A DNA stretch of 64,000 bases from an uncultured Verrucomicrobiae bacterium (GTDB lineage: Bacteria > Verrucomicrobiota > Verrucomicrobiia > Chthoniobacterales > JAFAMB01), in NCBI GenBank assembly GCA_963813025.1, contig CAWEXO010000001.1, forward strand, positions 64,001 to 128,000, read 5' to 3'. The position numbers were made by a program, and so were the translations under genes. This document shows, one piece after another, positions 1 through 64,000 of this stretch. Each line of letters begins with the position of its first letter. Position 1 is the first letter of the stretch. The notes beneath the pieces were generated by a model. That model searched no databases and had not been told where the DNA came from. It saw nothing but the letters and a program-made list of their open reading frames with translations.

Positions 1-1
1 C

Positions 2-1507
2 ATCAACCGGCCAGATTTTCCGAAGCTCAATCCCGCCATCAGTTTTCCTGTTCCTCCGTCCTTTGCTCGCGAGGCAGATCGCTTCGTGAAAAAACCGGAC
101 TGGTTGAATGATGTCACCGTCTACCACAATCGCGGTAACGTGGCGGGCGCCGGAGAAAGCGCCCAATATGGGGATCTCGTCGGCCTCGATGACCTTTTTA
201 CCGAACAACTCCGTGTTGTTCAAGGAATGACCAGGATCTATCAGGATTGGATCCAGGAGTTCGATTTGCAGGGGTTCCGCCTGGACACGGTCAAACATGT
301 CAACAACGAGTTCTGGAATGCTTTTGTTCCTGCCATTCTGGCCGGCGCTCAGGATGCCGGTCGAAAGAACTTCTTTGTCTTCGGTGAGGTTTTTGACCCT
401 GACCCGGCGTTCCTCTCTGAGTATGCGCATCGGACAGCCGTGCCAACGGTTCTCGATTTCGGATTTCAAAGAGCAAGCGTGGGTTTTGCGACTGGCCGGG
501 ATCCTCCCTCCAGATTGGCAGATTTTTTTCGCAAAGATGATTTTTATACGACTCCCCGGACCAATGCCTATCAATTGTTAACCTTCACCGGCAACCACGA
601 CATTGGCCGCCTTGGCCATTTCCTCCGCAGCAGTCTTCCGGACGCGCACGAAGATGAGCTAGTCGCACGCGCCATTCTCGCGAATGTCTTGCTCATGTTC
701 AGTCGCGGCATTCCGATCATTTACTATGGAGATGAACAGGGGTATACGGGCAAAGGCGCAGATTCCGCGGCGCGGCAGGATATGTTCGCTTCGCGCACCC
801 CGGAGTACGCCGAGGAGCGCCATCTCGGCGGCGGGACAGGGACAGAAGACTCTTTCAATGAGCGGCACCCGCTTTTTAGGGCGATCCAGCAGCTCATTGC
901 CATCCGCGGAAAATATCCTGCGCTCCAATCGGGAACACAGATCACGCGTTGGAGCGAGGAGCAGGCTGGCCTGTTTGCCTTTTCGCGCATCGATCCGCAA
1001 ACCAGGCGAGAAATTCTCGTTGTTCTGAATAATGCGACCGGGCCGCGGGAAGGTAAAATTCCGGTCGCCTCGCCCGGCGGCAATTGGAATCAGGTCTATC
1101 CACAGGATGGAGAAGAAGCACAGTTCGCTTCGGGGCCGGAAAACCAGCTTTTGGTGACGCTTCCGGGACTTTCCGCGCTGGTCCTGCAAAACTCGCAGCC
1201 TCTCCGGCCGCCGGAAAAGCCGATTCAGCCGATGACTCTGGTCGTCAGTCATGGAAGCGAGATTGACGGGCGGTGGGAGCTCAAGGTCGAGACGAATGAG
1301 GAGCGACCGCTCTCGGTGGCTTTCGGCGTACGCCTGAAAGGAGAATCGGATTATCGATGGCTCGGGACAGCGGATTCGCCCCCCTACCGCGTGTTTCCTA
1401 CCCGGGATGAAACGCCCGCCGCGGCCGGGCTTGAGTTCAAGGTGATTGCCCGGGATCTCTTCGGAAGCGAAACGACCGCCGAGGCAACCTGGAAACGACC
1501 CGGGTGA
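2..1507 (+). CDS. Alpha-amylase family (GH13) glycoside hydrolase, 5' end outside window
   Basis: Frame is open from base 2. GH13 conserved regions GFRLDTVKH (nucleophile Asp), GEVFD (acid/base Glu), FTGNHD, plus GIPIIYYGDEQG. Confidence 0.9.
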   Translation: MNRPDFPKLNPAISFPVPPSFAREADRFVKKPDWLNDVTVYHNRGNVAGAGESAQYGDLVGLDDLFTEQLRVVQGMTRIYQDWIQEFDLQGFRLDTVKHVNNEFWNAFVPAILAGAQDAGRKNFFVFGEVFDPDPAFLSEYAHRTAVPTVLDFGFQRASVGFATGRDPPSRLADFFRKDDFYTTPRTNAYQLLTFTGNHDIGRLGHFLRSSLPDAHEDELVARAILANVLLMFSRGIPIIYYGDEQGYTGKGADSAARQDMFASRTPEYAEERHLGGGTGTEDSFNERHPLFRAIQQLIAIRGKYPALQSGTQITRWSEEQAGLFAFSRIDPQTRREILVVLNNATGPREGKIPVASPGGNWNQVYPQDGEEAQFASGPENQLLVTLPGLSALVLQNSQPLRPPEKPIQPMTLVVSHGSEIDGRWELKVETNEERPLSVAFGVRLKGESDYRWLGTADSPPYRVFPTRDETPAAAGLEFKVIARDLFGSETTAEATWKRPG

Positions 1508-1571
1508 GGAGTCCCGAGTCACGGGTCCCGATCAACCATCCTGCCGCTCCGCGGATTTCCCAGGGCCAGTC

Positions 1572-3400
1572 TTAAGCTTTCCAGACCTGGATAGAACCCG
1601 GATCGATGTCGAGCCGGCAGCGCTCGCTGATCGAGCTTGGATCGGCCAGAAGGCGCAATCGAACATCGCCCAGCCGAACAGAGACCTGCCGCATTGCGCC
1701 CATGGAAACGACTTCTTCGATCGCTGCTTCGTAGCGCCCGTTGCCACTAAGCCGGACGTATTCCGGTCGCACACTCCAGCCAACCCGCTCGTTTGGCACC
1801 AAGGGCGGGCCTCCTACCGAAAGGCTCACGCCTTTCCCGATTTCGATCTGGCTCTCCCCGACGGTCGTTCCGAACACCACGTTCTCGGCGCCAAGCAGGC
1901 GAGCAACAGTTTCGCTGGCCGGCCGGGCAAACACCATTTCGGTTGTGCCTGTTTGCAGAACCCGGCCTTGATCAAGGACGAGGATCTCGTCGGCCAGCGC
2001 CGCCGCTTCGTCCGGGTCATGGGTCACAATCGCTACCGTTGCCTGAATTTCGTCCTCCAGTTTACGGAACTCCTCGCGCAGCCGCCGGCGCAGCGGGGTG
2101 TCCAGAGCGGAGAAGGGTTCATCGAGCAGCACGATGTCCACTGGCCGCACAAGTGCGCGCACCAATGCCACCCGCTGTTGCTGCCCGATTGACAACGCAG
2201 CCGGAAGCCTCTCTTCCAGACCGGAAAGGCCGAGCCGGTCAAGCCAACGCCGCGCGGCGAGCGCTTTGGCGCCAGCCGGAAAAAGGACTTGGCGCGCCAC
2301 AGTCATGTGCGGAAAGAGGGCGTAATCCTGTGGTACATACCCGACTCCGCGAGCTTCCGCCGGCAGTGGCCAGAGGTCTTTTTCACCCAGGCGCAGAACG
2401 CCGGAGTCCGCTCTGTCCAGGCCTGCGATCAGGCGCAGCGTCATGGTTTTTCCCGCTCCGGAAGGGCCAAGAATCGCCAGACGCCGAGCTCGGGTACTCC
2501 AAGCGACGTCGAGTTCAAAAGAACCAAGGCGCCGCTCAAATCGGAAAGTGAGGACCGGTTCTGCTCCGGCTCCCGGAGCGATCATCGTTTCGGTCGCATC
2601 GCGCGTTTTGACAAACGTTGAAGCGGGGGCAATCGCGGCGCGGCGCGGCGCTGGCCGGACGCTCAAATTGCACAGGGCGAGGACCGCAAATGCCGCTGCC
2701 AAGGCCGGGAGCAGCACCGGCATCATCGCCGGCAGTCCCTGGCTGCCAAACGCGACGTACATGTAGACTGGTAATGAATAGGGGTGATAAGCGACCATCA
2801 CGGTCGCTCCAAACTCGCCGAAGGCGCGCAACCAGGCGAGCAGCAAACCCGCGCGAATCCCAGGCCAGGCCAGCGGCAAGCTGACCTGCAGAAAGGTTCC
2901 CAGCTTTTCCGACCCAGGGTGGCCGAGACTTCTTCGAGCACAGGTTCGACTGTGCCAAAGGCGGATCGCGCCGCGACGATCAGGAACGGAGCAGCAACGA
3001 ACGTCTGCGCCAGAACTATACCGGCAAAGGAGTCAGTCAGCAGACCATGACCAAGCCGCCCAAGCGGCGAATAGGGTCCGACCAGAAAAAGCAGAAGAAC
3101 GCCGCTGGCCAATGGAGGCAAGGCGAGCGGCAGTTGCACGACGAAACCAAGGATCGCCATTCCGCGGCTTGGCAAACGCGCGAGACAATAACCGAGCGGA
3201 ACACCGCCGATCAGGATCAGCGCGGCAGACACCGTCGCGCTGCTGACCGAGACGGCGAGTGCGCGCCACAGCTCGGTCGCATTGGTCGAAGTCCAGTCAG
3301 TGAGCCCCGCTTGCTGGAGCGCTGCCCAGAAAGGCGCACACAAATAAATTACCAGCAACGCTGCCAGCCACAGCAGCGGTCCGGGCACACGTCGGGTCAC
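1572..3400 (-). pseudogene. Molybdate/tungstate-type ABC permease + ATPase fusion (ModB-ModC-like), split by a 1-nt frameshift near 2897 (real lesion or sequencing error)
   Basis: ORF 2798-3400 is a ModB N-terminus (LPLALPP, LEEVSATLG EAA loop). ORF 1572-2879 continues the permease (LPLAWPGIRAG..RAFGEFGAT) into an ATPase (GPSGAGKT, LSIGQQQR, LLDEPF) with TOBE-like tail. Adding one A restores ...SWETFLQVSLPLAWP. Confidence 0.8.
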
Positions 3401-4266
3401 TGGGAAGCGTTGATGAGCGATTGAAGGACAGTTGGCACGGCTTGCGCGTCACCGCTCAAAGTCGTTTTCAGCAACTCGAGGCCATGCTCTTGTAACCGGT
3501 CGCGATTCTGAGAGCCGAGCAGAAAACCGACAAACCTCCCGGCTCCTGCCGGGTTCGGCGCATTTCGCAGGATTGCGACGGTGTACCGGGCTTTTGGAGC
3601 GATCTGGCTCGGCAAGGTGATCGCGGGGATTTTCGCCTCCGAGGTTTCGGTCGAATAGAAGAATCCGGCATCGAGTTGTCCCGACTGCAAACGTCCGACG
3701 AGGGTTTCCTCTGGAAGAACCTGCGCCGGGTTATCGGGGCTTCCAAGGATTTTTTCGGAAAGGCCTGGCTGGTTGTAGAAGGTTTCCGCGCGCTTCAGTA
3801 GCTCCAGGGTTAACGCGCCTTTGGGATCGAGCTTTGGATCGGTTCGCCCAAGCTTCAGGCCAGGCGCGGCGAGCGTCTCATACCAGGGCTTGCTCTTGAG
3901 GTCATCAGCGAACTGACTTGCTGGATTGTAACCGATGACAAGCGGCGACTCGGCAAAAGCGATATACCAGCGCACCCAGTCGCCATTGGCTTGCCCCATC
4001 AGCTGGTCGTTGACCTTCGGATTGGCGCTGATAAATACGTCTCCGCGGCGCAGCCGACTCTTGATCTCGTTTGCCAGCTTGTTTGAGCCGGCAGCGTAGC
4101 CCTGAAACCTGTCCCCGCCTTTCTCGAAGGCCGGACCGATGCTTCGCTCCATGAGATTCACTAAAGAACCGGCGTACAGAACATTGACGGTGCTGTCGCC
4201 AGCCCACCCGGAACTGGACGTCGCGATCATTGAACCGAGCGCGAGCATTGGAGTCCTAACGTTCAT
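3397..4266 (-). CDS. Molybdate/tungstate ABC substrate-binding protein (ModA/WtpA-like)
   Basis: Signal peptide; YAGSL, GSNKLA, DVFISA, RTDPKLDPKG motifs; stop overlaps the start of the ModB-like gene. Confidence 0.8.
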   Translation of the reverse strand: MNVRTPMLALGSMIATSSSGWAGDSTVNVLYAGSLVNLMERSIGPAFEKGGDRFQGYAAGSNKLANEIKSRLRRGDVFISANPKVNDQLMGQANGDWVRWYIAFAESPLVIGYNPASQFADDLKSKPWYETLAAPGLKLGRTDPKLDPKGALTLELLKRAETFYNQPGLSEKILGSPDNPAQVLPEETLVGRLQSGQLDAGFFYSTETSEAKIPAITLPSQIAPKARYTVAILRNAPNPAGAGRFVGFLLGSQNRDRLQEHGLELLKTTLSGDAQAVPTVLQSLINASQ

Positions 4267-4487
4267 GAAAAGATTTCATCAGGGTGTCTTTTTCGGTGAG
4301 GCAGCACTGCTTCTGGTAAACTGAAAATCAGAGGCATACAATCATACCGCTGACCCTCTGGTAGTGCGCAAATTCAAAAATTCTTCTCCCAAACACTGTA
4401 CGAGACAGGTTTCGCAAATTCTTGCCTGAACAGGGGCCGTTTTGCAGCATGGCTGGCACTGAGCAGATGCCATTCGGGCGAGCGTCT

Positions 4488-4639
4488 TTGGAGTGCGCGC
4501 GACTTGTCGCCGCTTTGAGATCGCGCGGAGCGCGACCCGGGCCGAAAACAAAAAACGAAGTGGTCGAGCTCTCTGCCGAAAAAACGCCCGGTCGAGGCCG
4601 CGCGAACCCTAAAGCGGCGACAAGTCGCGCGCACTCCAA
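4488..4639. repeat. 29-bp perfect inverted repeat pair (REP-like)
   Basis: TTGGAGTGCGCGCGACTTGTCGCCGCTTT at 4488-4516 and its exact reverse complement at 4611-4639; intergenic. Confidence 0.9.
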
Positions 4640-4754
4640 GACCCGCAACGACTTGCCGGCGATATGCTTGAGGCTTCGTTTTCGCCCAGACATATTATAA
4701 CTGTTTTTATTTTTAGTTTGATTTATAATATCGTTTCAATAATATGTTTTATAT

Positions 4755-5522
4755 ATGCATCGCCTCCTGGGATTACCGGTCTTGCTCTTCCAGATCTCTT
4801 TGGCCGACGGGTCGACCACTTTGCCGAAGCCTATCGAGCACCTGGCCCGCGCCGCCATCTCAGCTGACTGGTTGGGATTTTACGGCAGCGTCTCCATCGC
4901 GACGACAAGCTACTATCTCTTCGGCTTGCAGCAGGGTCAGCGATCCGGGGTGGTCGTGATTGGCGATAATCCGGAAGCTTGGGTGGTCGGCGCGGATACA
5001 GCTCTCAGCTCAATTCACCTGGACCAATCGCCCGAGATCGTCGCGGCCGCCCTGAGGGGATTCAGCGTGCTGCTGGCGGGCAAGACGCCAATATCACTTT
5101 TCGGCAGCCCTGCCGGTTCTTCGTCGAACGCGTCCTGCGTCCCGACCTGCCCGATCGGTGACCAGCTTGATCAGCTCCTGGAGCCGATTACCGGATTCCA
5201 TCTGCGCACGAACGCGACGCGGGAGATCTTGTCCAGGCTCCAGGAAAGCAACGCGCTTTCGCTTGATCCGGCGGACGTCGTTCCCGGATCGATTTTGATC
5301 AGCCCCAGCCGTTATGAGAGACATGGGCCGGTCTCCTTGGGAGCCGTCGGAATAGTCGGGGCCGATCGCTATGTCTACGGCACTGACGCCAGCGGCCGTT
5401 GGAGACGGCTGGCGCCGGTGAAGGTCTGGCTGGAGGATCTCCGGCTCACTAACGGCGTTTTCGCCTTTTTGCTCCGTGCTGCGGATGGCAAAGCCGGAGG
5501 GGACCTTCGCCGCCTCCGCTGA
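4755..5522 (+). CDS. Secreted hypothetical protein, C-terminal region resembles a degenerate NlpC/P60 (papain-like) domain
   Basis: Hydrophobic N-terminus; NASC..C followed by PGSILISP...GAVGIVG..YVYG, resembling PGDII..GHVGI but lacking the His. Confidence 0.5.
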   Translation: MHRLLGLPVLLFQISLADGSTTLPKPIEHLARAAISADWLGFYGSVSIATTSYYLFGLQQGQRSGVVVIGDNPEAWVVGADTALSSIHLDQSPEIVAAALRGFSVLLAGKTPISLFGSPAGSSSNASCVPTCPIGDQLDQLLEPITGFHLRTNATREILSRLQESNALSLDPADVVPGSILISPSRYERHGPVSLGAVGIVGADRYVYGTDASGRWRRLAPVKVWLEDLRLTNGVFAFLLRAADGKAGGDLRRLR

Positions 5523-5585
5523 CTCATCAGTGCGTGCGTTTTCCCCAAATGGACCAGCCTGTACGCGAATCAGAGAACCGACTCG

Positions 5586-6260
5586 ATGAGGCAAAGCAGA
5601 ATCCGGACGATAGCGTCGTCTTCAGGCGCCCGAAATCGTTCGCTCCTGCCGATCCTGCTTTTCTACCCTTTCCTCATGACCAGTTGCGATCAGAAGTTTG
5701 ACCAAATCGGCGGCAGCGCCGCACCCACCCCCAGCCAAAACGATTTGTCGCAGGGAAACCAAATTGCGTCGGTCGTGTCCGGCCAATCGCCCAGCACCCC
5801 CGACCTCCTTGGTGAACAGTGGAGGGGATATCGGGATACCGATCTGAACTCGTTGCAAGCGGCTCTCCCTGGCTATCTCAGATCTTATGGCGCCGATTAC
5901 ATCACGGCGGGACAACAATATAATATCGATCCTTTACTACTGGCGTCGATCACCGAGGAAGAATCAGGTAGCAGCAGTCCATCATACGCTTTCGCCAACC
6001 GGAATAACGCCATGGGGATCTCACCCGAGGATGGAGGTCCACGAAACTTCGATTCAGTGGGGGATAGTATCACGTATGCCGCGCGAATCTTGTCGAACCC
6101 GAATGGCGCTTACAAAAACGACTACACCATCCAACAGTTGTGGATGACCTATTCTCCTTCCGATGCGAAAAACGATCCAAATCACACCAACGGAGGGTGG
6201 GGGCCAGCCGTAGCGTCATTTTACAACAATCTACGAAAGGAAGTGCGAGGAGAACATTAA
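5586..6260 (+). CDS. Putative lipoprotein with lysozyme-superfamily (glucosaminidase/SLT-like) peptidoglycan hydrolase domain
   Basis: Lipobox-like FLMTS-C; S/P/Q-rich linker; YNIDPLLLASITEEES (catalytic Glu position), NNAMGI, YSP..A.NDP..N..W. Confidence 0.7.
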   Translation: MRQSRIRTIASSSGARNRSLLPILLFYPFLMTSCDQKFDQIGGSAAPTPSQNDLSQGNQIASVVSGQSPSTPDLLGEQWRGYRDTDLNSLQAALPGYLRSYGADYITAGQQYNIDPLLLASITEEESGSSSPSYAFANRNNAMGISPEDGGPRNFDSVGDSITYAARILSNPNGAYKNDYTIQQLWMTYSPSDAKNDPNHTNGGWGPAVASFYNNLRKEVRGEH

Positions 6261-6263
6261 CGT

Positions 6264-6632
6264 ATGAAAAAATTTCTCTTAACACTGATGTTTGCGGCGT
6301 TTTCAGTCGCCTATGCGGCGGAAATAACATTCTATCAGCCGACGACGGTAACAGGAACCATCGATACTAGTTTAACGAAGAGGAATGAAGACTGGATCTG
6401 CCTTGATCTGCACGGACCTGTTCGCGGCAAAGTGTCTGCCGGGGATAAAATATATTCGGTAAGCGAACAACGTGCTGTGTTGCTCTACGCGCTCTCGGCC
6501 GATCAAATAAAGAAGCTTAAGGCAAGCAGCGGAAAACAAGCGCGGATTGTCGGCCAATTTGAGCCGGCTCCTTCGGATCGTTATCCAAGAGCGATCATCC
6601 TGACCGTCTCGGAAATCACTATTGTAAGATGA
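6264..6632 (+). CDS. Small secreted protein, DUF4431-like
   Basis: Sec signal MKKFLL..AYA|AE; C-terminal GK.A.I.G.F.PA....Y...IIL.V..I pattern; starts 3 nt after the hydrolase stop. Confidence 0.6.
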   Translation: MKKFLLTLMFAAFSVAYAAEITFYQPTTVTGTIDTSLTKRNEDWICLDLHGPVRGKVSAGDKIYSVSEQRAVLLYALSADQIKKLKASSGKQARIVGQFEPAPSDRYPRAIILTVSEITIVR

Positions 6633-6742
6633 GCTTTCCAGAGCCTGTCAGGTTCCAGAATCGGCTTCCGACCAGTGAGTTGCTTGATTCGGAGGGAGCT
6701 GAGTTTCGGACCTTGGAAACTCGCAGCAGGCTCAAGCGATTG

Positions 6743-6902
6743 GGTAGGCGAGAGTTAGAGATCGTCTCACAGTGCGACACGGTCCCGTGCGGTAGGGCGA
6801 AAATTTTATTTGAGCCGTCCTGGATGGTGGTAACTCCAGCCTCCGGCTCAAACGAGTCCTCGCTGAGGCTCAAATAAATTTTCGCCCTACCGACACGGGG
6901 CC
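6743..6902. repeat. GTAG-type REP-like composite repeat (family A) with MITE-like end at 6758
   Basis: CGGTAGGGCGAAAATTT (6790) and inverted AAATTTTCGCCCTACCG (6877-6892) flank a TTTGAGCCG..CGGCTCAAA hairpin; near-identical to copies at 14.2 kb, 29.4 kb and 44.9 kb. Confidence 0.85.
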
Positions 6903-6953
6903 ATGCGGCTTACGTGACGCGGACGAGCCGGCATCTTCCCTCGGTTTTTCCCG

Positions 6954-8786
6954 TCAAAACCGCCAAATCAGCGGCGTCACGAATGTGGCAAGCATCCAGG
7001 CGATGATGGCCATACCGAAGCCGATGGAAAGGTAATGTTTAAAACGATACCGGCCAGGACCCATCACCAGCATCGTGGTTTCGTGGGCTACGGGGGTGCA
7101 AAACGAGGTTGAAATACAAACCGCCAAGCCAACCATGAAGGGCTTCGGATCCCCGTGGCATTCGCGCGCGATTTGGTAGGCGATCGGCGCGAGAATGATT
7201 GCCGCAGCGGAATTTTCGATGATTTGCGTCAGCGTAACGGTCAATGCCAGCAACACGCCAAGAATCACATTCGCGCCGGCCCACTGAAAATTGGCGACGA
7301 TCGTATGAGCCAACGCGGCGGCGGCTCCCGTCTTTACTAGCGCCAGACCAACCGACATCATGCCGCCAACCGTCACCACCGCTTGCCAGTCGACCGACTT
7401 ATACGTGTCTGTTAATTTTACGCATCCTGAGAGGAGCACGGCGACGGCAGCCAGGGGAATGGAAAGCGCTGGGGGAAGAACGCCCGTGATGGCCGTCGCA
7501 ATGACAACACCCAGGATCAGTATTGTCAGGATGGCTTGCTTTCGGCCCGAGGTCGGGAAGTGTCGTTGGCTCAGCAAAATCAGATTCGGATTACGCTCAA
7601 GCCGTTCAACACCTGAATTGTGACCGAGCAAAAGCAAGGAGTCGCCGTATTCCAAGCGGGTAGCCGAAGGCCTCTCCTGAATTGCCTGCCCGTGCCGCGA
7701 AATGCCGAGCACGCTGAAACCATAGTCGCGACCGAAGTTCGTCTGCTGCATGGTGCGCCCCGTATATCTTGAGTTCGGGGAAAGCAACGCTTCGACGGTA
7801 ATCAGGTCGAGGCTTCGGAGCGTCTTCTCGCCGATCTTGACCTCCTCCATGAACTGGAAGTCAGGAGATTTCAGAAGCTTGCCAATCGTGGGAACGGCGC
7901 CTTGCATGATGAGCGCATCCCCGGGATGCAATTTCATCCAGCCATTGGGCGGCATCCTTTCACCTTGTCGGATGACACCCACAATGGTGACATCCTGCCG
8001 CTTGGCCCAGTCGAGCTGGTCAAGGGTTAATCCGACCGTGCTCGATTGCGGCGTCACCATCACCTCCGTCAAGTATTCTTTGCCGACTTCCTGTTCGAGC
8101 GATTGCACCTTCGCTTCCGGCAGAAATCGCCGTCCGACCAGAAAAAAGTAGATCGCGCAGCCCACGAAAACCGTGGCGGCAATCGGCGTGAAATCAAAGA
8201 AGCCGATCCCCTGGCCGGTTCGTTGGTGGAGCAGTTCGCTCACAATGATGTTGCTGCGTGTCCCGATCAGCGTCCATTGACCGCCGAGCGCTGCGCCATA
8301 GGCAATGCAAAGCAGGTAACGCGAGGGGGAGAGATCGCGCTCCCTGCACACCCCGAGAACGACCGGCAGGAAGACCAGGACGATCGTCGTCTCATTGATA
8401 AACATCGAAAAGGCAGCGGCAACTGACAGAACAGCGACCTGAAAGAGAAGTTCGTCGTGAGCACAGGCCCTGAACAAACGTCCCCCCAGCATCTCAGCTG
8501 CACCGGTGCGAACCATGGCGGCACCAAAGACGAACATGGCCGTAACCATAATCACGGCTACGCTGCCAAAGCCGGAGAACGCCTCCTGCGGGCTCAGAAT
8601 GGCCGACCACTCTCCGTTCGCTCTCGGCCAGGGAAGAGCCAGGGATAACATTACCAGTAAGGCGGTAATATCTGTCCGCAATTTCTGCGTCCAGAAAAGG
8701 CAAAGGGCTGCCCCCAGGATAAGCCCGACAATGATGAGTTCCGGTGTCACGGCCTTACCGGGTGGTATCATACTCGATCGTTTCAC
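6954..8786 (-). CDS. SLC13/DASS-family permease with two TrkA-C (RCK_C) domains
   Basis: Multi-TM N and C halves (FSGF, LGGQWTLIGTRSN, STSFCTP..MGPGRYRFKHY) around two soluble repeats (SSTVGLTL..L.PGD; SRYTGRT..LEYGD). Confidence 0.88.
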   Translation of the reverse strand: MKRSSMIPPGKAVTPELIIVGLILGAALCLFWTQKLRTDITALLVMLSLALPWPRANGEWSAILSPQEAFSGFGSVAVIMVTAMFVFGAAMVRTGAAEMLGGRLFRACAHDELLFQVAVLSVAAAFSMFINETTIVLVFLPVVLGVCRERDLSPSRYLLCIAYGAALGGQWTLIGTRSNIIVSELLHQRTGQGIGFFDFTPIAATVFVGCAIYFFLVGRRFLPEAKVQSLEQEVGKEYLTEVMVTPQSSTVGLTLDQLDWAKRQDVTIVGVIRQGERMPPNGWMKLHPGDALIMQGAVPTIGKLLKSPDFQFMEEVKIGEKTLRSLDLITVEALLSPNSRYTGRTMQQTNFGRDYGFSVLGISRHGQAIQERPSATRLEYGDSLLLLGHNSGVERLERNPNLILLSQRHFPTSGRKQAILTILILGVVIATAITGVLPPALSIPLAAVAVLLSGCVKLTDTYKSVDWQAVVTVGGMMSVGLALVKTGAAAALAHTIVANFQWAGANVILGVLLALTVTLTQIIENSAAAIILAPIAYQIARECHGDPKPFMVGLAVCISTSFCTPVAHETTMLVMGPGRYRFKHYLSIGFGMAIIAWMLATFVTPLIWRF

Positions 8787-8897
8787 CGCACACGATAGGT
8801 TTTCGCGGTTGGCGATGGATCATTGTCCTCTCGCCGGCAGAGCATCCAATCTGGATCGGAGGCAATCGGGAAGACAGGGTTCCGCTCCCCTATGTTA

Positions 8898-8912
8898 TGT
8901 CGTAACCCGATA
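8898..8912. promoter_or_regulatory. Putative MarR operator 1 (TGTCG-N5-CGATA)
   Basis: Palindromic site about 110 nt upstream of the SLC13 gene; same consensus at 9337 and 10159. Confidence 0.6.
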
Positions 8913-9336
8913 CATATAATCGAATATTCGAGGCTTCTCGCTGTCAAATGATATAAGCCTCCGCGGGAGGATCTGACTTCCTTGCAGATCCGAGTCCCCG
9001 CGCCCTGGATCCGCTGCTAATCGGCGAACTCCAGCAGGATCAGCAGCGCAAATTCTTCGTGATCGACCAATTCGACCTCACTGCAGCGGAGCAGTACCTT
9101 GCCGACGAATTTGCAACCAGCCTGCAGAGTTGATGCCGGGCCAACCAGGAATGCACCATCGCAAGATGACTTTCCCGGAGGAGTTCCACGCGTGACAACC
9201 GAGTCGCTCGGTTATTTCGAAAAAGAGTCGCAGTACGATACAGACGGTTCCAGCGCGATGCCCACTTCCAGCGCTGCGTCACGCTGTTCCCGAACCCACC
9301 AGGTTTAACGACCAGTTAACCTTCGGTTATTATATA

Positions 9337-9385
9337 TATCGCTATACGACATTTATTTGCAAATAAACATTAGAAGGCGTATCTT
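9337..9385 (+). promoter_or_regulatory. Putative MarR operator 2 (TATCG-N5-CGACA, 9337-9351) and sigma70-like promoter TTGCAA-17-TATCTT
   Basis: -35 at 9357-9362, -10 at 9380-9385, 17-nt spacer; strong RBS AAAGGAGGT before ATG 9410. Confidence 0.65.
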
Positions 9386-9409
9386 GCGATGGAAAGGAGG
9401 TGAAGTGAT

Positions 9410-10069
9410 ATGGCGATAGAGACCATGAGCCCGGCTCATCTTCATGAGCATGCGCGGCAATGGGAGCACACGACCTGGACCACCGAACTGCTGCTCGCCT
9501 GCGGAGTAGTCGTCCTGTCAATCCTGGGGATCGTCGGCGTGTTCCGGATCGATCTGGCGGCCATTGCGGTCATTGGACTAGGCGCTCTCTTACTCTTCCA
9601 AGGTGCGAACGTAGTGTTACGCTACACCGCGCTTCTTCATGAAGCCGGGGCCAGCGACCAGGTTCGCGCGGCGGAAGTCAGTCGAGGGATTGCAGCAGAG
9701 TTCCTGGCCGGTTTGGCCGGTATTGTCCTGGGCATCCTGGCGCTGTTAAGAATTGCACCACTGACGCTGATGTCGGTCGCCGTGATCATTTACGGTGGCA
9801 CGCTGTTGCTGACCAGTGGCGAGTCGATCTGGCTTACCTTTTTCAGCGGGGAGAATGAGGTAGTGCGCCAACTCATGCACTCGATGAGCATGGCCGCCGC
9901 GGGAGCACAGGTGCTTGTCGGACTGGCGGCTCTGGTGCTGGGCATTCTGGGAGTGATCGGCATCGTACCGATCATGCTGATCCTGGTCGCACTGCTCGCA
10001 AGCGGCGCGTCCATCCTGTTGCGCGGTTCGTTCGTGGGCGGGTTCTTGCTGGATTTCCTCCGCATGTAA
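9410..10069 (+). CDS. Hypothetical multi-pass membrane protein with internal repeats
   Basis: About 6 hydrophobic segments; repeated G...VL.ILG/ILA unit three times; strong RBS. Confidence 0.8.
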   Translation: MAIETMSPAHLHEHARQWEHTTWTTELLLACGVVVLSILGIVGVFRIDLAAIAVIGLGALLLFQGANVVLRYTALLHEAGASDQVRAAEVSRGIAAEFLAGLAGIVLGILALLRIAPLTLMSVAVIIYGGTLLLTSGESIWLTFFSGENEVVRQLMHSMSMAAAGAQVLVGLAALVLGILGVIGIVPIMLILVALLASGASILLRGSFVGGFLLDFLRM

Positions 10070-10135
10070 TCCGGCCCATTACCTAATGCCGCGGGCGACC
10101 TAGTGTCACCCGCGGCATTAATCCGCAGAATAAAA

Positions 10136-10173
10136 TTGAGCGATAAGACTCGATTTGCTATCGCTTTGCGATA
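10136..10173 (+). promoter_or_regulatory. Putative marR promoter (TTGAGC-17-TATCGC) overlapped by operator 3 (TATCG-N5-CGATA, 10159-10173)
   Basis: Perfect palindromic half-sites overlap a weak -10, 45 nt upstream of the marR ATG. Confidence 0.6.
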
Positions 10174-10218
10174 GATAGGACGCCTCGGCGGATCTTCCGC
10201 CGGCGGATCCCACGCTCT

Positions 10219-10671
10219 ATGCCAGCCCGTCCTCAATTCCGCCGGAACGCTAAACTCAGCAAAGCCCAGTACGAGCGCCTCGCCGCCTTTCGTTATCATC
10301 TGCGGCAATTTCTGCATTTCAGCGAAGTAGCCGCGCGGAACGCCGGACTTAGCCCACGGCAATATCAGGCCTTGCTGGCCATTAAGGGTTTTCCTGGCCG
10401 CGAAAGCATCACCGTCGGCGAGTTGGCTGAACAATTGCACATCGCTCACCATAGCGCGGTAGGATTGGTGGACCGCTCGGTGGCTCAGAACTTAATCACT
10501 CGCAAACAAGGCGTCGAGGATCGACGCCAAGTCTACATTACCCTGACTAAGCGCGGTTCGAAAACTCTGGAACAACTCTCCGGCGCTCATCGGGCGGAGA
10601 TCCGCCGGCTCGGTCCCCGGTTGGAACTACTCCTGGAGAGTCTCATGGACCGGAATCGCCGAACGGTTTAA
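10219..10671 (+). CDS. MarR family transcriptional regulator
   Basis: GLSPRQYQALLAI, TVGELAEQL..HSAVGLVDR, DRRQVYITLT..G winged-helix motifs. Confidence 0.92.
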   Translation: MPARPQFRRNAKLSKAQYERLAAFRYHLRQFLHFSEVAARNAGLSPRQYQALLAIKGFPGRESITVGELAEQLHIAHHSAVGLVDRSVAQNLITRKQGVEDRRQVYITLTKRGSKTLEQLSGAHRAEIRRLGPRLELLLESLMDRNRRTV

Positions 10672-10697
10672 CGCCGACGCGACGCCGGACGGACCGC

Positions 10698-11137
10698 TCA
10701 ATGAGTCCACGCCTCTACCGTGCGAGCGATTTGCCGGGCGAAATGACCAATTTGGGTGAATTGCTCGATCATATCGGAAGCCAGACTGAAGCTCACGACG
10801 CCTTTTCTATCCGCGAGGTTTAGCTTGGCGAGAAGGCTTTGCCGAGCCGATGCCGCCAGATCTTGGATTGTCTTTTTCGCAGCGATTACCGCCCCGTTTG
10901 ACCCGGCTCGACCCGGCCGACCGCGCCAATCGCTTGTTCGAGATTCTGGACGACAGCATCAGCAAACGCTGACGTATGTTCGTCCTTCAGCGGCATTAGA
11001 TCGATGCCTTTGGCCAGTCTTTGCTGACCGAGAGAAGCCAGCGTGGTCGTGACGAGATCGCTCAAGGCTTCCATGGTGCTGGCGATTTGCGCGGTGATCA
11101 GCGCCAACATCCGCGCTGGATTCAACTCATTCGACAT
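10698..11137 (-). pseudogene. PhoU-like domain resembling the C-terminus of Na/Pi cotransporters, frameshifted near 10893
   Basis: ORF 10886-11137 continues after a -1 shift in a G4 run as AVIAAKKTIQDLAASARQSLLAKL...DMIEQFTQIGHFARQIARTV to stop at 10698; all-helical PhoU-like pattern. Confidence 0.55.
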
Positions 11138-11351
11138 TGGGGCTGAGAAGACTGTAAACTCACGGGCACAGACGCCTTACTGACGACGGAATTGCCATGA
11201 ATCAGGGATGACAGAATCTTTGTCGAGATCTTTTTTTTACTCGAAGATTGATACCGTTAGGAGTACAGGTGCACTAGTCTTCCAAAGAGATCTGGGCCAG
11301 TACAAGGCCGTCCTACAGATAGTTTGCCGTCCCTCAGGAAAGATCGAAAAG

Positions 11352-12083
11352 ATGAGAAGCGATCTGTTTAACAAATTCACTCATTACGTTCAGTCGTTGT
11401 CGGCCATACCCCTGGAAAAGCAGCGCTATGGACTTCCGGCAATCACGATTTCACGGGAAACCGGAGCCGGCGCAGTCTCGATCGGTAAACTGCTGATCGA
11501 CCTGCTGACCAGGGAAAATCGTGGTCCCGCAGAGCCGCCGTGGACCCTGCTGGACCAGAATCTGGCCGAGAAAGTAGTCGAAGACCACCTCCTGCCGCCA
11601 CGTCTTGTGCAGTACATGGAGGAGGATGCAAAATTTCCTTTGACCGACGCGGTGGAGCAGATCCTGGGACTACATCCGGCCTCCTGGTCCTTGGTGCAGT
11701 ACACGACCCAGAGTATTCTCCGCTTGGCGGCGATCGGGCACGTCATAGTCGTCGGGCGTGGATCAAGTTTTATCACGGCGAAGCTGGCGAATGTGCTGCA
11801 CGTCCGGCTGGTGGCGCCATTTAGCAAGCGCGTTCAATATATGGCCGAAGATCGGAAGCTAACGGCCAAGGAAGCAGCTGACTATGTTCACCGGACCGAT
11901 CAGGCCCGGAAACGCTATGTCCGCAATTACTTTAACGCCGGGGTTGACGATCCGCTCGCCTATCACTTGACGATTAACACCGGAGCAGTCAGTTACGCCC
12001 ATTCAGCCGAAATTATTGCCGAGGCACTGGCGCACCACGTTCACGGCGGCAGAGCCAGGAATGAGCAGGAAGCAGTCGCTTAG
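11352..12083 (+). CDS. Cytidylate kinase-like family protein
   Basis: ITISRETGAG, VIVVGRG, LHVRLVAP..R, D..R..Y...YF..DPLAYHLTINT. Start placed at ATG 11352 rather than 11208 (uncertain). Confidence 0.85.
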   Translation: MRSDLFNKFTHYVQSLSAIPLEKQRYGLPAITISRETGAGAVSIGKLLIDLLTRENRGPAEPPWTLLDQNLAEKVVEDHLLPPRLVQYMEEDAKFPLTDAVEQILGLHPASWSLVQYTTQSILRLAAIGHVIVVGRGSSFITAKLANVLHVRLVAPFSKRVQYMAEDRKLTAKEAADYVHRTDQARKRYVRNYFNAGVDDPLAYHLTINTGAVSYAHSAEIIAEALAHHVHGGRARNEQEAVA

Positions 12084-12106
12084 AATCCCCGAAGAGAACG
12101 TTGGCA

Positions 12107-13840
12107 TTACGTTACCGGCACGGCGGATTCGACCAAGAAAGGCATGAAATCAGCGATATTGAGAACATGGTCGTGAAAATTACGAAGCGTATTTCTGTGG
12201 CCGACGCTCACCACCGTTGGCTTCCACGGCGCAGCCCGGAGCAGCCGATAAAGATGCGCTTCTGAATGCTCGTCGAGCGCGGAAGTAGCCTCATCGAGGA
12301 AGACAAGCGCCGGCTCATCCAGGAGGATCCGAGCGAACGCCAGGCGTTGCTGCTCACCGAGGGACAGGCGCTGAGACCAGTTTTGGACGGTATCCAACTC
12401 ACCGGCGAGCGCGCGAAGCCCCACTTTTTCAAGCACTGCCGTCAATTTGGTCTTGGACAAGCCGTTCTGATTCTCGCTCGGATAACGCAATGCTCGGGCC
12501 AGAGAGCCCAGCGGCAAGTATGGCCGCTGCGGCAGGAAGAGCACCTTCCTTTCGCTGAGTTTTATTTCGCCTCGTCCGAAAGGCCAGATCCCGGCGAGCG
12601 CCCGCAAGAGGGTGCTCTTCCCGGCACCGGTCGGGCCAACAACCAGGACCGCCTCTCCCGGATCTACGTCGAAATGGACGTCGCGTAGAAGAGGCTTACC
12701 ATCCGGCAGATCGAGATCGACGCTTTCGACTTCCGCACCGGCGCCCTGCCGCTGAATGACGATATGCCGTGGGGCACGAGCGGCCTCATGAATTGGCTTC
12801 AGGCGCTGCTCAAAACCTGTTAATCGTTCAGTCACGGCCTGCCAAGCAGCAATGTCGCTGTACGAAGTGACAATGAAGGACAGGGATGTTTGTACACTGG
12901 AGAATGCATTGACCACTTGCATGAGGCCGCCCAGGCCAATTTGCTTGGCGAAATATCGCGGAGCGACCACGACTACCGGGAAAATGATCGCGATCTGGCC
13001 ATAGCCAGCCGTAAACCAGGTCAGGCGCTTTTGGCGCTTCATGATCCGGCAAAAGTTTTGATAGAGGCTTTTGAAACGCTCCTGAAAGACGTTGAGTTCG
13101 ACCGGTTCGCCGCCATAAAGAGCAACACCCTCAGAGTTTTCGCGCAAACGCACCAAACTGAACCGGAAGTCTGCCTCGAAGCGCTGCTGGGCGAAGTTCA
13201 ACGGCACCAGAGGCCGGCCGATCTTTACTGTCAGCCAGGTACCGATGCCGGCATAGACCAACGCGGCCCATACCAGGTAGGCCGGGATCGTGATTGTCCC
13301 CCACGGGCCCAGCGGGATCTGCGCCGGTCCGGATAGTCCCCAAAGAATGAAGAGGAACGAGCCGAGCGAGACAACCGAAGTGAGGAGACCAAGCGACAAG
13401 CTTAACGTGTAACTGGTGAACTGGTTGAGATCTTCCGAGATACGTTGATCGGGGTTGTCGGTTGTATTCCCAAGCTGCAATTGGTAAAAGGCGCGATTGG
13501 CCAGCCAGGCGCCGAGATAGCGGTTCGTCAACCAGCGTCGCCAGCGTATCTGGAGCATCTGGTTCAGGTACAGAGCGTATACCGCCATTACAATAGCGAA
13601 GCCGGCTAGAACGCAGAAGATGCCGAGTTGACGAAAGAACTCGCCGGCATTGAACGTCTGGAGCGCATTGTAGAAGGCGTTGTTCCAGGAATTGATTCGG
13701 ACACTGATGTAGACATTCCCGAGATTGAGCGCTACAACGGCGAGGAGGAGTCCCCAAGCCGACCATTTCTCTTCGGACGTCCAGTAAGACCGGGCGATTC
13801 GCCACGCATCCGGTATTGCGCTTCGCTTTGCCTGATCCAT
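12107..13840 (-). CDS. Fused ABC transporter permease/ATPase, YddA/BacA-like (ABC-D type)
   Basis: N.WNNAFYNALQ, DNPDQRISED, EADFRFSLVRLRENSE, GPTGAGKST, LSLGEQQRLAFAR, LDEATSALD. Start placed at MDQAK (13840). Confidence 0.9.
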   Translation of the reverse strand: MDQAKRSAIPDAWRIARSYWTSEEKWSAWGLLLAVVALNLGNVYISVRINSWNNAFYNALQTFNAGEFFRQLGIFCVLAGFAIVMAVYALYLNQMLQIRWRRWLTNRYLGAWLANRAFYQLQLGNTTDNPDQRISEDLNQFTSYTLSLSLGLLTSVVSLGSFLFILWGLSGPAQIPLGPWGTITIPAYLVWAALVYAGIGTWLTVKIGRPLVPLNFAQQRFEADFRFSLVRLRENSEGVALYGGEPVELNVFQERFKSLYQNFCRIMKRQKRLTWFTAGYGQIAIIFPVVVVAPRYFAKQIGLGGLMQVVNAFSSVQTSLSFIVTSYSDIAAWQAVTERLTGFEQRLKPIHEAARAPRHIVIQRQGAGAEVESVDLDLPDGKPLLRDVHFDVDPGEAVLVVGPTGAGKSTLLRALAGIWPFGRGEIKLSERKVLFLPQRPYLPLGSLARALRYPSENQNGLSKTKLTAVLEKVGLRALAGELDTVQNWSQRLSLGEQQRLAFARILLDEPALVFLDEATSALDEHSEAHLYRLLRAAPWKPTVVSVGHRNTLRNFHDHVLNIADFMPFLVESAVPVT

Positions 13841-14029
13841 AGAGAAAATCCATTCCGGTTCCGGGCCAGTACCTTGGATGGCCGTCAATGGTTTCAAGAG
13901 CATGCATAGAACGCCGGAATGACTGGATCCTGTCTCGACAATTACAAAGCCGAAAGGTTTGATGGTTATGCAGTGACCATTGAATGCGATCTGTTGGTCG
14001 GACGATAATCCAGTGAATGTCTCACCCAA

Positions 14030-14548
14030 GCGCCAGGCGAGAACTTGTTTGAGCCTTGGGCGAAGACTCATTCGAGACAGAGCCCAACCAGCGCACGCTA
14101 CGTCGGCCCAGACAAGTTCTCGCTAAGGCTCCTCCTAAAGCTTCGGCGGACGCGTCGGATGAAGAGAGTGTCTCGCAACATGGACTCGGCCCTGGTCCGG
14201 CAGGGCGAAAATTTAGCCGAGCCTCAGCGAGGATTCGTTTGAGCCGGAGGCTGGAGTTACCACCATCCAGGACGGCTCAAATAAAAAGAGTGTCTCGCAA
14301 CACCCATGGTCGGTAGGGGCAAGCTCCCGCTTGACCTCCTTAGCGTTGGATCACGTCTCGATCTGGACGAGCAGGCCGCCTCCGCAAGGCTACGGCGCGC
14401 CCTTCAGTCAAGCCTTTGTGCCATTCCATATCCGGGCCGCGACGAAGGCTTGTCTGTAGTCGGGAGCTCATCCAGGAGCTCATCCCTATCACTCCTCGTC
14501 CTTGACGCCACTCGGAAAGCGGCTCGAATAAAATTTTCCGCCCTTCCG
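14030..14548. repeat. Nested mosaic of REP-like families A and B with MITE-like ends at 14164 and 14286
   Basis: Segments match 6790-6892, 29357-29518, 29571-29688 (reverse), 32350-32440 and 63113-63260. Confidence 0.85.
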
Positions 14549-14727
14549 GTACAGGGCCAAGAAACTGTCCGCAACAGGGCTCCTTACATTGCCAGTGACC
14601 AGATGATTTATTCCAGGATTAACCTAAAACGCAGCCCCTTGACCTGAGCGCCAGCGGATCGTTAGGAAACTGTTCGTTTGACTAAGATTCCAATCCTTAT
14701 TACTCACATGCGCGAAACCTACCTCGG

Positions 14728-14898
14728 ATGAAGAAGCTTTTCCTCGTTGTGTTGCTTGTTGGATCGGTCGGATGCGAACGGCATCCCGTCAGCCAGTTGC
14801 CTGAATCGCGTGACCAAACGAGAACGCCGAGCTCTTCTCCGTCTCCCACTCCGCAGAGTTCCGCGAGCGCGACGCCGCCAACCTATTTCCCGAAGTGA
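14728..14898 (+). CDS. Small lipoprotein, 56 aa (not in ORF track)
   Basis: MKKLFLVVLLVGSVG-C lipobox, S/P/T-rich tail ending PPTYFPK; TGA overlaps the GTG start of the next gene. Confidence 0.7.
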   Translation: MKKLFLVVLLVGSVGCERHPVSQLPESRDQTRTPSSSPSPTPQSSASATPPTYFPK

Positions 14899-15308
14899 GC
14901 GCGCGGCTCGCCGTGGCGAAGTGGTGGAAAGCTAGATGCCACAGCTTACAGGCAGCGCGTCGGGGAGCGTTTCTCCTCGTGCGCTCCGAGGCGAACGTAC
15001 CTCTGGTGATCGTCGGCGTACTGGCGGCGATCGTCCTTGCCATCGTTCTCGGTTTTTCGCCGGTAGAATGGGCGATTTTGATCGCGACGATCTCTCATGT
15101 CGTCGTGGCGGAAGCCGTGAACGCTGCCTTGGAGCGTTGGATCGATTTGGCAAAACCGGATTGGCACCCCGCCGCTCGTGACGCAAAAGATTTGGCCGCT
15201 GGAGCGGTGCTGCTCTCAGTCCTTGCCTCGTTGCTGATTGGTCTCGCCCTCTTCGGTCCGAAGGTTTGGCACCTCTGCGCTGGGCGCCTGGTCCCGAGTC
15301 CCGGGTAG
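14895..15308 (+). CDS. dgkA: Diacylglycerol/undecaprenol kinase family protein
   Basis: E.N motif, AEAVNAALERWID, AKDLAAGAVL; three TM segments. Confidence 0.85.
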   Translation: MSARLAVAKWWKARCHSLQAARRGAFLLVRSEANVPLVIVGVLAAIVLAIVLGFSPVEWAILIATISHVVVAEAVNAALERWIDLAKPDWHPAARDAKDLAAGAVLLSVLASLLIGLALFGPKVWHLCAGRLVPSPG

Positions 15309-15392
15309 CGAGTCCCGGGTAGAGTCCCGAGTGCCGAATTGCCAGCCGGCCGCTGCGAGTTTCCTGAACTCCTGCAACTCCTGAACTCCTCT
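15290..15392. repeat. Short tandem repeats (CCGAGTC-like heptamers; CTG(C)AACTC units) between convergent genes
   Basis: Direct reading; similar heptamer tracts at about 1508-1530 and 22086-22132. Confidence 0.7.
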
Positions 15393-15398
15393 TCCGAT

Positions 15399-17903
15399 TC
15401 ATCCCCCCGGCCGATAATCAAACAGATTCAGCTGTGGTCGCGGTTCCTCTGGAAGCGCCTTTTTGCGAAAAACTTTGGACTCAGCCAGACGCGGCCGGCC
15501 TTGGGCGTTGAGTTCGGACGCCTCCAGGTTCGCCAGAATTTCCTGCGCACGCGCAATCAAGGAGTCGGGCAGCCCAGCCAGACGCGCCACTTGGATTCCA
15601 TAACTCTTGTCCGCCGCGCCTCGCTGAATTTTGCGCAGAAAAATGATCCGATCGTTCCATTCCCGCACCGCGACATTGTAGTTTTTCACTCCTTCCGCAG
15701 TTTTCTCTAGTTCAGTCATTTCATGATAATGCGTGGCGAAAAGTGTGCGGGCGCGTACCCGATCGTGCAAATGCTCGGCGACGCTCCAAGCGATCGATAA
15801 ACCATCAAAAGTTGAAGTGCCTCGCCCGATCTCATCCAGTACGACGAGGCTTCGCTCCGTGGCATTGGTGATGATATTCGCTGTTTCGTTCATCTCGACC
15901 ATGAAGGTCGATTGGCCGCGCGCGAGATCGTCGGCCGCGCCAACCCGGGTGAAAATGCGGTCGACCAGACCGATCTCGGCGGATTCTGCCGGAATGAAAC
16001 TGCCGCACTGGGCGAGCAGCACAAGCAAAGCGACCTGACGAATATAGGTGGATTTACCGGCCATATTCGGGCCGGTGATCAGGAGCAACCGATTTTCTGA
16101 GCCGTCGAGGAAACAATCGTTTGGCACAAACTTTTCAGCCGCGACGGTCTGATCCAGGACGGGATGCCGGCCTTCTCGTATATCGAGTACCAAGTCATTG
16201 GTCACCGTCGGACGGCAGTATCCGAAAAGCCGGGCGCTCTCCGCAAACGAAGCCGCGACGTCGAGGATCGCCACAGCGTTTGCCGTATCCTGGAGCTGCG
16301 GCAAATAGGCAAGCACCTTGTCGCGCAACTCGCCAAACAGTTCGTACTCCAACGTCTTGGCGCGTTCGTCAGCCCCAAGTATTTTTGCTTCCACTTCCTT
16401 TAGCTCGGGGGTGACAAATCGCTCCCCGTTCGCCAGCGTCTGTTTGCGCTGGTAATCAGCCGGAACGGCCTCCAGGTTGCTATTCGTAATTTCGATAAAA
16501 TATCCGAAGACCGAATTGTACCGAACTTTCAGCGATTTTATCCCGGTTCTCTCTGCCTCGCGGCGTTGCAAGGCGGCAATCCAATCCTTTCCGCTGGACG
16601 AGGCAGCGCGCAGTTCGTCCAGCATGGGATGATAACCGTTCCGAAAAATTCCGCCTTCCCGGAGCAGGGCGGGAGGTTCGTCGACCACCGCATCTTCCAG
16701 CAACTGCCTGAGCTCCGGCAGCGGGTAAATCCGTCGGGCTATCTTCTGGTCCAGAACGTTGTCGCCGGCGGAGGCAAGCGCATTGGCTAACGCGCCAAGA
16801 TGATCAAGCAATTCAGGCAGCACAGCCAATGAGACCCGCAACACCGCCAGGTCACGCGCGTTCCCACTACCCTGACTGAGCCGGCTGAGCGTTCGCTCGA
16901 TATCCCGGATCTTGCGCATGGATTGACGCAAGGCGCTTAAGAGAAACGATTGATCAAGCAGCTCCTGCACAAGCGCCTGGCGCTCCTGGATTCCGGCGAG
17001 GTCACGGAGCGGCTGGAGAAGCCACTGGTGCAGGAGCCGCGCACCCATCGGCGTGGTGGTTCGATCAACTGCCGCGAGCAGACTGGTATCCCGGCGCGGG
17101 TTTTGCGGGGTAACAATTTCGAGATTGCGCTGCGTCGCTAAATCGAGTCCGAGGAATGCATCAGAGAGAAACACGCCCAAGGCGCGGACATGGGAAGCGT
17201 TCCTGCGCAATTGCTGAGTGAGATAGTGAATCAAAGCGCCGGCCGCACCCACCGCCGCCGGCAGATCACCGCAACCGAACCCGTCGAGCGACTGCGCCTT
17301 GAAGTGTTCGCGAAGCGTCAAAGCCGCCTGATCAGGTTCGAAAGTGTAGCCGTCGTAAACGGTGGTATTCTCCACCGAGGCAAAGGCCCAGTTTTCCGGC
17401 ACGATGATTTCGGCAGGCTGGAATCGACCTAGTTCATCGACCAGCGCACCGTGCGTCGCCGGTTCGCTGACCCGGAACGCTCCGGTGCTCAGGTCCAACA
17501 AGGCCAGCCCGAAGCGGCCGCGGTGGTAGTTAATAGCGCAAAGATAATTATTCCTGCCCCCGGCCAGCACCTCGAGGCTGCTGATTGTTCCCGGGCTGAC
17601 AATCTGCGTTACCTGACGCTCAACGATCCGGCCGGGTTGTGGATCGGTCATCTGGTCGCATACTGCGACGCGATGCCCCGCCTGGATCAGTTTGTTCAGA
17701 TAAGCCTCCGCAGCATGGTACGGGACTCCGCACATCGGGATGCCGTTTCTTCGGGTGAGCGCGACGTTCAGCAGCTCGGAAGCGACTTTGGCGTCTTCAA
17801 AGAAGAGTTCGTAGAAATCGCCCAGGCGAAACAGGAGTAGCGTACCGGGCGGCAATCCCCGGCGGATGCTTTGATACTGCTGCATCATTGGGGTCGCGGC
17901 CAT
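15399..17903 (-). CDS. mutS: DNA mismatch repair protein MutS
   Basis: TPMMQQY, FRLGDFYELF, TGPNMAGKSTY, STFMVEM, DEIGRGT, ATHYHE, SYGIQVA. Confidence 0.98.
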   Translation of the reverse strand: MAATPMMQQYQSIRRGLPPGTLLLFRLGDFYELFFEDAKVASELLNVALTRRNGIPMCGVPYHAAEAYLNKLIQAGHRVAVCDQMTDPQPGRIVERQVTQIVSPGTISSLEVLAGGRNNYLCAINYHRGRFGLALLDLSTGAFRVSEPATHGALVDELGRFQPAEIIVPENWAFASVENTTVYDGYTFEPDQAALTLREHFKAQSLDGFGCGDLPAAVGAAGALIHYLTQQLRRNASHVRALGVFLSDAFLGLDLATQRNLEIVTPQNPRRDTSLLAAVDRTTTPMGARLLHQWLLQPLRDLAGIQERQALVQELLDQSFLLSALRQSMRKIRDIERTLSRLSQGSGNARDLAVLRVSLAVLPELLDHLGALANALASAGDNVLDQKIARRIYPLPELRQLLEDAVVDEPPALLREGGIFRNGYHPMLDELRAASSSGKDWIAALQRREAERTGIKSLKVRYNSVFGYFIEITNSNLEAVPADYQRKQTLANGERFVTPELKEVEAKILGADERAKTLEYELFGELRDKVLAYLPQLQDTANAVAILDVAASFAESARLFGYCRPTVTNDLVLDIREGRHPVLDQTVAAEKFVPNDCFLDGSENRLLLITGPNMAGKSTYIRQVALLVLLAQCGSFIPAESAEIGLVDRIFTRVGAADDLARGQSTFMVEMNETANIITNATERSLVVLDEIGRGTSTFDGLSIAWSVAEHLHDRVRARTLFATHYHEMTELEKTAEGVKNYNVAVREWNDRIIFLRKIQRGAADKSYGIQVARLAGLPDSLIARAQEILANLEASELNAQGRPRLAESKVFRKKALPEEPRPQLNLFDYRPGG

Positions 17904-18229
17904 GGAGCAGGAGGTTAAAAGGGAAGCCGTTTGCGTTCAACACCGCTCGTTGCGCGTTTTTTCGGGATGTGAGGCGTGACACGCATCGCGTAAGGCGCAC
18001 GGCATCGTGCGCCACAGACCGGAATACGGACGAGGCCGTCCGCCTGCGTCCCAGCTTCGCGGGACTACGGCGCGACAAGTGCCGCGCTATGGTTTATTAT
18101 TTTTCTTGCGCTTTTCCGAAAATCTGGATTTGTCCTACGCCCTTTCCCGGGCGATGAGAGCTGCAGGGATAACCGGTTCACGGCAGGCCCATTGGAATCG
18201 GGGAGGGCGGGAAAAGACCCCTGGTAATT

Positions 18230-20389
18230 ATGCTACGAGATCGCGAACCACCAACCGGCTCTTCAACCCATGCCAAAATCTGGCGTGATCGAGCGCGCCC
18301 GGGTGTCATGCTGGGGCACGACCATTTGCCGCGGTCTACTTGCGTGCTGGTTCCCAACCGCCTTGAATCGGAAGATCTTGCCCCTCTCGAAGAAGCGGTC
18401 GGCCGCAAGATCTCTTTTTTTGCGCCGGAATCATTTTGCCTGAAGCACCCAGCCTTCATCCGGAGCGGCCGGATCAAACGCCTGGAAGACAAAGTTTTTT
18501 CTGAACCGGCGTCGCTTGGAATTCGTGACGGCACCGTGATCTGCTTGATTCCCGAGGCTTGGGCAGCGAGGCCCGGAACACCGATTTGCTCAGGAGTAAC
18601 GGCTGCACAGCTGACCGCATTGACAACCGTACCCGTCGTCCCGGTCTGGATCGATCGGCTCTGGGGTTCGCTTTGGCCCAAAGGTGTTCGGGAACCTGTA
18701 AGGATGGCTTTCGGAAAGCCGCTGAAGCAATCTGAGTACTCCCTCGGTCATCTGCACCAGCGGCTCCTGGAGTTAGGCGAACTCTGCTTCAGCAAACGAC
18801 CGGGCTTGGACGATCACCTGGGCCGCGCGACCATCCGCGGACTGCGCAACAGCCAGTTTTCCGAAGTCGTCATTGACGGTATGGACCATCGCCGCTTTAA
18901 AGGAGGCACTCTTCTGGCGGCAAGCATCGCCCTGAGCCGCTGGCTCAAGCGGAATTGCGCGGGAAAGAGAGTTGCCGTGGTGTTGCCGCCCGGCGCTGGG
19001 GCGGTTATCGCGAATATCGCGGTCGTGCTAGCCGACAAAATACCAGTCAACTTGAACTTTACCGTGGGGCGGGCGGCTCTCGGCTCCGCGATCCAACGAG
19101 GCGAGATCGCTCACGCCATCTCGGCCAAACCAGTGATGAAGCGCCTCCAGGAATTTCCCTGGCCCGAGGTGGTTTATCGCCTCGAGGAGCTGGTGCCTAA
19201 ACTGAAGCCAAAAATCGCCCTGTGGCGGCTAGCCGTCCTGGCTCTGCCAGCCCCTGTGTTGAGTTCACTGCTGCGGCTTCCCCGGACGGGTCAGAGCCGG
19301 GAAGCGGTCCTGTTATTTACCAGTGGCACCGCCGGAGAACCGAAGGGAGTCGTCCTCAGTCACCGAAACATTATCGGAAACGTTCTGCAATTTCGTTCCG
19401 TGGTTGATCTTTGCCGTGACGATACGCTGATGGCCTCCCTTCCTTTCTTCCACTGTTTCGGCTGTACAGTAACATTGTGGCACCCGGTCCTTGAAGGTGT
19501 TCGCATAGTAACTTATCCAACGCCCGTCGATGTCGTAAAAAACGCGGAACTGGTCGAGCGTTACAAAGTCACGCTCATGACGACGACTCCCACTTTTCTG
19601 CGCGGATACCTGAAGCGTTGCGAGCCAAGACAATTTGCGACGCTCAAACTGCTGGTTGCCGGAGCAGAAAAGCTGCCACGGGATCTCGCGGAAAGCTTCC
19701 GGCAGAAATTCGGCATTACGGTGATGGAAGGTTATGGACTCACCGAGACTTCACCGGTCGTCAGCGTGAATCTCCCGGAACCGGTCGCGGCCGAACGCGC
19801 CTTACCGAGTGCGCGGACTGGTTCGGTTGGTAAATTACTACCTGGACAAGCTGCGGAGATTCGTGATCCGGAGTCGGGAAAACCCTTGGCTCCGAACGAA
19901 CTCGGAATCCTTTGGCTGAAAGGAGCCAATATCTTCGAGTCGTACCTGAATGAGCCAGGCTGGACCCAACGCACAAAGGTGGATGACTGGTTTTGCACCG
20001 GCGATCTCGCCCGGTTTGATGAAGACGGCTTTCTCTACATCGAGGGTCGGCTATCGCGCTTTTCGAAGATTGCCGGAGAAATGGTCCCGCACGAAACTAT
20101 TGAGGCCAAGATCGTTGAGCTTTTTGGGTTTAAAGCTGAGGAGGAACAGGTGGTGACCGTCGTCGGGCTCCCGAACGACGCCAAGGGAGAGTCGCTGGTC
20201 CTGCTTTCCACCTATGACCTGGCGGTGAGGGAGCTTCGCGGTCGGCTTCTGGCCGCCGGTTTTCCCACTCTCTGGATCCCGAGAACCGTTAAATTGGTTG
20301 AGAAAATTCCGGTGCTGGGTACCGGGAAACTGGACCTGGGAAAGTGCCTCGAACTAGCGCGGAAAGCGCGAACCGAACGAGCGGCCTGA
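18230..20389 (+). CDS. Aas-like acyl-ACP synthetase (AMP-binding) with degenerate N-terminal acyltransferase domain
   Basis: LFTSGTAGEPKGV, EGYGLTE, TGD, GRLSRFSKIAGEMVPH, GTGK; N-terminus has a PlsC-like layout (VPVVPV.ID.LWGS). Confidence 0.85.
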   Translation: MLRDREPPTGSSTHAKIWRDRARPGVMLGHDHLPRSTCVLVPNRLESEDLAPLEEAVGRKISFFAPESFCLKHPAFIRSGRIKRLEDKVFSEPASLGIRDGTVICLIPEAWAARPGTPICSGVTAAQLTALTTVPVVPVWIDRLWGSLWPKGVREPVRMAFGKPLKQSEYSLGHLHQRLLELGELCFSKRPGLDDHLGRATIRGLRNSQFSEVVIDGMDHRRFKGGTLLAASIALSRWLKRNCAGKRVAVVLPPGAGAVIANIAVVLADKIPVNLNFTVGRAALGSAIQRGEIAHAISAKPVMKRLQEFPWPEVVYRLEELVPKLKPKIALWRLAVLALPAPVLSSLLRLPRTGQSREAVLLFTSGTAGEPKGVVLSHRNIIGNVLQFRSVVDLCRDDTLMASLPFFHCFGCTVTLWHPVLEGVRIVTYPTPVDVVKNAELVERYKVTLMTTTPTFLRGYLKRCEPRQFATLKLLVAGAEKLPRDLAESFRQKFGITVMEGYGLTETSPVVSVNLPEPVAAERALPSARTGSVGKLLPGQAAEIRDPESGKPLAPNELGILWLKGANIFESYLNEPGWTQRTKVDDWFCTGDLARFDEDGFLYIEGRLSRFSKIAGEMVPHETIEAKIVELFGFKAEEEQVVTVVGLPNDAKGESLVLLSTYDLAVRELRGRLLAAGFPTLWIPRTVKLVEKIPVLGTGKLDLGKCLELARKARTERAA

Positions 20390-20528
20390 GCGCCTTGCCC
20401 GCCGCAGCTCCGAGCGAAGTGAGGACGAAGGAGGGAGCGGCTTGTTGTAACGCGGTCGGCTGCGGGGGCGTCTGAGTTGAGTTTCCCTTCCGGCCATGTT
20501 CGCCACAGCTTCGGCGACCTCGCTCAAG

Positions 20529-21308
20529 CTATCCCGGACACGGCTCGGACGAAGGCCGAACTGGATAAATCGTCACGTCAAGCCGATTCGCGTAAACGAC
20601 ATGATCGGGCGATCTGTCCGGAACCGCCAAGCCTTCGAGCGCGAACAAGCGCGGGTCAAATGATTCCACGACCGCCGAGCGCAATTGGTATGGCGGGTGA
20701 TACACCCTCCCGGTGTTGAGCCGTTTTTTGTTCCAGGCAAACAGCCGGTAGCGTTCGATCAGGAAAAAATCGAGCGAACCGAAGCTGGCTTCGCCGATAG
20801 CTGAATTAGCCGGAAGCGAGTACTCATAAACGAATCTCCGCGATTGCCCCAGCCGCCGTGATTCATACCGAACCTTTCTTCCGAAGATCTCAAGGCGCAT
20901 CACAGCGTGATGATAAGGCAAATAGAAGAACCGCCGGGCCACCCAAACGGCCAACGGCTGATTGGCATCCAGCGAGTAGAACCAGACGCCCGGCCGCCCT
21001 TCCGTATCGCGGACATAGGTACGCAAATTCAGCTCAAGGAAGCTCGGAACCCCACTGACCCCGGGTAAGCCCGATGGTCGCACACATCGCATGGCAAACG
21101 GAACAATACCTACCCAGGCGCTCCCATCGTAGACATCAACGTCCAGCCCGGGCGGTAAAGTTTGTTGAATTACCGCTGGCGCGAAGCGCCAGTGAAGAAA
21201 GAGCAATCGGCGCCACTGCTGATGCATTACTGGGCGTGCGTTCAACGGCAGTTGGCGTTCGGTCAGTTGCGCAACGACCCATGGCGCCCGATCAGCGAAA
21301 GTGTTCAT
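20529..21308 (-). CDS. DUF2071 / YqjF family protein
   Basis: MHQQWRRLLFLHW, AWVGIVPF.M, FLELNLRTYV, PGVWFYSLDA, FLIERY. Confidence 0.88.
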   Translation of the reverse strand: MNTFADRAPWVVAQLTERQLPLNARPVMHQQWRRLLFLHWRFAPAVIQQTLPPGLDVDVYDGSAWVGIVPFAMRCVRPSGLPGVSGVPSFLELNLRTYVRDTEGRPGVWFYSLDANQPLAVWVARRFFYLPYHHAVMRLEIFGRKVRYESRRLGQSRRFVYEYSLPANSAIGEASFGSLDFFLIERYRLFAWNKKRLNTGRVYHPPYQLRSAVVESFDPRLFALEGLAVPDRSPDHVVYANRLDVTIYPVRPSSEPCPG

Positions 21309-21439
21309 CGTTTTATTGAGCGGTTTGAGCGAGTCTCGGCGCGCGGGAGCAGGTTCGGTTGCGATGAGAGATAATCGGGCATCTGATCAATTTCAGTTCA
21401 GCCAGCTCAGGCCGATCGAGCCGCTCAGGCCGCTTTCCT

Positions 21440-22033
21440 TCAGCCCCCGATCGCCTGGGTCGCAGCCCTTGCCGGAGCTGAGCGAGCCAGCTTATCCGGA
21501 TCGGGCAAAGGCCCCGGTAGAATATCCACTCGCGCACCTACTCCAACCGTCCGGAATAAATGAATAACGTCCGTTGAGCGCATCCTGATGCAGCCATAGC
21601 TCGCGGGCCGGCCGATATTCCGTTCTTCGGGCGTGCCATGAATATAGATGCAGCGTCCGAAGGCATTCCGATTTTCCGCCTGCAGACCGCGCAACCAGAG
21701 AATGCGGGTAACAATCGGATCTCGTCCGGGAGCATTCGGCACCAGCACTTCCCCGGTTGGGTGGCGGTCCCGGAAAACGGCTCCGAGGGGAGCATCAGCG
21801 CCAATCTTCCGCACAACCTCGAGTTCGCCCAGAGGAGTATGACAGCTCCCTGGTCGATCGCCCCAGCCAAATTTTGAAGTTGAGACCTGGTATCGCACAA
21901 GGTGAACCCTGTTTTGATAAACATCCATCGCCTGATCGGCAATGCTGACGACAACGTAATGGCTTCGGTCTTTGGTGGCACATGCCGCCAGCAAAATGTT
22001 CACGGCCAACAAAAGGAATGTACGTATCCGCAT
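21440..22033 (-). CDS. L,D-transpeptidase (YkuD) lipoprotein
   Basis: LLAA-C lipobox; TPLG; IYIHGT..ASYGCIRM catalytic His/Cys motif. Confidence 0.9.
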   Translation of the reverse strand: MRIRTFLLLAVNILLAACATKDRSHYVVVSIADQAMDVYQNRVHLVRYQVSTSKFGWGDRPGSCHTPLGELEVVRKIGADAPLGAVFRDRHPTGEVLVPNAPGRDPIVTRILWLRGLQAENRNAFGRCIYIHGTPEERNIGRPASYGCIRMRSTDVIHLFRTVGVGARVDILPGPLPDPDKLARSAPARAATQAIGG

Positions 22034-22204
22034 GTGCGATACCTTTTAGCAGAAAGCGAGGCGTTGTGCCAATGAGGCGGCGCCTCCGAGTCCCCGAGTG
22101 CCGAGTCGCGAGTTCCGGGTGACGGGTCGCGGGACACGCACTACACCGACACGCAGCCTTCCAGTCATTGACCACTATTAGAATTTCTTATACTTTCCTC
22201 CGCT

Positions 22205-22927
22205 ATGGAAGCAGCCGCTCTTCCTCCCGCGTCTGCGCGTAAATTTTCGGCCAATCGGCTGGTTGCCTTTTATCAGTCATCAATTGGCAAAAAAATTGTG
22301 ATTGCGCTCACCGGAGCGATTGCCCTGCTCTATGTGATCGGACATCTGGTCGGGAACCTGCAGATCTTTGTCAGTCCGCAAAAACTGAACAACTACGCCT
22401 ATTTTTTGCAATCGCTTGGACCGCTGCTCTGGCTGATCCGAATTTTCTTGTTAGCCGCTTTTGTGCTGCACATCGTGGCCACCATCCAGGTCACCTGGCA
22501 GAACCGGCAGGCAAAGCCAATGAAGTACGCCGTGCGCGCTTATCAGAGATCGACGATTGCGTCCCGGACCATGATTGTCAGCGGTCTCGTCGTTCTCTGC
22601 TTTGTCATCTATCACCTGCTGCAGTTCACCGTTATGGCTACCAACCCCGGATTTCGCGACCTGCATGACGCCCAGGGCCATCATGACGTGTACCGGATGG
22701 TGATATTGGGTTTCCAAAACTTCTGGGTTTCTTTCTTTTACATCCTCAGCTTGTTCCTCCTGACGAACCACCTCAGTCACGGTTTTGCCAGCCTGATGCA
22801 GACTCTGGGGATCAATAATCGAAAGATGTCAGCTGGCCTGACCACGGGCGGACTGATCCTTTCCTGGCTCATTTTCGCCGGCTATATCTCCATCCCGATC
22901 AGCGTCATGACCCGACTCATCCGATGA
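22205..22927 (+). CDS. sdhC: Succinate dehydrogenase cytochrome b subunit
   Basis: SSIGKK..A.TG, heme His residues (GHL.GN, LHI, YHL, HL.HG); first gene of sdhCAB. Confidence 0.93.
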
Positions 22928-22931
22928 ACCT

Positions 22932-24851
22932 ATGACGACCACCCTCGAGGCGAGAGCTCCCTCCGGGCCGCTGGAGAAAAAGTGGGAGAAACACAAGGCC
23001 GAATCGAAACTCGTCAGCCCGAATAATAAACGAAAGTTCGAGTTGATCGTTGTCGGCAGCGGCTTGGCCGGGGCCGCGGCCGCGGCGACGCTGGGCGAAC
23101 TCGGCTACAACGTGAAATGCTTTTGTTTTCAGGATTCACCCAGGCGCGCCCACAGCATCGCCGCCCAAGGAGGCATCAATGCGGCCAAGAATTATCAAAA
23201 CGATGGCGATAGCGTCTACCGGCTCTTCTACGACACCATCAAAGGTGGCGATTTCCGATCGCGCGAGGCGAACGTGTATCGGCTGGCTGAGGTGAGCGTC
23301 AACATCATTGACCAATGTGTCGCTCAAGGCGTCCCGTTCGCACGGGAGTATGGCGGTCTTCTGGCCAACCGGTCTTTTGGCGGAGCGCAAGTCTCGCGCA
23401 CCTTTTACGCACGGGGACAGACCGGCCAGCAATTGCTCCTCGGGGCGTACCAGGCGCTGGAGCGCCAGATCGCGGCCGGATCGGTGCAAATGTTCCCCCG
23501 CACGGAGATGCTCGACCTGGTGGTTGTGAACGGGCACGCGAAGGGGATCGTTGTCCGGGATTTGATTACCGGGGAGGTCAGCTCGCACGCCGCGGACACC
23601 GTCATCCTGGCGACGGGCGGCTACAGCAACGTCTTCTTTCTCTCGACTAATGCCCGCGGCTGCAATGTGACGGCAACCTACCGCGCCTACAAGCGTGGCG
23701 CGTTCTTCGCCAACCCTTGCTATACGCAAATCCATCCGACCTGCATTCCGGTGAGCGGCTCGTATCAGTCCAAGCTGACGTTAATGTCAGAATCGCTGCG
23801 CAACGATGGGCGGGTCTGGGTTCCAAAAAAGAAGGATGATCATCGATCGCCCGAGTCGATCCCCCCGGAAGAGCGCGATTATTACCTGGAACGCAAGTAC
23901 CCGAGCTTCGGCAATCTCGCGCCGCGCGACATTGCATCGCGCAGTGCCAAAGAGGTGTGCGATGAAGGTCGCGGTGTAGGTCCCGGCGGCCTCGGCGTTT
24001 ATCTGGATTTCGCCGACGCCATCAAACGGTACGGCGCCGAAACGATCGAGGAACGCTACGGAAATCTCTTCGACATGTACGCCAATATTACCGGAGAGAA
24101 CGCTTACCGGACCCCAATGCGAATCTATCCCGCCCTTCACTACACAATGGGAGGCCTTTGGGTTGATTACAATCTGATGAGTAATTTGCCTGGATTACAC
24201 GTCTTGGGCGAAGCGAATTTCTCCGATCATGGCGCAAATCGGCTCGGAGCGAGCGCATTGATGCAGGGTCTGGCGGATGGTTATTTCGTTATTCCCTATA
24301 CGCTGGGAAATTATCTTGCTACCCAGATGGGGAAAAAGGTCAGCGTCGATCGGCCGGAGTTTAAAGCGGCCGAAGAAGCGGTGTGTCGTCAAACCAAGAG
24401 GCTGTTAGAAGTCAAAGGTAAACGTACCGTGACGAGTTTCCACCGGGACCTCGGTCTGCTCATGTGGAATAACTGCGGCATGACGCGCAGTGTGCAAAGC
24501 CTGGGCGAAGCGCTTGCCAAAATCCCGCAAATCCGCGAGGAATTTTGGTCCAACGTAAACGTCCTGGGCGAGTCCGGTGAGTTGAATGACTCGCTGGAGC
24601 GAGCTGGCCGAGTGGCGGATTTTCTTGAGTTTGCCGAATTGCTTTGTCGGGATGCTCTTGAGCGGGCGGAGTCGTGCGGCGCACACTTCCGCGTCGAATA
24701 TCAAACTCCCGATGGAGAAGCGCTCCGCAATGACGACGATTTTTCCCACGTCGCGGCCTGGCAATATCAAGGACCGCATGCCGCGCCGACCCGCAACATC
24801 GAACCGCTCGTGTTTGAAAGCGTGAAGCTCTCGCAACGCAGTTATAAATGA
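22932..24851 (+). CDS. sdhA: Succinate dehydrogenase/fumarate reductase flavoprotein subunit
   Basis: [42 protein letters not shown]. Confidence 0.97.
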
Positions 24852-25606
24852 ACTTTAAACTCAAGGTCTGGCGTCAGAAAGAAAGCGCTCCCGCCGGACG
24901 GTTCATCGATTATGCGGCGTCCGATATTCCCGCGGAGGCCTCCTTTCTGGAGATGCTCGACATTGTCAACGAAGGGCTCACTGCGTCCAACGAGGAACCG
25001 ATCGCATTTGACTCCGACTGTCGGGAAGGCATCTGCGGAACCTGTTCTTTAGTTATCAACGGCATACCGCACGGTCCGGGCAAGGCAAAAACGACCTGCC
25101 AGCTCTACATGCGCCGGTTCAAGGATGGAGACACCATTTGGGTCGAACCGTTCCGGGCCGCCCTGTTCCCGGTAATAAAGGATTTGGTGGTCGACCGGAG
25201 CGCCTTCGACCAAATCATCGAGGCAGGCGGCTTTATTTCGGTCCACCCAGGAGAAGCGCCGGAGGCAAACGCATTGCCGATTCCAAAAACAATTGCGGAC
25301 CTTTCGATGGAAGCCGCGGCCTGCATTGGTTGCGGCGCCTGTGTCGCGGCCTGCCCAAACTCGGCCGCAATGCTTTTTGTGGGCGCAAAAGTTTCGCACC
25401 TTGCCCTGCTGCCCCAAGGCCAGGCGGAACGCCGGGAGCGGGTGGTTCGGATGGTGCGTCGCATGGACGAGCTGGGTTTTGGCAATTGCAGCAACCATTA
25501 CGAATGCGAAGCCGTTTGCCCGGCGGAGATCAGCGCGTCCTTCATCTCGCATCTGAATCGGGAGTACGCGGCAGCCACGGCGCAAGAGGCTCTGGCTGTT
25601 TCATAG
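24848..25606 (+). CDS. sdhB: Succinate dehydrogenase iron-sulfur subunit
   Basis: [32 protein letters not shown]. Confidence 0.97.
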
Positions 25607-26701
25607 GAATCCACAAATGGCGTCGCCCATCGCGCCGGTCGACAGTGCCCGCTCACCGTCCTTGGCGATATCGCGGGTCCGCAGCCCATCGGCAATTGTC
25701 CGGCGGACCGCTTGTTCGATCCGGGCCGCCTGTTCATTCAGCCCAAAGGAATACCGCAGCATCAAGGCGGCGGATAATATCTGGGCAATTGGATTGGCAA
25801 CCCCCCGCCCCGCGATATCCGGGGCGGAGCCGCCGCTCGGTTCATACAAACCGAACCGCGACCGACCGGATCCTTCGAGACCCAGGCTGGCGCTTGGCAG
25901 CATTCCGATCGAACCGGTCAGCATCGCCAGTTCATCGCTCAAAATATCGCCGAAAAGATTCTCGGTCACGACGAGATCGAACTGTCGCGGGTCGCGAATG
26001 AATTGCATAGCCGCGTTGTCCACGAGGAGATGGCTGACCTCGATATCGGGGTAGCGCTCGGCCACACGTCGAATGATTGCGCGCCAGAGAAGGCTGTTTT
26101 CCAGCACATTTGCTTTATCGACGGAGACAAGCCGCCGGCGCCGAGTTCGCGCGATCGCAAAAGCCAGTTCAGCGATCCGCTCAATCTCCGTACTCCGATA
26201 GATCATCGTATCCACCGCAACGGTCTCTGAACCTTCCTGACGAGTCTCTTTGGGCTGGCCAAAGTAGAGGCCGCCCGTCAATTCACGGACGCAGAGAATG
26301 TCAAAGCCGCCGGCAACCAGGTCTGGTCGCAAGGGCGAGGACTCGGCCAACTCCGGATAGCAGATGGCCGGCCGAAGATTCGCGAACAGCCTGAAATGTC
26401 GGCGCAGTGGCAACAAGGCAGCCCGTTCTGGCTGTTCGTTGGCTGGCAAAGTCTCCCATTTTGGGCCACCCACCGATCCGAATAAAATCGCGTCAGCCGA
26501 CTCACAGGTCTCCAACGTTCTGCTTGGCAGCGCCTTCCCGGTAGCGTCGATCGCGGCTCCGCCGACCAGAGCATTGCGCTGGTCAAGCCCGATGTCCGCC
26601 CCGGCCAGGCAAGCACGCAACACCTTCAATGCCTCTGCCATGACCTCCGGGCCGATCCCGTCCCCGGCGAGTACCGCAATTTTTAAAATTCTGGGTTGCA
26701 T
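25601..26701 (-). CDS. leuB: 3-isopropylmalate dehydrogenase
   Basis: [45 protein letters not shown]. Confidence 0.97.
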
Positions 26702-26853
26702 GGGTCGCAGGGGAGTTCACGAATTGGCGTGTGGGCGAACGAGCAAAAGGGAGACCGTGCGAGGAAGACAGTCGGAGTCCATCGAGAACGTTTTAATAGC
26801 ACGCGGTCCATTCATTCCCTTAACTCGCATCATTCAGCCTTTCGCCCTTTCGC

Positions 26854-27555
26854 TCACACTGTCCGAGCCCGGACTGGCAGGCCAACTTGCCCTTTCGCTA
26901 AATCCGCAGCACGGCGCGCGGCGACCACGAAAGCCTGGAGTTTTCCGAAGTTTTTCTGCCCGGGCTCCGACTCAACTCCGCTGGCGACATCCACTGCGTA
27001 AGGATGCAGGAGACTGATTGCTTGCTCGACATTGTCCGGCGTCAAACCGCCGGAAAGGATAAGCGGTTTGGCCAGGAGCAGACCGACCTTTTGTTCCCAC
27101 GCAAATCTGCGGCCGGTTCCTCCCAATCTGGATCCGGCCGAACTATCCAGCAAAATCGCGTTCACTGGGTACTCGTCCGCATGGTTACCAGACCACTCGG
27201 CGGAAACACCAATCGCCTTGATCACCGGCTTCTGAAATTGACGGAGCCGGTCGCAGAATTCCGGCGATTCCAGACCGTGCAGCTGGATTGCATCGAACAG
27301 CGGGCACGTCAGCAACGCTTCCGCTTTTTCAAATGTCGGATTCATGACGACAGCGACCGTTGTGATCTTGTGTTTTGCCTTCCGGATCCAGGCGGCGGCC
27401 TGCGCCAAAGTCACCTGCCGTTTCGATCCCGCTACCAGATTGATGCCGATTGCGTCGGCCCCCGCGTCAATCGCGGCAACGGCATCCGACCAGCGTGTAA
27501 TCCCGCAGATTTTTATCCGAACAGCAGCGGGGTCCGGTTGAAAAAAAAGCTTCAT
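26854..27555 (-). CDS. trpF: Phosphoribosylanthranilate isomerase
   Basis: IKICGIT, IQLHG.E, LLDS..GGTG, LSGGLTPDNV, VDVASGVE. Confidence 0.95.
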   Translation of the reverse strand: MKLFFQPDPAAVRIKICGITRWSDAVAAIDAGADAIGINLVAGSKRQVTLAQAAAWIRKAKHKITTVAVVMNPTFEKAEALLTCPLFDAIQLHGLESPEFCDRLRQFQKPVIKAIGVSAEWSGNHADEYPVNAILLDSSAGSRLGGTGRRFAWEQKVGLLLAKPLILSGGLTPDNVEQAISLLHPYAVDVASGVESEPGQKNFGKLQAFVVAARRAADLAKGQVGLPVRARTV

Positions 27556-27809
27556 TTAGCGAGGCCGTCCTTCAGAGCGATGAGATTTACCGAAAAAAGG
27601 CGGCGTGGAGATCTGGCTATCCGCTGTTTCACGGCCTCGCTGGATAGAGTCCTTGAACGGCGAAGCATAGAATAAGTGGGGAAAAATCCGCTTGAAAAAG
27701 CTTCTTCATCTACATCGAATTTCAGTATTGAAGGACTCTGTTGTTTTTCTGTTTACTCGCAAGCGATTCCTAATACCTTGGGCCAAATCAAAAGGAGTCG
27801 TTTGGCAAT

Positions 27810-28151
27810 ATGGAAGGTGATTTAAGACGGAAAAAGGGGCCAGCGGAAAAGCGTGTTCATCGTGCACCGACGGAGAGTGAACTTCAACCAGCTGAGCCGG
27901 CAAATCAATCGGAAGAAGGATCTCCCAAAACGGAAGAAGCTTTCCCAAAAGCCGTTACTCGGCGAAAGCAGAGCGCTGCTCCGGGCGCAAAACGCGGTGC
28001 TCGCAAGAAGTCCGGTCCGAGCTTTGAACAGATCCAGCTGCGCGCTTATTTCATCGGCGAGCGCCGGCATAAGCTCGGTCAACCGGGCAACGAAACTTCT
28101 GACTGGGTACAGGCCGAACGGGAATTGCGACGCGAGGAGAGAGCAAAGTAG
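27810..28151 (+). CDS. DUF2934 domain protein with basic, low-complexity N-terminus
   Basis: IQLRAYFIGERR..G.PG...DW.QAEREL C-terminal motif. Confidence 0.8.
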   Translation: MEGDLRRKKGPAEKRVHRAPTESELQPAEPANQSEEGSPKTEEAFPKAVTRRKQSAAPGAKRGARKKSGPSFEQIQLRAYFIGERRHKLGQPGNETSDWVQAERELRREERAK

Positions 28152-28158
28152 GAACTTT

Positions 28159-29232
28159 TTAGAAGGGAGCGCGCGCATCCAGCCGGCGCTCCGCTTTTTC
28201 GTCGATTCGCAGATCGTAGATCCCGCCGGCCGGCAAGTCTTTGGCCCATTGCAAGGATGTGCTCGTGATCACCTTTTGCGAATCCGCCGGCAAGCTTTGC
28301 AGAAGCCGGTTCCGACGCCGGTCATCCAGCTCGCCAAAGACGTCGTCGAGCAGCAACACCGGCGGCCGATGGAATTCGGTCTGCAGCAGACGCGCCTGCG
28401 CTAGCTTTAGCGCCAGTGCGGTCGTTCTTTGCTGCCCTTCCGATCCAAAAAGATCGGCCGGACGCGCATTGATTAACACCAGCAGATCGTCGCGGTGCGG
28501 ACCTATGATGGTCGTTTTCAGACGGTGCTCTTCATCCGCGCTGGCGGCCAGTTCGGATGCGAAGTCTGCGCGGACGCCTGGCGAATAGCGCAACGTGATT
28601 GCCTCACCGCCATCGCTGATCGCGGAGAAAGCGGAGTCGAAAGCCGGTTGCAACCGTTCGACCAGAAAAGCTCGCAAAGCGGTGAGTTGATGGCCAAACT
28701 TCAACAGCAACGTCGTGTACGCGGCCACTTCCCGAGGGCGTGCCGGGACCATCTTCAAAAAGGCGTTTCGTGAACGCAACGAGCGCTCATACGACCGGAG
28801 CACCTCGCGGTAATTTCGCACTATTTGGTTGCCGGCGAAATCGAGGAACCGCCGGCGCTGTTCGGCCGAACCGCGCACCAGATCGATGTCCGAATTCGCG
28901 AAATAAACTACCCGACCGACGGACAAGTATTCGTCCGGTTTCGCGTGTACGACTCCGTCGAGGGCCAGCTTTCTTCTGCTCGAACTGTAATAGAACTGCA
29001 GATGATAATTGTTCGCGTAGCCATCGAGAACCAAGCCTTTGGCTCCGAACCGGATAGTTTGCTGGAGAGAAGCAGTTCGGGGGGATTGTAACCGAACAAG
29101 TACGGCGATCGCCTCGAGCAGCGACGTCTTGCCAACCGCGTTTGGGCCGACAAAACAGGTCATCGCTGGATGAAGCTCTAGCTCGAGCTGCCGGAAACAA
29201 CGAAAATCCCGAAGCTTCAAAGAGCGGAGCAC
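28159..29232 (-). CDS. recF: DNA replication/repair protein RecF
   Basis: GPNAVGKTSLLEAI, RRRFLD, GPHRDDL, SEGQQR, LLDDVFGELD. Confidence 0.95.
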   Translation of the reverse strand: MLRSLKLRDFRCFRQLELELHPAMTCFVGPNAVGKTSLLEAIAVLVRLQSPRTASLQQTIRFGAKGLVLDGYANNYHLQFYYSSSRRKLALDGVVHAKPDEYLSVGRVVYFANSDIDLVRGSAEQRRRFLDFAGNQIVRNYREVLRSYERSLRSRNAFLKMVPARPREVAAYTTLLLKFGHQLTALRAFLVERLQPAFDSAFSAISDGGEAITLRYSPGVRADFASELAASADEEHRLKTTIIGPHRDDLLVLINARPADLFGSEGQQRTTALALKLAQARLLQTEFHRPPVLLLDDVFGELDDRRRNRLLQSLPADSQKVITSTSLQWAKDLPAGGIYDLRIDEKAERRLDARAPF

Positions 29233-29305
29233 GGTTCAGATGAGCAGTTTGTCAAGTATCAGTCAATCGAGCGGTTTGCCTGCTCGCCGCCTCACTGTCC
29301 TGTGT

Positions 29306-29785
29306 CGGTAGGGCGAAAATTTTAGAGAACGTCTCGCAACATCCGCTGACCCACGACCGGTAGGGCGAAAATTCATTCGAGCGCCAGCGAGAACTTGTTT
29401 GAGCCGTCTTGGAGGGGTGGCACACTCCTTGTGTCCGGCTCAAACGAGTCCTCGCTAAGGCTCGGATAAATTTTCGCCCTACCGGACCAGGGCCGAGGCT
29501 ATGTCGTGAGACACTCTCTTTTATGCGAGCCGCTTTCGGCATATTGGCGCGACATGGATACGTGTGGCAGGGATGAGCTCCCGACTACGGACAAGCCTTC
29601 GTCGCGGCCCGGATATGGAATGGCACAAACGCTTGAGCGGAGGGCGCGCCGTAGCATTGCGGAGGTGGCCTGCTCGTCCGGGTCGAGAGGTGGCCCGCGC
29701 GCTGCCGGTCAAGCGGGAGCATGCCCTGAGCCTGCCCCCTGCCAACGCGGGGTTGTGCAACAAGTCTCTAAATTTTCGCCCCCCG
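29306..29785. repeat. REP-like mosaic (families A and B) between recF and cytochrome c
   Basis: Contains the intact IS110 target CCGGTAGGGCGAAAATTCATTCGAGCGCC at 29357 and a segment shared with 14355-14473. Confidence 0.85.
29325..29518. mobile_element. 194-bp MITE-like element with imperfect 16-bp TIRs and TTTTA target duplication, nested in a REP-like repeat
   Basis: Ends GAGAACGTCTCGCAAC / GTCGTGAGACACTCTC (12/16 complementary); TTTTA at 29320-29324 and 29519-29523; removal restores GGGCGAAAATTTTAT.CGAGCCGCTTTC as seen in reverse at about 14515-14543. Confidence 0.7.
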
Positions 29786-29823
29786 GCACAAGGCCGGCCC
29801 AGCTTTCGCGGTCAACCCCTTAC

Positions 29824-30366
29824 CTACTTCAAGGATGGAGCGGCAACGCTGGGTACTTGCTTCCACTGATCAGCTACCGCGGGCGGCAGCGTATCCATCC
29901 GCTTAAGGAACATCGCTATCTTCCAAATATCTTTTTCGTTCAGCGTCGCAGCAAAGCTTGGCATCGCGGTGAAGCGAATCCCATGCTTTATCTTCCAGAA
30001 CGACGCCGACTCCGGATCGTCTTCGACACCATCCCGAGCGAGTTGCGGTGCTTCGATGTAGAAGCCTTGCGCCAGCCTGGATGGCATGGCGTCCGCTGCG
30101 CCATGACATATCGCGCAGTTCTCGGCGTACAGATGTACCCCGGCGATCAAATTCTCGTCGGTTGGCTGAAGCGGATTGCTGAGCGTTTTGGTGTCGCGCT
30201 CGATTGCCGCGTGCAACGCCGTGTTGGCAACCCACTGTTCCAGCGTGGAGGGCTTGCCATCGGCGTTCGCTGGCACGATGCCTGTCTTGACGGCGAAGAA
30301 TCCCGCGCAAACGAGTATGACCAATGTGAGGATGATGCCGGCGAGGAAACTAACGATCAATCTCAT
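29824..30366 (-). CDS. Membrane-anchored monoheme c-type cytochrome
   Basis: N-terminal TM helix, CAICHG heme motif, GIRFTAMP axial Met. Confidence 0.9.
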   Translation of the reverse strand: MRLIVSFLAGIILTLVILVCAGFFAVKTGIVPANADGKPSTLEQWVANTALHAAIERDTKTLSNPLQPTDENLIAGVHLYAENCAICHGAADAMPSRLAQGFYIEAPQLARDGVEDDPESASFWKIKHGIRFTAMPSFAATLNEKDIWKIAMFLKRMDTLPPAVADQWKQVPSVAAPSLK

Positions 30367-30413
30367 AGAGTTCTTTAGAATTCAGTCTGTGTGCCTTTGT
30401 GTCAGACTTCCAC

Positions 30414-31241
30414 TCAGCTCTTCACTGCGCCCGCGGTTAGCCCAGTCACCAAGCGCCTCTGGACGATCGCGAAGAAGATCACCGTCGGAACGATGGCGAT
30501 CACGGTGCCGGCGGTGATCAGACCCCACCTCACTTCCAAGCTGCTCATGAAAGTTTGCAGCCCGATAGGCAAGGTCTGCGTCGTATTGCTCTGTGACAAG
30601 ATCGATACAAACAGGTAATCGCCCCAGGAGACAACAAACGCAAAAAAGCCGGCGACCACTAGTCCCGGGATCGCTACCGGATAGATGATCCGGAATAGTA
30701 CCCCAAGACGGGAGCAGCCGTCGATCAGGGCCGCCTGATCGAGTTCGCGCGGAATCGCGTTGAAATAGCCGGTCAACATCCAGAGGGCGAACGGAAGGGT
30801 AATCGAGGTGTGAGTGAGAATCAGCCCCAGATGGCTGTCAACCAGGTTGAGGTTGGACATCATAACATAAAAAGGAATCAGCACGAGCACGTAGGGAAAG
30901 AATTGCGGTAACAGCGCGCTCATCATGAAAAGCCGCTTTCCCTTTAAGGCGAACCGGCTCAGCGCGTATGCTCCCAGGCTTCCCAGAAAGACGACTAACA
31001 CCATCACGCTGGTGGCGATCAGAAACGAGTTCGTTACGAAAGTTGTGAAATTGCTGATTTGAAACGCTGCAAAATAGTTGCTCAACGTTAATTCCGTCCA
31101 GTGCGGCAGAAGGCGCCCCGACTGGATCGAATCGGTTGTGCGAAAGCTGGAGAGGGTCAACCAGGCAATTGGCAGCAGAAGAAAGGTGTAGAACACAGCT
31201 AAACCGGCATAGGTTACAACCGCTCTGGGCGAAACCTTCAT
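30414..31241 (-). CDS. Carbohydrate ABC transporter permease (MalG-type)
   Basis: IPRELDQAALIDG EAA loop, AYALSRF, ends GLTAGAVK; start at ATG overlapping the upstream stop. Confidence 0.92.
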   Translation of the reverse strand: MKVSPRAVVTYAGLAVFYTFLLLPIAWLTLSSFRTTDSIQSGRLLPHWTELTLSNYFAAFQISNFTTFVTNSFLIATSVMVLVVFLGSLGAYALSRFALKGKRLFMMSALLPQFFPYVLVLIPFYVMMSNLNLVDSHLGLILTHTSITLPFALWMLTGYFNAIPRELDQAALIDGCSRLGVLFRIIYPVAIPGLVVAGFFAFVVSWGDYLFVSILSQSNTTQTLPIGLQTFMSSLEVRWGLITAGTVIAIVPTVIFFAIVQRRLVTGLTAGAVKS

Positions 31242-32164
31242 TGCGCTTCGGCAAAACCTCCAATGACTTTGTTGCAAGCCCAGACCAGGAGCACCAGGAG
31301 CACTAGCATGACGACTCCTCCGGCGCTCGCATAGCCAAGCGCATACCCGTTCCACGCCTGTTTATAGATGTAGGTCGGCAAAACCTCTGTCGCGGTGACC
31401 GGTCCGCCGCCGGTTGAAAGATAGACGAAATCGAAATTGTTAAAGGTGAAGGTCACATGAAGCACGACCATCACGAGAATGATGTAACGGAGGTTTGGCA
31501 GCGTGATGGAGAGAAACTGGCGCCAATTCCCTGCTCCATCGATCCGCGCCGCTTCATAGAGTTCAATCGGAATAGCCTGCATCGCTGCCATAAACGCGAC
31601 CGCATAAAACGGCACGTTCCGCCAGAGATGCATCACCAGAATCAAAAGAAACGCGGTACTCTCGTCGCCCAGCCAGTTGCGGGCAAGAGTGCCGAGCCCG
31701 ATATCGCGCAAAACGATATTGACGAAACCATAATTCGGCAGGGTCACGAACCGAAACATGACCACCGAGGCGATGATCGGCAGCACCCAGGTAACCATGG
31801 CAACACTGCGAAAGATCTGGATGCCGGGCATCTGCTGAACCAGGAGATGGGCCAGAACCAGACCCAGGAATACCTGAAGTAGAACGGCCGAAATCGTGAG
31901 TTCAAAGGAGTGAATCAGGGAAATCCGAAAAACCGGATCGCCGAACAGTTTGCCATAGTTCTGAAATCCGACCCACGCTGACTGATTCGGGTTAATCAAC
32001 GATCGATCAGTGAATGACGTAGCAATTCCGGAGATAGTCGGATAAAGATCCAGCCCGAGGATCAAAAGCAGTGCCGGTAGCAAAAGCCAGTAACCGAAAC
32101 TGTTCTGCCTGATTTTGAGTAATCGAGTCTGGCGCGGAGCAACGGCTGGCCTTGGAGCGGTCAC
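31238..32164 (-). CDS. Carbohydrate ABC transporter permease (MalF-type)
   Basis: VGFQNY, ELYEAARIDGAG..F..ITLP, TGGGP..ATEVL. Confidence 0.92.
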   Translation of the reverse strand: MTAPRPAVAPRQTRLLKIRQNSFGYWLLLPALLLILGLDLYPTISGIATSFTDRSLINPNQSAWVGFQNYGKLFGDPVFRISLIHSFELTISAVLLQVFLGLVLAHLLVQQMPGIQIFRSVAMVTWVLPIIASVVMFRFVTLPNYGFVNIVLRDIGLGTLARNWLGDESTAFLLILVMHLWRNVPFYAVAFMAAMQAIPIELYEAARIDGAGNWRQFLSITLPNLRYIILVMVVLHVTFTFNNFDFVYLSTGGGPVTATEVLPTYIYKQAWNGYALGYASAGGVVMLVLLVLLVWACNKVIGGFAEAQ

Positions 32165-32334
32165 CCGTTCAGTGTCGATCAGATCATCGTTTTTCTGCGA
32201 GGATTTTCTTCACCTGAAATCAATACCGCGGCATTCGGTCGGTCGGAGTTTGGAAACTTGTACTGCTAGGGCATCAAAGTACAGGTGGATGACAATTTAG
32301 AAATTTCTCTCGACGTGACTTTGAGCTGTATCGC

Positions 32335-32440
32335 TAGGGCAAGAGTTTAGAGAGTGTCTCCCGACACCCAACGTCGGTAGGGTCAAGCTCCCGCTTGACC
32401 TCCTTAGCGTTGGATCACGTCTCGATCCGGACGAGCAGGG
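32335..32440. repeat. REP-like family B repeat with MITE-like end at 32350
   Basis: GGTAGGGTCAAGCTCCCGCTTGACCTCCTTAGCGTTGGATCACGTCTCGAT.GGACGAGC, near-identical to about 14312-14372. Confidence 0.85.
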
Positions 32441-32601
32441 CTTCTTGACGCCCCTCCTCTCTCCACGACAGCCGCGACACACGGGCCGGTGCGTCTTACC
32501 CGCACGCCTCTTTAGAGCTGATTCTTCTACGGCTGCCTTGTTGAACTCCTCGGCCACTCGGCTAGCGTGTAAAACAACCTCGCTTGTGCTGATTTCTTGT
32601 T

Positions 32602-34131
32602 ATGAACGCGCCACCGTCCCCGGACACCCAATCAACCCCGCACCTCACAGTCGTGCCGCATCTCATCAACGGAGAGAAAGTCGTTTCTTCCGCAGCCCGG
32701 CAAGCACCCGTTTTTAATCCGGCCACCGGCAAAATCGACGAAGTCGTCGGTTTCGCTTCCGCCCAGGAAATCGAGCGCGCTATCCAGGCGGCCGCAGGCG
32801 CTTTTCCTCTTTGGGCGGCCACCACTCCGCTCCGGCGCGCACGCGTTTTCTTCAAATTCCGCGATTTGCTCGACCAGCACCGGAACGACTTGGCACGCAT
32901 CATTTCAGCGCAGCACGGCAAGACACTGCAAGACGCGTTAGGAGAAGTCACTCGGGGAATGGAAGTCGTGGAATTTGTCTGCGGCATTCCACAATTGCTG
33001 AAAGGCGAATTTACTCCCGAGGTTGGAACCGGGGTCGACAGTCAGGCATGTCGCCAGCCGCTTGGCGTAACGGTTGGAATAACGCCGTTCAATTTTCCGG
33101 TGATGGTGCCGCTCTGGATGTTTCCGGTTGCGCTTGCCTGCGGAAATACATTCATCCTCAAGCCGAGCGAGCGCGATCCCGGTGCAAGCGTTCTGTTGGC
33201 AGATCTCCTGCAGCAGGCCGGTTCACCTAAAGGAGCCTTCAATGTGCTTCAGGGCGACGCGGAAACGGTCCAGCAATTGATCACTCATCCGTTGGTACAA
33301 GCGGTGAGTTTCGTTGGTTCCACTCCGGTTGCGGAATCGGTCTTTCGGCAGGGAACCGGCGCAGGCAAGCGCGTTCAGGCACTGGGCGGAGCCAAAAATC
33401 ATGTCGTCATAATGCCGGACGCCGATATGGAGATGGCCGTCAACGGGCTGGTCGGGGCAGCATTCGGCTCCGCCGGCGAGCGATGCATGGCCATTTCCGT
33501 GGCTGTGGCGGTGGGAGAACGGACGGGCGACGAGCTCCTCGCCCGGTTGATCCCGCGGGTCAGAGCACTTCGGATCGGCCCAGGTCTGAGCGAGGATTCC
33601 GAGATGGGGCCTCTCGTCACTGAAGCCCACCGAAAGCGGGTCCTGTCGTACCTGGAAACAGGCGTGCAAGAAGGAGCGAAGCTTATCCTGGATGGGCGCC
33701 AGACGGAGGTTCCGGCCGAGGGCTTTTTCCTGGGCGGCTCCATCTTTGACCAGGTCCGGCCGACCATGCGGATTTATCGAGAGGAAATTTTCGGACCAGT
33801 ACTGGCCGTCGTTCGAGCGAAGAGTCTGGCGGAAGCTACCCGTTTGGTGAACGAACATGAATTTGGAAATGGAGCAGCGATTTTTACCGGAGATGGCGGT
33901 ATTGCCCGGGCTTTTGCCGAGGAAGTCAAAGCGGGGATGGTCGGCGTGAACGTGGCGATCCCGGTACCCATGGCATTCCATTCTTTTGGAGGTTGGAAAC
34001 GATCGCTCTTCGGCGACCATTATGTGCACGGGGTCGAAGGCGTGCGCTTTTACACGCGCTTGAAGACCGTGACCAGCCGCTGGCCGGACGCCGGCTCGGT
34101 TGCGCCGGAGTTTGTTTTGCCGACGCACTGA
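32602..34131 (+). CDS. mmsA: CoA-acylating methylmalonate-semialdehyde dehydrogenase (MmsA/IolA)
   Basis: ITPFNFP.M.PLWM, KPSERDP, SFVGST, LGGAKNH, GSAGERCMA, EEIFGPV, FGGWKRSLFGD. Confidence 0.95.
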   Translation: MNAPPSPDTQSTPHLTVVPHLINGEKVVSSAARQAPVFNPATGKIDEVVGFASAQEIERAIQAAAGAFPLWAATTPLRRARVFFKFRDLLDQHRNDLARIISAQHGKTLQDALGEVTRGMEVVEFVCGIPQLLKGEFTPEVGTGVDSQACRQPLGVTVGITPFNFPVMVPLWMFPVALACGNTFILKPSERDPGASVLLADLLQQAGSPKGAFNVLQGDAETVQQLITHPLVQAVSFVGSTPVAESVFRQGTGAGKRVQALGGAKNHVVIMPDADMEMAVNGLVGAAFGSAGERCMAISVAVAVGERTGDELLARLIPRVRALRIGPGLSEDSEMGPLVTEAHRKRVLSYLETGVQEGAKLILDGRQTEVPAEGFFLGGSIFDQVRPTMRIYREEIFGPVLAVVRAKSLAEATRLVNEHEFGNGAAIFTGDGGIARAFAEEVKAGMVGVNVAIPVPMAFHSFGGWKRSLFGDHYVHGVEGVRFYTRLKTVTSRWPDAGSVAPEFVLPTH

Positions 34132-34134
34132 CGC

Positions 34135-34329
34135 ATGACTAGCCAACCGCCTCAGTGGTATGACTACTTTATCCTCCTCGGCCTTATTGGAACCATCATG
34201 CGGTGGCGACGGTTTCGGCAATCGAAGTACCCCGCAGGGCGACATCACGCCCGAAACTATCTGGTCGGTATGCTGATCTTTGGAATTTTGGTCTTGGCAC
34301 GCTGGCCCTTTCTTTTGCCGCACGGGTAG
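34135..34329 (+). CDS. Small two-TM hypothetical membrane protein
   Basis: 64 aa, two hydrophobic segments, starts 3 nt after the mmsA stop. Confidence 0.55.
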   Translation: MTSQPPQWYDYFILLGLIGTIMRWRRFRQSKYPAGRHHARNYLVGMLIFGILVLARWPFLLPHG

Positions 34330-34382
34330 ACGCGGGCATCTGAGAATGCGCGCTATAGGTCCTATGCGAAAGGCGGGAATCT

Positions 34383-34468
34383 TCCGACCTTTCAGGGCGG
34401 GTTGAGGGTGGTGGTTTTTCCCAGGGTTAAAAACACCGGGCTAAGTCCTGCTGCCCCTTCGGGGCGAA
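34383..34468. repeat. Isolated REP-like multi-hairpin element
   Basis: ACCTTTCAGGGC ... CCCAGGGTTAAAAACACCGGG ... GCCCCTTCGGGGC hairpins between convergent genes; single copy in this window. Confidence 0.5.
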
Positions 34469-34524
34469 GAGTCAAGACCTGACAGACCCGAGTCCGCGCT
34501 ACGTGACCGCCCGCGCAGAACAGT

Positions 34525-35784
34525 TCATGGACTCGACCGCTCCGGCACCTCCAGCGCGACCGGGGCATGGCGTTCTTTGACCTGGGTCCGCTTCATTTTG
34601 CCTTGTTCGGCCAAGGCGTTCAGTTCCTTCGTGCCGCCGGGGAACCAATCGTTTAATCGCCGTTTAGCGATGTTTACATGAAGGACCTCATCCGCCCAAT
34701 CGTAGTCTTGAAAAATGGCCATCAAAGGATGACAGGCGGCAACGCGACAGAACTCCCACTCGCCTCTTTTGCCGACCGGGTATTTCATCTGGGCACCTTC
34801 TATTTCCAATCCGAGTGTAGCGTACTGTTCGAGCGGGGTGGCTTCCATACAGTAAGCGCTTTCATAGTCGCGCATCGGAACGGCGCCGAGCGACCCAAAG
34901 GTAGCTTCGATGGCCGCTTCGCCCATCATGGAATGGCGGACCTCGTCCCAGAGATGGCGGGACAGGTCGTGGTAGAACTCCCAGGGCATATTCGGTGTTT
35001 CACATAGAACGACGCAGAGACCTTCGGCCACATTGATCTCTGAGAGTCGGATGCCCATCATGTACACGAGGTAGGACGCGGTGTCGCTGAGTTCTGGCTT
35101 CTGATAATCCCAGACACGCCGAACACGCGCATCCCGGCCCGGAGTCCGTGGACGAACAAACCCATTCACCGACCGTTGCCGCTCCGGGAGATCGCCGGAA
35201 CGAGCTCCGGCGCCGTCAAGGCCACCGCTGGCGCTAAGGTATGCTGGCAGCCACGCCGGCGCGAGCGACAGACCATTCGCATTATCCCCCCCTATCCCAA
35301 GCCAGCCGATACTCTGGGTCAGACGAGGTAGTTCCGACTCGATCAAATCGCAAGTCGGTGAATCAGCCAGCGGATTCGTGTCGCGCAGGTACTTTTCGTA
35401 TCCGGCTCGCAATTCCTCATGCAACCGTCGAATGACCAAAACGAGCTCGTCGCTTGGACGCGCCTGCATGGCTTCATCCAGCAATCTCTCCAAACCTGCG
35501 TCAGGTGAAGCTTCAATCCGGACCTTCGGAGTGCGCAACTGCCGGAGCCGCTCGTAAATGCGATTTCCGCGTTCTCCCGCGAGATACTGCAATCGTCCAA
35601 GCAACAGTTTCAAATCGCGTTCTGGAACGATGACCAAAGCGGCCGCGCACAGGAACATCAACCGTCGCTCGACGTACCCGAAACGAAGCAGCCGCGCGAC
35701 AGCTTCTTGCACTGTCAGGCCCTCCCGAAAAGGATCTCCCAAGCCCGCGAAACGGGGAAAAACTGCTTCAGTACTTTTGTCCAT
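34525..35784 (-). CDS. Ferritin-like diiron protein (DUF455-like C-terminal domain)
   Basis: E(INVAE)...DEVRH...E...DEVLH carboxylate/His ligand pattern; helical N-terminal domain lacking clear ligands. Confidence 0.7.
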   Translation of the reverse strand: MDKSTEAVFPRFAGLGDPFREGLTVQEAVARLLRFGYVERRLMFLCAAALVIVPERDLKLLLGRLQYLAGERGNRIYERLRQLRTPKVRIEASPDAGLERLLDEAMQARPSDELVLVIRRLHEELRAGYEKYLRDTNPLADSPTCDLIESELPRLTQSIGWLGIGGDNANGLSLAPAWLPAYLSASGGLDGAGARSGDLPERQRSVNGFVRPRTPGRDARVRRVWDYQKPELSDTASYLVYMMGIRLSEINVAEGLCVVLCETPNMPWEFYHDLSRHLWDEVRHSMMGEAAIEATFGSLGAVPMRDYESAYCMEATPLEQYATLGLEIEGAQMKYPVGKRGEWEFCRVAACHPLMAIFQDYDWADEVLHVNIAKRRLNDWFPGGTKELNALAEQGKMKRTQVKERHAPVALEVPERSSP

Positions 35785-35803
35785 AGAGGTAGAGAAAGGG
35801 AAC

Positions 35804-35966
35804 CACAGATTTCACAGATTTCACAGATTTCACAGATTTAGCCAACTCAGTCCAGGAGTCAGTGTCAGTGTCAATGCCAGTGTCAGTGCCAGTGCTAGTG
35901 CTAGTGCCAGTTGCCATAGGTCATTGGTTATCGCTCATCGGTAATCGGTCATCGGCCATCGGTCAT
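35804..35966. repeat. (CACAGATTT)x4 followed by composite hexamer (GTGYYA)n + heptamer (TCGGYYA-like)n tract
   Basis: Direct reading: 9-mer 35804-35839, hexamers about 35858-35910, heptamers about 35911-35966. Confidence 0.9.
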
Positions 35967-36042
35967 TTCAATCTTGCAGAAAGCGGTTGTCAGCCGGGCC
36001 GCCTTATGGCATGTTCCGCGCCTTTCAGATCACCGCTTTGTT

Positions 36043-36357
36043 ATGGCGTACGCAATTATTCGCTCAGGGGGAAAACAATTCAGAGTCAGCCCGGGAGATA
36101 CCATCGCGGTGCAAAAGGTCTCCGGCGAGCCAGGCGACAAAGTCACTTTCTCCGACGTGGTGTTTCATGCCGATGGCAAAACGGTGCAAACTGGGTTTCC
36201 GTTGATCGAAGGCGCCACGGTGACAGCGAAGGTTGTTGAACAGTTTAAGGCCGATAAAGTGATCGCCTTTAAATACAAGCGGCGCAAAGGGTACCATCGC
36301 ACTGTCGGGCATCGACAACAACTCACGCGGGTAAAAATTGAATCAATTGGTCTTTAG
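36043..36357 (+). CDS. rplU: 50S ribosomal protein L21
   Basis: MAYAIIRSGGKQFRV, FKYKRRKGY...GHRQ. Confidence 0.97.
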   Translation: MAYAIIRSGGKQFRVSPGDTIAVQKVSGEPGDKVTFSDVVFHADGKTVQTGFPLIEGATVTAKVVEQFKADKVIAFKYKRRKGYHRTVGHRQQLTRVKIESIGL

Positions 36358-36384
36358 ATTGTCTACTGATAAGGAGGCTTTTTC

Positions 36385-36657
36385 ATGGCTCATAAAAAAG
36401 GGCAGGGCAGTGTCAAAAACGGACGAGACAGCGTCAGCAAACGGCTGGGAGTCAAGAAATTCGGCAGCCAATCGGTGGTTGCGGGAAATATTATCATCCG
36501 GCAGCGCGGCACAAAATTTTTGCCTGGAAAGAACGTTGGCCTCGGTCGGGATTATACGATTTTCGCTTTAGTCGACGGCACGGTACGATTCGACCAGAAA
36601 GGCCGTCGGGTAAACGTCGAACCGGTTGAAGAGGCATTTGCGGGTTCAACTAGCTGA
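36385..36657 (+). CDS. rpmA: 50S ribosomal protein L27
   Basis: [26 protein letters not shown]. Confidence 0.98.
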
Positions 36658-36684
36658 AAGCAGCAAAGATTTCCCTCCCGATGG

Positions 36685-36716
36685 AAAAAGCGCCTCGCCC
36701 GTTGAGGCGCTTTTTT
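36685..36716 (+). terminator. Intrinsic (bidirectional-type) terminator after rpmA
   Basis: AAAAAGCGCCTC-gcccgtt-GAGGCGCTTTTTT. Confidence 0.85.
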
Positions 36717-36855
36717 CGTTTCAGCGAACGCGAGCGGCTGTTTTAACCCGCGGCGCTCTAGAGTCCTTTGAAACCCGATTAAGCTGGATCAAGTTTTAGG
36801 CGGATTTTTCCACTGCTTCTATTCTTCGCCTTTCAAAGACCGGGAGACTGACTCC

Positions 36856-37314
36856 ATGCTGAACGTCGTGTTGGTCGAACCCGAAATACCGCCGAACACC
36901 GGCAACGTTGCCCGGCTGTGTCTCGCGACCAACACCCATCTTCATCTGGTGAAGCCGCTAGGCTTTCAAACTACCGATCGCGCGTTGCGCCGCGCCGGGA
37001 TGGACTACTGGGAGCAAGTGCAGATTTCGTATTGGGAAAATTGGGCGGAGTTTGAAAAAGCGACGTCCGCAGAATCGCGCCGGTTCTTTTTCTCGACGAA
37101 AGCGCGACAGCTTTATTGGGATATTCGCTTCCGCGACCATGATTACCTCATTTTCGGCCGTGAAACCAGAGGCTTACCAGAGAGTCTTTTGGCGGCCTAT
37201 CCAGACCAGTGCTTCGTTATTCCGATGCAGCCTGCTGCGCGAAGCTTGAATTTAGCGACCGCTGTCGCGATCGTGTTATTTGAAGGAATCCGCCAAATGA
37301 GCGTCCAACCGTGA
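36856..37314 (+). CDS. trmL: tRNA (cytidine/uridine-34 2'-O)-methyltransferase
   Basis: PEIPPNTGN..R, RRAGMDYW, FGRET.GL, RSLNL. Confidence 0.93.
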   Translation: MLNVVLVEPEIPPNTGNVARLCLATNTHLHLVKPLGFQTTDRALRRAGMDYWEQVQISYWENWAEFEKATSAESRRFFFSTKARQLYWDIRFRDHDYLIFGRETRGLPESLLAAYPDQCFVIPMQPAARSLNLATAVAIVLFEGIRQMSVQP

Positions 37315-37982
37315 ACGTTGCTCCACAATTGACCGCGGCAAATCTGCGCCAATCATTCAAGATCGGCTCACGCCGGATCGAGGTTCTTCGGGGAATTACC
37401 CTGGAGGTACACCATGGCGAAACAGTTTTTCTCTGCGGCGCCTCGGGCGCTGGCAAGACCACGCTGCTCTACACGCTTGCCGGCCTGGAGCGACCGGAAT
37501 CGGGGGAAGTCACTTTTGAGGGCCGGATCCTCTATCGCCGAAGCTCAGCCGAAGACGCGCGCATCAGAAACACCCGCATGGGCTTTGTCTTTCAAAGCTA
37601 CTTCCTTCTGCCGGAACTCACCGCCCTTGAGAACATCCTTTTGCCATCGTTGATCCGCCAGAAACAACGGCTCGATCAAGCGCAGGCTTTCTTGGCTCGC
37701 GTTGGCTTAGGTGACCGCGCACACCATCTGCCCAGTGAATTGTCGGGCGGGGAGCAGCAGCGGGTAGCGATCGCCCGAGCGTTGATGAATGAACCAGCGA
37801 TTATTTTCGCCGATGAACCTACCGGGAATCTTGACTCGTTGAATGGTCGCACCATCATGGAACTGCTGCTTTCCGTTGCCCGCGAAAAGTTGACGACACT
37901 GGTTGTGGTCACGCATGACGAGCACCTCGCCGTCCTCGGCGACCGGCGTCTGAATATTCACGACGGCCTTCTGGCAAAGTAA
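37311..37982 (+). CDS. ABC ATP-binding protein, LolD-like
   Basis: GASGAGKTT, LSGGEQQRVAIARAL, ADEPTGNLD, VTHD. Confidence 0.9.
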   Translation: MNVAPQLTAANLRQSFKIGSRRIEVLRGITLEVHHGETVFLCGASGAGKTTLLYTLAGLERPESGEVTFEGRILYRRSSAEDARIRNTRMGFVFQSYFLLPELTALENILLPSLIRQKQRLDQAQAFLARVGLGDRAHHLPSELSGGEQQRVAIARALMNEPAIIFADEPTGNLDSLNGRTIMELLLSVAREKLTTLVVVTHDEHLAVLGDRRLNIHDGLLAK

Positions 37983-37987
37983 GAACT

Positions 37988-38866
37988 ATGAATCTGAAGA
38001 TCTATATTGACGGCGAGTTCCTCGACGAGTCCGAGGCGAAGATCTCGGTCTTTGATCATGGATTGCTGTATGGCGACGGCGTCTTTGAAGGTATCCGCTT
38101 TTATCACGACCGGGTTTTTCGCCTCAACGAACACATGAACCGGCTTTGGGATTCGGCAAAGGCCATTGCCCTCGAGGTGCCGATGTCGAAATCGGAACTC
38201 GTTGCCGCAACGTTGGAGACAATCCGCCAGAATGATCTCCACGACGGTTATGTTCGCCTGCTCATTACGCGTGGCGCCGGCTCTTTAGGACTGAGCCCTG
38301 AGAGTTGTCGGCGTCCTAGTGTGGTGATCATTGCCGCGACCATCTCGCTCTACCCGGAAGAGCTTTACCAAAAAGGTTTAACCATGGTGACCTGCTCGAC
38401 CAGGCGAGTCGCCCCCAATGCGGTCAGTCCGCGGATAAAATCACTGAACTATCTCAACAATATCCTGGCTAAGATCGAGGCTCAGGCGGCCGGTGCCGGG
38501 GAAGGTTTGATGCTCAACGAGCATGGCTACGTCGCCGAATGTACGGGCGACAACATTTTTGTCGTCAAGAATGGCCAACTGTTCACTCCCCCGCTCAACG
38601 CCGGGCTGCTGAATGGGGTGACCCGGCAGGTCGTACTTGAGATCGCTCAGACCATCGGAGTCCGCACGCATGAACGCGAACTTACCCGATACGACATTTA
38701 CACCGCGGACGAGTGCTTTCTCACCGGCACGGCAGCCGAGGTCATACCCGCCGTCGAGCTGGATCGCCGGCCGATTGGGCATGGCCGGCCAGGCGCGATG
38801 ACGGGTCGCTTCATCGAGGCGTTCCGCCAGTTGACACGTTCTTCCGGCACTCCCATTTATGATTAG
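37988..38866 (+). CDS. ilvE: Branched-chain amino acid aminotransferase
   Basis: YGDGVFEGIR, KSLNY (PLP Lys), ECTGDNIF, ADECFLTGTAAEV. Confidence 0.95.
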   Translation: MNLKIYIDGEFLDESEAKISVFDHGLLYGDGVFEGIRFYHDRVFRLNEHMNRLWDSAKAIALEVPMSKSELVAATLETIRQNDLHDGYVRLLITRGAGSLGLSPESCRRPSVVIIAATISLYPEELYQKGLTMVTCSTRRVAPNAVSPRIKSLNYLNNILAKIEAQAAGAGEGLMLNEHGYVAECTGDNIFVVKNGQLFTPPLNAGLLNGVTRQVVLEIAQTIGVRTHERELTRYDIYTADECFLTGTAAEVIPAVELDRRPIGHGRPGAMTGRFIEAFRQLTRSSGTPIYD

Positions 38867-39042
38867 TCCAGAACCAGCAACCTTATTTTTTGCCCGGCAG
38901 GAGATTGCTTCCGACAGAAAGGAAGCCACTCCTCGGGCAGGTTCGACAAACGTGCTATATTTACTCGTGCGGAAAGAGCAACGAAAACTTTGGACCGTTC
39001 GCCCATTCCGCGGTCAACCCGCCGTAGGGAGGACGGAACGGA

Positions 39043-39525
39043 ATGCTTTGTGACGTTTGCAAAACTAATACCGCGACAGTGTACCTGACGCAGATCGTGG
39101 AGGGGAATATGAAGAAGATCAATCTCTGCGAATCGTGTTCCAAAGAGAAAGGCGTCTCCGATCCAACCGGGTTCGCCTTGGCCGATCTTCTTTTGGGATT
39201 GGGTGAGAATCAACAGGTCGAGCAACCTGCTGTTACCGAGCATTGCCCGGTCTGCGGGTTCACTCAAGCGGATTTCAAGAAGACCGGACGACTCGGTTGC
39301 AGCGCGTGTTACGAAACTTTCCACGAAACCCTGGATCCCATTCTCAAAGCGATGCACAAAGGGACCCAGCACATCGGCAAAACCCCGACGCGCCTTCACT
39401 TCACGCAATCAGACCGTCTGAAAGAGCTGCAGCGTAGCCTTGATGACGCGGTCTCGCGCGAAGATTACGAGTCGGCAGCGAACATCCGTGACGAAATCAA
39501 ACAGCTGGAGGATAAAACGCAATGA
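39043..39525 (+). CDS. mcsA: Arginine kinase activator McsA (UVR domain)
   Basis: Four CxxC motifs, GRLGC, EDYE.AA.IRDEI. Confidence 0.92.
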   Translation: MLCDVCKTNTATVYLTQIVEGNMKKINLCESCSKEKGVSDPTGFALADLLLGLGENQQVEQPAVTEHCPVCGFTQADFKKTGRLGCSACYETFHETLDPILKAMHKGTQHIGKTPTRLHFTQSDRLKELQRSLDDAVSREDYESAANIRDEIKQLEDKTQ

Positions 39526-40637
39526 AGATAGCAGCGATCCTCGCCAGCCCAGGCGAGTGGGCGACCTCGAGCGCTGATCAACATCCAATTGTCATCAGCA
39601 GCCGGGTTCGGCTCGCCCGCAACCTGGCCCGCGCGCCCTTCCCGGGATGGGCAAAAAAATCCGAGCGCATGCGGATCCTGGATGAGATTAAGCCGGAGGT
39701 TGATGCCCTCGAAAGTATGTCTGACGCCTTCTCCACTCCGCTCAACGAATTGAGCGCCATGGAAAAGCAGGTGCTGGTCGAACGGCACTTGATCAGTCGC
39801 GAACACGCCGCGAAAGGCATGGGTAGCGCCGTTATCATTAATCCGTCGCAGACGGTGAGCATCATGATTAACGAAGAGGATCATCTCCGGATGCAGGCGA
39901 TCACCTCGGGTTTTGGTTTGCCGAGAACCTTTCAAATGATTGATGAAGTGGACACCGCTCTGGAAGCCCATCTGGAGTTCGCTTTTGATCCGCGTTTCGG
40001 CTATTTGACAGCCTGTCCGACCAATGTTGGCACCGGGATCCGCGCTTCGGCCATGGTCCACCTCCCGGGTCTGGTGTTGGGTGAGCAGATCAACCAGGTG
40101 GTGAATTCAGTGAACAAGATCGGGCTGGCCGTTCGCGGCCTCTACGGCGAAGGCACTGAGGCCATGGGCAATCTCTTTCAGGTCTCTAACCAGACGACTC
40201 TGGGCGAGAAAGAATCGCAGATTATCGATCGCCTCGGAAAAGTGGTTGAAACGCTGGTCCAGCGAGAAACGCAGGCTCGCGCCAATCTGCTGGAGACGAA
40301 ACGAAACGTCTTCCTCGATCAGGTGGGACGCGCCTTCGGGATTCTGACCAACGCCTACTCGATTTCCTCAAAAGAAGCGTTGAACCTGCTTTCGATCATC
40401 CGGCTGGGAATTGACTTGAGGATTTTCCCCGAGGAAGGGCGCTGCTTAATCAATCAGCTTCTGATGGAAACCCAACCGGCCCATCTACAACTCTCTTCCA
40501 AACAAAAACTGGCGGCCGAGGAACGGGACAATCTCCGGTCTGATCTTATCCGGGAGAAGTTGAAAAACTTTCCTAAACCACCTAATACTAGAGCGTCGGA
40601 CAGCCCGCCGGGAAGTTCGGCTTCGGAAGCAAGATGA
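39522..40637 (+). CDS. mcsB: Protein arginine kinase McsB
   Basis: SSRVRLARN, INEEDHLR, LTACPTNVGTG.RAS, RGLYGEG. Confidence 0.95.
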   Translation: MKIAAILASPGEWATSSADQHPIVISSRVRLARNLARAPFPGWAKKSERMRILDEIKPEVDALESMSDAFSTPLNELSAMEKQVLVERHLISREHAAKGMGSAVIINPSQTVSIMINEEDHLRMQAITSGFGLPRTFQMIDEVDTALEAHLEFAFDPRFGYLTACPTNVGTGIRASAMVHLPGLVLGEQINQVVNSVNKIGLAVRGLYGEGTEAMGNLFQVSNQTTLGEKESQIIDRLGKVVETLVQRETQARANLLETKRNVFLDQVGRAFGILTNAYSISSKEALNLLSIIRLGIDLRIFPEEGRCLINQLLMETQPAHLQLSSKQKLAAEERDNLRSDLIREKLKNFPKPPNTRASDSPPGSSASEAR

Positions 40638-43108
40638 TGAACAATTTCACTCCACGTGCTCAACAGGTTTTGGCGCTTGCACGGAAGGAAGCGGATCGGT
40701 TTAACCACAACTATGTGGGCACCGAACACCTTTTACTCGGACTGATCAAACTCGGCCAGGGTGTCGCGGTAAACGTCCTGCAAAAAATGGGACTCGATCT
40801 GGAAACCGTCCGCATGGAGGTGGAGAAGAAGGTCGGCTCCCATCCCGAGACGAAAATGGTGGGCAACATCCCGTATACTCCCCGGGTCAAGAAAGTGCTC
40901 GCCCTCGCCGGCAAAGAAGCTAAAGCGCTCAACCATTCCTACGTCGGCACTGAACATATTTTATTAGGGTTGCTCCGTGAAGGTGAAGGAGTAGCCGCTC
41001 GAGTCCTCAAAAGTCTCGAGGTCGATATCGAAAGAACCCGCAACGAAATTTTAAAAGAATTGGACCCGAATTTTACACCGCCGGAAAGCGAGGCAGAGAG
41101 CCCGCAGGAAGGCAATAAAAAAGATGTTAAAACGCCCGCGTTGCGGGCGTTTGGTCGCGATTTGACTGAACTCGCGAAGAAAGGCGAGCTGGACCCGGTA
41201 ATCGGTCGCAAGAACGAGATCGAACGGGTAATTCAGATTCTTTGCCGGCGGACGAAAAATAACCCAGTGCTGCTCGGTGAAGCCGGTGTTGGCAAGACTG
41301 CCATTGTGGAAGGACTGGCTCAGGAAATCGGGGCCGGCAATGTTCCGGAATTGCTGCGTGACAAGCGGGTGATCACGCTGGACCTGGCCCTCATGGTTGC
41401 CGGAACGAAGTACCGCGGCCAGTTCGAAGAGCGAATCAAAGCGGTCATGGACGAAATCCGCCGCTCCAAAAATGTGGTGCTCTTCATTGACGAGCTTCAC
41501 ACGATTGTCGGTGCCGGTTCGGCGGAAGGCGCCATGGATGCCTCGAACATTATCAAACCGGCTCTGAGCCGGGGTGAACTGCAGTGCGTCGGGGCAACCA
41601 CGCTGAACGAGTATCGCAAATACATCGAGAAGGACGCCGCCTTGGAACGGCGATTCCAGACCGTGAAAGTCGAAGCTCCTACCGTTGAGGAGGCGATCCA
41701 GATCCTGCACGGACTACGACCGAAGTACGAGGCCCACCACAAGGCCAAACTTACGGATGAATCACTCGACGCGGCCGTCCGCCTCTCGGACCGATACCTT
41801 ACCGGCCGTTTTTTGCCGGACAAAGCAATCGACGTCATGGACGAAGCAGGTGCCCGCGCCCGCATCAATGCCATGACTCGTCCGCCAGATGTCAAAGAGA
41901 TCGAAAAGGAGATCGAAGTAATCCGGGCCGACAAGGAAGCTGCCATCAAAGCGCAGGATTTTGAAAAAGCGGCCGCGCTGCGGGATTCCGAAAAACAGGC
42001 GAAGGACAGGCTGGAACGGATCCTGGCCGAGTGGAGAGAAAGGCGGGAGGAGCACGAGGTTGTAGTCACGGCGGACGACATCATGCATATCGTCTCAAAG
42101 TGGACAGGTGTCCCTTTGAACCGTCTGGAAGAGCAGGAGACTCAGAAACTCCTGAAAATGGAAGACGAATTGCGGACGCGAGTCATCGGCCAGGACGAGG
42201 CGGTTATCGCGATCAGTAAAGCGCTCCGGCGTTCCCGGGCAGATTTGAAGGATCCGCGGCGGCCGATTGGTTCCTTCATTTTCCTGGGACCTACCGGCGT
42301 GGGCAAGACATTCCTCGCGCGGACTCTCGCGGAGTTTATGTTCGGCGACGCGGATGCCTTGATCCAGATCGACATGTCCGAATACATGGAAAAATTCACG
42401 GCTTCTCGATTGATCGGTTCGCCTCCCGGCTATGTGGGTTATGAGGAAGGCGGCCAATTATCCGAGGCGGTTCGCCGCCGGCCCTATTCGGTTGTTCTGT
42501 TTGACGAAGTCGAAAAGGCGCATCCCGACGTCATGCATCTGCTGCTGCAGATCCTGGAGGAAGGTAAGATAACTGACAGTCTCGGCCGCAAGATCGACTT
42601 CCGGAACACGATCATCATCATGACTTCGAATGTCGGGGCCGAATTCATCAAACGCCAAAACGCGATGGGTTTTGGCGCGGCGTCGGGCCACGAATCTTAC
42701 GAGGCGATGCGCGACAAGATCTTGGACGAAGCCAAACGCGGTTTCAAACCTGAGTTCCTGAACCGCTTGGACGATATGATCGTGTTTCACACGCTGTCCC
42801 GGCAGGATTTGGTGCAGATCGTCGATCTGGAGGTGGCCAAAGTAACCCAGCGGGTTCGTGCAAAAGACATTCACCTGCAGCTCGAGTCGAGCGCAGTCGA
42901 ATTTCTGATCGATAAGGGTTACGACCCGACCTACGGCGCGCGACCGATGCGGCGAGCGGTCGAACGGTACCTGGAAGACCCTCTTGCCGAGGAGCTTCTG
43001 CGAGCGCGCATCAAAGCCGGGGATACCGTTGAGGTTTACGCCGCGGGCGAGCAACTCGCTTTCCGTCCGGCCCACGCTGAGCAGCCGCAAACGGCGGAGG
43101 CCTCCTGA
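40634..43108 (+). CDS. clpC: ATP-dependent Clp protease ATPase ClpC
   Basis: Two Clp_N repeats, [11 protein letters not shown] middle domain, [14 protein letters not shown]. Confidence 0.97.
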
Positions 43109-43209
43109 GGGGCTTGTCAAAAAACTAAATCGCTTGGGAGTGGGCGCGACGTGGCACCCGGTCATGTGCCGGTAGGGCAGTATCTGAGCAGGTCTGGCAA
43201 GGGAAAAAG

Positions 43210-44484
43210 TTAAAGTTTTTCACCGATTGGTGAGTGGCGTTTTTTGAGGACTTGGAGGTAGCGCTCTTCGTCATAAGGGGTGGGGTCCTGCCAGAGCCGG
43301 AAGATGACGCGGATCCATTTAAAGGCCAAGGCGCGCACGGCAGTGTGGTGGGACTTACCGCGGGCCATTTGCTCTTGATAATAGAGCTTGGCCCATTGGG
43401 AATAAGGAATGGAATGAGCCGCGAATTCGTGGAAGCTCTGGCACAGGAATTTGGAGCGAAAGCGCCGCCGCTGGACGCTTTTGGTTTGGCCGCTGCGCAC
43501 TTGGACCGGAGCGATTCCGCTTTTTTTCTGTACCTCCAGGGCTTGGGCAAAAGCCTGCCGATTGGAGCCAAAAGCCACCAACAAGCGCGGGGCTAATTGC
43601 GGGCCGGCTCCGGGCAGACTTTCAAAAATGTGCCGATCGGGATGTTTGGCAAACAGAGTGTGGATGGCTTTGTCAAAAGCCTTGATGGAATCTCGCAGCG
43701 GCAACAATTGACTGACCAAACACTTGCAACTCAGCACGGAGGGCTCCAGCAGAGAACGATCCTCGGTGACGGTTTGGGCCCGAGCAATCTTTTCCAAGCG
43801 CTCCTCGATCAAGCTCTGGCTGCGGCTGTGGTGCTGATAAAAAAAAGAGCGCAGGGTCTGGGGCTTGGCTTTTTTTAAACTCTGCAGGGTCGGCCAGCGT
43901 TTCAAAAAATGCAGCGCCAGAGTGGTGCCCAAATCATCGAGGAGCTCGAGGGCCAGCGGATAGTAGACTTTGAGTAAGCTGGTGAGTTGGTTTTCGCACA
44001 CCACGGAGGCCTCGACGGCTTTGCGTCGGTGCTGACCGAGCAAATCCAGTTCCCGCACTACCGGCTCCGAGGGTTGATAAAGCCGGAGCCGATCCCGATG
44101 GTGATCAACGAGCTCTTCGATCAATTGGCTGTCGCGAGGGTCATCCTTGGCGCCACTAGTAAAGAAGACCTTGCGGTATTCGCTTAAACTCAAAGGATTG
44201 AGCGGATAGAGGTCGATCCAGTCTCCCTGGGTGCGGAGCATTTCAAAGAGTGCTCCCCGATTTTGTTCAAAACCAATGGCCACCCGCCCCTGCGGACCAG
44301 CCAAGCTTTTGAGCTCTTCGAGCCAGGTCCGAACCGAAACGGGATCGGCGCCCAGCTGGAATGTCCGGCATCCTCCCTCCGGACCAGAGCGTTGACAGAC
44401 AGCGTGTTCTTTATCAGCCCAATCGATTCCCACGCTGACCATATAATGGGGATCTGGGACCGGAAACGGATTTGATCGGTTCAT
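43210..44484 (-). CDS. IS110 family DEDD transposase/recombinase
   Basis: GIDWA, GFEQ, KDDPRD (DEDD), SLPGAG, SGIAP...RSG; RBS AAGGAG. Confidence 0.95.
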   Translation of the reverse strand: MNRSNPFPVPDPHYMVSVGIDWADKEHAVCQRSGPEGGCRTFQLGADPVSVRTWLEELKSLAGPQGRVAIGFEQNRGALFEMLRTQGDWIDLYPLNPLSLSEYRKVFFTSGAKDDPRDSQLIEELVDHHRDRLRLYQPSEPVVRELDLLGQHRRKAVEASVVCENQLTSLLKVYYPLALELLDDLGTTLALHFLKRWPTLQSLKKAKPQTLRSFFYQHHSRSQSLIEERLEKIARAQTVTEDRSLLEPSVLSCKCLVSQLLPLRDSIKAFDKAIHTLFAKHPDRHIFESLPGAGPQLAPRLLVAFGSNRQAFAQALEVQKKSGIAPVQVRSGQTKSVQRRRFRSKFLCQSFHEFAAHSIPYSQWAKLYYQEQMARGKSHHTAVRALAFKWIRVIFRLWQDPTPYDEERYLQVLKKRHSPIGEKL

Positions 44485-44519
44485 GCTTGCTCCTTTTTTC
44501 TGGTTTTACCCAGCGCGAA

Positions 44520-44850
44520 AAAAGCCGCTTGGCTTTGGCCGTCCGAAATCCGTATAGTTAAGTCGTCGAAGTGTGAAGTGCTCGACCTCAACTAGAGTAT
44601 TCGTTGTGACGAATCAAAGCGCGACCGGCTGGCTCGAAACTCTGCCCTAAAGATCTCGCGGACCCGAAAATCCTATTCGTAGCCAGCCGGCGCGTCCTTC
44701 TTCGCGTGGGCAGCGCGGGATTTTGCCCGACTGCCCTTGGCAAAGAAAACCCTTTCTTTTTTCCAAAGCTTTCTTTTCTCCGGGCGGAGTTATTCACAAG
44801 CTGGAGCTCCGACCGGTAGGGCCTCCGACCACAGCTTGCTGAATAACTCC
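44520..44850 (-). ncRNA. Candidate IS110 bridge RNA (5' hairpin, target-binding loop, donor-binding loop)
   Basis: Stem-enclosed loops carry ATTTTCG/TAGGGC (match target) and ATACT/CTATAC (match end junction); begins just downstream of the junction -10. The 3' end is approximate. Confidence 0.75.
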
Positions 44851-44862
44851 GGACTTGCTATA

Positions 44863-44979
44863 CGAAAATTCATTCGAGCGCCAGGCGAGAACTTGTTTGA
44901 GCCGGGCGTTGGATGTGGCAGCTCAAGCGTCCGGCTCGAACGAGTCTTCGCCGAAGGCTCAGATGAATTCTCGCTACCG
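44863..44979. repeat. Right part of the interrupted family A repeat
   Basis: Colinear with 29366-29484. Confidence 0.85.
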
Positions 44980-45074
44980 ATTTTAGATTATTGCGGAGAC
45001 TGCCTCTTCCTCCGGCTTTCGTTGCTCCAGACCTTTTCCTTGCGCTCGGCCTGTTCGCGACGCGAGAATTTGCC

Positions 45075-45920
45075 ATGCTCTGGCAGGCACGCGGCCATCG
45101 TCTCGAATTGGGTCGGCAGGCCCAAATCATGGGTGTGCTGAATGTCACCCCGGATTCCTTCTCTGACGGTGGTCTTTACCTGGACCTCGACCGGGCTCTG
45201 ACCCACGCCCAAACGATGGCCGGCGCGGGGGCAGCCATTATCGACGTCGGAGGCGAATCCTCGCGTCCCGGCTCGGATCCGGTACCCCTCGAAGAGGAGG
45301 TTCGGCGAGTAGTCCCGGTGATTTCGGCCCTGCGGGAGCGATTGCCGGAAATCTTGATTTCTGTGGATACCTATAAGTCCGAGACCGCCCGTCAGGCGCT
45401 CGCGGCCGGAGCGGATATCGTGAATGACATTTCCGCCGCACGAGATCCAGAGATGCTCGCGGTCGTTCGGGAGTTCGGCGCCGGCATTATTCTGATGCAC
45501 ATGCAGGGAGTTCCGAAGACGATGCAGCTTTGTCCTGCTTACCGAAATGCGATCGACGAAGTCGTCGAATTCCTCGAGAGACGCCGAGATTCTCTGGTGG
45601 CGCAGGGCATCGCTCGAGAGCAGATTGGGCTTGACCCCGGATTTGGTTTCGGCAAACGGCTGCAGGACAATATTGTGCTGGCGGGTAACTTGAAGGAGTT
45701 GGCCAAGCTGGGTCAACCAGTCGTGGTTGGCCTTTCCAGAAAATCCAGCTTGGCCCAACTCCTCGGCGATCCGAAGTTGAACTACAGTGGACGGTTCTGG
45801 GCGACGATCGCTTTTACAAGCTACCTGCGCGAACAAGGCGCTCAGGTTGTGCGCGTGCATGATGTCCGGCCTAACGTAGAAGCAATTCGGATGACTGAGG
45901 CGATTCTGAACGATGAATGA
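45075..45920 (+). CDS. folP: Dihydropteroate synthase
   Basis: MGVLNVTPDSFSDGG, DVGGESSRPG, DPGFGFGK, SRKS, RVHDV. Confidence 0.96.
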   Translation: MLWQARGHRLELGRQAQIMGVLNVTPDSFSDGGLYLDLDRALTHAQTMAGAGAAIIDVGGESSRPGSDPVPLEEEVRRVVPVISALRERLPEILISVDTYKSETARQALAAGADIVNDISAARDPEMLAVVREFGAGIILMHMQGVPKTMQLCPAYRNAIDEVVEFLERRRDSLVAQGIAREQIGLDPGFGFGKRLQDNIVLAGNLKELAKLGQPVVVGLSRKSSLAQLLGDPKLNYSGRFWATIAFTSYLREQGAQVVRVHDVRPNVEAIRMTEAILNDE

Positions 45921-46731
45921 CTTTTTGTTCCAGTTCCTGAAAAATTACTGGAACGCCGGCATCGAGATCTTGCTGCTGGCCGTGGCTATCTATTACGGGT
46001 ATCTGTTTTTCCGGGGAACTCGCGGGGCCAAAGTGCTCACCGGATTGGCGATTCTTTTCATCCTGCTGACCCTCGTTTCTCAGCTCTTGAATCTCACGGT
46101 GATCGGCTGGCTCTTGCGGAGCCTGACCGCTTTTCTCGCGATCGCCCTAGTGGTTATCTTCCAGCCCGAACTTCGACGAGCTTTAGCCGAGCTCGGCAGC
46201 AGCCGGATCTTCGCCTCTCCGTCGCAGGAAAAGGAGACGATCGACCTCATCACCGAAACTGTTTTTGAGCTGGCCAGTCGCCAAATTGGAGCGCTTATCG
46301 CTATCGAGAAGGACACGGCCATTCGCAATTTTGCGGAAAGCGGAGTTAACCTGGACTGCGAAATCTCACCCGAGCTGTTACTGACCATCTTTTTTCCGAA
46401 GACTCCTCTTCACGACGGTGGAGTTATCATCCGTAACGATCGCATCAGTGCGGCCGCCTGCATTTTTCCGGTAAGCCAGCGCGAGGATCTGGATCGCACG
46501 CTCGGTCTCCGCCACCGGGCCGGCTTGGGAATCACTGAGGAATCCGACGCCGTCGCTATCGTAGTTTCGGAAGAAACCGGGAGTATTTCCATTTGCTCTC
46601 GCGGCAAGATCGAGCGCGGCTTTCACCCCGCTCAGTTCCAGAAGCGGCTTTCCGAGCTTCTCTTGCTCGATCACGCTCCATCGGAGGCCGAGGAGAGCGA
46701 CGAACTCCAACGCGAGCAAACAATCCCCTGA
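45913..46731 (+). CDS. cdaA: Diadenylate cyclase CdaA
   Basis: Three N-terminal TMs, FQPELRR.L, PLHDGG, GLRHRA, VSEETG. Confidence 0.95.
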   Translation: MNDFLFQFLKNYWNAGIEILLLAVAIYYGYLFFRGTRGAKVLTGLAILFILLTLVSQLLNLTVIGWLLRSLTAFLAIALVVIFQPELRRALAELGSSRIFASPSQEKETIDLITETVFELASRQIGALIAIEKDTAIRNFAESGVNLDCEISPELLLTIFFPKTPLHDGGVIIRNDRISAAACIFPVSQREDLDRTLGLRHRAGLGITEESDAVAIVVSEETGSISICSRGKIERGFHPAQFQKRLSELLLLDHAPSEAEESDELQREQTIP

Positions 46732-46886
46732 TGAATTTGAAACGAATCTTTCTGCATAACTGGCGCGCGAAGCTGATGTCCCTGGTGGTGGCATTCGCGG
46801 TTTGGTATCTCATCAAAAAAAATGTCGAATCAGCCCAGGAACAGTGGCGTTACGGTCGGCCGGTATCGGCCTTTGATCTTCGCTAG
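46731..46886 (+). CDS. 51-aa single-TM protein equivalent to the CdaR/YbbR membrane anchor
   Basis: MNLKRIFLHNWRAKLMSLVVAFAVWYLI; TGATG overlap with cdaA; sits between cdaA and glmM. Confidence 0.7.
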   Translation: MNLKRIFLHNWRAKLMSLVVAFAVWYLIKKNVESAQEQWRYGRPVSAFDLR

Positions 46887-46913
46887 CGAGGATCGATGAC
46901 CTGGCCGCGGCCG

Positions 46914-47080
46914 GCCATCGGCCATCAGTGTCAGTGTCAGTGCCAGTGCCAGTGCTAGTGCCAGTGCTAGTGCCAGTGCTAGTGCCAGTGCTAGTGTCAG
47001 TGCCAGTGCCAGTGTCAGTGCCAGTGCCAGCGCTGCCGGTTGTCATCGGTCATCGGCTATCGGCTATTGGTTATTAGCCA
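46914..47080. repeat. Composite hexamer (GTGYYA)n + heptamer tract
   Basis: About 17 hexamer units then GTTGTC and TCGGYYA-like units. Confidence 0.92.
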
Positions 47081-47138
47081 CTGTCCACTCGAACCTCAGA
47101 CGTTGAAGGTTGCCGGTGGACACGCTAGCCTCAGAGCC

Positions 47139-48494
47139 GTGTTAACTCGGCTTTTTGGTACTGATGGGATTCGCGGTTTGGCAAACGAGGAGCCGATTAC
47201 CCCGGCTTCCATCATTCGCCTGATGGAAAGCGCGACCCGCGTGCTGGCTCCCGGTGTCGCGCGGCCGGTCGCAATTATTGGCCGGGATACCCGCGCCTCT
47301 GGTGAACTCATGGAAGCCGCTGCCGCCACCGGCTTGGCTGGTTGCGGAGTCGACGTGTTGTTGGCCGGTGTCGTACCTACTCCCGCTGTCGCCTATCTTA
47401 CCGCTTCGTATCCGGCCTCATTCGGCGTCGTGATTTCGGCCTCTCATAATCCGTTCGAAGACAACGGGATCAAATTTTTTCGATCAACGGGTTACAAGCT
47501 GAGCGATGCGGAGGAAAGCAAGATCGAAGAGTACTTTTCGCAATCGAGCGATCAGCCGCAGCGACCTACTGGCCGCCAAATCGGCCGAATCACGGAATTG
47601 GTCAATGCCATCGACCGCTACGTTTCCTTCGCTCTGTCGACCTTCCCGAAAAACGTTTCTCTGCAGGGTCTCCGCCTCGCCTTGGATTTGGCCAATGGCG
47701 CGGCGCACCAATCGACTCCTCGGGTTTTGGAGCTTCTCGGCGCGAAACTCGAGGTCGGCTACGCTGATCCGGACGGCTACAATATCAACAAGGATTGCGG
47801 CTCAACGCATCCGGGTGCCTTGATCTCTCTCGTACGTCAGACCGGAGCAGATCTTGGTATCGCCCATGATGGCGACGCTGACCGCATTCTGTTCTGTGAT
47901 GAAAGCGGCAGCCCTTTGGACGGGGACGAGATCTTGGCCATCGCCGGCGCGGATCTCCTGAGGCGCCATGAACTGCGAGCCAACACCATCGTGGCGACCG
48001 TGATGAGCAACTATGGCCTCGACGAGATGATAAAAAAATTAGGCGGCCGCGTCGAGCGAACCAAGGTGGGCGACCACTGCGTGATGGACGCACTCCTGAA
48101 TGGCGATCTGAATTTTGGCGGTGAACAAAGCGGCCACATTATCTTTCGTGACCTGACGACAACCGGCGACGGTTTGATCACCGCCTTGCAGATGCTCTCC
48201 GTGCTGGTCTCCACTGGAAAAACGTTAGGCCAATTGCGCCGCGTCATGGAAAAATATCCGCAGGTGCAGCGCAACATTGCCGTTCGCGAAAAGATTCCAT
48301 TCGGTAAATTCCGACTGATCACCGACCAGCTCGCAATTGCTGAAAAGGAGTTAGCCGGAAAAGGTCGAGTCCTGCTCCGCTATTCCGGGACGGAACCGAA
48401 AGCACGCCTGCTGTTGGAAGGCCCGGACCGGCTCCTGCTTGAACAATTGGCTGATTCAATCGGACAGGCCGTAGAGAACACCCTGGGAGCGTGA
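47139..48494 (+). CDS. glmM: Phosphoglucosamine mutase
   Basis: LFGTDGIRG, ISASHNP..DNGIK, DGDADR, GGEQSGH, RYSGTEP; GTG start chosen because the longer ORF start lies in the satellite. Confidence 0.96.
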   Translation: MLTRLFGTDGIRGLANEEPITPASIIRLMESATRVLAPGVARPVAIIGRDTRASGELMEAAAATGLAGCGVDVLLAGVVPTPAVAYLTASYPASFGVVISASHNPFEDNGIKFFRSTGYKLSDAEESKIEEYFSQSSDQPQRPTGRQIGRITELVNAIDRYVSFALSTFPKNVSLQGLRLALDLANGAAHQSTPRVLELLGAKLEVGYADPDGYNINKDCGSTHPGALISLVRQTGADLGIAHDGDADRILFCDESGSPLDGDEILAIAGADLLRRHELRANTIVATVMSNYGLDEMIKKLGGRVERTKVGDHCVMDALLNGDLNFGGEQSGHIIFRDLTTTGDGLITALQMLSVLVSTGKTLGQLRRVMEKYPQVQRNIAVREKIPFGKFRLITDQLAIAEKELAGKGRVLLRYSGTEPKARLLLEGPDRLLLEQLADSIGQAVENTLGA

Positions 48495-49144
48495 ATTACC
48501 TGGTTACCGGCACTGATACCGACGTTGGCAAGACTTATATCGCCTCGCGTCTGATCCGGGCCTTGCGTGCCCAGGGACGCGATTGCATCGGAATGAAACC
48601 CTGGTGCTGCGGCAGCCTCGATGACGTTACCGAGCTGCAGGCGGCCAGCGACTTCGGTGAGCCGGAGAATGCGATCAATCCGGTTTTCTTTCGGACACCC
48701 GCCGCACCCTACGCTGCGTCGATGATCGAAGGCCGGATCATCGATCTGGCACAGGTTGAAGACGTTTTCCGCCCATTGACTGCTCGTCATGATGACGTGC
48801 TGGTCGAGGGTGCTGGCGGACTTCTCGTCCCGATTCTTCGCGACTTCGATTACCGGGATCTGGCTGTCGCGTGGGATCTCGCAGTTGTCGTGGTAGCGCC
48901 GAACCGCCTGGGCACGCTCAATCATACTCGTTTGACCATTGAAGCGCTGCGTGCCCGCAAGGTGCGGTGCTGCGGGGTTGTCCTGAACAGCCTGGAAGCG
49001 AGCGACGCTCCCGACCGCGTCACAAATCGTTCCGTGCTGGAATTGCTGGTCGACGTTCCCGTCTTCCCGGTTGAATTCCGTCAGACCGACTTGCGCGGGT
49101 GTGCGGAAAACCTGGGCATGTTCCGCCCGGGAGCTGGAATTTAG
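48491..49144 (+). CDS. bioD: Dethiobiotin synthase
   Basis: TGTDTDVGKT, VEGAGG, LGTLNHT.L. Confidence 0.95.
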   Translation: MNYLVTGTDTDVGKTYIASRLIRALRAQGRDCIGMKPWCCGSLDDVTELQAASDFGEPENAINPVFFRTPAAPYAASMIEGRIIDLAQVEDVFRPLTARHDDVLVEGAGGLLVPILRDFDYRDLAVAWDLAVVVVAPNRLGTLNHTRLTIEALRARKVRCCGVVLNSLEASDAPDRVTNRSVLELLVDVPVFPVEFRQTDLRGCAENLGMFRPGAGI

Positions 49145-49247
49145 GATCCAGAATATAGAGTCGGGCGCACAGGGTATCTGTTCCTTCGAGATCCAAGCTT
49201 CCAAAATTCTAACTCCTGGCTCCTGCCTCGAGGGAACTCCCCCCTCT

Positions 49248-49604
49248 TCAGGGCCGCTCTCGTGTCGTTGAAGCGCTGACATAAGCCGTGTCCGCCAGAA
49301 CAAACTTCCTGGCTTCGACTTGAAGTTCGCGGAAATGGAATCGCTCCAGCAACGCATCTGCCAGCCGCGACACGAAAGTCTCCAGAAGGCGCGTCTCAGC
49401 CCGCTCAGCAAAACGAGCACATTCCTGGGCGACCTCGCCATAGTCAATCGTCCGATCGATCTGGTCCTCCAGCTCGGAAAACCTTGAAGCTAACCGGTAG
49501 CGTATCGTGATGGAGAGTTGCTGCTCTGCGCTCCTCTCTGCCGCCGGCACTCCAATCCGGCTCCGTACGTTGAGTTCGCGGATCTCGATCCAATCAGCCT
49601 GCAT
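49248..49604 (-). CDS. folB: Dihydroneopterin aldolase
   Basis: IGV...ER...Q, D.IDRTIDY, LLET, V...K. Confidence 0.88.
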   Translation of the reverse strand: MQADWIEIRELNVRSRIGVPAAERSAEQQLSITIRYRLASRFSELEDQIDRTIDYGEVAQECARFAERAETRLLETFVSRLADALLERFHFRELQVEARKFVLADTAYVSASTTRERP

Positions 49605-49637
49605 CGCTCGCAAATCGCTGAGATTTGCGAGCGATGC
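49601..49637. promoter_or_regulatory. Perfect 16-bp hairpin covering the folB start codon
   Basis: GCATCGCTCGCAAATC-gctga-GATTTGCGAGCGATGC. Confidence 0.6.
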
Positions 49638-49640
49638 GGG

Positions 49641-50000
49641 CTACCCTAACCGAAAACGGATATCTTTGATTATACCACCACCGAAACGCTGTTTAAGCTT
49701 CCGCAAAACCAGCGGTTTCCATTTCCGGTCCAGTTCGTAAAGAATCGTAGGCTGCACGACGTGCACAACCAAAGTTCCTTCCCAGAGTTTTGCCGGATGC
49801 GAATGTCGGGCGAAAAACTCGCCGACGACTGCGCTCCACGCCGCCAGTACTTCCTGTTCCTTTAAGCGGCTGGCCAAGCCCAGCTTTGGTGCCAGCAATT
49901 TCAGCACTTCGCCTACCGAAACGGTGCGATCGGCCTTCTCTTCCCCTTGGGGTAAACCGCGCCACTCTTCCAGAACATAACCCCGCAGAGAGCGCTTCAT
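49641..50000 (-). CDS. DUF721 / DciA family protein
   Basis: W..VVG...A.HS.P..L..G.L.V.V.....EL....K...L..L......I..IRF pattern. Confidence 0.82.
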   Translation of the reverse strand: MKRSLRGYVLEEWRGLPQGEEKADRTVSVGEVLKLLAPKLGLASRLKEQEVLAAWSAVVGEFFARHSHPAKLWEGTLVVHVVQPTILYELDRKWKPLVLRKLKQRFGGGIIKDIRFRLG

Positions 50001-50064
50001 CGGTGGTTCTCAGATAACGCTGCCGGCGTGGTTACCGCCTGGATACGGGTCCTGCGGGAGGAGT

Positions 50065-50298
50065 TCAGGCGCCGTCGTTCCCAATGGCCTCAACCGGGCA
50101 ACCTTCCATGGCCTCCTTGCAAAGAGCCTCTTCTTCCGGAGACGTCGGCTGCTTGTACACATAGGAGTGACCGCCGTCATCATCCCGGGTAAAATTCGCC
50201 GGGGCCGTTTCACGACAGAGATCACAATCGATGCACTGATCGTCCACGTAAAACATGCCTGCTACGTTTTGTGCGTACTTGTTCGCAACGTCTGCCAT
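50065..50298 (-). CDS. Ferredoxin (single 4Fe-4S)
   Basis: CIDCDLC...CPVEAI. Confidence 0.93.
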   Translation of the reverse strand: MADVANKYAQNVAGMFYVDDQCIDCDLCRETAPANFTRDDDGGHSYVYKQPTSPEEEALCKEAMEGCPVEAIGNDGA

Positions 50299-50460
50299 AA
50301 TAACCTGAGTTCCTGGTTCGCCTTAAACTCTGCGTATCGGGACAATAGTTCCTGCCAAAGCCTGCTAATCTAACAACGGATCTGCTGACTGCAAGTAGCG
50401 CCTTCGAGCGCCGCCGCGCCGGGCGAGGCCGCGCCTCAGACCCCAAGCGGCGGGCACTCT

Positions 50461-51279
50461 TCAAAGGGCCAGACGACGAAAAATCTCGTCGAGCGGTACT
50501 TGCAAGCCGATGTAAAATTCGCCGAAGTCGGCAAACTGAGCACTCACTTCGTCAAATCGCATTTCGTAAACGATCTTTTTAATGTCAAACACGTCATGAG
50601 CGAAGAGCGAAACGCCCCATTCCCAATCGTCTAGTCCGGTGGCGCCGGTAATCAACTGCCTGACCCGACCGGAGAACCGGCGTCCGACGCGCGCATGACC
50701 GGCCATTAGTTTTTTGCGCTGCTCAAAGGGGAGAGCGTACCAGTTCTGCCCAGCGAGGCGACGTTTGGTCATGGGATAGAAACAAAACACCGGCCAATCC
50801 GGCATATTTGGATAGAGCCGATCGGAAAGGTACTTGGCCATACGGCTGTTGAATTCCGCGAGAGCATTCGCATACTCCGGCGTTCCGGGCGTCAACCCGC
50901 GTTCATCGGTCAGCGTAGCAACGTACTCCGTTTCGGTGGTGGTGTATTCGCTGCGTTCGGTGAGGGAGTAGAAGCTGAATACCGGGGTCAGAACGTCAGG
51001 ACTGAGTGACTGAGTGAGGCGCTTCTCAATACTGTTGGCTTCGTGCAGGTCCTCCGCAAGCAGCATAAACCCGAGATCAGCTTTCGCGGTCAGCATGCTG
51101 AAAACGAGCAGCTGGGTCGCCGGCAAACAGCGAATTTCCTGCACCACCGCCGTCAACGCGGTTTTGCTTTTCACCTTTTCAGCGGCATCAAGAAGCTGCC
51201 ATTGGCCGTGTTCAATCCGGTAAAACAGGTGCAGCACGTTCCAGCCTTCCTGCGGTCGCAGAGTCGTTTTCGCGGACAT
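50461..51279 (-). CDS. hemQ: Coproheme decarboxylase / chlorite dismutase-like protein (HemQ/ChdC)
   Basis: FYPMTKRR, NWY.LP, M..H..GR, GLDDWEWGV.LF, YEMRFDEVSA. Confidence 0.85.
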   Translation of the reverse strand: MSAKTTLRPQEGWNVLHLFYRIEHGQWQLLDAAEKVKSKTALTAVVQEIRCLPATQLLVFSMLTAKADLGFMLLAEDLHEANSIEKRLTQSLSPDVLTPVFSFYSLTERSEYTTTETEYVATLTDERGLTPGTPEYANALAEFNSRMAKYLSDRLYPNMPDWPVFCFYPMTKRRLAGQNWYALPFEQRKKLMAGHARVGRRFSGRVRQLITGATGLDDWEWGVSLFAHDVFDIKKIVYEMRFDEVSAQFADFGEFYIGLQVPLDEIFRRLAL

Positions 51280-51332
51280 GGCGTAACGCTAGGGAAAAAC
51301 GACGGAGGTTCAATGTCCAACTGGCACTGGCG

Positions 51333-51402
51333 CTGATAGCCGATGGCCGATGACAACTGGCAGCACTAGCACTAGCACTAGCACTGCCACTGGCACTGTG
51401 CC
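51333..51402. repeat. Composite heptamer + hexamer tract in reverse orientation
   Basis: Reverse complement of the pattern at 35.9 kb and 46.9 kb, including the GACAAC junction. Confidence 0.85.
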
Positions 51403-51412
51403 ACTGTTCTCT

Positions 51413-52228
51413 GTGCCAACTGAGATCAAGCGAGCGGCTCTCCGTGCGGTGCTGGCGAGTCAACAGCGTTTAATGGTGGCGTATTCGGGTGGCGTCGATA
51501 GCTCCTATCTCCTGGCCGAAGCGGTCGATGTCCTGGGCGATGCCGCTTTGGCGGTAATTGCGGACAGTCCCAGTTTGCCGCGCAAATCCCTGGAAAATGC
51601 TCTCACGCTGGCGCGCGATCTTGGTGGAAAAATCGAGGTGCTCGAGACTGAGGAATTGAGTGATCCGCGCTACTCCAGCAACCCCGTCAACCGCTGTTAT
51701 TTCTGCAAAGCGGAGCTGTTTCAACGGATGGAACAATTGGCCCGCAGGCGCGGTTACCGCGCGCTCGCCTACGGCGAGAATGCAGATGATGCCTTGGAAG
51801 TGCGCCCCGGCTCCCGAGCCGCCGAGGAATTTCACGTCCTTGCGCCATTGCGTTTAGCCGGTCTCACGAAGGCGGAGATCCGGCAACTGCTGCGATCCCG
51901 GAACCTCTCGATCGCCGATGCGCCAGCGCAGCCATGTCTCAGTTCACGCATTCCTCACGGCATTCCGGTCACGGCCGCGGCTCTGGGTTCAATCGAAAGG
52001 GCGGAGGACTGGGTCCGGGCCTTTGGCTTGCGGGTTTTCCGGGTCCGTTACTTACCGGGCGAGGGCGAAACTGGCCCGCGAGCTCGTTTGCAGGTTGCTC
52101 AGGACGAGATGCATCTGCTGCAGGGCCGTGAAACCGAAGTTCTGAGCGAGCTCCTCCGAGCCGGCTTTTCCGAGGCGATGATTGATCCGAACGGCTATCG
52201 GCCGCCGGTTCGGCAAATGACTCGATAG
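51413..52228 (+). CDS. larE: LarE-like PP-loop sulfur transferase
   Basis: AYSGGVDS, NRCYFCK, RPG..AA, PCLSSR, RVR; start uncertain (GTG 51398 or 51413). Confidence 0.85.
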   Translation: MPTEIKRAALRAVLASQQRLMVAYSGGVDSSYLLAEAVDVLGDAALAVIADSPSLPRKSLENALTLARDLGGKIEVLETEELSDPRYSSNPVNRCYFCKAELFQRMEQLARRRGYRALAYGENADDALEVRPGSRAAEEFHVLAPLRLAGLTKAEIRQLLRSRNLSIADAPAQPCLSSRIPHGIPVTAAALGSIERAEDWVRAFGLRVFRVRYLPGEGETGPRARLQVAQDEMHLLQGRETEVLSELLRAGFSEAMIDPNGYRPPVRQMTR

Positions 52229-52258
52229 CAGGCGGGCTTCTCTCACGGTTCTTCCACT

Positions 52259-52284
52259 CGGTAGGGACGAGCTCCCGCTCGTCC
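52259..52284. repeat. Solitary family B REP unit
   Basis: CGGTAGGGACGAGCTCCCGCTCGTCC hairpin. Confidence 0.75.
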
Positions 52285-52392
52285 AAATCGCGGAGACAAA
52301 ATTCCGTTGCCCCTGCCGACGCTTTGCGCTATTGACTTCCCTCCCCTGTTTCCGGCGTCCTGCGACCTGGAGCAAGGGCCCGTAGGTATCCT

Positions 52393-52743
52393 ATGATTTT
52401 GACGATTTTCCTCTTGGCGCAACAGGCTTCCCCGGCCGCTCCTGCACCCGCGCCGCAGACTAGCTTCCTGCCGACGATCGCGATCTACGTCTGCTTTTTT
52501 ATTATCATCTATTTTTTGATGTTCCGGCCAAATCAGAAAAAGCAGAGGGAACGTGCGCAACTGATGGCCAGCCTCAAGACCGGCGACAGGGTGGTAACCA
52601 CGAGTGGTATCCACGGGCTGGTGTCCAATGTAAAGGATTCCACTCTCCTGCTCAAAATTGCTGATAACGTAAAGATCGAGGTCGAGAAAAGCGCTATTTC
52701 CTCCGTGGCTCGGCCGAGCGAAGCGACAAAATCAGTGACCTAG
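52393..52743 (+). CDS. yajC: Preprotein translocase subunit YajC
   Basis: YFLMFRPNQKKQ, LKTGDRVVT.SGIHG, K.AI. Confidence 0.95.
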   Translation: MILTIFLLAQQASPAAPAPAPQTSFLPTIAIYVCFFIIIYFLMFRPNQKKQRERAQLMASLKTGDRVVTTSGIHGLVSNVKDSTLLLKIADNVKIEVEKSAISSVARPSEATKSVT

Positions 52744-52754
52744 GAGGGGCGTCG

Positions 52755-55124
52755 ATGAATCCCACCCTCACGTTTTTTTTCGGTCTCCTGCTCCTGGTTA
52801 TATTTGCCTGGTACTTCGTTAGCGAGAAAGACCGGGTAAAACGCTGGCTGGCCACTGTTCTGACCGTCCTGCTCTGCGCTTTTTGTATCGATTCGTTCCT
52901 GCCGCTGGATCAGAAGATTCGCCTTGGCCTGGATTTGCAGGGCGGCACGTCTTTTCTGATCCGGTTGGTTTCACCGACCGGCGAGAACGGCGCACCGCGG
53001 ACTATTACGCCGGAGATGCAGGACCAGGCGGTCGAAGTCATCCGCCGGCGCGTCGACCAGTTCGGGGTCAGTGAACCCGTCATTACCAAGCAAGGGATCG
53101 ACCGGATCCTGGTCCAGATACCGGGCCTCGATACCGCACAAATCGAGAACGCTCGCCAGCAGCTTCAACGTGTCGCCAAACTGGAGTTTCGGCTGGTTCA
53201 CCCGAACATGGATACTCTGCTTCCGCAAATTGAGTCGGGGGCAACGTTCACTCCTCCGGGGTACGTCATTTTACCGGGGAAACCTGAGCAGCCGATCGAG
53301 GGAACGGCTAAAAGCGCTCCGAAAGCGGCGAAGTACCTGGTCAAAAGGCGGCCTGAGCTAACCGGCGACCAGATCACCCGGGCCCAAGCGACTTTCGAGA
53401 CACGCGGCTACGAGGTCTCTCTGAAATTTACCAGTCAGGGCGCCGAGATCTTTCGCACGGTTACGCGGGACAACATCAATAATCGGTTGGCTATCGTGCT
53501 GGACGGCGAGGTGATCTCCGCTCCCGTCATTCAAAGCGAGATTCCCAACGGCCAGGCTGTAATCACTGGGAATTTTACGGCAGACGAGGCTCGCGCGCTG
53601 GCCAGTGCGCTCGAGAATCCGCTCCAGACTCCCGTGGTCATCGATGAGATGAACAGCGTCTCGGCCACACTTGGACACGACTCGATTATGGGAGGAGTCA
53701 TCGCTGGTCTGGCCGGGCTCGGCGCAACCCTCCTCTTCGTGCTGATCTATTATCGAACGGCGGGCGCAGTGGCTCTCATCGGGCTTGCCGTCAACGGGAT
53801 CCTGCTATTCGGGATCATGTCGCTATTCGGTTTCGTCCTCACCCTGCCGGGTATCGCCGGTATTATCCTGACGATCGGCATGGCGGTGGATTCCAATGTC
53901 CTGATCTACGAACGCTTGCGCGAGGAGCTTGATTCCGGCAAAACGTTGCGACCCGCTATCGAAGCCGCTTACCGGAAGGCGTTCAGCGCCATTTTTGATG
54001 CGAACGTAACGACGCTGATCACTGCCGGCATCCTCTTTTGGTTAGGCTCCGGTCCGGTCAAGGGATTCGCCGTCACCCTGACGGTCGGTATCATCGCTTC
54101 CATGTTTTCCGCGTTGCTGGTTACCCGAAACGTATTCAGCTGGGCCAACGCCTTCAATGCAATCAAGCGCATCTCGATGCTGCACTTGATCCGATCGAAA
54201 AGTTTTGATTTTCTCGGCAAGCGCCGGATCGCGATCGCCGGATCTCTTCTGTTGATTGCCGCTTCCATCGCGGCTTTCGCCATTCAGCGGCAGAATGCTC
54301 TGAATATAGATTTCACCGGAGGCGACCTTTTGCGGATTCACGCCGACAAACCGTTGACGGAGGCGGAGGTGCGCGGTCAGTTGGAAAAAATCGGCTTGGG
54401 CGACGTCGTGATTCAGCGAGAAACCAACCGGGTGAACAACCAAGTCATCAACTACTTTGAGATCCGTTCCCCGTTCCAGACGGCTTCCCGGATTACCGCG
54501 CAACTGCAGCAGGGCTTGCCCCAGGTACATCTGACCGTTGACAAGTCGGTCGGTGTCGGACCGGTTATCGGTTCAAGCTTAGCGAAAACATCCTTGCTGG
54601 CCCTCGCTCTGGGAGTTCTGGGAATCCTCATTTACGTCACGCTTCGGTTCGAATTCTCTTTTGCCGTGGGTGCAATCGTGGCCCTGGTGCATGATGTCAT
54701 TATTACTTTGGGAGTGTTTGTCCTGACCGGACACAAGCTCTCGCTGGAAGTCGTCAGCGCCGTCCTCACTATCGGTGGGTATTCGATTAACGATACCATT
54801 GTCGTTTTCGACCGAATCCGTGAAGGCTTTCACGCCGGCCGGAAAGGGAGCACTCAGGCCATCATGAACGCCAGCATCAATGAGACACTGAGCCGGACCT
54901 TGCTCACCAGCGGTGTCACCCTGATTTGTATGCTTTCGCTGCTGTTTTTTGGCGGCGCCGTCCTGCACGATTTCGCTTTCACCATAGTAATCGGCATCGT
55001 GGTCGGAACGTACTCTTCGATTTTTATCGCTTCCCCGATCGTTCTCTGGTGGAGCGATTGGCGAAAAGGCAACCTGCGGCGCGAAGTGACCAAGCCCCAG
55101 GCACAGCAGCCCGCCAAAGCCTGA
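52755..55124 (+). CDS. secDF: Protein translocase SecDF fusion
   Basis: LGLDLQGG, GMAVDSNVLIYER, IDFTGG, GYSINDTIVVFDRIRE in one ORF. Confidence 0.96.
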   Translation: MNPTLTFFFGLLLLVIFAWYFVSEKDRVKRWLATVLTVLLCAFCIDSFLPLDQKIRLGLDLQGGTSFLIRLVSPTGENGAPRTITPEMQDQAVEVIRRRVDQFGVSEPVITKQGIDRILVQIPGLDTAQIENARQQLQRVAKLEFRLVHPNMDTLLPQIESGATFTPPGYVILPGKPEQPIEGTAKSAPKAAKYLVKRRPELTGDQITRAQATFETRGYEVSLKFTSQGAEIFRTVTRDNINNRLAIVLDGEVISAPVIQSEIPNGQAVITGNFTADEARALASALENPLQTPVVIDEMNSVSATLGHDSIMGGVIAGLAGLGATLLFVLIYYRTAGAVALIGLAVNGILLFGIMSLFGFVLTLPGIAGIILTIGMAVDSNVLIYERLREELDSGKTLRPAIEAAYRKAFSAIFDANVTTLITAGILFWLGSGPVKGFAVTLTVGIIASMFSALLVTRNVFSWANAFNAIKRISMLHLIRSKSFDFLGKRRIAIAGSLLLIAASIAAFAIQRQNALNIDFTGGDLLRIHADKPLTEAEVRGQLEKIGLGDVVIQRETNRVNNQVINYFEIRSPFQTASRITAQLQQGLPQVHLTVDKSVGVGPVIGSSLAKTSLLALALGVLGILIYVTLRFEFSFAVGAIVALVHDVIITLGVFVLTGHKLSLEVVSAVLTIGGYSINDTIVVFDRIREGFHAGRKGSTQAIMNASINETLSRTLLTSGVTLICMLSLLFFGGAVLHDFAFTIVIGIVVGTYSSIFIASPIVLWWSDWRKGNLRREVTKPQAQQPAKA

Positions 55125-55186
55125 CATCTCGGCCAAGAGCGTCTTCGAAGATTTCAACAGAGAAAATCGATGTCGACTCTTCCGCA

Positions 55187-56428
55187 CTAGCGACCACAGA
55201 GTTCCAGCTCTTCTAAAACGCGGTCGGCCTCTTGGGCGGTGTTATAGTGGACGAACCCGACGCGAACCACCCCGCCGGAATCCTCCAGCCCAAGCTGCTT
55301 GATCAGCTCAACCGCGTAGAAATGGCCGTTCCAGACAAACACTCCTCGATTACCAAGCCGTTGGGCAGTTTCCGCGGGAGATTGTCCGTCAACTCGCAAT
55401 GCGAAGGTCGGTGTCCGGCGATTCAGAGTATTGAGCTCCGCTAATCCGAAAAGCCGAATACCTTGCAATCGTTGCAAGCCTTCCAGGAAACGCCGGCTGA
55501 GGCTCATCTCATAATTCTCGATCGCCGACATGGCTTCGCGTAAACCGCCGTCGTGGCCGACTTGCCCAGCAAGTCGCCGCAGATAGTCCAGCGCGGCCAC
55601 CGCACCCGCGATCCCCTCTAAGTTTGCGGTTCCAGTCTCCCACTTGCCCGGCGCGTCCTCCGGAGCCGGCCGAACCCGATAGCTTTCCAGATTTTCCAAA
55701 AAGTCCAGTCGACCCCAAAGCACACCGAGATGCGGTCCAAAAAATTTGTAAACCGAACAGACCAGGAAATCGCAATCGAGTTTTTGCACATCGATGGGCG
55801 CATGCGGAGCGTAGTGCACCGCGTCAACGAAAGTCTGCGCCCCGGCTGCTTTGGCAAGCCGGAGGGCAGCGGCTGCATCCAGCCGGCTGCCGGTCGCATT
55901 CGAAGCCAAACCAACCGCGAGTAACCGGGTTCGATCGGAAACCAGCTCCGGCAAGTCCGCAATCGACAGGGTGCAGCACTCTGGACGGACCTTCCACACT
56001 TTGACGGTTACTCCTCGTTCGGCGGCGGCGAGGCGCCACGGTGTGATGTTGGCATCGTGGTCCAGCGAGGTAACAATGATTTCGTCGCCTGGTTTCCACG
56101 TCCGGGCAAGCGCTCTGCTCAAACCGAAGGTGAGTGTCGTCATGTTAGGCCCAAAGACGATCTCTTCCGGTTGTCTGGCGTTCAGGAACTCAGCCATGGC
56201 CTCCCGGCCGCATTGCACGAGTTCGCCGGTTTGGCGGCTCAAAACAAATTGGCCACCTAAATTGCTGTTCTGCCGACGATAATAATCGGTCACGGCCTGG
56301 ATCACGACGGCTGGGACCTGGGTACCTCCTGGTCCGTCCAGGAAAACCGCGGCCCGGCCTTCAACGATCAGCCGAAGAGAAGGGAACTGGTCTCGAACCC
56401 AGGAAATCGGAAAGAGTGATTCAGTCAT
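55187..56428 (-). CDS. Cysteine desulfurase-like class V PLP enzyme (lacks the persulfide Cys)
   Basis: LDGPGGTQVP, LDHDAN..PW, DAVHYAPH, CSVYKFFGPH (PLP Lys), GHFYA in place of GHHCA. Confidence 0.88.
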   Translation of the reverse strand: MTESLFPISWVRDQFPSLRLIVEGRAAVFLDGPGGTQVPAVVIQAVTDYYRRQNSNLGGQFVLSRQTGELVQCGREAMAEFLNARQPEEIVFGPNMTTLTFGLSRALARTWKPGDEIIVTSLDHDANITPWRLAAAERGVTVKVWKVRPECCTLSIADLPELVSDRTRLLAVGLASNATGSRLDAAAALRLAKAAGAQTFVDAVHYAPHAPIDVQKLDCDFLVCSVYKFFGPHLGVLWGRLDFLENLESYRVRPAPEDAPGKWETGTANLEGIAGAVAALDYLRRLAGQVGHDGGLREAMSAIENYEMSLSRRFLEGLQRLQGIRLFGLAELNTLNRRTPTFALRVDGQSPAETAQRLGNRGVFVWNGHFYAVELIKQLGLEDSGGVVRVGFVHYNTAQEADRVLEELELCGR

Positions 56429-56476
56429 CGCAGCCTTCCCCGGTCGCAAGTCTCTAAGGATTTTGAGCGATGCAGG

Positions 56477-57115
56477 CTAAGCTGTCATCACAAACACGTC
56501 GCGCACGCCTTCGCCGGACGTTTGGGGGTAGAGGGCACTCGTGTAATGAAATAGCCGCCGGTCATTGACCAACACAAATTCGCCAGGTTGTAGTTCCTTC
56601 GCAAAAATCGGCGGTTTCTCCGGATCGCTGTACAGATGAGTCTCGGCGCCATACAGGTTTCGCCGCTTGATGCAGAAGATGCCCACGAAATCAAAACCGT
56701 CCTGGTGAATGCCTTCAGGAGCCGGTTCTCCTTGTTCCTCCGGCGAGGCAACCACGCGGATCTGATGAACTCCTACCTCTGTGGTCACTGGATCGATCTT
56801 CGAGAAATCAACAAATTTTGCGACAAGCAGCTTGAATTCTGTCATCTCGATCAAGCCGGCCTCCAGCTCTTCGAAATCCCGTTTCACGCCCCCCGCCAGC
56901 TTATTGACCCGGGCGCTCTGTTCAAAAACTTTGTGGTCAAGCCGGGTCAGATTTTCCGGCTCTCCGCGGAAACGGGAAAACCGCCGCCGCCGAAAATTTC
57001 CCTTAATGTAAGGGTCTCGCGGAAGCCGGCTGAAAAATGGTTCAAAGACCATCTCCGAAAAACTGGAAAGAAGCTGAACCTTGTAATCAAAATCAGTGTT
57101 TTGCAGGAGGGACAT
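56477..57115 (-). CDS. 2OG-Fe(II) dioxygenase (2OG-Fe_Oxy_2 type)
   Basis: DPY...R.RRFS, HQIR, PEGIHQDG (HxD), H.TS, RDV. Confidence 0.85.
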   Translation of the reverse strand: MSLLQNTDFDYKVQLLSSFSEMVFEPFFSRLPRDPYIKGNFRRRRFSRFRGEPENLTRLDHKVFEQSARVNKLAGGVKRDFEELEAGLIEMTEFKLLVAKFVDFSKIDPVTTEVGVHQIRVVASPEEQGEPAPEGIHQDGFDFVGIFCIKRRNLYGAETHLYSDPEKPPIFAKELQPGEFVLVNDRRLFHYTSALYPQTSGEGVRDVFVMTA

Positions 57116-57162
57116 CTATAAACGTACTTCCGTCGGGAGGGACAAACAACTCGGAGGGCGCT

Positions 57163-57275
57163 TCATCGGCCATCGGTCCTCGGTCATCAGCTATCGGTCA
57201 TCAGCTATCGATTATCGGACATCGTCATCCGTCATCGGCCATCGTCATCCGTCATCCGTCATCAGCTATCGGCAG
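57163..57275. repeat. Heptamer tandem repeat tract (TCGGYCA/TCAGCTA/TCCGTCA)
   Basis: About 15 degenerate units between divergent genes. Confidence 0.85.
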
Positions 57276-57303
57276 TTGGCTCTCCGATGTATGCTGGCCA
57301 TCT

Positions 57304-57723
57304 ATGGACTTTGTCACCAGACCGTCCTTTACGTTCCGTCGCGAAACCGGGCTGCCGGACATCGATGCGGTGGTCGATTTATACAAAAGCTGCACGCTGG
57401 GCGCGCGGAGACCGGTCGATGATCGTCAACGGATGTTGGCCATGCTGAAAGGCGCTAACCTGATAATTACCGCATGGGACGCGCAACAATTGATCGGCAT
57501 TGCCCGTTCACTTTCTGATTTCTCGTACGTAACCTATCTTTCTGACCTCGCAGTGCGCGAGAGTCACCAGAGTCTGGGCATTGGCAAAGAACTTCTCCGC
57601 CGCACACAGGAGGCGGGGGGCTCCGCAGTACACGTGGTTCTCATCGCCGCACCTGGAGTCGACGACTACTATCGAAAACTTGGCTTGGAGTCGCGTACTG
57701 GATTCGTGCTCGTGGCTCACTGA
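57304..57723 (+). CDS. GNAT family N-acetyltransferase
   Basis: LIGIAR.LSDF....YLSDLAV...Q.LGIGK.L, YY.KLG; start placed after the satellite. Confidence 0.88.
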   Translation: MDFVTRPSFTFRRETGLPDIDAVVDLYKSCTLGARRPVDDRQRMLAMLKGANLIITAWDAQQLIGIARSLSDFSYVTYLSDLAVRESHQSLGIGKELLRRTQEAGGSAVHVVLIAAPGVDDYYRKLGLESRTGFVLVAH

Positions 57724-57787
57724 CTGGACGCAGTTTGCCGACTATCGATTTAGTGGGTGTCAGTGGTCGCTCCACGTGTCTTTGGAC

Positions 57788-57950
57788 GGTAGGGCGAGAA
57801 TTCAGAGATTGTCTCGCAACCCACGTTGGTAGGGGCAAGCTCCGCTTGAACCTCCTTATTGTGGATCACGTCTCGATTTGGACGAGCAGAGCTCATCCCT
57901 ACCGAACGCTGGTGGCCACGGAGCGGTAGGGACCGGCTCCGTCGGTCCGC
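57788..57950. repeat. Family A stub + MITE-like end (57805) + family B REP pair
   Basis: GGTAGGGCGAGAATTCA|GAGATTGTCTCGCAAC..GGTAGGGGCAAGC...GCTCATCCCTACCG. Confidence 0.8.
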
Positions 57951-57962
57951 TTTCTGACGCGA

Positions 57963-58286
57963 TCAGCGTCCGGTGATCGCCCCCGTGCGCACCTCATCGA
58001 GAAAGGCGAGCATCCGGTTCAAAGCTTCTCGCCCTGCCGGGTCGTCCAAGTTGAACTGGTACTCGTGCGGAAGCGGCGGAACACGGGAAGCCGGGAAGCA
58101 AAGAGTCTCGACGTGGACACCCAGGCCACTGAGTTCCTGTGCGAGCGCGACAGCCTGCGATTCCAACGGGTCGCCATTGCCGCTCGAGATAAAGCTCGGC
58201 GGGAAGGCACGGGTTACATGGCCCGTGACGGACATCAGCCCGAACCGCTCATCCTCCCGCTCAGCCCGTTCAACCCTGACGTTCAC
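57963..58286 (-). pseudogene. C-terminal remnant of an alpha/beta hydrolase
   Basis: FPPSFISSGNGDPL (Asp) and LPHEYQF (His) present; no GxSxG nucleophile; only 107 aa. Confidence 0.7.
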
Positions 58287-59212
58287 CTCCGGGTAGTGGC
58301 AATGGCCAGAACAATTATAATCAGGAGTCCTTGCGCAACCTGCTGCAAACCGCCAGCCAACCGCAACACCTGCATCGTCGTCACGACCATCACCAGAAAA
58401 ATCGATCCCAGGATGGTTCCGAGCGCGGTCGCTCGACCACCCAGGATCGAGGTACCCCCGACGACCACAGCGCCGACGGACTGCAACAGGAATGGACTAC
58501 CCATTTCCAAAAAAGCACCACCGACTCTTCCGGAAAGCATCACGCCGCCTAGCGCCGCCAACAGTCCGCTCAAAAGATAAGCCACGGTGCGCGTCCGGTG
58601 GACGCCGATGCCCGCCAAACGCGCTGCGGCCGGGCTCTGACCGACCGCGGCTAGACTTCGGCCATAAACGGTTCGATCAAGCACAAAAAGCGCAATCAAA
58701 GTCAAGGCGAACGCCGCGATCAACGGCACCGGAATTTCCAGCAGCCGCGCGCTGGCCAAATAGACGAGCGCCGGACTGATCGCGTACGTCCGGAAGCCGC
58801 GATTGTATAGAAGCGTAGCAGTGGTCAGAATATATCCCACAGCCAATGTGGCGATGATCGGCGGAATCCGCAGATGATTGACGATCGCCGCATTCAACCA
58901 TCCCATTACCAGCCCCAGCCCGAGCACAAGCAACAGTCCCGCCGGCAAACGTCCGTCACTTCCGTTAATGAAGCTGGTTCCGACAAACGCGGAAAGAGTC
59001 ATGACGTTCGGGATCGAGAGATCGACCGCCCCATTGCCGGTAGTGACCACAAACATTTGTCCAAGCGCGACAACGCAAAGCAGTGCCGCCGATCCCAGTA
59101 TTCCGCTTAGGCTGGCGAAGCTGATCTGCCCGGCGCCGAAACTGAGAATGCCCCAAAGCACAAGAATACCCAGGAACGCCCAAATCCAAGGCTGGCTGAT
59201 GATACGCTTCAT
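58283..59212 (-). CDS. Sugar ABC transporter permease (RbsC-type)
   Basis: GAVDLS, IPPIIATL, YGRSL.AVG..AARLAGI, AVVVGGTS..GG. Confidence 0.92.
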   Translation of the reverse strand: MKRIISQPWIWAFLGILVLWGILSFGAGQISFASLSGILGSAALLCVVALGQMFVVTTGNGAVDLSIPNVMTLSAFVGTSFINGSDGRLPAGLLLVLGLGLVMGWLNAAIVNHLRIPPIIATLAVGYILTTATLLYNRGFRTYAISPALVYLASARLLEIPVPLIAAFALTLIALFVLDRTVYGRSLAAVGQSPAAARLAGIGVHRTRTVAYLLSGLLAALGGVMLSGRVGGAFLEMGSPFLLQSVGAVVVGGTSILGGRATALGTILGSIFLVMVVTTMQVLRLAGGLQQVAQGLLIIIVLAIATTRR

Positions 59213-61686
59213 AAGACCCGCTGCCAGATCGTCCGAATGACGACAATGAGTAACAGGATCAAGCCTTGCAACGCGGCAATGTAGTCCGAGCTCACCTGGA
59301 GGAAGCCCAATAATGCGCCCAGCAAGGACAAAGTCACCGCGGCAAGCACCACACCGATTGGGTCAATGCGACCACCGACGAGATCGCAGCCGCCCATGAC
59401 CACCGCAGCCACACTCAAAAGCGTGTAGCTGAGCGCAGCGTTCACGTCAGAGGCCGTGTTGATTCCGGTGAGAGCTAGACCAGCCGCCAAACCGAAACAT
59501 CCGCTGGTGAGGTAGGTCCAGACATGATACCGCAAATCCGACCAGCCGAGCTCGCGCATCGCGTGGGCGTTGTTGCCGAAACCACGCAGGACAATGCCGA
59601 ACCGGGTTCGCAGGAGGATTAAACCGACGGCAGCAAACGCCGCGATCAGGATCACGGGCATTGGCAGCAGGGGAAAATTAAAGTTAAATATACCTGCGAG
59701 CCAAGCGGGGGCGCTTCCACCGGGCATCGGCTGCAGAGCATAACCCAGCCCGATCCAGACAAAAGAACTCCCCAGAGTAGCAACGAGCGCCGGTATCCGG
59801 CGCACGTGAATTAACCAGCCGAGGACCCCATAGGCAGCCAACCCTCCGCCCAGGGCGACTATCCCGAGGAGCGGCTTCTCGACTAACCAGGTCGCACTGA
59901 CAACATTCGTCAGCCCGGCAAAACCACCGATGCCCAGATCGATCTCGCTTCGGCCAACCACAAACATCTGCCCAAGCGAAACCAGCACCAGCGGGACCGC
60001 CGTGCCCAGGAGCAATCCGAGGCCAAAAGGAGAAAGTGCTGATGGATTCAGCCAGCCGATCGCACTAAACACCGCGATTGCAGCCAGCAGAGGCGTAATC
60101 CAATGCGGCGCAGTAAAGCGTCTCTTCGCTTTCGCTTCGGCGGCGCGGCGTTCAGCGGGGTCGACCCCAAACGCCCGTCCTACCAGCTCGTCCCGTTCCG
60201 GTTTCGTGAGCTCGGCCACAATCCGGCCAAGCCGAAACACCAAAACCCGCGTACACTGTTCGAATTCGTTATCTTCCGAACTCTGCCAGACGACAAGTTT
60301 GCCTCGGCTAGCCATTTCAGAAAGTGTTCGATAAAACTCCGCTTTGACTCCTACGTCCACCCCCCGAGTCGGGTCGTCGAGCAGGATGGTCTCTGCATCC
60401 ACGAGCAGCGCCCGGGACAGAAGAGCCTTCTGCTGATTGCCGCCGCTGAGCTCGACGATCGGTTTTTCCAAAGCGTCCGAAGTGAACGCGAATCGTTTGA
60501 TCCAGGGATTGGCCCATTCGCGGTCTTCCCGCAACGAGACCAAGGCCCATGTCGGACGCTGAACCTGACGCGAGACCGTGATATTCAGCAGCGTCGGCCA
60601 GAGGCCGAAAATTCCTTCCTTGGCCCGATCTCCGGTGACATAGGCCGCCGAACCTGATCTTCGAACGGTTTGATATGGCTGTTTTCGCGCCCGGAAGATC
60701 GCCTGCAAAAGATTCTCTTGGCCGCTCCCCTCCAGGCCGGCCAAACCGATAATCTCTCCGGCACGGAGTTGAATCTGACGCCCCGGACCGCTGGAGATCC
60801 AGCGCTCGCCGATCTCCACCCGCCACCCGGGCGTACCTGAAGGTGAGGGCAAGCGCAGAGGTGCCTCCCGTACCCGAGGCGTCATGTTTCCTGAGGCACC
60901 GGAACCAGTCGGAAGAATCGTTGCGGCCGACAATAGCGTTATCAGGCTTTTTTCGTCGGTCTGACTGCGCGGCCCCTGCCAGACAACACGCCCGTCACGC
61001 ATGACGATGCATTCCTGCGAGAGATCGAGTATCTCTTCCAAGCGGTGGCCGATGAAAACCACGGCCATGCCCTCGCTCGATCGCCTCCGGAGATAAGCGA
61101 GGAGCTGGTGGGCGCGCCGGGCGTCTAACGACGAGGTCGGTTCGTCGAGAATCAGCAGCTTTAGCCTTGGATCGAGCACGGCGCGCGCGATCTCGACCAT
61201 CTGGCGTTCGGCCAGGCGAAGGCTGCCCACCTGACTGCTTGTGCGCACGCGATTATCAGGAAAGATCGCATGCAGTATTTTCGCGATGGCGCGCTCGGCT
61301 TTTCGACGCCAATTAAACCCCCGGAAAGCGCGTCCAAACTCGAGCAAAACGTTCTCGCTGACGGTCAGATTGGTACATAAGGAAAGTTCCTGGTGGACAA
61401 CGCGAACGCCCAGGCTCTTGGCAATCGATGGAGAATAGCTTCCAAAATGAACTTGAGTTCCATCCAGAGAAACGGAGCCGCGATCCGGGGTAATGCGACC
61501 TGAAAGGATTCGTGTTAGCGTGGACTTGCCCGCTCCATTTCCGCCAAGCAACGCGGTAATCCTCCCACGCTGAATGGCGAGCGAAACGCCGTTGACCGCC
61601 ACGGTCGCACCAAACGTTTTCGTTAATTGCTCAGCCGCGAGGAGCGTATCGGGAGGGCTGTCAACGCGAAAATCATGAGGCAGCAT
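59209..61686 (-). CDS. Sugar ABC transporter RbsA-type double ATPase fused to a permease
   Basis: GGNGAGKST, LDEPT, LSGGNQQK, DDPTRGVDVG followed by TM domain (EIDL, AAVVMGG). Confidence 0.9.
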   Translation of the reverse strand: MLPHDFRVDSPPDTLLAAEQLTKTFGATVAVNGVSLAIQRGRITALLGGNGAGKSTLTRILSGRITPDRGSVSLDGTQVHFGSYSPSIAKSLGVRVVHQELSLCTNLTVSENVLLEFGRAFRGFNWRRKAERAIAKILHAIFPDNRVRTSSQVGSLRLAERQMVEIARAVLDPRLKLLILDEPTSSLDARRAHQLLAYLRRRSSEGMAVVFIGHRLEEILDLSQECIVMRDGRVVWQGPRSQTDEKSLITLLSAATILPTGSGASGNMTPRVREAPLRLPSPSGTPGWRVEIGERWISSGPGRQIQLRAGEIIGLAGLEGSGQENLLQAIFRARKQPYQTVRRSGSAAYVTGDRAKEGIFGLWPTLLNITVSRQVQRPTWALVSLREDREWANPWIKRFAFTSDALEKPIVELSGGNQQKALLSRALLVDAETILLDDPTRGVDVGVKAEFYRTLSEMASRGKLVVWQSSEDNEFEQCTRVLVFRLGRIVAELTKPERDELVGRAFGVDPAERRAAEAKAKRRFTAPHWITPLLAAIAVFSAIGWLNPSALSPFGLGLLLGTAVPLVLVSLGQMFVVGRSEIDLGIGGFAGLTNVVSATWLVEKPLLGIVALGGGLAAYGVLGWLIHVRRIPALVATLGSSFVWIGLGYALQPMPGGSAPAWLAGIFNFNFPLLPMPVILIAAFAAVGLILLRTRFGIVLRGFGNNAHAMRELGWSDLRYHVWTYLTSGCFGLAAGLALTGINTASDVNAALSYTLLSVAAVVMGGCDLVGGRIDPIGVVLAAVTLSLLGALLGFLQVSSDYIAALQGLILLLIVVIRTIWQRVL

Positions 61687-61688
61687 TT

Positions 61689-61851
61689 TAAGCGGCGGAA
61701 GCGGAGGGAGCGGGTTCAGCGGAGGAAGGTAAGTATCAGATCACACTCAACAGCCTGATCCTGCAATTACGAATCGCTGACATATCATACCTTCTGCTGC
61801 TCTCGCGCTACTTTCCTCCGCTGAAACCGCCCCCGCCGCTCCTTCCGCTTA
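61689..61851. repeat. 43-bp imperfect inverted repeat spanning the SBP-ATPase intergenic region
   Basis: Arms 61689-61731 and 61809-61851, 36/43 complementary, TA at both outer ends. Confidence 0.85.
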
Positions 61852-61855
61852 GTTC

Positions 61856-62872
61856 CTACTTCTTCACCAGATTCGTTTGAACCCATTCCCGAGTGTAGGT
61901 CGGACTCACAATCTGACCAGGCGGCATGTTCGTGTACTCCGCCAGGTTTTCACTGGTCACTCGTGCGCCGGGCATCTTGATCACTGTTGGAACGTTCTCA
62001 CCATTGAGAATATCGATCGCCAGCCACACAGCGGCACCCCCAATCCCCGGCGCGGTATTGGCGGAGATTGTCTGGTAGGGGGCCTTCTTGTTCTGCTCAG
62101 CCCACCATCGTAGAAAATTCGAAGTTCCACCACCCTGGATAATCGGAAGCTTACCCCCGGCTTGCTCGAAGGCCTGCACGATTCCGATATCGTCACCTCC
62201 CCCCTGAGCGATCACGGCATCCACGTGTTTCAGCGTTGGCAGAATGTTTGCCACTGCCGCCTGTGCTACTGAGGTCGTCGCCTGACCGTAAATTTCACCA
62301 ACAATGTTTATCTCGGGGTATTTCTTGAGGACATCCTTCTGCGCATCCGAGATAATCTTGTCCGGTGCGGATCCTTGGACGCCGCGGACCAGCAAGACAT
62401 TTCCTTTCCCGTGCATCAGTGTCCCGGCAATATAGTCGGCCATACTGCCAAAGATACCGACCATATCGAAATCGAGTTTGTAAGCGCAATCAGCCGTCGC
62501 GATCGAGTCGAAGGCAAGCACTTTGATCCCGGCTTGGCAGGCTTTCTCAATCGTGCCGTTGAGCGCCGTGGGCGACGCGGAATTGATGCAGATCGCATCG
62601 ACTCCTTTGAGGATCAGTCCGCTGAGCTGGGCGTTCTGCTGATTGACCGTGCCGTCTCCATTTTCAACGACGTAATCAGAAATCAACCCTTCTGCTTTTG
62701 CTTGATCAGCGGCCTGACGAAAGGCCTCTACCATCTGGTGTCGCCAGATGTTTCCGTAATAAGAATTCGAGAGCGCGATTTTCCATTTCTTTTTCTGACC
62801 AGCCTCCTGGGCCTGGGTCGAAAAACCAAAACAAACGGAGAGCAGACTGAGAACGAGGACGAGACGTTTCAT
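61856..62872 (-). CDS. Sugar ABC substrate-binding protein (RbsB/Peripla_BP_4 type)
   Basis: Signal peptide; IALSNSYYGN.WR.QM, GVDAI.IN, V.AFDS. Confidence 0.9.
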   Translation of the reverse strand: MKRLVLVLSLLSVCFGFSTQAQEAGQKKKWKIALSNSYYGNIWRHQMVEAFRQAADQAKAEGLISDYVVENGDGTVNQQNAQLSGLILKGVDAICINSASPTALNGTIEKACQAGIKVLAFDSIATADCAYKLDFDMVGIFGSMADYIAGTLMHGKGNVLLVRGVQGSAPDKIISDAQKDVLKKYPEINIVGEIYGQATTSVAQAAVANILPTLKHVDAVIAQGGGDDIGIVQAFEQAGGKLPIIQGGGTSNFLRWWAEQNKKAPYQTISANTAPGIGGAAVWLAIDILNGENVPTVIKMPGARVTSENLAEYTNMPPGQIVSPTYTREWVQTNLVKK

Positions 62873-63089
62873 AACAATTGTGTATCGGGGGGTCGGCAGA
62901 GCTATTGAAGCAACGAACTGTTAGTCTAGCCAGCCGGCCAAGACCTGCCTTTAGCCGGGACGGAAAGTTGTTTCGCCGGTTTGGAACCTGCGTCGCACAA
63001 AAGGCCTCGGCCCTGCGCGATAGGTCAACAATTCGCGATTCTGTCGCAACCTGTCTTTGGCTCAGGTTCCGTCAGGTCGATCCGCCTTG

Positions 63090-63260
63090 GCGGATGAGCC
63101 TTTCGAATAAAAGAGATTGTCCCGCAACACCTACGGTCGGTAGGGTCAAGCTCCCGCTTGACCTCCTTTCTGTTGGATCACGTCTTGATCCGGACGAGCT
63201 GAAGCTCATCCCTACCGCTCCTCGTCCTTGAGGCCACTGTGAAAGCGGCTCGAATAAATT
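63090..63260. repeat. MITE-like end (63113) + family B REP pair + family A tail
   Basis: Colinear with 14286-14372 and 14478-14535. Confidence 0.85.
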
Positions 63261-63392
63261 ATCGATCGTTAGCCATTCTAGAAAACGAACAGCCCTCAGC
63301 ACCTTGCATAAAATCAACGGGACAGTGTTTTTTATTTTAGAGAGACGAATTTTTGCGTAGGTGAGATTGAGCCCCTGCAATCCCTTCGCCCG

Positions 63393-64000
63393 ATGTCCTC
63401 ACCGCCGGATCGCCGTGTCATCCATTTGTCCACCCAGGAATTCACCTGCCGTTTTGAAACCGACACCGGATTTCTTCGGCGAATCAATCGAGGCAACACC
63501 GAAATCGTGCGCGCCATTTACGCCGCCGTGCGGGACGAAAATTGGAACACGATTCAGCCGCAGATCGAGATCAGGGCGATCCGAGCCGAGCCCAACGCAT
63601 TTCGGGTCGACTTCGAGGCACATTGTGAAGCGCCGAACATTCGCTTCTGGTGGACTGGATCGATCGAAGGACGGGGTTCTTGCCTGTCATTTTCATTTCA
63701 CGGAGAAGCGAAAACCAGCTTTCGCAAGAACCGGATTGGTCTGTGCATTCTTCATCCCATCCGGGAATGCGCGGGAATTCACTGCCATATCCAGCAAGCG
63801 ACAGGCGCCTGGATAAAAGCCGAGTTTCCGTCCTCTATCTCGCCCCATCAACCGTTCAAGGACTTGCGAGCAATGCGCTGGCCGGCCAGTCCGAAAATCG
63901 ACGCCGAGCTGCAGTTCTCTGGCGATATTTTTGAGACCGAAGACCAGCGGAATTGGACCGATGCGTCGTTCAAGACCTATTGTACTCCACTGGCAATTCC
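63393..64000 (+). CDS. D-apionate lactonase (ApnL)-like protein, 3' end outside window (not in ORF track)
   Basis: Open from ATG 63393 to the end: LRRI..G.TEIVRAIY.AVRDENW.T, NRIGLCILHP, FP..ISPHQPF, FETEDQRNWTDASFKTYCTPL. Confidence 0.75.
   Translation, partial: MSSPPDRRVIHLSTQEFTCRFETDTGFLRRINRGNTEIVRAIYAAVRDENWNTIQPQIEIRAIRAEPNAFRVDFEAHCEAPNIRFWWTGSIEGRGSCLSFSFHGEAKTSFRKNRIGLCILHPIRECAGIHCHIQQATGAWIKAEFPSSISPHQPFKDLRAMRWPASPKIDAELQFSGDIFETEDQRNWTDASFKTYCTPLAI

Follow-up and report, generated by a model that had tools for sequence, protein, structure and literature searches.

How an insertion sequence comes to rest at one exact base of a repeat that recurs across a genome, and how much sequence it has to share with that repeat to do so, are the questions raised by an IS110 element in the DNA of an uncultured Verrucomicrobiae bacterium. 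The element lies within a stretch of 64,000 nucleotides (hereafter, the window, to which positions refer unless a contig label is given). Below, we consider in turn its boundaries and gene, its copies elsewhere in the genome, the repeat that it occupies, the RNA predicted from its non-coding end, and the bases at which the two DNA partners appear to be joined.

The element and its recombinase

The element spans 1685 bp on the minus strand (43179..44863), and its excision regenerates a 29-bp string that is also present at 29357, as would follow from the base-exact ends claimed in the first-pass annotation of this DNA. Every coordinate given in that annotation holds, with the single shift that a target site placed at about 29469 belongs at 29470 on the minus strand. 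The boundary can slide by one base, 43178-44862 being equivalent, with one C (G on the element's strand) standing at both ends. The assignment to the IS110 family is likewise sound: the CDS at 44484-43210 matches PF01548 and PF02371, as well as NF033542 at 144 bits (cut-off 140). The predicted product is a DEDD recombinase of 424 aa (43210..44484, minus strand), in which the PF01548 DEDD domain is combined with a PF02371 domain bearing the catalytic serine, and D21, E73, D115, D118 and S331 are all intact. The insertion is scarless and site-specific and lacks terminal inverted repeats, as is usual in this family, and the arrangement of a long left end with a predicted bridge RNA (379 nt; 44485..44863, minus strand) and a short right end (31 nt) is that of the IS110 group to which IS621 belongs. 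Both flanking genes are unbroken, namely clpC (40634..43108, plus strand), which follows mcsA-mcsB-like genes, and a pterin-binding, folP-like gene (45078..45920, plus strand). The wider surroundings (39043-46731) are of a housekeeping character, the mcsA-mcsB-clpC cluster lying before the element and folP-cdaA-like genes after it.

The further proposal that the element is intact and probably active stands in part. The catalytic residues and the reading frame are intact, but S139 and P401 are private to this copy, the nine others having P and R at these positions. R401 is found in 51 of 61 aligned homologues, so that the change from Arg to Pro in this copy hits a conserved site. Because its enzyme carries these two private changes, one of them at a conserved site, the description 'active' fits the family better than this particular copy, whose recombinase may be impaired, unless S139 and P401 prove to be assembly errors.

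Copies of the element in the genome

The genome holds ten full copies with the same ends, 98.3-99.9% identical, and one partial copy, a left-end fragment. A search for further copies had been put forward as a check on the ends, and all ten full copies, together with the partial one, sit at the same base of the same repeat with outer flanks that differ. The ORFs of all ten are open, and the divergent copies are set apart by 18-21 silent changes and 4-5 further amino-acid changes; this IS110 family has spread recently in the genome. Individual copies show peculiarities of their own. The left-end fragment (C1:207767-207985) ends inside the target-binding loop described below, immediately before its right guide. 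The copy at C16:83670 has lost one base from the conserved right-end motif, and may be immobile or reflect an assembly error. The copy at C13:131626-133310 is a mosaic with divergent-type alleles mid-gene and majority-type alleles on either side, which points to recombination between copies.

An intergenic palindromic repeat as the target

The repeat occupied by the element had been described as a GTAG repeat and as an intergenic 'safe harbour', and both descriptions agree with its distribution. Perfect TAGGGCGAAAAT sites occur five times in the window, at 6793, 6878 (minus strand), 29309, 29361 and 29470 (minus strand), in keeping with the count given in the first pass; with two sites that have one mismatch, this makes seven, against 0.32 expected by chance. 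Across the genome there are 127 perfect (empty) and 233 near-perfect arms, gathered in 147 clusters. Head-to-head (plus-minus) pairs account for 52 of these clusters; their spacing is in most cases about 122-124 bp, and each pair folds into a single long hairpin. The repeat thus carries the GTAG tag, is palindromic, intergenic and of high copy number: 8 of the 127 perfect sites fall in ORFs of at least 200 aa, whereas such ORFs make up 72% of the genome. At the locus itself, the element interrupts one such palindrome, whose outer tip (the right target arm and the shared base) lies at 43169..43178 (plus strand), and whose remainder, beginning with the left target arm, lies at 44864..44971 (plus strand) and folds back on the tip once the element is removed. 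An empty unit of the same repeat, with its arms head-to-head, is found at 29357..29485, and the arms at 6793, 6878 and 29309 are further members.

The related claim of REP targeting holds in that a REP-like GTAG palindromic repeat is targeted, but the RAYT link of the repeat was not found. The repeat lies beside none of the three Y1_Tnp loci in this genome (80% complete), two of which are flanked by another GTAG repeat, and 15 of the 27 Y1_Tnp loci from three relatives, when examined for a flanking repeat, gave one weak match. Two RAYT-like Y1 transposase genes (L002 and L003, on C5 and C14) are flanked by arrays of a second GTAG repeat family that is not the IS110 target. Of 42 other genomes from the family, 15 also contain the target repeat, and about eight of these have 7-60 copies. 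At L280 (G007), the same arm is found in tandem arrays about 90 bp apart, not in long head-to-head palindromes.

A predicted bridge RNA that reads the repeat

The 379-nt left end folds far better than its shuffles (z -6.19 for 44485-44850), and the fold comprises a 5' hairpin at the predicted +1, followed by two stem-loops that each open with ACGAAU. The 5' hairpin, of 65 nt (44786..44850, minus strand), begins at 44850, and a start near this position had indeed been predicted to coincide with the first hairpin of the non-coding end. Its apical part has a 10-nt copy of the target's right half (44813-44822), placed between two 8-nt direct repeats and varying in relatives, which may be a matter of chance or a half-site decoy. 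The first of the two stem-loops is the putative target-binding loop (44620..44694, minus strand), with a left guide at 44665-44673 and a right guide, including core and handshake bases, at 44641-44649. The second is the putative donor-binding loop (44533..44619, minus strand), with a weak left guide at 44595-44602 and a right guide, again including core and handshake bases, at 44549-44557. In the target loop, GGAUUUUCG as the left guide and UAGGG-CA-GA as the right (UAGGG being the guide itself) read the two arms of the repeat; the donor loop has the weak left guide and CUAUA-CG-GA, the latter of which reads the left end of the element.

These complementarities are maintained as the sequences diverge. 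In relatives at 68-69% protein identity, the left guide has become AGGUUUUCG and the flank AGGTTTTCG, the two having changed together. Over 30 guide types, the match of guides to their own flanks is 6.27 of 7 on the left and 4.53 of 5 on the right, against 4.58 and 2.04 when shuffled (0 of 5000 shuffles, with the reservation that kin are not independent). The right guide is mis-slotted in two of the 30 types (L084 and L120), which lowers the score, and no rows were dropped; L011, whose guides do not match its flanks, was set aside from the comparison. The left-end pattern scans took in 59 genome stretches and at least 121 of about 230 metagenome stretches, with long flanks for 80. An alignment of 30 RNAs yields 18 consensus pairs, 12 of them with two-sided changes, which cover only the outer target-loop stem and one donor-loop stem; within the window there is no match to Rfam. 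As in IS621-type elements, the target-loop guides are complementary to both arms of the target and covary with them. In the donor loop, the right guide matches the donor and covaries, and the left guide matches five bases here and two to three in CT relatives. The first-pass annotation had missed this readable bridge RNA, whose predicted guides spell the repeat and covary with targets over the 30 types, and we regard targeting of the repeat by a bridge RNA as highly probable.

It might be argued that the target is chosen mainly by the shape of the repeat hairpin or by protein contacts, with the guide matches secondary, given that the element sits at the tip of a long palindrome, and a target stem-loop adds specificity in the case of ISPpu10, according to the available part of that report (10.64898/2026.03.19.712850). 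However, the guides covary with many different targets among relatives, and variant arms of the same palindrome go unused: the guide-matching AAAAT arm is occupied at 11 of 138 sites and the GAGAAT variant, which differs by one base where the left guide would pair, at 0 of 47 (p 0.036). We hold this alternative to be most improbable. As a separate observation, L063, L081, L107, L209 and L218 are left-end fragments with only the 5' hairpin of the IS110 clade, lying at target-like sites; they are possible mini-elements or aborted one-sided insertions.

The donor-loop guide also bears on an irregularity of the left junctions. The first 13 bp of the element are tandemly duplicated at three of 11 left junctions (C13:92670, C11:77964 and C1:207985), which belong to three different repeat units. 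Among the matches listed from relatives, the duplication is seen in none of 164 distinct left-junction contexts, and excision scars, in the form of the 13-bp piece without the element, are absent from the 14 matches. Because the inner junction of the duplicated end pairs perfectly with the right guide of the donor loop, a likely source is a half-match event at the left end of the element itself; alternatively, the duplications may have had one origin and then spread, or may be an assembly fault. Half-match insertion events (10.64898/2026.08.31.748434) and tandem growth (10.64898/2026.08.14.744561) are both described in the accessible parts of these preprints.

A single shared base at the proposed crossover

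The only unusual part of the element is its crossover, which the first-pass annotation did not remark upon. The target core is CG and the ends of the element are TG, with one shared base, G, in nine of the ten full copies; the remaining one (C4) has G at the left junction and A at the right. Cleavage by IS621 falls after position 9 on the top strands and between 9* and 10* on the bottom strands, T9 being near-invariant and read by the protein, and the handshake bases pair with positions 6-7 after exchange (PMC11208158). The available text also describes a four-base stagger of the cuts over the mismatched positions 6-7 (PMC11208158; PMC13626964). The matched two-base core with T at position 9 that typifies IS621 is absent here, and target and donor, as they stand in the assembly, have no matched two-base core in whichever register they are cut.

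This condition is shared by a minority of relatives. Among 52 full elements, 45 are CT/CT, five are CG/TG and two have a cut flank. The 164 distinct left junctions among the matches listed divide into 140 with CT, 20 with CG and four others, and the 92 parsed rows among the matches listed that pair the left-junction core with the donor-loop guide give CT with AG in 83, CG with CG in eight and CC with AG in one. In the window's own group (support 1.0), the target carries CG and the donor TG, the donor-loop guide having changed from AG to CG alongside. Protein searches recovered two other lineages with this pattern: L038, with target CG, donor TG, and guides CA and CG; and L031, with target CA, donor TA, and guides UA and UG. 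Both agree with CT-core relatives in loop lengths and spacing and differ from them in the core-binding slot, which reads CA in L038 and UA in L031. The empty sites in their genomes (five and seven, respectively) all have one shared base and the same long flanks as the filled site, and it is these flanks, not the counts, that carry the point, for reversed-pattern controls gave three and two matches. L031 is sister to the window's group (0.99), and L038 is placed elsewhere among the CT-type elements. Non-CT junctions (also TG and AT) with matching guide bases, read by eye, are further seen in L007 (TT/AT), L135, L260, L262 (A at position 9), L263 and L264.

The role of the shared G depends on where the top strands are cut, and we consider a cut on its 3' side to be the probable register. 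Under a different register of the same RNA-guided element, the top strands would be cut 5' of the G, giving a donor core CT and a target core TC with no shared core base, and the G would be the first base of both right arms. The window's target loop has one base more before the conserved 3' motif than CT-core relatives, and alignment from the 3' side suggests this second register, the right arm becoming [UAGGGC][AG][AG], with the AG slot of the CT-core relatives. A cut 5' of the G would also retain the T that IS621 reads through G63 (PMC11208158). The C4 copy suggests the same, barring later mutation, as it would have taken its right-junction base from a variant target; the variant, with A at the shared position, is present at three of 133 empty sites, and it is from this single copy that the origin of the shared base is judged. 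Against this, alignment of the donor-loop arm, of the 17-nt spacer described below and of the TATAG start favours the other register; L038 and L031, with loops of canonical length, still read CG/TG and CA/TA; and the last core base varies in the left junctions of CT-type L198 (CC) and L081 (CG), as expected if that base is derived from the target. Taken together, these observations leave a cut 5' of the G unlikely.

The circle junction as a predicted promoter

The ends had been proposed to form a promoter only when circularised. The hexamers are TGGCAA at 43195-43200 and GCTATA at 44857-44862, which, once the ends are joined, become TTGCCA, 17 nt and TATAGC. The predicted -35 box (43195..43200, minus strand) would thus be supplied by the 31-nt right end and the predicted -10 box (44857..44862, minus strand) by the left. 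This layout, dependent on joining, is kept in relatives: in reconstructed circles (n=52; 51 relatives and the window), the -35 scores at least 5/6 in 42, as against one of 47 in the linear state, and the best -35 lies 17 nt from TATAG in 52 of 52, with ties resolved to 17 and ends anchored on motifs. Linear sites within this genome reach 2-4 of 6 for the -35. The -10 is spelled TATAGT in 33 of the 52, TATAGG in 16, TATAGA in two and TATAGC in one, the last being the window element and the weakest of the set. A working junction promoter in the window element is likely; such promoters are established for IS621 (PMC11208160) and ISEc11 (PMC11187229) in the parts of those papers that are available.

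The circle junction has no match in the assembled genome, assemblies being prone to drop rare molecules, and neither circle nor tandem junctions occur in the 164 distinct left-junction contexts in relatives, among the matches listed. In contigs of two sequencing runs over 42800-45300, the element of a relative is found with identical ends and without a joint, though contigs cannot show the absence of a circle, and viral contigs gave no match for either end pattern.

The hexamers could instead serve end recognition and not transcription, the RNA and enzyme being made from an internal promoter or by read-through, as in ISPpu9. The first five bases of the -10, TATAG, double as the right donor arm paired by the guide, and the -10 itself agrees with the consensus at 4/6, its final T missing. 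In the accessible text on the Pseudomonas elements, ISPpu10 has a working junction promoter and ISPpu9 is an IS110 element whose circles form none (PMC12288879), and linear IS621 is described as weakly transcribed in the available part of another source (PMC13626964). However, the 14-mer paired by the guide does not include the -35, which resembles TTGACA at 17 nt in 42 of 52 relatives, and no minus-strand internal promoter is called in 43000-45100, in a scan that would also miss TATAGC. We therefore find a role confined to end recognition rather unlikely.

The spacing of the junction bears equally on a one-strand copy-out or direct transfer, in which a circle, if made, would join CT directly to TATAG, and a one-base target duplication would account for the G present at either end. 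For IS621 and CazIS110-1, excision of the top strand only and direct transfer are reported in the available portions of two preprints (10.64898/2026.08.31.748434; 10.1101/2025.10.25.684509), and CT-TATAG is the ancestral junction of the clade. Yet the spacer would drop to 16, against the 17 seen throughout the reconstructed circles, and an extra base would have to be gained in ten of ten copies, which makes this course very unlikely.

Recognition of the element's ends

The left donor guide is near-constant across the clade, pairs with only two to five bases and mismatches the shared G. The ends also carry an imperfect sub-terminal inverted repeat (9/11), with its left arm at 44849..44859 (minus strand) and its right arm at 43187..43197 (plus strand). 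In 12 elements found without the end pattern, this repeat covaries (5.17 of 8 against 3.8; 0 of 5000), with four matching poorly and L263, which is probably anchored on the wrong motif, kept in the test. We infer a role for the sub-terminal repeat in recognition by the protein; short imperfect repeats are mentioned for IS110-type elements in the available text of PMC11187229.

A proposed course of insertion

The ends, the copies, the guide-target complementarity and the covariation in relatives are read directly from the sequence, and the course set out here would connect them. On balance, we favour an account in which an IS110 element is guided by its bridge RNA to one exact base of a palindromic intergenic repeat, with a crossover that would share one base, G, and not a matched CT pair. 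The ends would first join as a circle, CAGATAC-TG-TATAG, thereby creating the TTGCCA-17-TATAGC promoter, which would fire at about 44850. The target loop of the RNA would then pair with (G/A)AATTTT-CG-CCCTA, and the top strands would be cut 3' of the shared G, as at IS621 position 9|10. Position 8 would be left unmatched (C in the target, T in the donor), and as both right guides carry a base predicted to pair there only after strand exchange, it would probably act as a third handshake base that favours insertion. Since pairing by the left donor guide is poor throughout the clade, it is probably the right donor guide, together with the sub-terminal inverted repeat, that holds the donor. Besides the loop alignment and the C4 copy, several points count against this account: the left donor guide fails to pair with the shared G, the final T of the -10 is missing, and no change in the protein appears to explain the lost preference for T9. 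In the loop after the second catalytic residue, none was found that would account for G9, EQNRG and EQSRG occurring in both CT and CG types.

Implications and comparison with known systems

Extended to its bridge-recombinase clade, found mostly in soil Verrucomicrobiota, this account would imply that the core is no constraint: position 9 would be set by the RNA alone (T, G or A being the natural variants), position 8 would be free to differ between the partners and would be a third handshake base, and the donor would be held by the sub-terminal repeat, not by the left donor guide. We advance this generalization tentatively, as possible but short of probable. If true, a single common base, whatever its identity, would be the most that such enzymes require of the two DNA sites they join, and cores orthogonal to CT would become available; orthogonal cores are being sought to stop guide cross-talk, according to the accessible part of a preprint (10.64898/2026.04.29.721476). 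Current bridge-editing designs need a matched NT core, mostly CT, a rule that a one-base crossover would loosen; the IS621 design tool, as described in the available text, returns an error when cores are unmatched and warns when they are not of the NT type (PMC11208160). Elements occurring in nature whose position 9 is G or A and whose position 8 is unmatched offer a ready means of asking whether the core is dictated by the protein or by the guide alone, and how the mismatched region of four bases is resolved. In the same text, pipelines call cores as repeated ends, with a preference for CT (PMC11208160), and may in so doing have dropped unmatched cores; shared bases have also been argued not to be a general feature of the family (PMC11187229, available part). 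No natural element of this kind is described in the openly accessible text on unusual or mismatched cores that we covered; one paper recovered there deals with bases adjacent to the core (PMC13626964).

On the side of the target, the repeat resembles the GTAG-type REPs and REP dimers, which in the available text are likewise GTAG-tagged, intergenic and often in head-to-head pairs (PMC3733652), but it differs in that no RAYT gene is flanked by it in the loci examined and in that its unit is one long palindrome. The IS1111 group, as far as the accessible text describes it (PMC11187229), shares with the element sub-terminal inverted repeats and, as predicted here, a junction promoter. In that group, however, the long non-coding end is downstream of the transposase, and the sub-terminal repeats are near-perfect, of 11-13 bp, and lie 7 bp from the left end and 3 bp from the right, whereas here the long end is upstream, the right end is 31 nt, and the repeat is imperfect (9/11) and lies about 3 nt from the left end and 8 nt from the right. 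Among other multi-copy members of the IS110 group that target REPs are ISPpu10 and ISPpu9 of Pseudomonas putida; in the available parts of the reports, recombination of both takes place at a dinucleotide common to the partners (CT, or AG when read from the opposite strand), unlike that of the window element (PMC12288879; 10.64898/2026.03.19.712850). ISCro4/IS622 has the same two-loop logic and handshake mechanism (10.1101/2025.05.14.653916; PDB 9t56), with sites selected for CT or GT cores identical in both partners, again by the portion available (10.1101/2025.05.14.653916).

The closest point of reference is IS621 of E. coli (PMC11208160, PMC11208158, PMC13626964), which, in the available texts, has the same DEDD and Tnp domains with a catalytic serine, a long left end with a two-loop RNA, a junction promoter of the kind predicted here, a REP-like target and handshake bases set for pairing after exchange. 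The protein match between the two is remote (E 7e-6, over the C-terminal part only). A literal donor 9-mer common to the element and IS621 was considered and dropped, the match being on the opposite strand and in another register. IS621 has a matched CT core with a near-invariant T9, whereas position 9 is G here and position 8 is unmatched; the present element further differs in a right target guide of 5 nt, a weak left donor guide and ends with a 9-of-11 sub-terminal repeat. Its predicted junction promoter and its REP targeting are of a kind already known from IS621 and ISPpu10 and belong to textbook IS110 biology. The element is thus best viewed as a modest extension of the IS621 mechanism and not as a new system, its unmatched, non-T core being the variant worth testing.

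What the first reader, a model, noticed from the sequence alone, without database searches (positions are those of the whole stretch)
44520..44700. Readable bridge RNA: loop guides match both the REP target and the element's own end junction
Seen (transposase-sense strand): the reconstructed target is GAATTTTC-G-CCCTACC and the circle junction (donor) is CAGATACT-G-TATAGC. A 10-bp stem (44625-44634/44681-44690) encloses ATTTTCG (44665-44671, identical to left target + G), a small hairpin, and TAGGGC (44644-44649, reverse complement of G + right target). A second structure has ATACT (44596-44600, identical to left donor), an inner stem (44587-44594/44555-44562) and CTATAC (44552-44557, reverse complement of G + right donor; it partly overlaps that stem). 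Established: IS110 bridge RNAs use this left-guide-identical, right-guide-complementary layout in target- and donor-binding loops. Inference: a programmable RNA-guided recombinase with a new specificity and an apparent 1-nt shared core rather than the usual 2 nt. The left donor guide has C, not G, at the core position.
Basis: partly seen in the sequence, partly recalled or inferred. Interest (0 to 1): 0.9.

Follow-up and report, generated by a model that had tools for sequence, protein, structure and literature searches.

The report
IS110 bridge RNA with one-base core
The flagged stretch encodes the guide ("bridge") RNA of an IS110-type mobile element that aims the element at a very common genomic repeat, and it is an ordinary member of this recently described kind except that element and target share one base, not two, at the crossover point.

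Summary
They lie in the 378-nt left end of a 1,684-bp IS110-family element (window 43179-44862, minus strand). The genome holds 10 copies, all in the same repeat. The intact target ATTTTCGCCCTACC occurs 127 times.

The RNA scaffold recurs upstream of related recombinases in 56 other loci. Its stems covary: 13 of 25 pairs carry compensatory changes. Its loop strands covary with each element's own flanks. So this is a real bridge RNA with a target loop and a donor loop.

The left donor guide "ATACT" is probably a coincidence of conserved scaffold letters. The homologous guide lies just downstream and fits the right end only imperfectly.

Only one G is shared between donor and target, where 22 of 37 relatives share CT. 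The neighbouring position differs (target C, donor T), and each loop reads it as the other partner's base, like the known "handshake" positions.

No RNA or recombination data exist.

Verdict: a new variant of a known kind, of moderate interest.

The parts
43179..44862 (-). IS110-family insertion sequence, 1,684 bp, plus one shared G
   Evidence: 10 copies at 98-100% identity with the same ends. All 10 carry an intact 424-aa ORF.
43210..44484 (-). Recombinase gene, 424 aa (DEDD RuvC-like domain plus Tnp domain)
   Evidence: Pfam PF01548 (2.3e-20) and PF02371 (1.1e-08). NCBIfam NF033542 'IS110 family RNA-guided transposase', 144.1 bits against a cut-off of 140. D21, E73, D115, D118 and S331 are invariant in 12 relatives.
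44485..44862 (-). Non-coding left end (378 nt) that encodes the bridge RNA
   Evidence: Fold energy z = -5.3, with 0 of 100 shuffles folding as well. The right end is only 31 nt (43179-43209).
44863..44871 (-). Left half of the target (GAATTTTCG). The G at 44863 is the shared nucleotide.
43171..43178 (-). Right half of the target (GCCCTACC). The G at 43178 is the second copy of the shared nucleotide.
44620..44696 (-). Target-binding loop module. It consists of the outer stem, the CGAA/UUCG closing pairs (44679-44676 / 44638-44635), an internal loop and a small hairpin (44664-44652).
   Evidence: In the outer helix, 11 of 17 pairs have compensatory changes among 9 diverse relatives. The covariance model matches 44536-44696 at 142 bits.
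44665..44673 (-). Left target guide GGAUUUUCG. It is identical to the left target, with G where the target has A at one or two positions (a G-T wobble with the bottom strand).
   Evidence: The homologous strand matches its own left flank by 7 nt or more in 18 of 31 distinct RNAs, against 0.45% of 892 cross pairs.
44642..44649 (-). Right target guide UAGGGC (44649-44644) followed by AG (44643-44642). The whole 8-mer is complementary to the right junction CTGCCCTA.
   Evidence: The homologous 7-mer sits directly after the right-end motif in 34 of 46 loci. 12 of 23 distinct RNAs match by 7 nt or more, against 0 of 474 cross pairs.
44541..44611 (-). Donor-binding loop module. It consists of the CGAA/UUCG closing pairs (44603-44600 / 44547-44544), an internal loop and the inner stem GUCGAG.../...CUUCGAC.
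44586..44598 (-). Homologous left donor guide ACUC-U-AGUUGAG-G. It pairs with the right end GCTCAGATACTG through 7 Watson-Crick pairs, 1 wobble and 3 mismatches, with one bulged U.
   Evidence: In relatives this register tracks right-end variants: AUG/ATG, AUC/ATC, GUG/GTG, GGC/GGC. In the window it also forms a 7-8 bp helix with 44562-44555.
44596..44600 (-). It is identical to the last 5 nt of the right end but is probably scaffold.
   Evidence: ACGAAUACUC also stands in L016, L020, L058, L060, L068, L070 and L072, whose right ends finish differently where known. The closest relatives match only UACU.
44550..44557 (-). Right donor guide CUAUAC (44557-44552) followed by GG (44551-44550). It is complementary to the left junction (T)CGTATAG and, with one wobble, to the donor CTGTATAG.
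   Evidence: The reverse complement of the homologous 7-mer finds a left junction upstream in 52 of 57 RNAs.
43195..43200 (-). -35-like TTGCCA in the right end. It lies 17 bp from the -10-like TATAGC (44862-44857) only when the ends are joined through the single G.
   Evidence: Read. Relatives carry TTGACA-like hexamers at the same distance. The promoter scan cannot see a joined circle.
44784..44853 (-). 5' stem-loop of the left end (approximate limits). Its apex holds GCCCTACCGG.
   Evidence: Fold. The stem sequence is conserved in L014 and L015.
44518..44536 (-). Terminator-like hairpin AAAGCC-AAGC-GGCUUU plus UUU, lying between the RNA and the ribosome-binding site
   Evidence: Present in the fold. 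It did not meet the criteria of the terminator scan.

Best explanation
What it is. Window 44485-44862 (minus strand) is the left non-coding end of an active-looking IS110-family insertion sequence. It encodes a bridge RNA of roughly 300 nt.

The two modules. Each is an internal loop closed by conserved CGAA/UUCG pairs.
[quoted passage not shown] - In the second (donor) loop, the 3' strand CUAUAC can pair with the start of the left end. A 5' strand pairs with the tail of the right end.

How it most likely works. The DEDD/Ser recombinase, loaded with this RNA, would bring together the circularised element (junction ...CAGATACT-G-TATAGC...) and the repeat site AATTTTC-G-CCCTACC. It would exchange strands at the single shared G.

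The position before the G. It is C in the target and T in the donor. The target loop carries A there, which pairs only with the donor's T. The donor loop carries G there, which pairs best with the target's C. Together with the next nucleotide, this gives more RNA-DNA pairs after top-strand exchange than before: 4 Watson-Crick against 2 over positions 6-8. That is the published handshake logic that favours insertion.

Shown here: the anatomy, the copies, the target, the conservation and covariation of the RNA, and the covariation of guides with flanks.
Inferred: that the RNA is made, the circle, the cleavage positions, and the direction bias.
For: Element and target:
- 10 copies lie in the same site, with intact ORFs and an identical 161-nt RNA core.
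- There are 127 exact empty sites.
- Contigs of run X1 also show the uninterrupted site abutting 44863.

Recombinase family.

RNA:
- The covariance model finds the scaffold just upstream of the recombinase gene, giving 57 usable RNAs including the window's. 100 of 106 sources were searched.
- 96.9% of cells are paired and 13 of 25 pairs carry compensatory changes. 0 of 500 shuffles reach this, and structures slid by 1-3 columns give 1-4 such pairs.

Guides:
- Left strand against left flank: 18 of 31 own-locus pairs match by 7 nt or more, against 0.45% of 892 cross pairs.
- Right strand against right flank: 12 of 23, against 0 of 474 cross pairs.
- The donor 3' strand finds the left junction in 52 of 57 RNAs.
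- The closest relatives changed the guide and the target together: AGGUUUUCG with GAGGTTTTCG, and GGAGCCUC with GGAGCCTCG.

Handshake: the donor-loop nucleotide after the core pairs by Watson-Crick with target position 7 in 19 of 28 non-redundant loci. 0 of 10,000 permutations reach this.

The IS621 rules come from passages of PMC11208160, PMC11208158 and PMC13626964.
Against: - No transcript, circle junction or recombination product was observed. No RNA run was listed. Contigs showed no joint.
- No sigma-70-like promoter was found on the minus strand of the integrated left end.
- The donor 5' guide fits poorly. The homologous register has 3 mismatches in its last 6 positions. In the free RNA it is sequestered in a perfect 7-8 bp helix.
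- The target-loop 3' strand holds the G one nucleotide further from the closing UUCG than the donor loop does. The two loops are therefore out of register by one, and I cannot explain how one enzyme geometry cuts both correctly.
- The recombinase is only remotely similar to the solved IS621 and ISCro4 proteins (E about 1e-6, C-terminal domain only). Transferring mechanistic detail to it is therefore risky.
Confidence: 0.85

Rival explanations
1. The bridge RNA is as described, but the functional left donor guide is the reader's AAUACU (44601-44596). It would pair with the last five bases of the right end next to the crossover. The downstream segment AGUUGAG would be a structural helix in this lineage.
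For: - Five contiguous Watson-Crick pairs lie directly beside the crossover.
- AGUUGAG forms a perfect 7-bp helix with CUUAACU in the window. In the closest relatives it forms a 6-bp helix with wobbles.
- UACU is kept opposite TACT in all near relatives.
Against: - The RNA letters are the family-wide scaffold ACGAAU plus ACUC. They also stand in relatives whose right ends finish in GATGTCT, GATCACT or GGTGGAT.
- Near relatives with T or C at the fifth position match only 4 nt.
- There is a C opposite the shared G.
- Using the closing CGAA pair as a guide would open the loop.
Confidence: 0.3
2. There is no staggered core at all. The crossover is a flush exchange between position 8 and the G on both strands. 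The G then simply belongs to the element's left end in the donor and to the right half in the target.
For: - All junctions fit this reading.
- The one odd copy fits too: left ...TTTTCG|TATAGC, right ...ATACT|ACCCTACC. It would need no mismatch if the element entered one of the 3 sites that read ATTTTCACCCTACC.
Against: - IS621 cuts top and bottom strands 4 nt apart (passages of PMC11208158).
- Both 3' guide strands and the left target guide read the G.
- A later G-to-A mutation explains the odd copy equally well.
Confidence: 0.12
3. The copies are recent relics. The RNA is not made or not used in this host, and the matches only record past activity.
For: - No promoter was found in the integrated state.
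- No RNA run was available.
- This element's right end carries an A where near relatives have the T that fits the homologous donor guide.
Against: - 10 of 10 copies have intact ORFs and an identical 161-nt RNA core, although three copies differ at about 25-27 of the 33 variable positions, nearly all within the ORF.
- IS621 bridge RNA is likewise only weakly expressed from integrated copies (abstract of PMC13626964).
Confidence: 0.1
4. The matches are chance, or they act as DNA-level protein-binding repeats rather than through an RNA.
For: Single short strings are common in shuffles: the 7-mer in 6%, the 6-mer in 9% and the 5-mer in 5%.
Against: - All four strings in order arose in 0 of 20,000 shuffles.
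- Compensatory base-pair changes in the stems point to RNA structure.
- Guides covary with flanks across dozens of loci.
Confidence: 0.02

Closest known systems
IS621 bridge RNA / recombinase of E. coli (Durrant et al. 2024, PMC11208160; Hiraizumi et al. 2024, PMC11208158; I saw passages only)
   Same: - A DEDD plus Ser recombinase.
- A long left end that encodes an RNA with a 5' target loop and a 3' donor loop.
- The 5' strand of each loop is identical to the top strand of the left arm, and the 3' strand is complementary to the right arm.
- A REP-type target.
- A promoter split across the circle junction.
- Handshake nucleotides 3' of the right guides.
   Different: - The protein is only remotely similar (E 7e-6, C-terminal part only).
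- The RNA scaffold differs: loops are closed by CGAA/UUCG and the left end is 378 nt.
- Position 9 is G, not the nearly invariant T.
- Position 8 differs between donor (T) and target (C), so only one base is shared.
- The target loop reads the G one nucleotide out of register with the donor loop.
CT-core relatives of this same subfamily found here (for example L017/L018, L021, L068, L094, L023, L060)
   Same: - The same RNA scaffold.
- The same right-end motif CTCAG and left-end start TATAG.
- The same guide layout and the same handshake covariation.
   Different: - They share CT in both donor and target: 22 of 37 loci with both junctions called.
- The window and its 65-72% relatives have CG at the left junction and TG at the right: 12 of 37.
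- In the near relatives where the hairpin finder worked (L038, L040, L046), the target-loop 3' strand is one nucleotide longer relative to the 5' strand. That finder failed for many RNAs, including the window's own.
ISCro4 / IS622 bridge recombinases used for genome editing (Perry et al. 2025 preprint, 10.1101/2025.05.14.653916; I saw passages only)
   Same: The same kind of two-loop, RNA-guided recombination with handshake guides.
   Different: Those designs require identical CT or GT cores in both partners and non-matching positions 6-7. Here the natural partners differ at position 8 as well.
REP-targeting IS110 elements ISPpu9 and ISPpu10 of Pseudomonas putida (PMC12288879; 10.64898/2026.03.19.712850; I saw only the search listing and the start of each abstract)
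   Same: Multi-copy IS110-family elements inserted at one position of an abundant intergenic repeat.
   Different: The host, the repeat and the guide sequences are different. I did not compare sequences.

Membership tests
IS110-family bridge RNA system (IS110 group) | Recombinase with an N-terminal DEDD RuvC-like domain and a C-terminal Tnp domain carrying a conserved serine | tested here: met
   PF01548 and PF02371. NF033542 scores above its cut-off. D21, E73, D115, D118 and S331 are invariant in 12 relatives. S331 aligns with the ESG serine of ISCro4. That this serine is the catalytic one is recalled, not tested.
IS110-family bridge RNA system (IS110 group) | Long non-coding left end upstream of the gene, and a short right end | tested here: met
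   The left end is 378 nt and the right end 31 nt, with ends fixed by 10 copies.
IS110-family bridge RNA system (IS110 group) | Conserved structured RNA with two internal loops in the left end | tested here: met
   Covariance-model matches upstream of related genes gave 57 usable RNAs, the window's included. 13 of 25 pairs carry compensatory changes, and 0 of 500 shuffles reach this. No Rfam family matched.
IS110-family bridge RNA system (IS110 group) | Target-loop strands match the left target (identity) and the right target (complement), and covary with them | tested here: met
   The window has a 7-9 nt left match and a 6 nt right match. Across loci: 18 of 31 against 0.45%, and 12 of 23 against 0 of 474.
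IS110-family bridge RNA system (IS110 group) | Donor-loop strands match the right-end tail (identity) and the left-end start (complement) | tested here: inconclusive
The right donor guide is clear (6-8 nt; 52 of 57 loci). The left donor guide is ambiguous in the window. The homologous register gives 7 Watson-Crick pairs, 1 wobble and 3 mismatches.
IS110-family bridge RNA system (IS110 group) | Identical core dinucleotide (usually CT) in donor and target, duplicated at both ends | tested here: not met
   Only one G is duplicated. The target has CG and the donor TG at positions 8-9. 22 of 37 relatives have CT at both junctions.
IS110-family bridge RNA system (IS110 group) | Handshake nucleotides 3' of the right guides pair with the other partner after strand exchange | tested here: met
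   In the window, AG (44643-44642) pairs with donor CT, and GG (44551-44550) pairs with target TC through one Watson-Crick pair and one wobble. Across the family, 19 of 28 are Watson-Crick and 0 of 10,000 permutations reach this.
IS110-family bridge RNA system (IS110 group) | Sigma-70 promoter assembled across the circle junction | tested here: inconclusive
   TTGCCA, a 17-bp spacer and TATAGC line up only if the ends join through the single G (read). Relatives keep the same spacing. No circle was observed.
IS110-family bridge RNA system (IS110 group) | The RNA is expressed, is bound by the recombinase, and directs recombination | not testable with these tools
   No RNA run was listed. No assay was possible.

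The most novel reading that the evidence does not exclude
This lineage of bridge recombinases naturally joins a donor and a target that share only one nucleotide, a G at the position where IS621 needs T. The first 'core' position has been turned into a third handshake position that each loop reads as the other partner's base. If true, a matching core dinucleotide is not a universal requirement of bridge recombination. This orthologue would then offer a different and looser core constraint, and perhaps a stronger built-in bias towards insertion.
Probability: 0.45. Interest if true: 0.6.

Novelty: new variant of a known kind. Interest (0 to 1): 0.4.

Why it matters
Bridge recombinases are being developed as programmable tools for inserting, excising and inverting DNA. 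Published designs require donor and target to carry the same CT or GT dinucleotide.

This natural system has 10 fresh copies and more than a hundred intact targets in one genome. Only a G is shared, and the neighbouring base is read cross-wise. It suggests that the core rule can be relaxed and that the handshake principle can extend into the core.

It also supplies a second, well-populated RNA scaffold, remote from IS621, on which the guide rules can be tested.

For genome biology the finding is ordinary: an IS110-family element homing to an abundant intergenic repeat.

Tried and rejected
- Rfam scan of 43000-45100 at E up to 1: only three sub-threshold chance hits (MAT2A_D, mir-223, Histone3) and no bridge RNA family.
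- Sequencing runs: no RNA holder was listed. Four DNA or unknown-kind runs were listed, all kept as contigs.
- Laying X1 and X2 gave no joint, hence no circle junction and no transcript ends. X2 contributed one 151-nt contig identical to 44637-44787, from a run of unknown kind, which I do not interpret.
- Promoter/terminator scan: no minus-strand promoter in the integrated left end. The hairpin before the gene did not meet the terminator rule.
- Earlier findings of the scan: none for this place.
- PDB sequence search: only the C-terminal domain aligned to ISCro4 and IS621. I therefore could not map the IS621 residues that read the core T.
- Phylum-wide genome search (401 genomes): only 38-44% relatives turned up, and no further close relatives to settle the left donor guide.
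- String searches of the text supplements of PMC11208160, using seven strings of this RNA and of its subfamily: 0 files with hits. One PDF could not be read, and long files may be cut.
- Passages on 'core' in 10.1101/2024.06.21.599552: nothing relevant.
- A first regular-expression parse of the loops mis-set several loci. I replaced it with the covariance-model alignment.
- The simple hairpin finder failed for many RNAs, so the strand-length comparison rests on a subset.
- Rejected idea: a CT core inside GCC-CT-ACC. It predicts junctions that are not observed.

Full report
**Observation.**
- ATTTTCG at 44671-44665
- TAGGGC at 44649-44644
- ATACT at 44600-44596
- CTATAC at 44557-44552
- a perfect 10-bp stem, 44690-44681 with 44634-44625
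- an 8-pair inner stem, 44594-44587 with 44562-44555

An early notebook entry of mine said the outer stem was off by one. That was my own indexing error.

In 20,000 dinucleotide-preserving shuffles of the left end:
- the target pair of strings, in order, arose 24 times;
- the donor pair arose twice;
- all four together never arose;
- each single string is common (5-9% of shuffles).

**The element.**
The strings lie in the 378-nt non-coding stretch upstream of a 424-aa ORF on the minus strand (43210-44484).
- The ORF carries the two IS110 recombinase domains.
- It passes NCBI's model 'IS110 family RNA-guided transposase' (144.1 bits, cut-off 140).
- D21, E73, D115, D118 and S331 are invariant in an alignment with 11 relatives of 36-72% identity.

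The genome holds 10 full copies at 98-100% identity.
- All have an intact ORF.
- All have an identical 161-nt RNA core.
- The ends are TATAGC... (first base at 44862) and ...CAGATACT (last base at 43179).
- 10 of 10 copies have AATTTTCG to the left.
- 9 of 10 have GCCCTACC to the right. One copy has ACCCTACC.

The uninterrupted site ATTTTCGCCCTACC occurs 127 times exactly and 233 times within one mismatch, always inside a longer conserved repeat. Contigs of a soil run also show the uninterrupted site abutting 44863. Exactly one G is therefore duplicated on insertion.

**Is there an RNA?**

I fetched 25 loci from genomes and 80 from metagenomes that encode relatives at 29-72% identity.
- An alignment of nine diverse upstream regions gave a consensus of 25 pairs. 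These were a 17-pair outer helix of the first module, the invariant CGAA/UUCG pairs that close both internal loops, and a 4-pair inner helix of the second module.
- 13 of the 25 pairs carry compensatory changes, and 96.9% of cells are paired.
- 0 of 500 shuffles reach any of the five measures.
- Structures slid by 1-3 columns give only 1-4 compensatory pairs.
- A covariance model built from this alignment gave 63 matches in 100 of the 106 sources I held. After I dropped two spurious hits, one aberrant match (L086) and three truncated ones, 57 RNAs remained, the window's included. All lie just upstream of the recombinase gene.

Rfam has no matching family. Strings of this RNA and of its subfamily are not in the text supplements of the 2024 discovery paper. 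One PDF there could not be read.

**Guides.**
Passages of Durrant et al. state the IS621 layout:
- The first internal loop reads the target and the second reads the donor.
[quoted passage not shown] The window fits this for the target.
- GGAUUUUCG (44673-44665) abuts a small hairpin. It matches (G/A)AATTTTCG, with G-T wobbles at one or two positions.
- UAGGGC (44649-44644) is the complement of GCCCTA.

The same strands covary with flanks across the family.
- Left strand: 18 of 31 distinct RNAs share 7 nt or more with their own left flank, against 0.45% of 892 cross pairs.
- Right strand: 12 of 23, against 0 of 474 cross pairs.
- In 34 of 46 loci the match sits directly after the conserved right-end motif.

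The closest relatives make the point by themselves.
- Guides AGGUUUUCG and CAGGUUUUCG stand next to flanks GAGGTTTTCG and CAGGTTTTCG.
- GGAGCCUC stands next to GGAGCCTCG.
- One locus (L049) does not fit its flank and looks chimeric.

For the donor, CUAUAC (44557-44552) is the complement of G+TATAG. The homologous 7-mer finds a left junction upstream in 52 of 57 RNAs. The five misses are loci cut off upstream, and three of the hits (L020, L072, L078) look doubtful.

**The left donor guide.**
- It consists of the last letters of the invariant scaffold ACGAAU plus ACUC.
- The same ACGAAUACUC stands in L016, L020, L058, L060, L068, L070 and L072.
- Where their right ends are known, they finish in GGTGGAT, GATGTCT or GATCACT.

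In relatives, the strand that tracks the right end begins at that (A/C)CUC and runs to the inner stem.
- CUCAGAUGUC pairs with CTCAGATGTC.
- AUC pairs with ATC in L060.
- GUG pairs with GTG in L016.
- GGC pairs with GGC in L020.

In the window this register is ACUC-U-AGUUGAG-G (44598-44586) against GCTCAGATACTG.
- It gives 7 Watson-Crick pairs, one wobble, three mismatches and one bulged U.
- The near relatives fit better, because their right end has T where the window has A.
- The window's segment also forms a perfect helix with 44562-44555.

The data cannot decide, because the last four right-end bases never vary among the near relatives.

**The core.**
Of the 37 loci where both junctions could be called:
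- 22 have CT at both junctions.
- 12, the window and its 65-72% relatives, have CG at the left and TG at the right.
- One has TT and AT.
- Two are unclear.

The length of the right end from its CTCAG motif places the window's TG where relatives have CT. So does the 17-bp spacing between a -35-like TTGCCA (43200-43195) and the -10-like TATAGC (44862-44857) across the joined ends. So position 9 is a shared G, and position 8 is C in the target and T in the donor.

The 3' strands read position 8 cross-wise.
- The target loop has C-A-G (44644-44642), the complement of the donor's C-T-G.
- The donor loop has C-G-G (44552-44550). This pairs with the target's T-C-G (wobble, Watson-Crick, Watson-Crick) and with the donor's C-T-G (Watson-Crick, wobble, Watson-Crick).
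- Over positions 6-8, this gives 2 Watson-Crick pairs before top-strand exchange and 4 after.

Passages of Hiraizumi et al. 2024 and 2026 describe exactly this 'fewer to more pairs' handshake. There it applies to positions 6-7 of IS621, it drives insertion, and it disfavours excision. The family follows the same rule: the donor-loop nucleotide after the core is Watson-Crick to target position 7 in 19 of 28 non-redundant loci, with 0 of 10,000 permutations reaching this.

In mechanism it looks like a handshake that has spread into the first core position.

IS621 cuts its two strands four positions apart and leaves mismatches at positions 6-7 to be resolved. A third mismatched position is therefore a change of degree, not of kind.

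**Unexplained.**
- In the target loop, the base that reads the G stands five nucleotides from the closing UUCG. In the donor loop, and in CT-core relatives, the equivalent distance is four.
- In the near relatives where the hairpin could be found (L038, L040, L046), the target-loop 3' strand is one nucleotide longer relative to the 5' strand (a partial data set; the finder failed on the window's own RNA).
- A bulged A at 44643 would restore the register, but it would also give cognate pairing. I cannot choose between these readings.
- The copy with A at the right junction fits either a flush exchange into one of the three A-variant sites or a later mutation.

**Not obtained.**
- No RNA run was listed. 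The laid contigs show no circle junction.
- No promoter was found in the integrated left end.
- The solved IS621 and ISCro4 proteins align only over the C-terminal domain.
- A phylum-wide search added no close relatives.

**Verdict.**
This is a genuine bridge RNA of an IS110-family element that homes to an abundant repeat. The left donor guide is probably mis-assigned, and the 'one-nucleotide core' is better described as a shared G plus an extended handshake. It is a new variant of a known kind, of moderate interest.

Noticed in passing
whole genome G000; example in window 43171-43178 and 44863-44890: A REP-like repeat carries ATTTTCGCCCTACC at a fixed place: 127 exact and 233 near copies in 4.4 Mb. 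A frequent variant, ATTCTCGCCCTACC, occurs 47 times. None of the 10 insertions lies in that variant.
   Followed up: partly
G000 C13 near 92609 and C11 near 77965 (outside the window): Two copies carry a 13-bp tandem duplication of the first left-end bases (TATAGCAAGTCCG). The internal joint CCG|TATAG is the exact complement of the donor-loop 3' strand CUAUACGG. The duplication may therefore be a product of the recombinase itself.
   Followed up: no
G000 C4 2722-4466 (outside the window): One copy has A instead of the shared G at the right junction but G at the left. Three empty sites in the genome read ATTTTCACCCTACC.
   Followed up: partly
window 44813-44822 (minus strand): The apex of the left end's 5' stem-loop holds GCCCTACCGG, the right half of the element's own target. 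The 69% relatives L014 and L015 lack it.
   Followed up: no
L049:452-607 and its left flank: This relative's left target guide (CAGGUUUUCG) does not fit its left flank (CAGAGCCTCG), and its left-end start is of the other subgroup. It is either a chimeric element or an off-target insertion.
   Followed up: no
window 44665-44680 against the target's left arm: The target loop's 5' strand, including the scaffold CGAAU, resembles the repeat's CGAAT(G/A)AATTTTCG over 14-15 nt with one indel. The scaffold is family-wide, so this may be chance.
   Followed up: no
window 49593-49711 (+): A weak match to the bridge RNA model (24.6 bits, E 7e-4), not next to any recombinase gene. It is probably a plain hairpin.
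   Followed up: no
G000 C1 207772-208072 (outside the window): A fragment at about 91% identity covers the left flank and the first 200 or so bases of the left end. It looks like a truncated copy.
   Followed up: no
window 44637-44787: Run X2 (kind unknown, organism coded A) holds a single 151-nt contig identical to this part of the left end, at depth 2.
   Followed up: no
L016, L063 (and L078): A second lineage of the subfamily also has unequal bases at core position 8: TT at the left junction and AT at the right. The two loops again read them cross-wise.
   Followed up: partly
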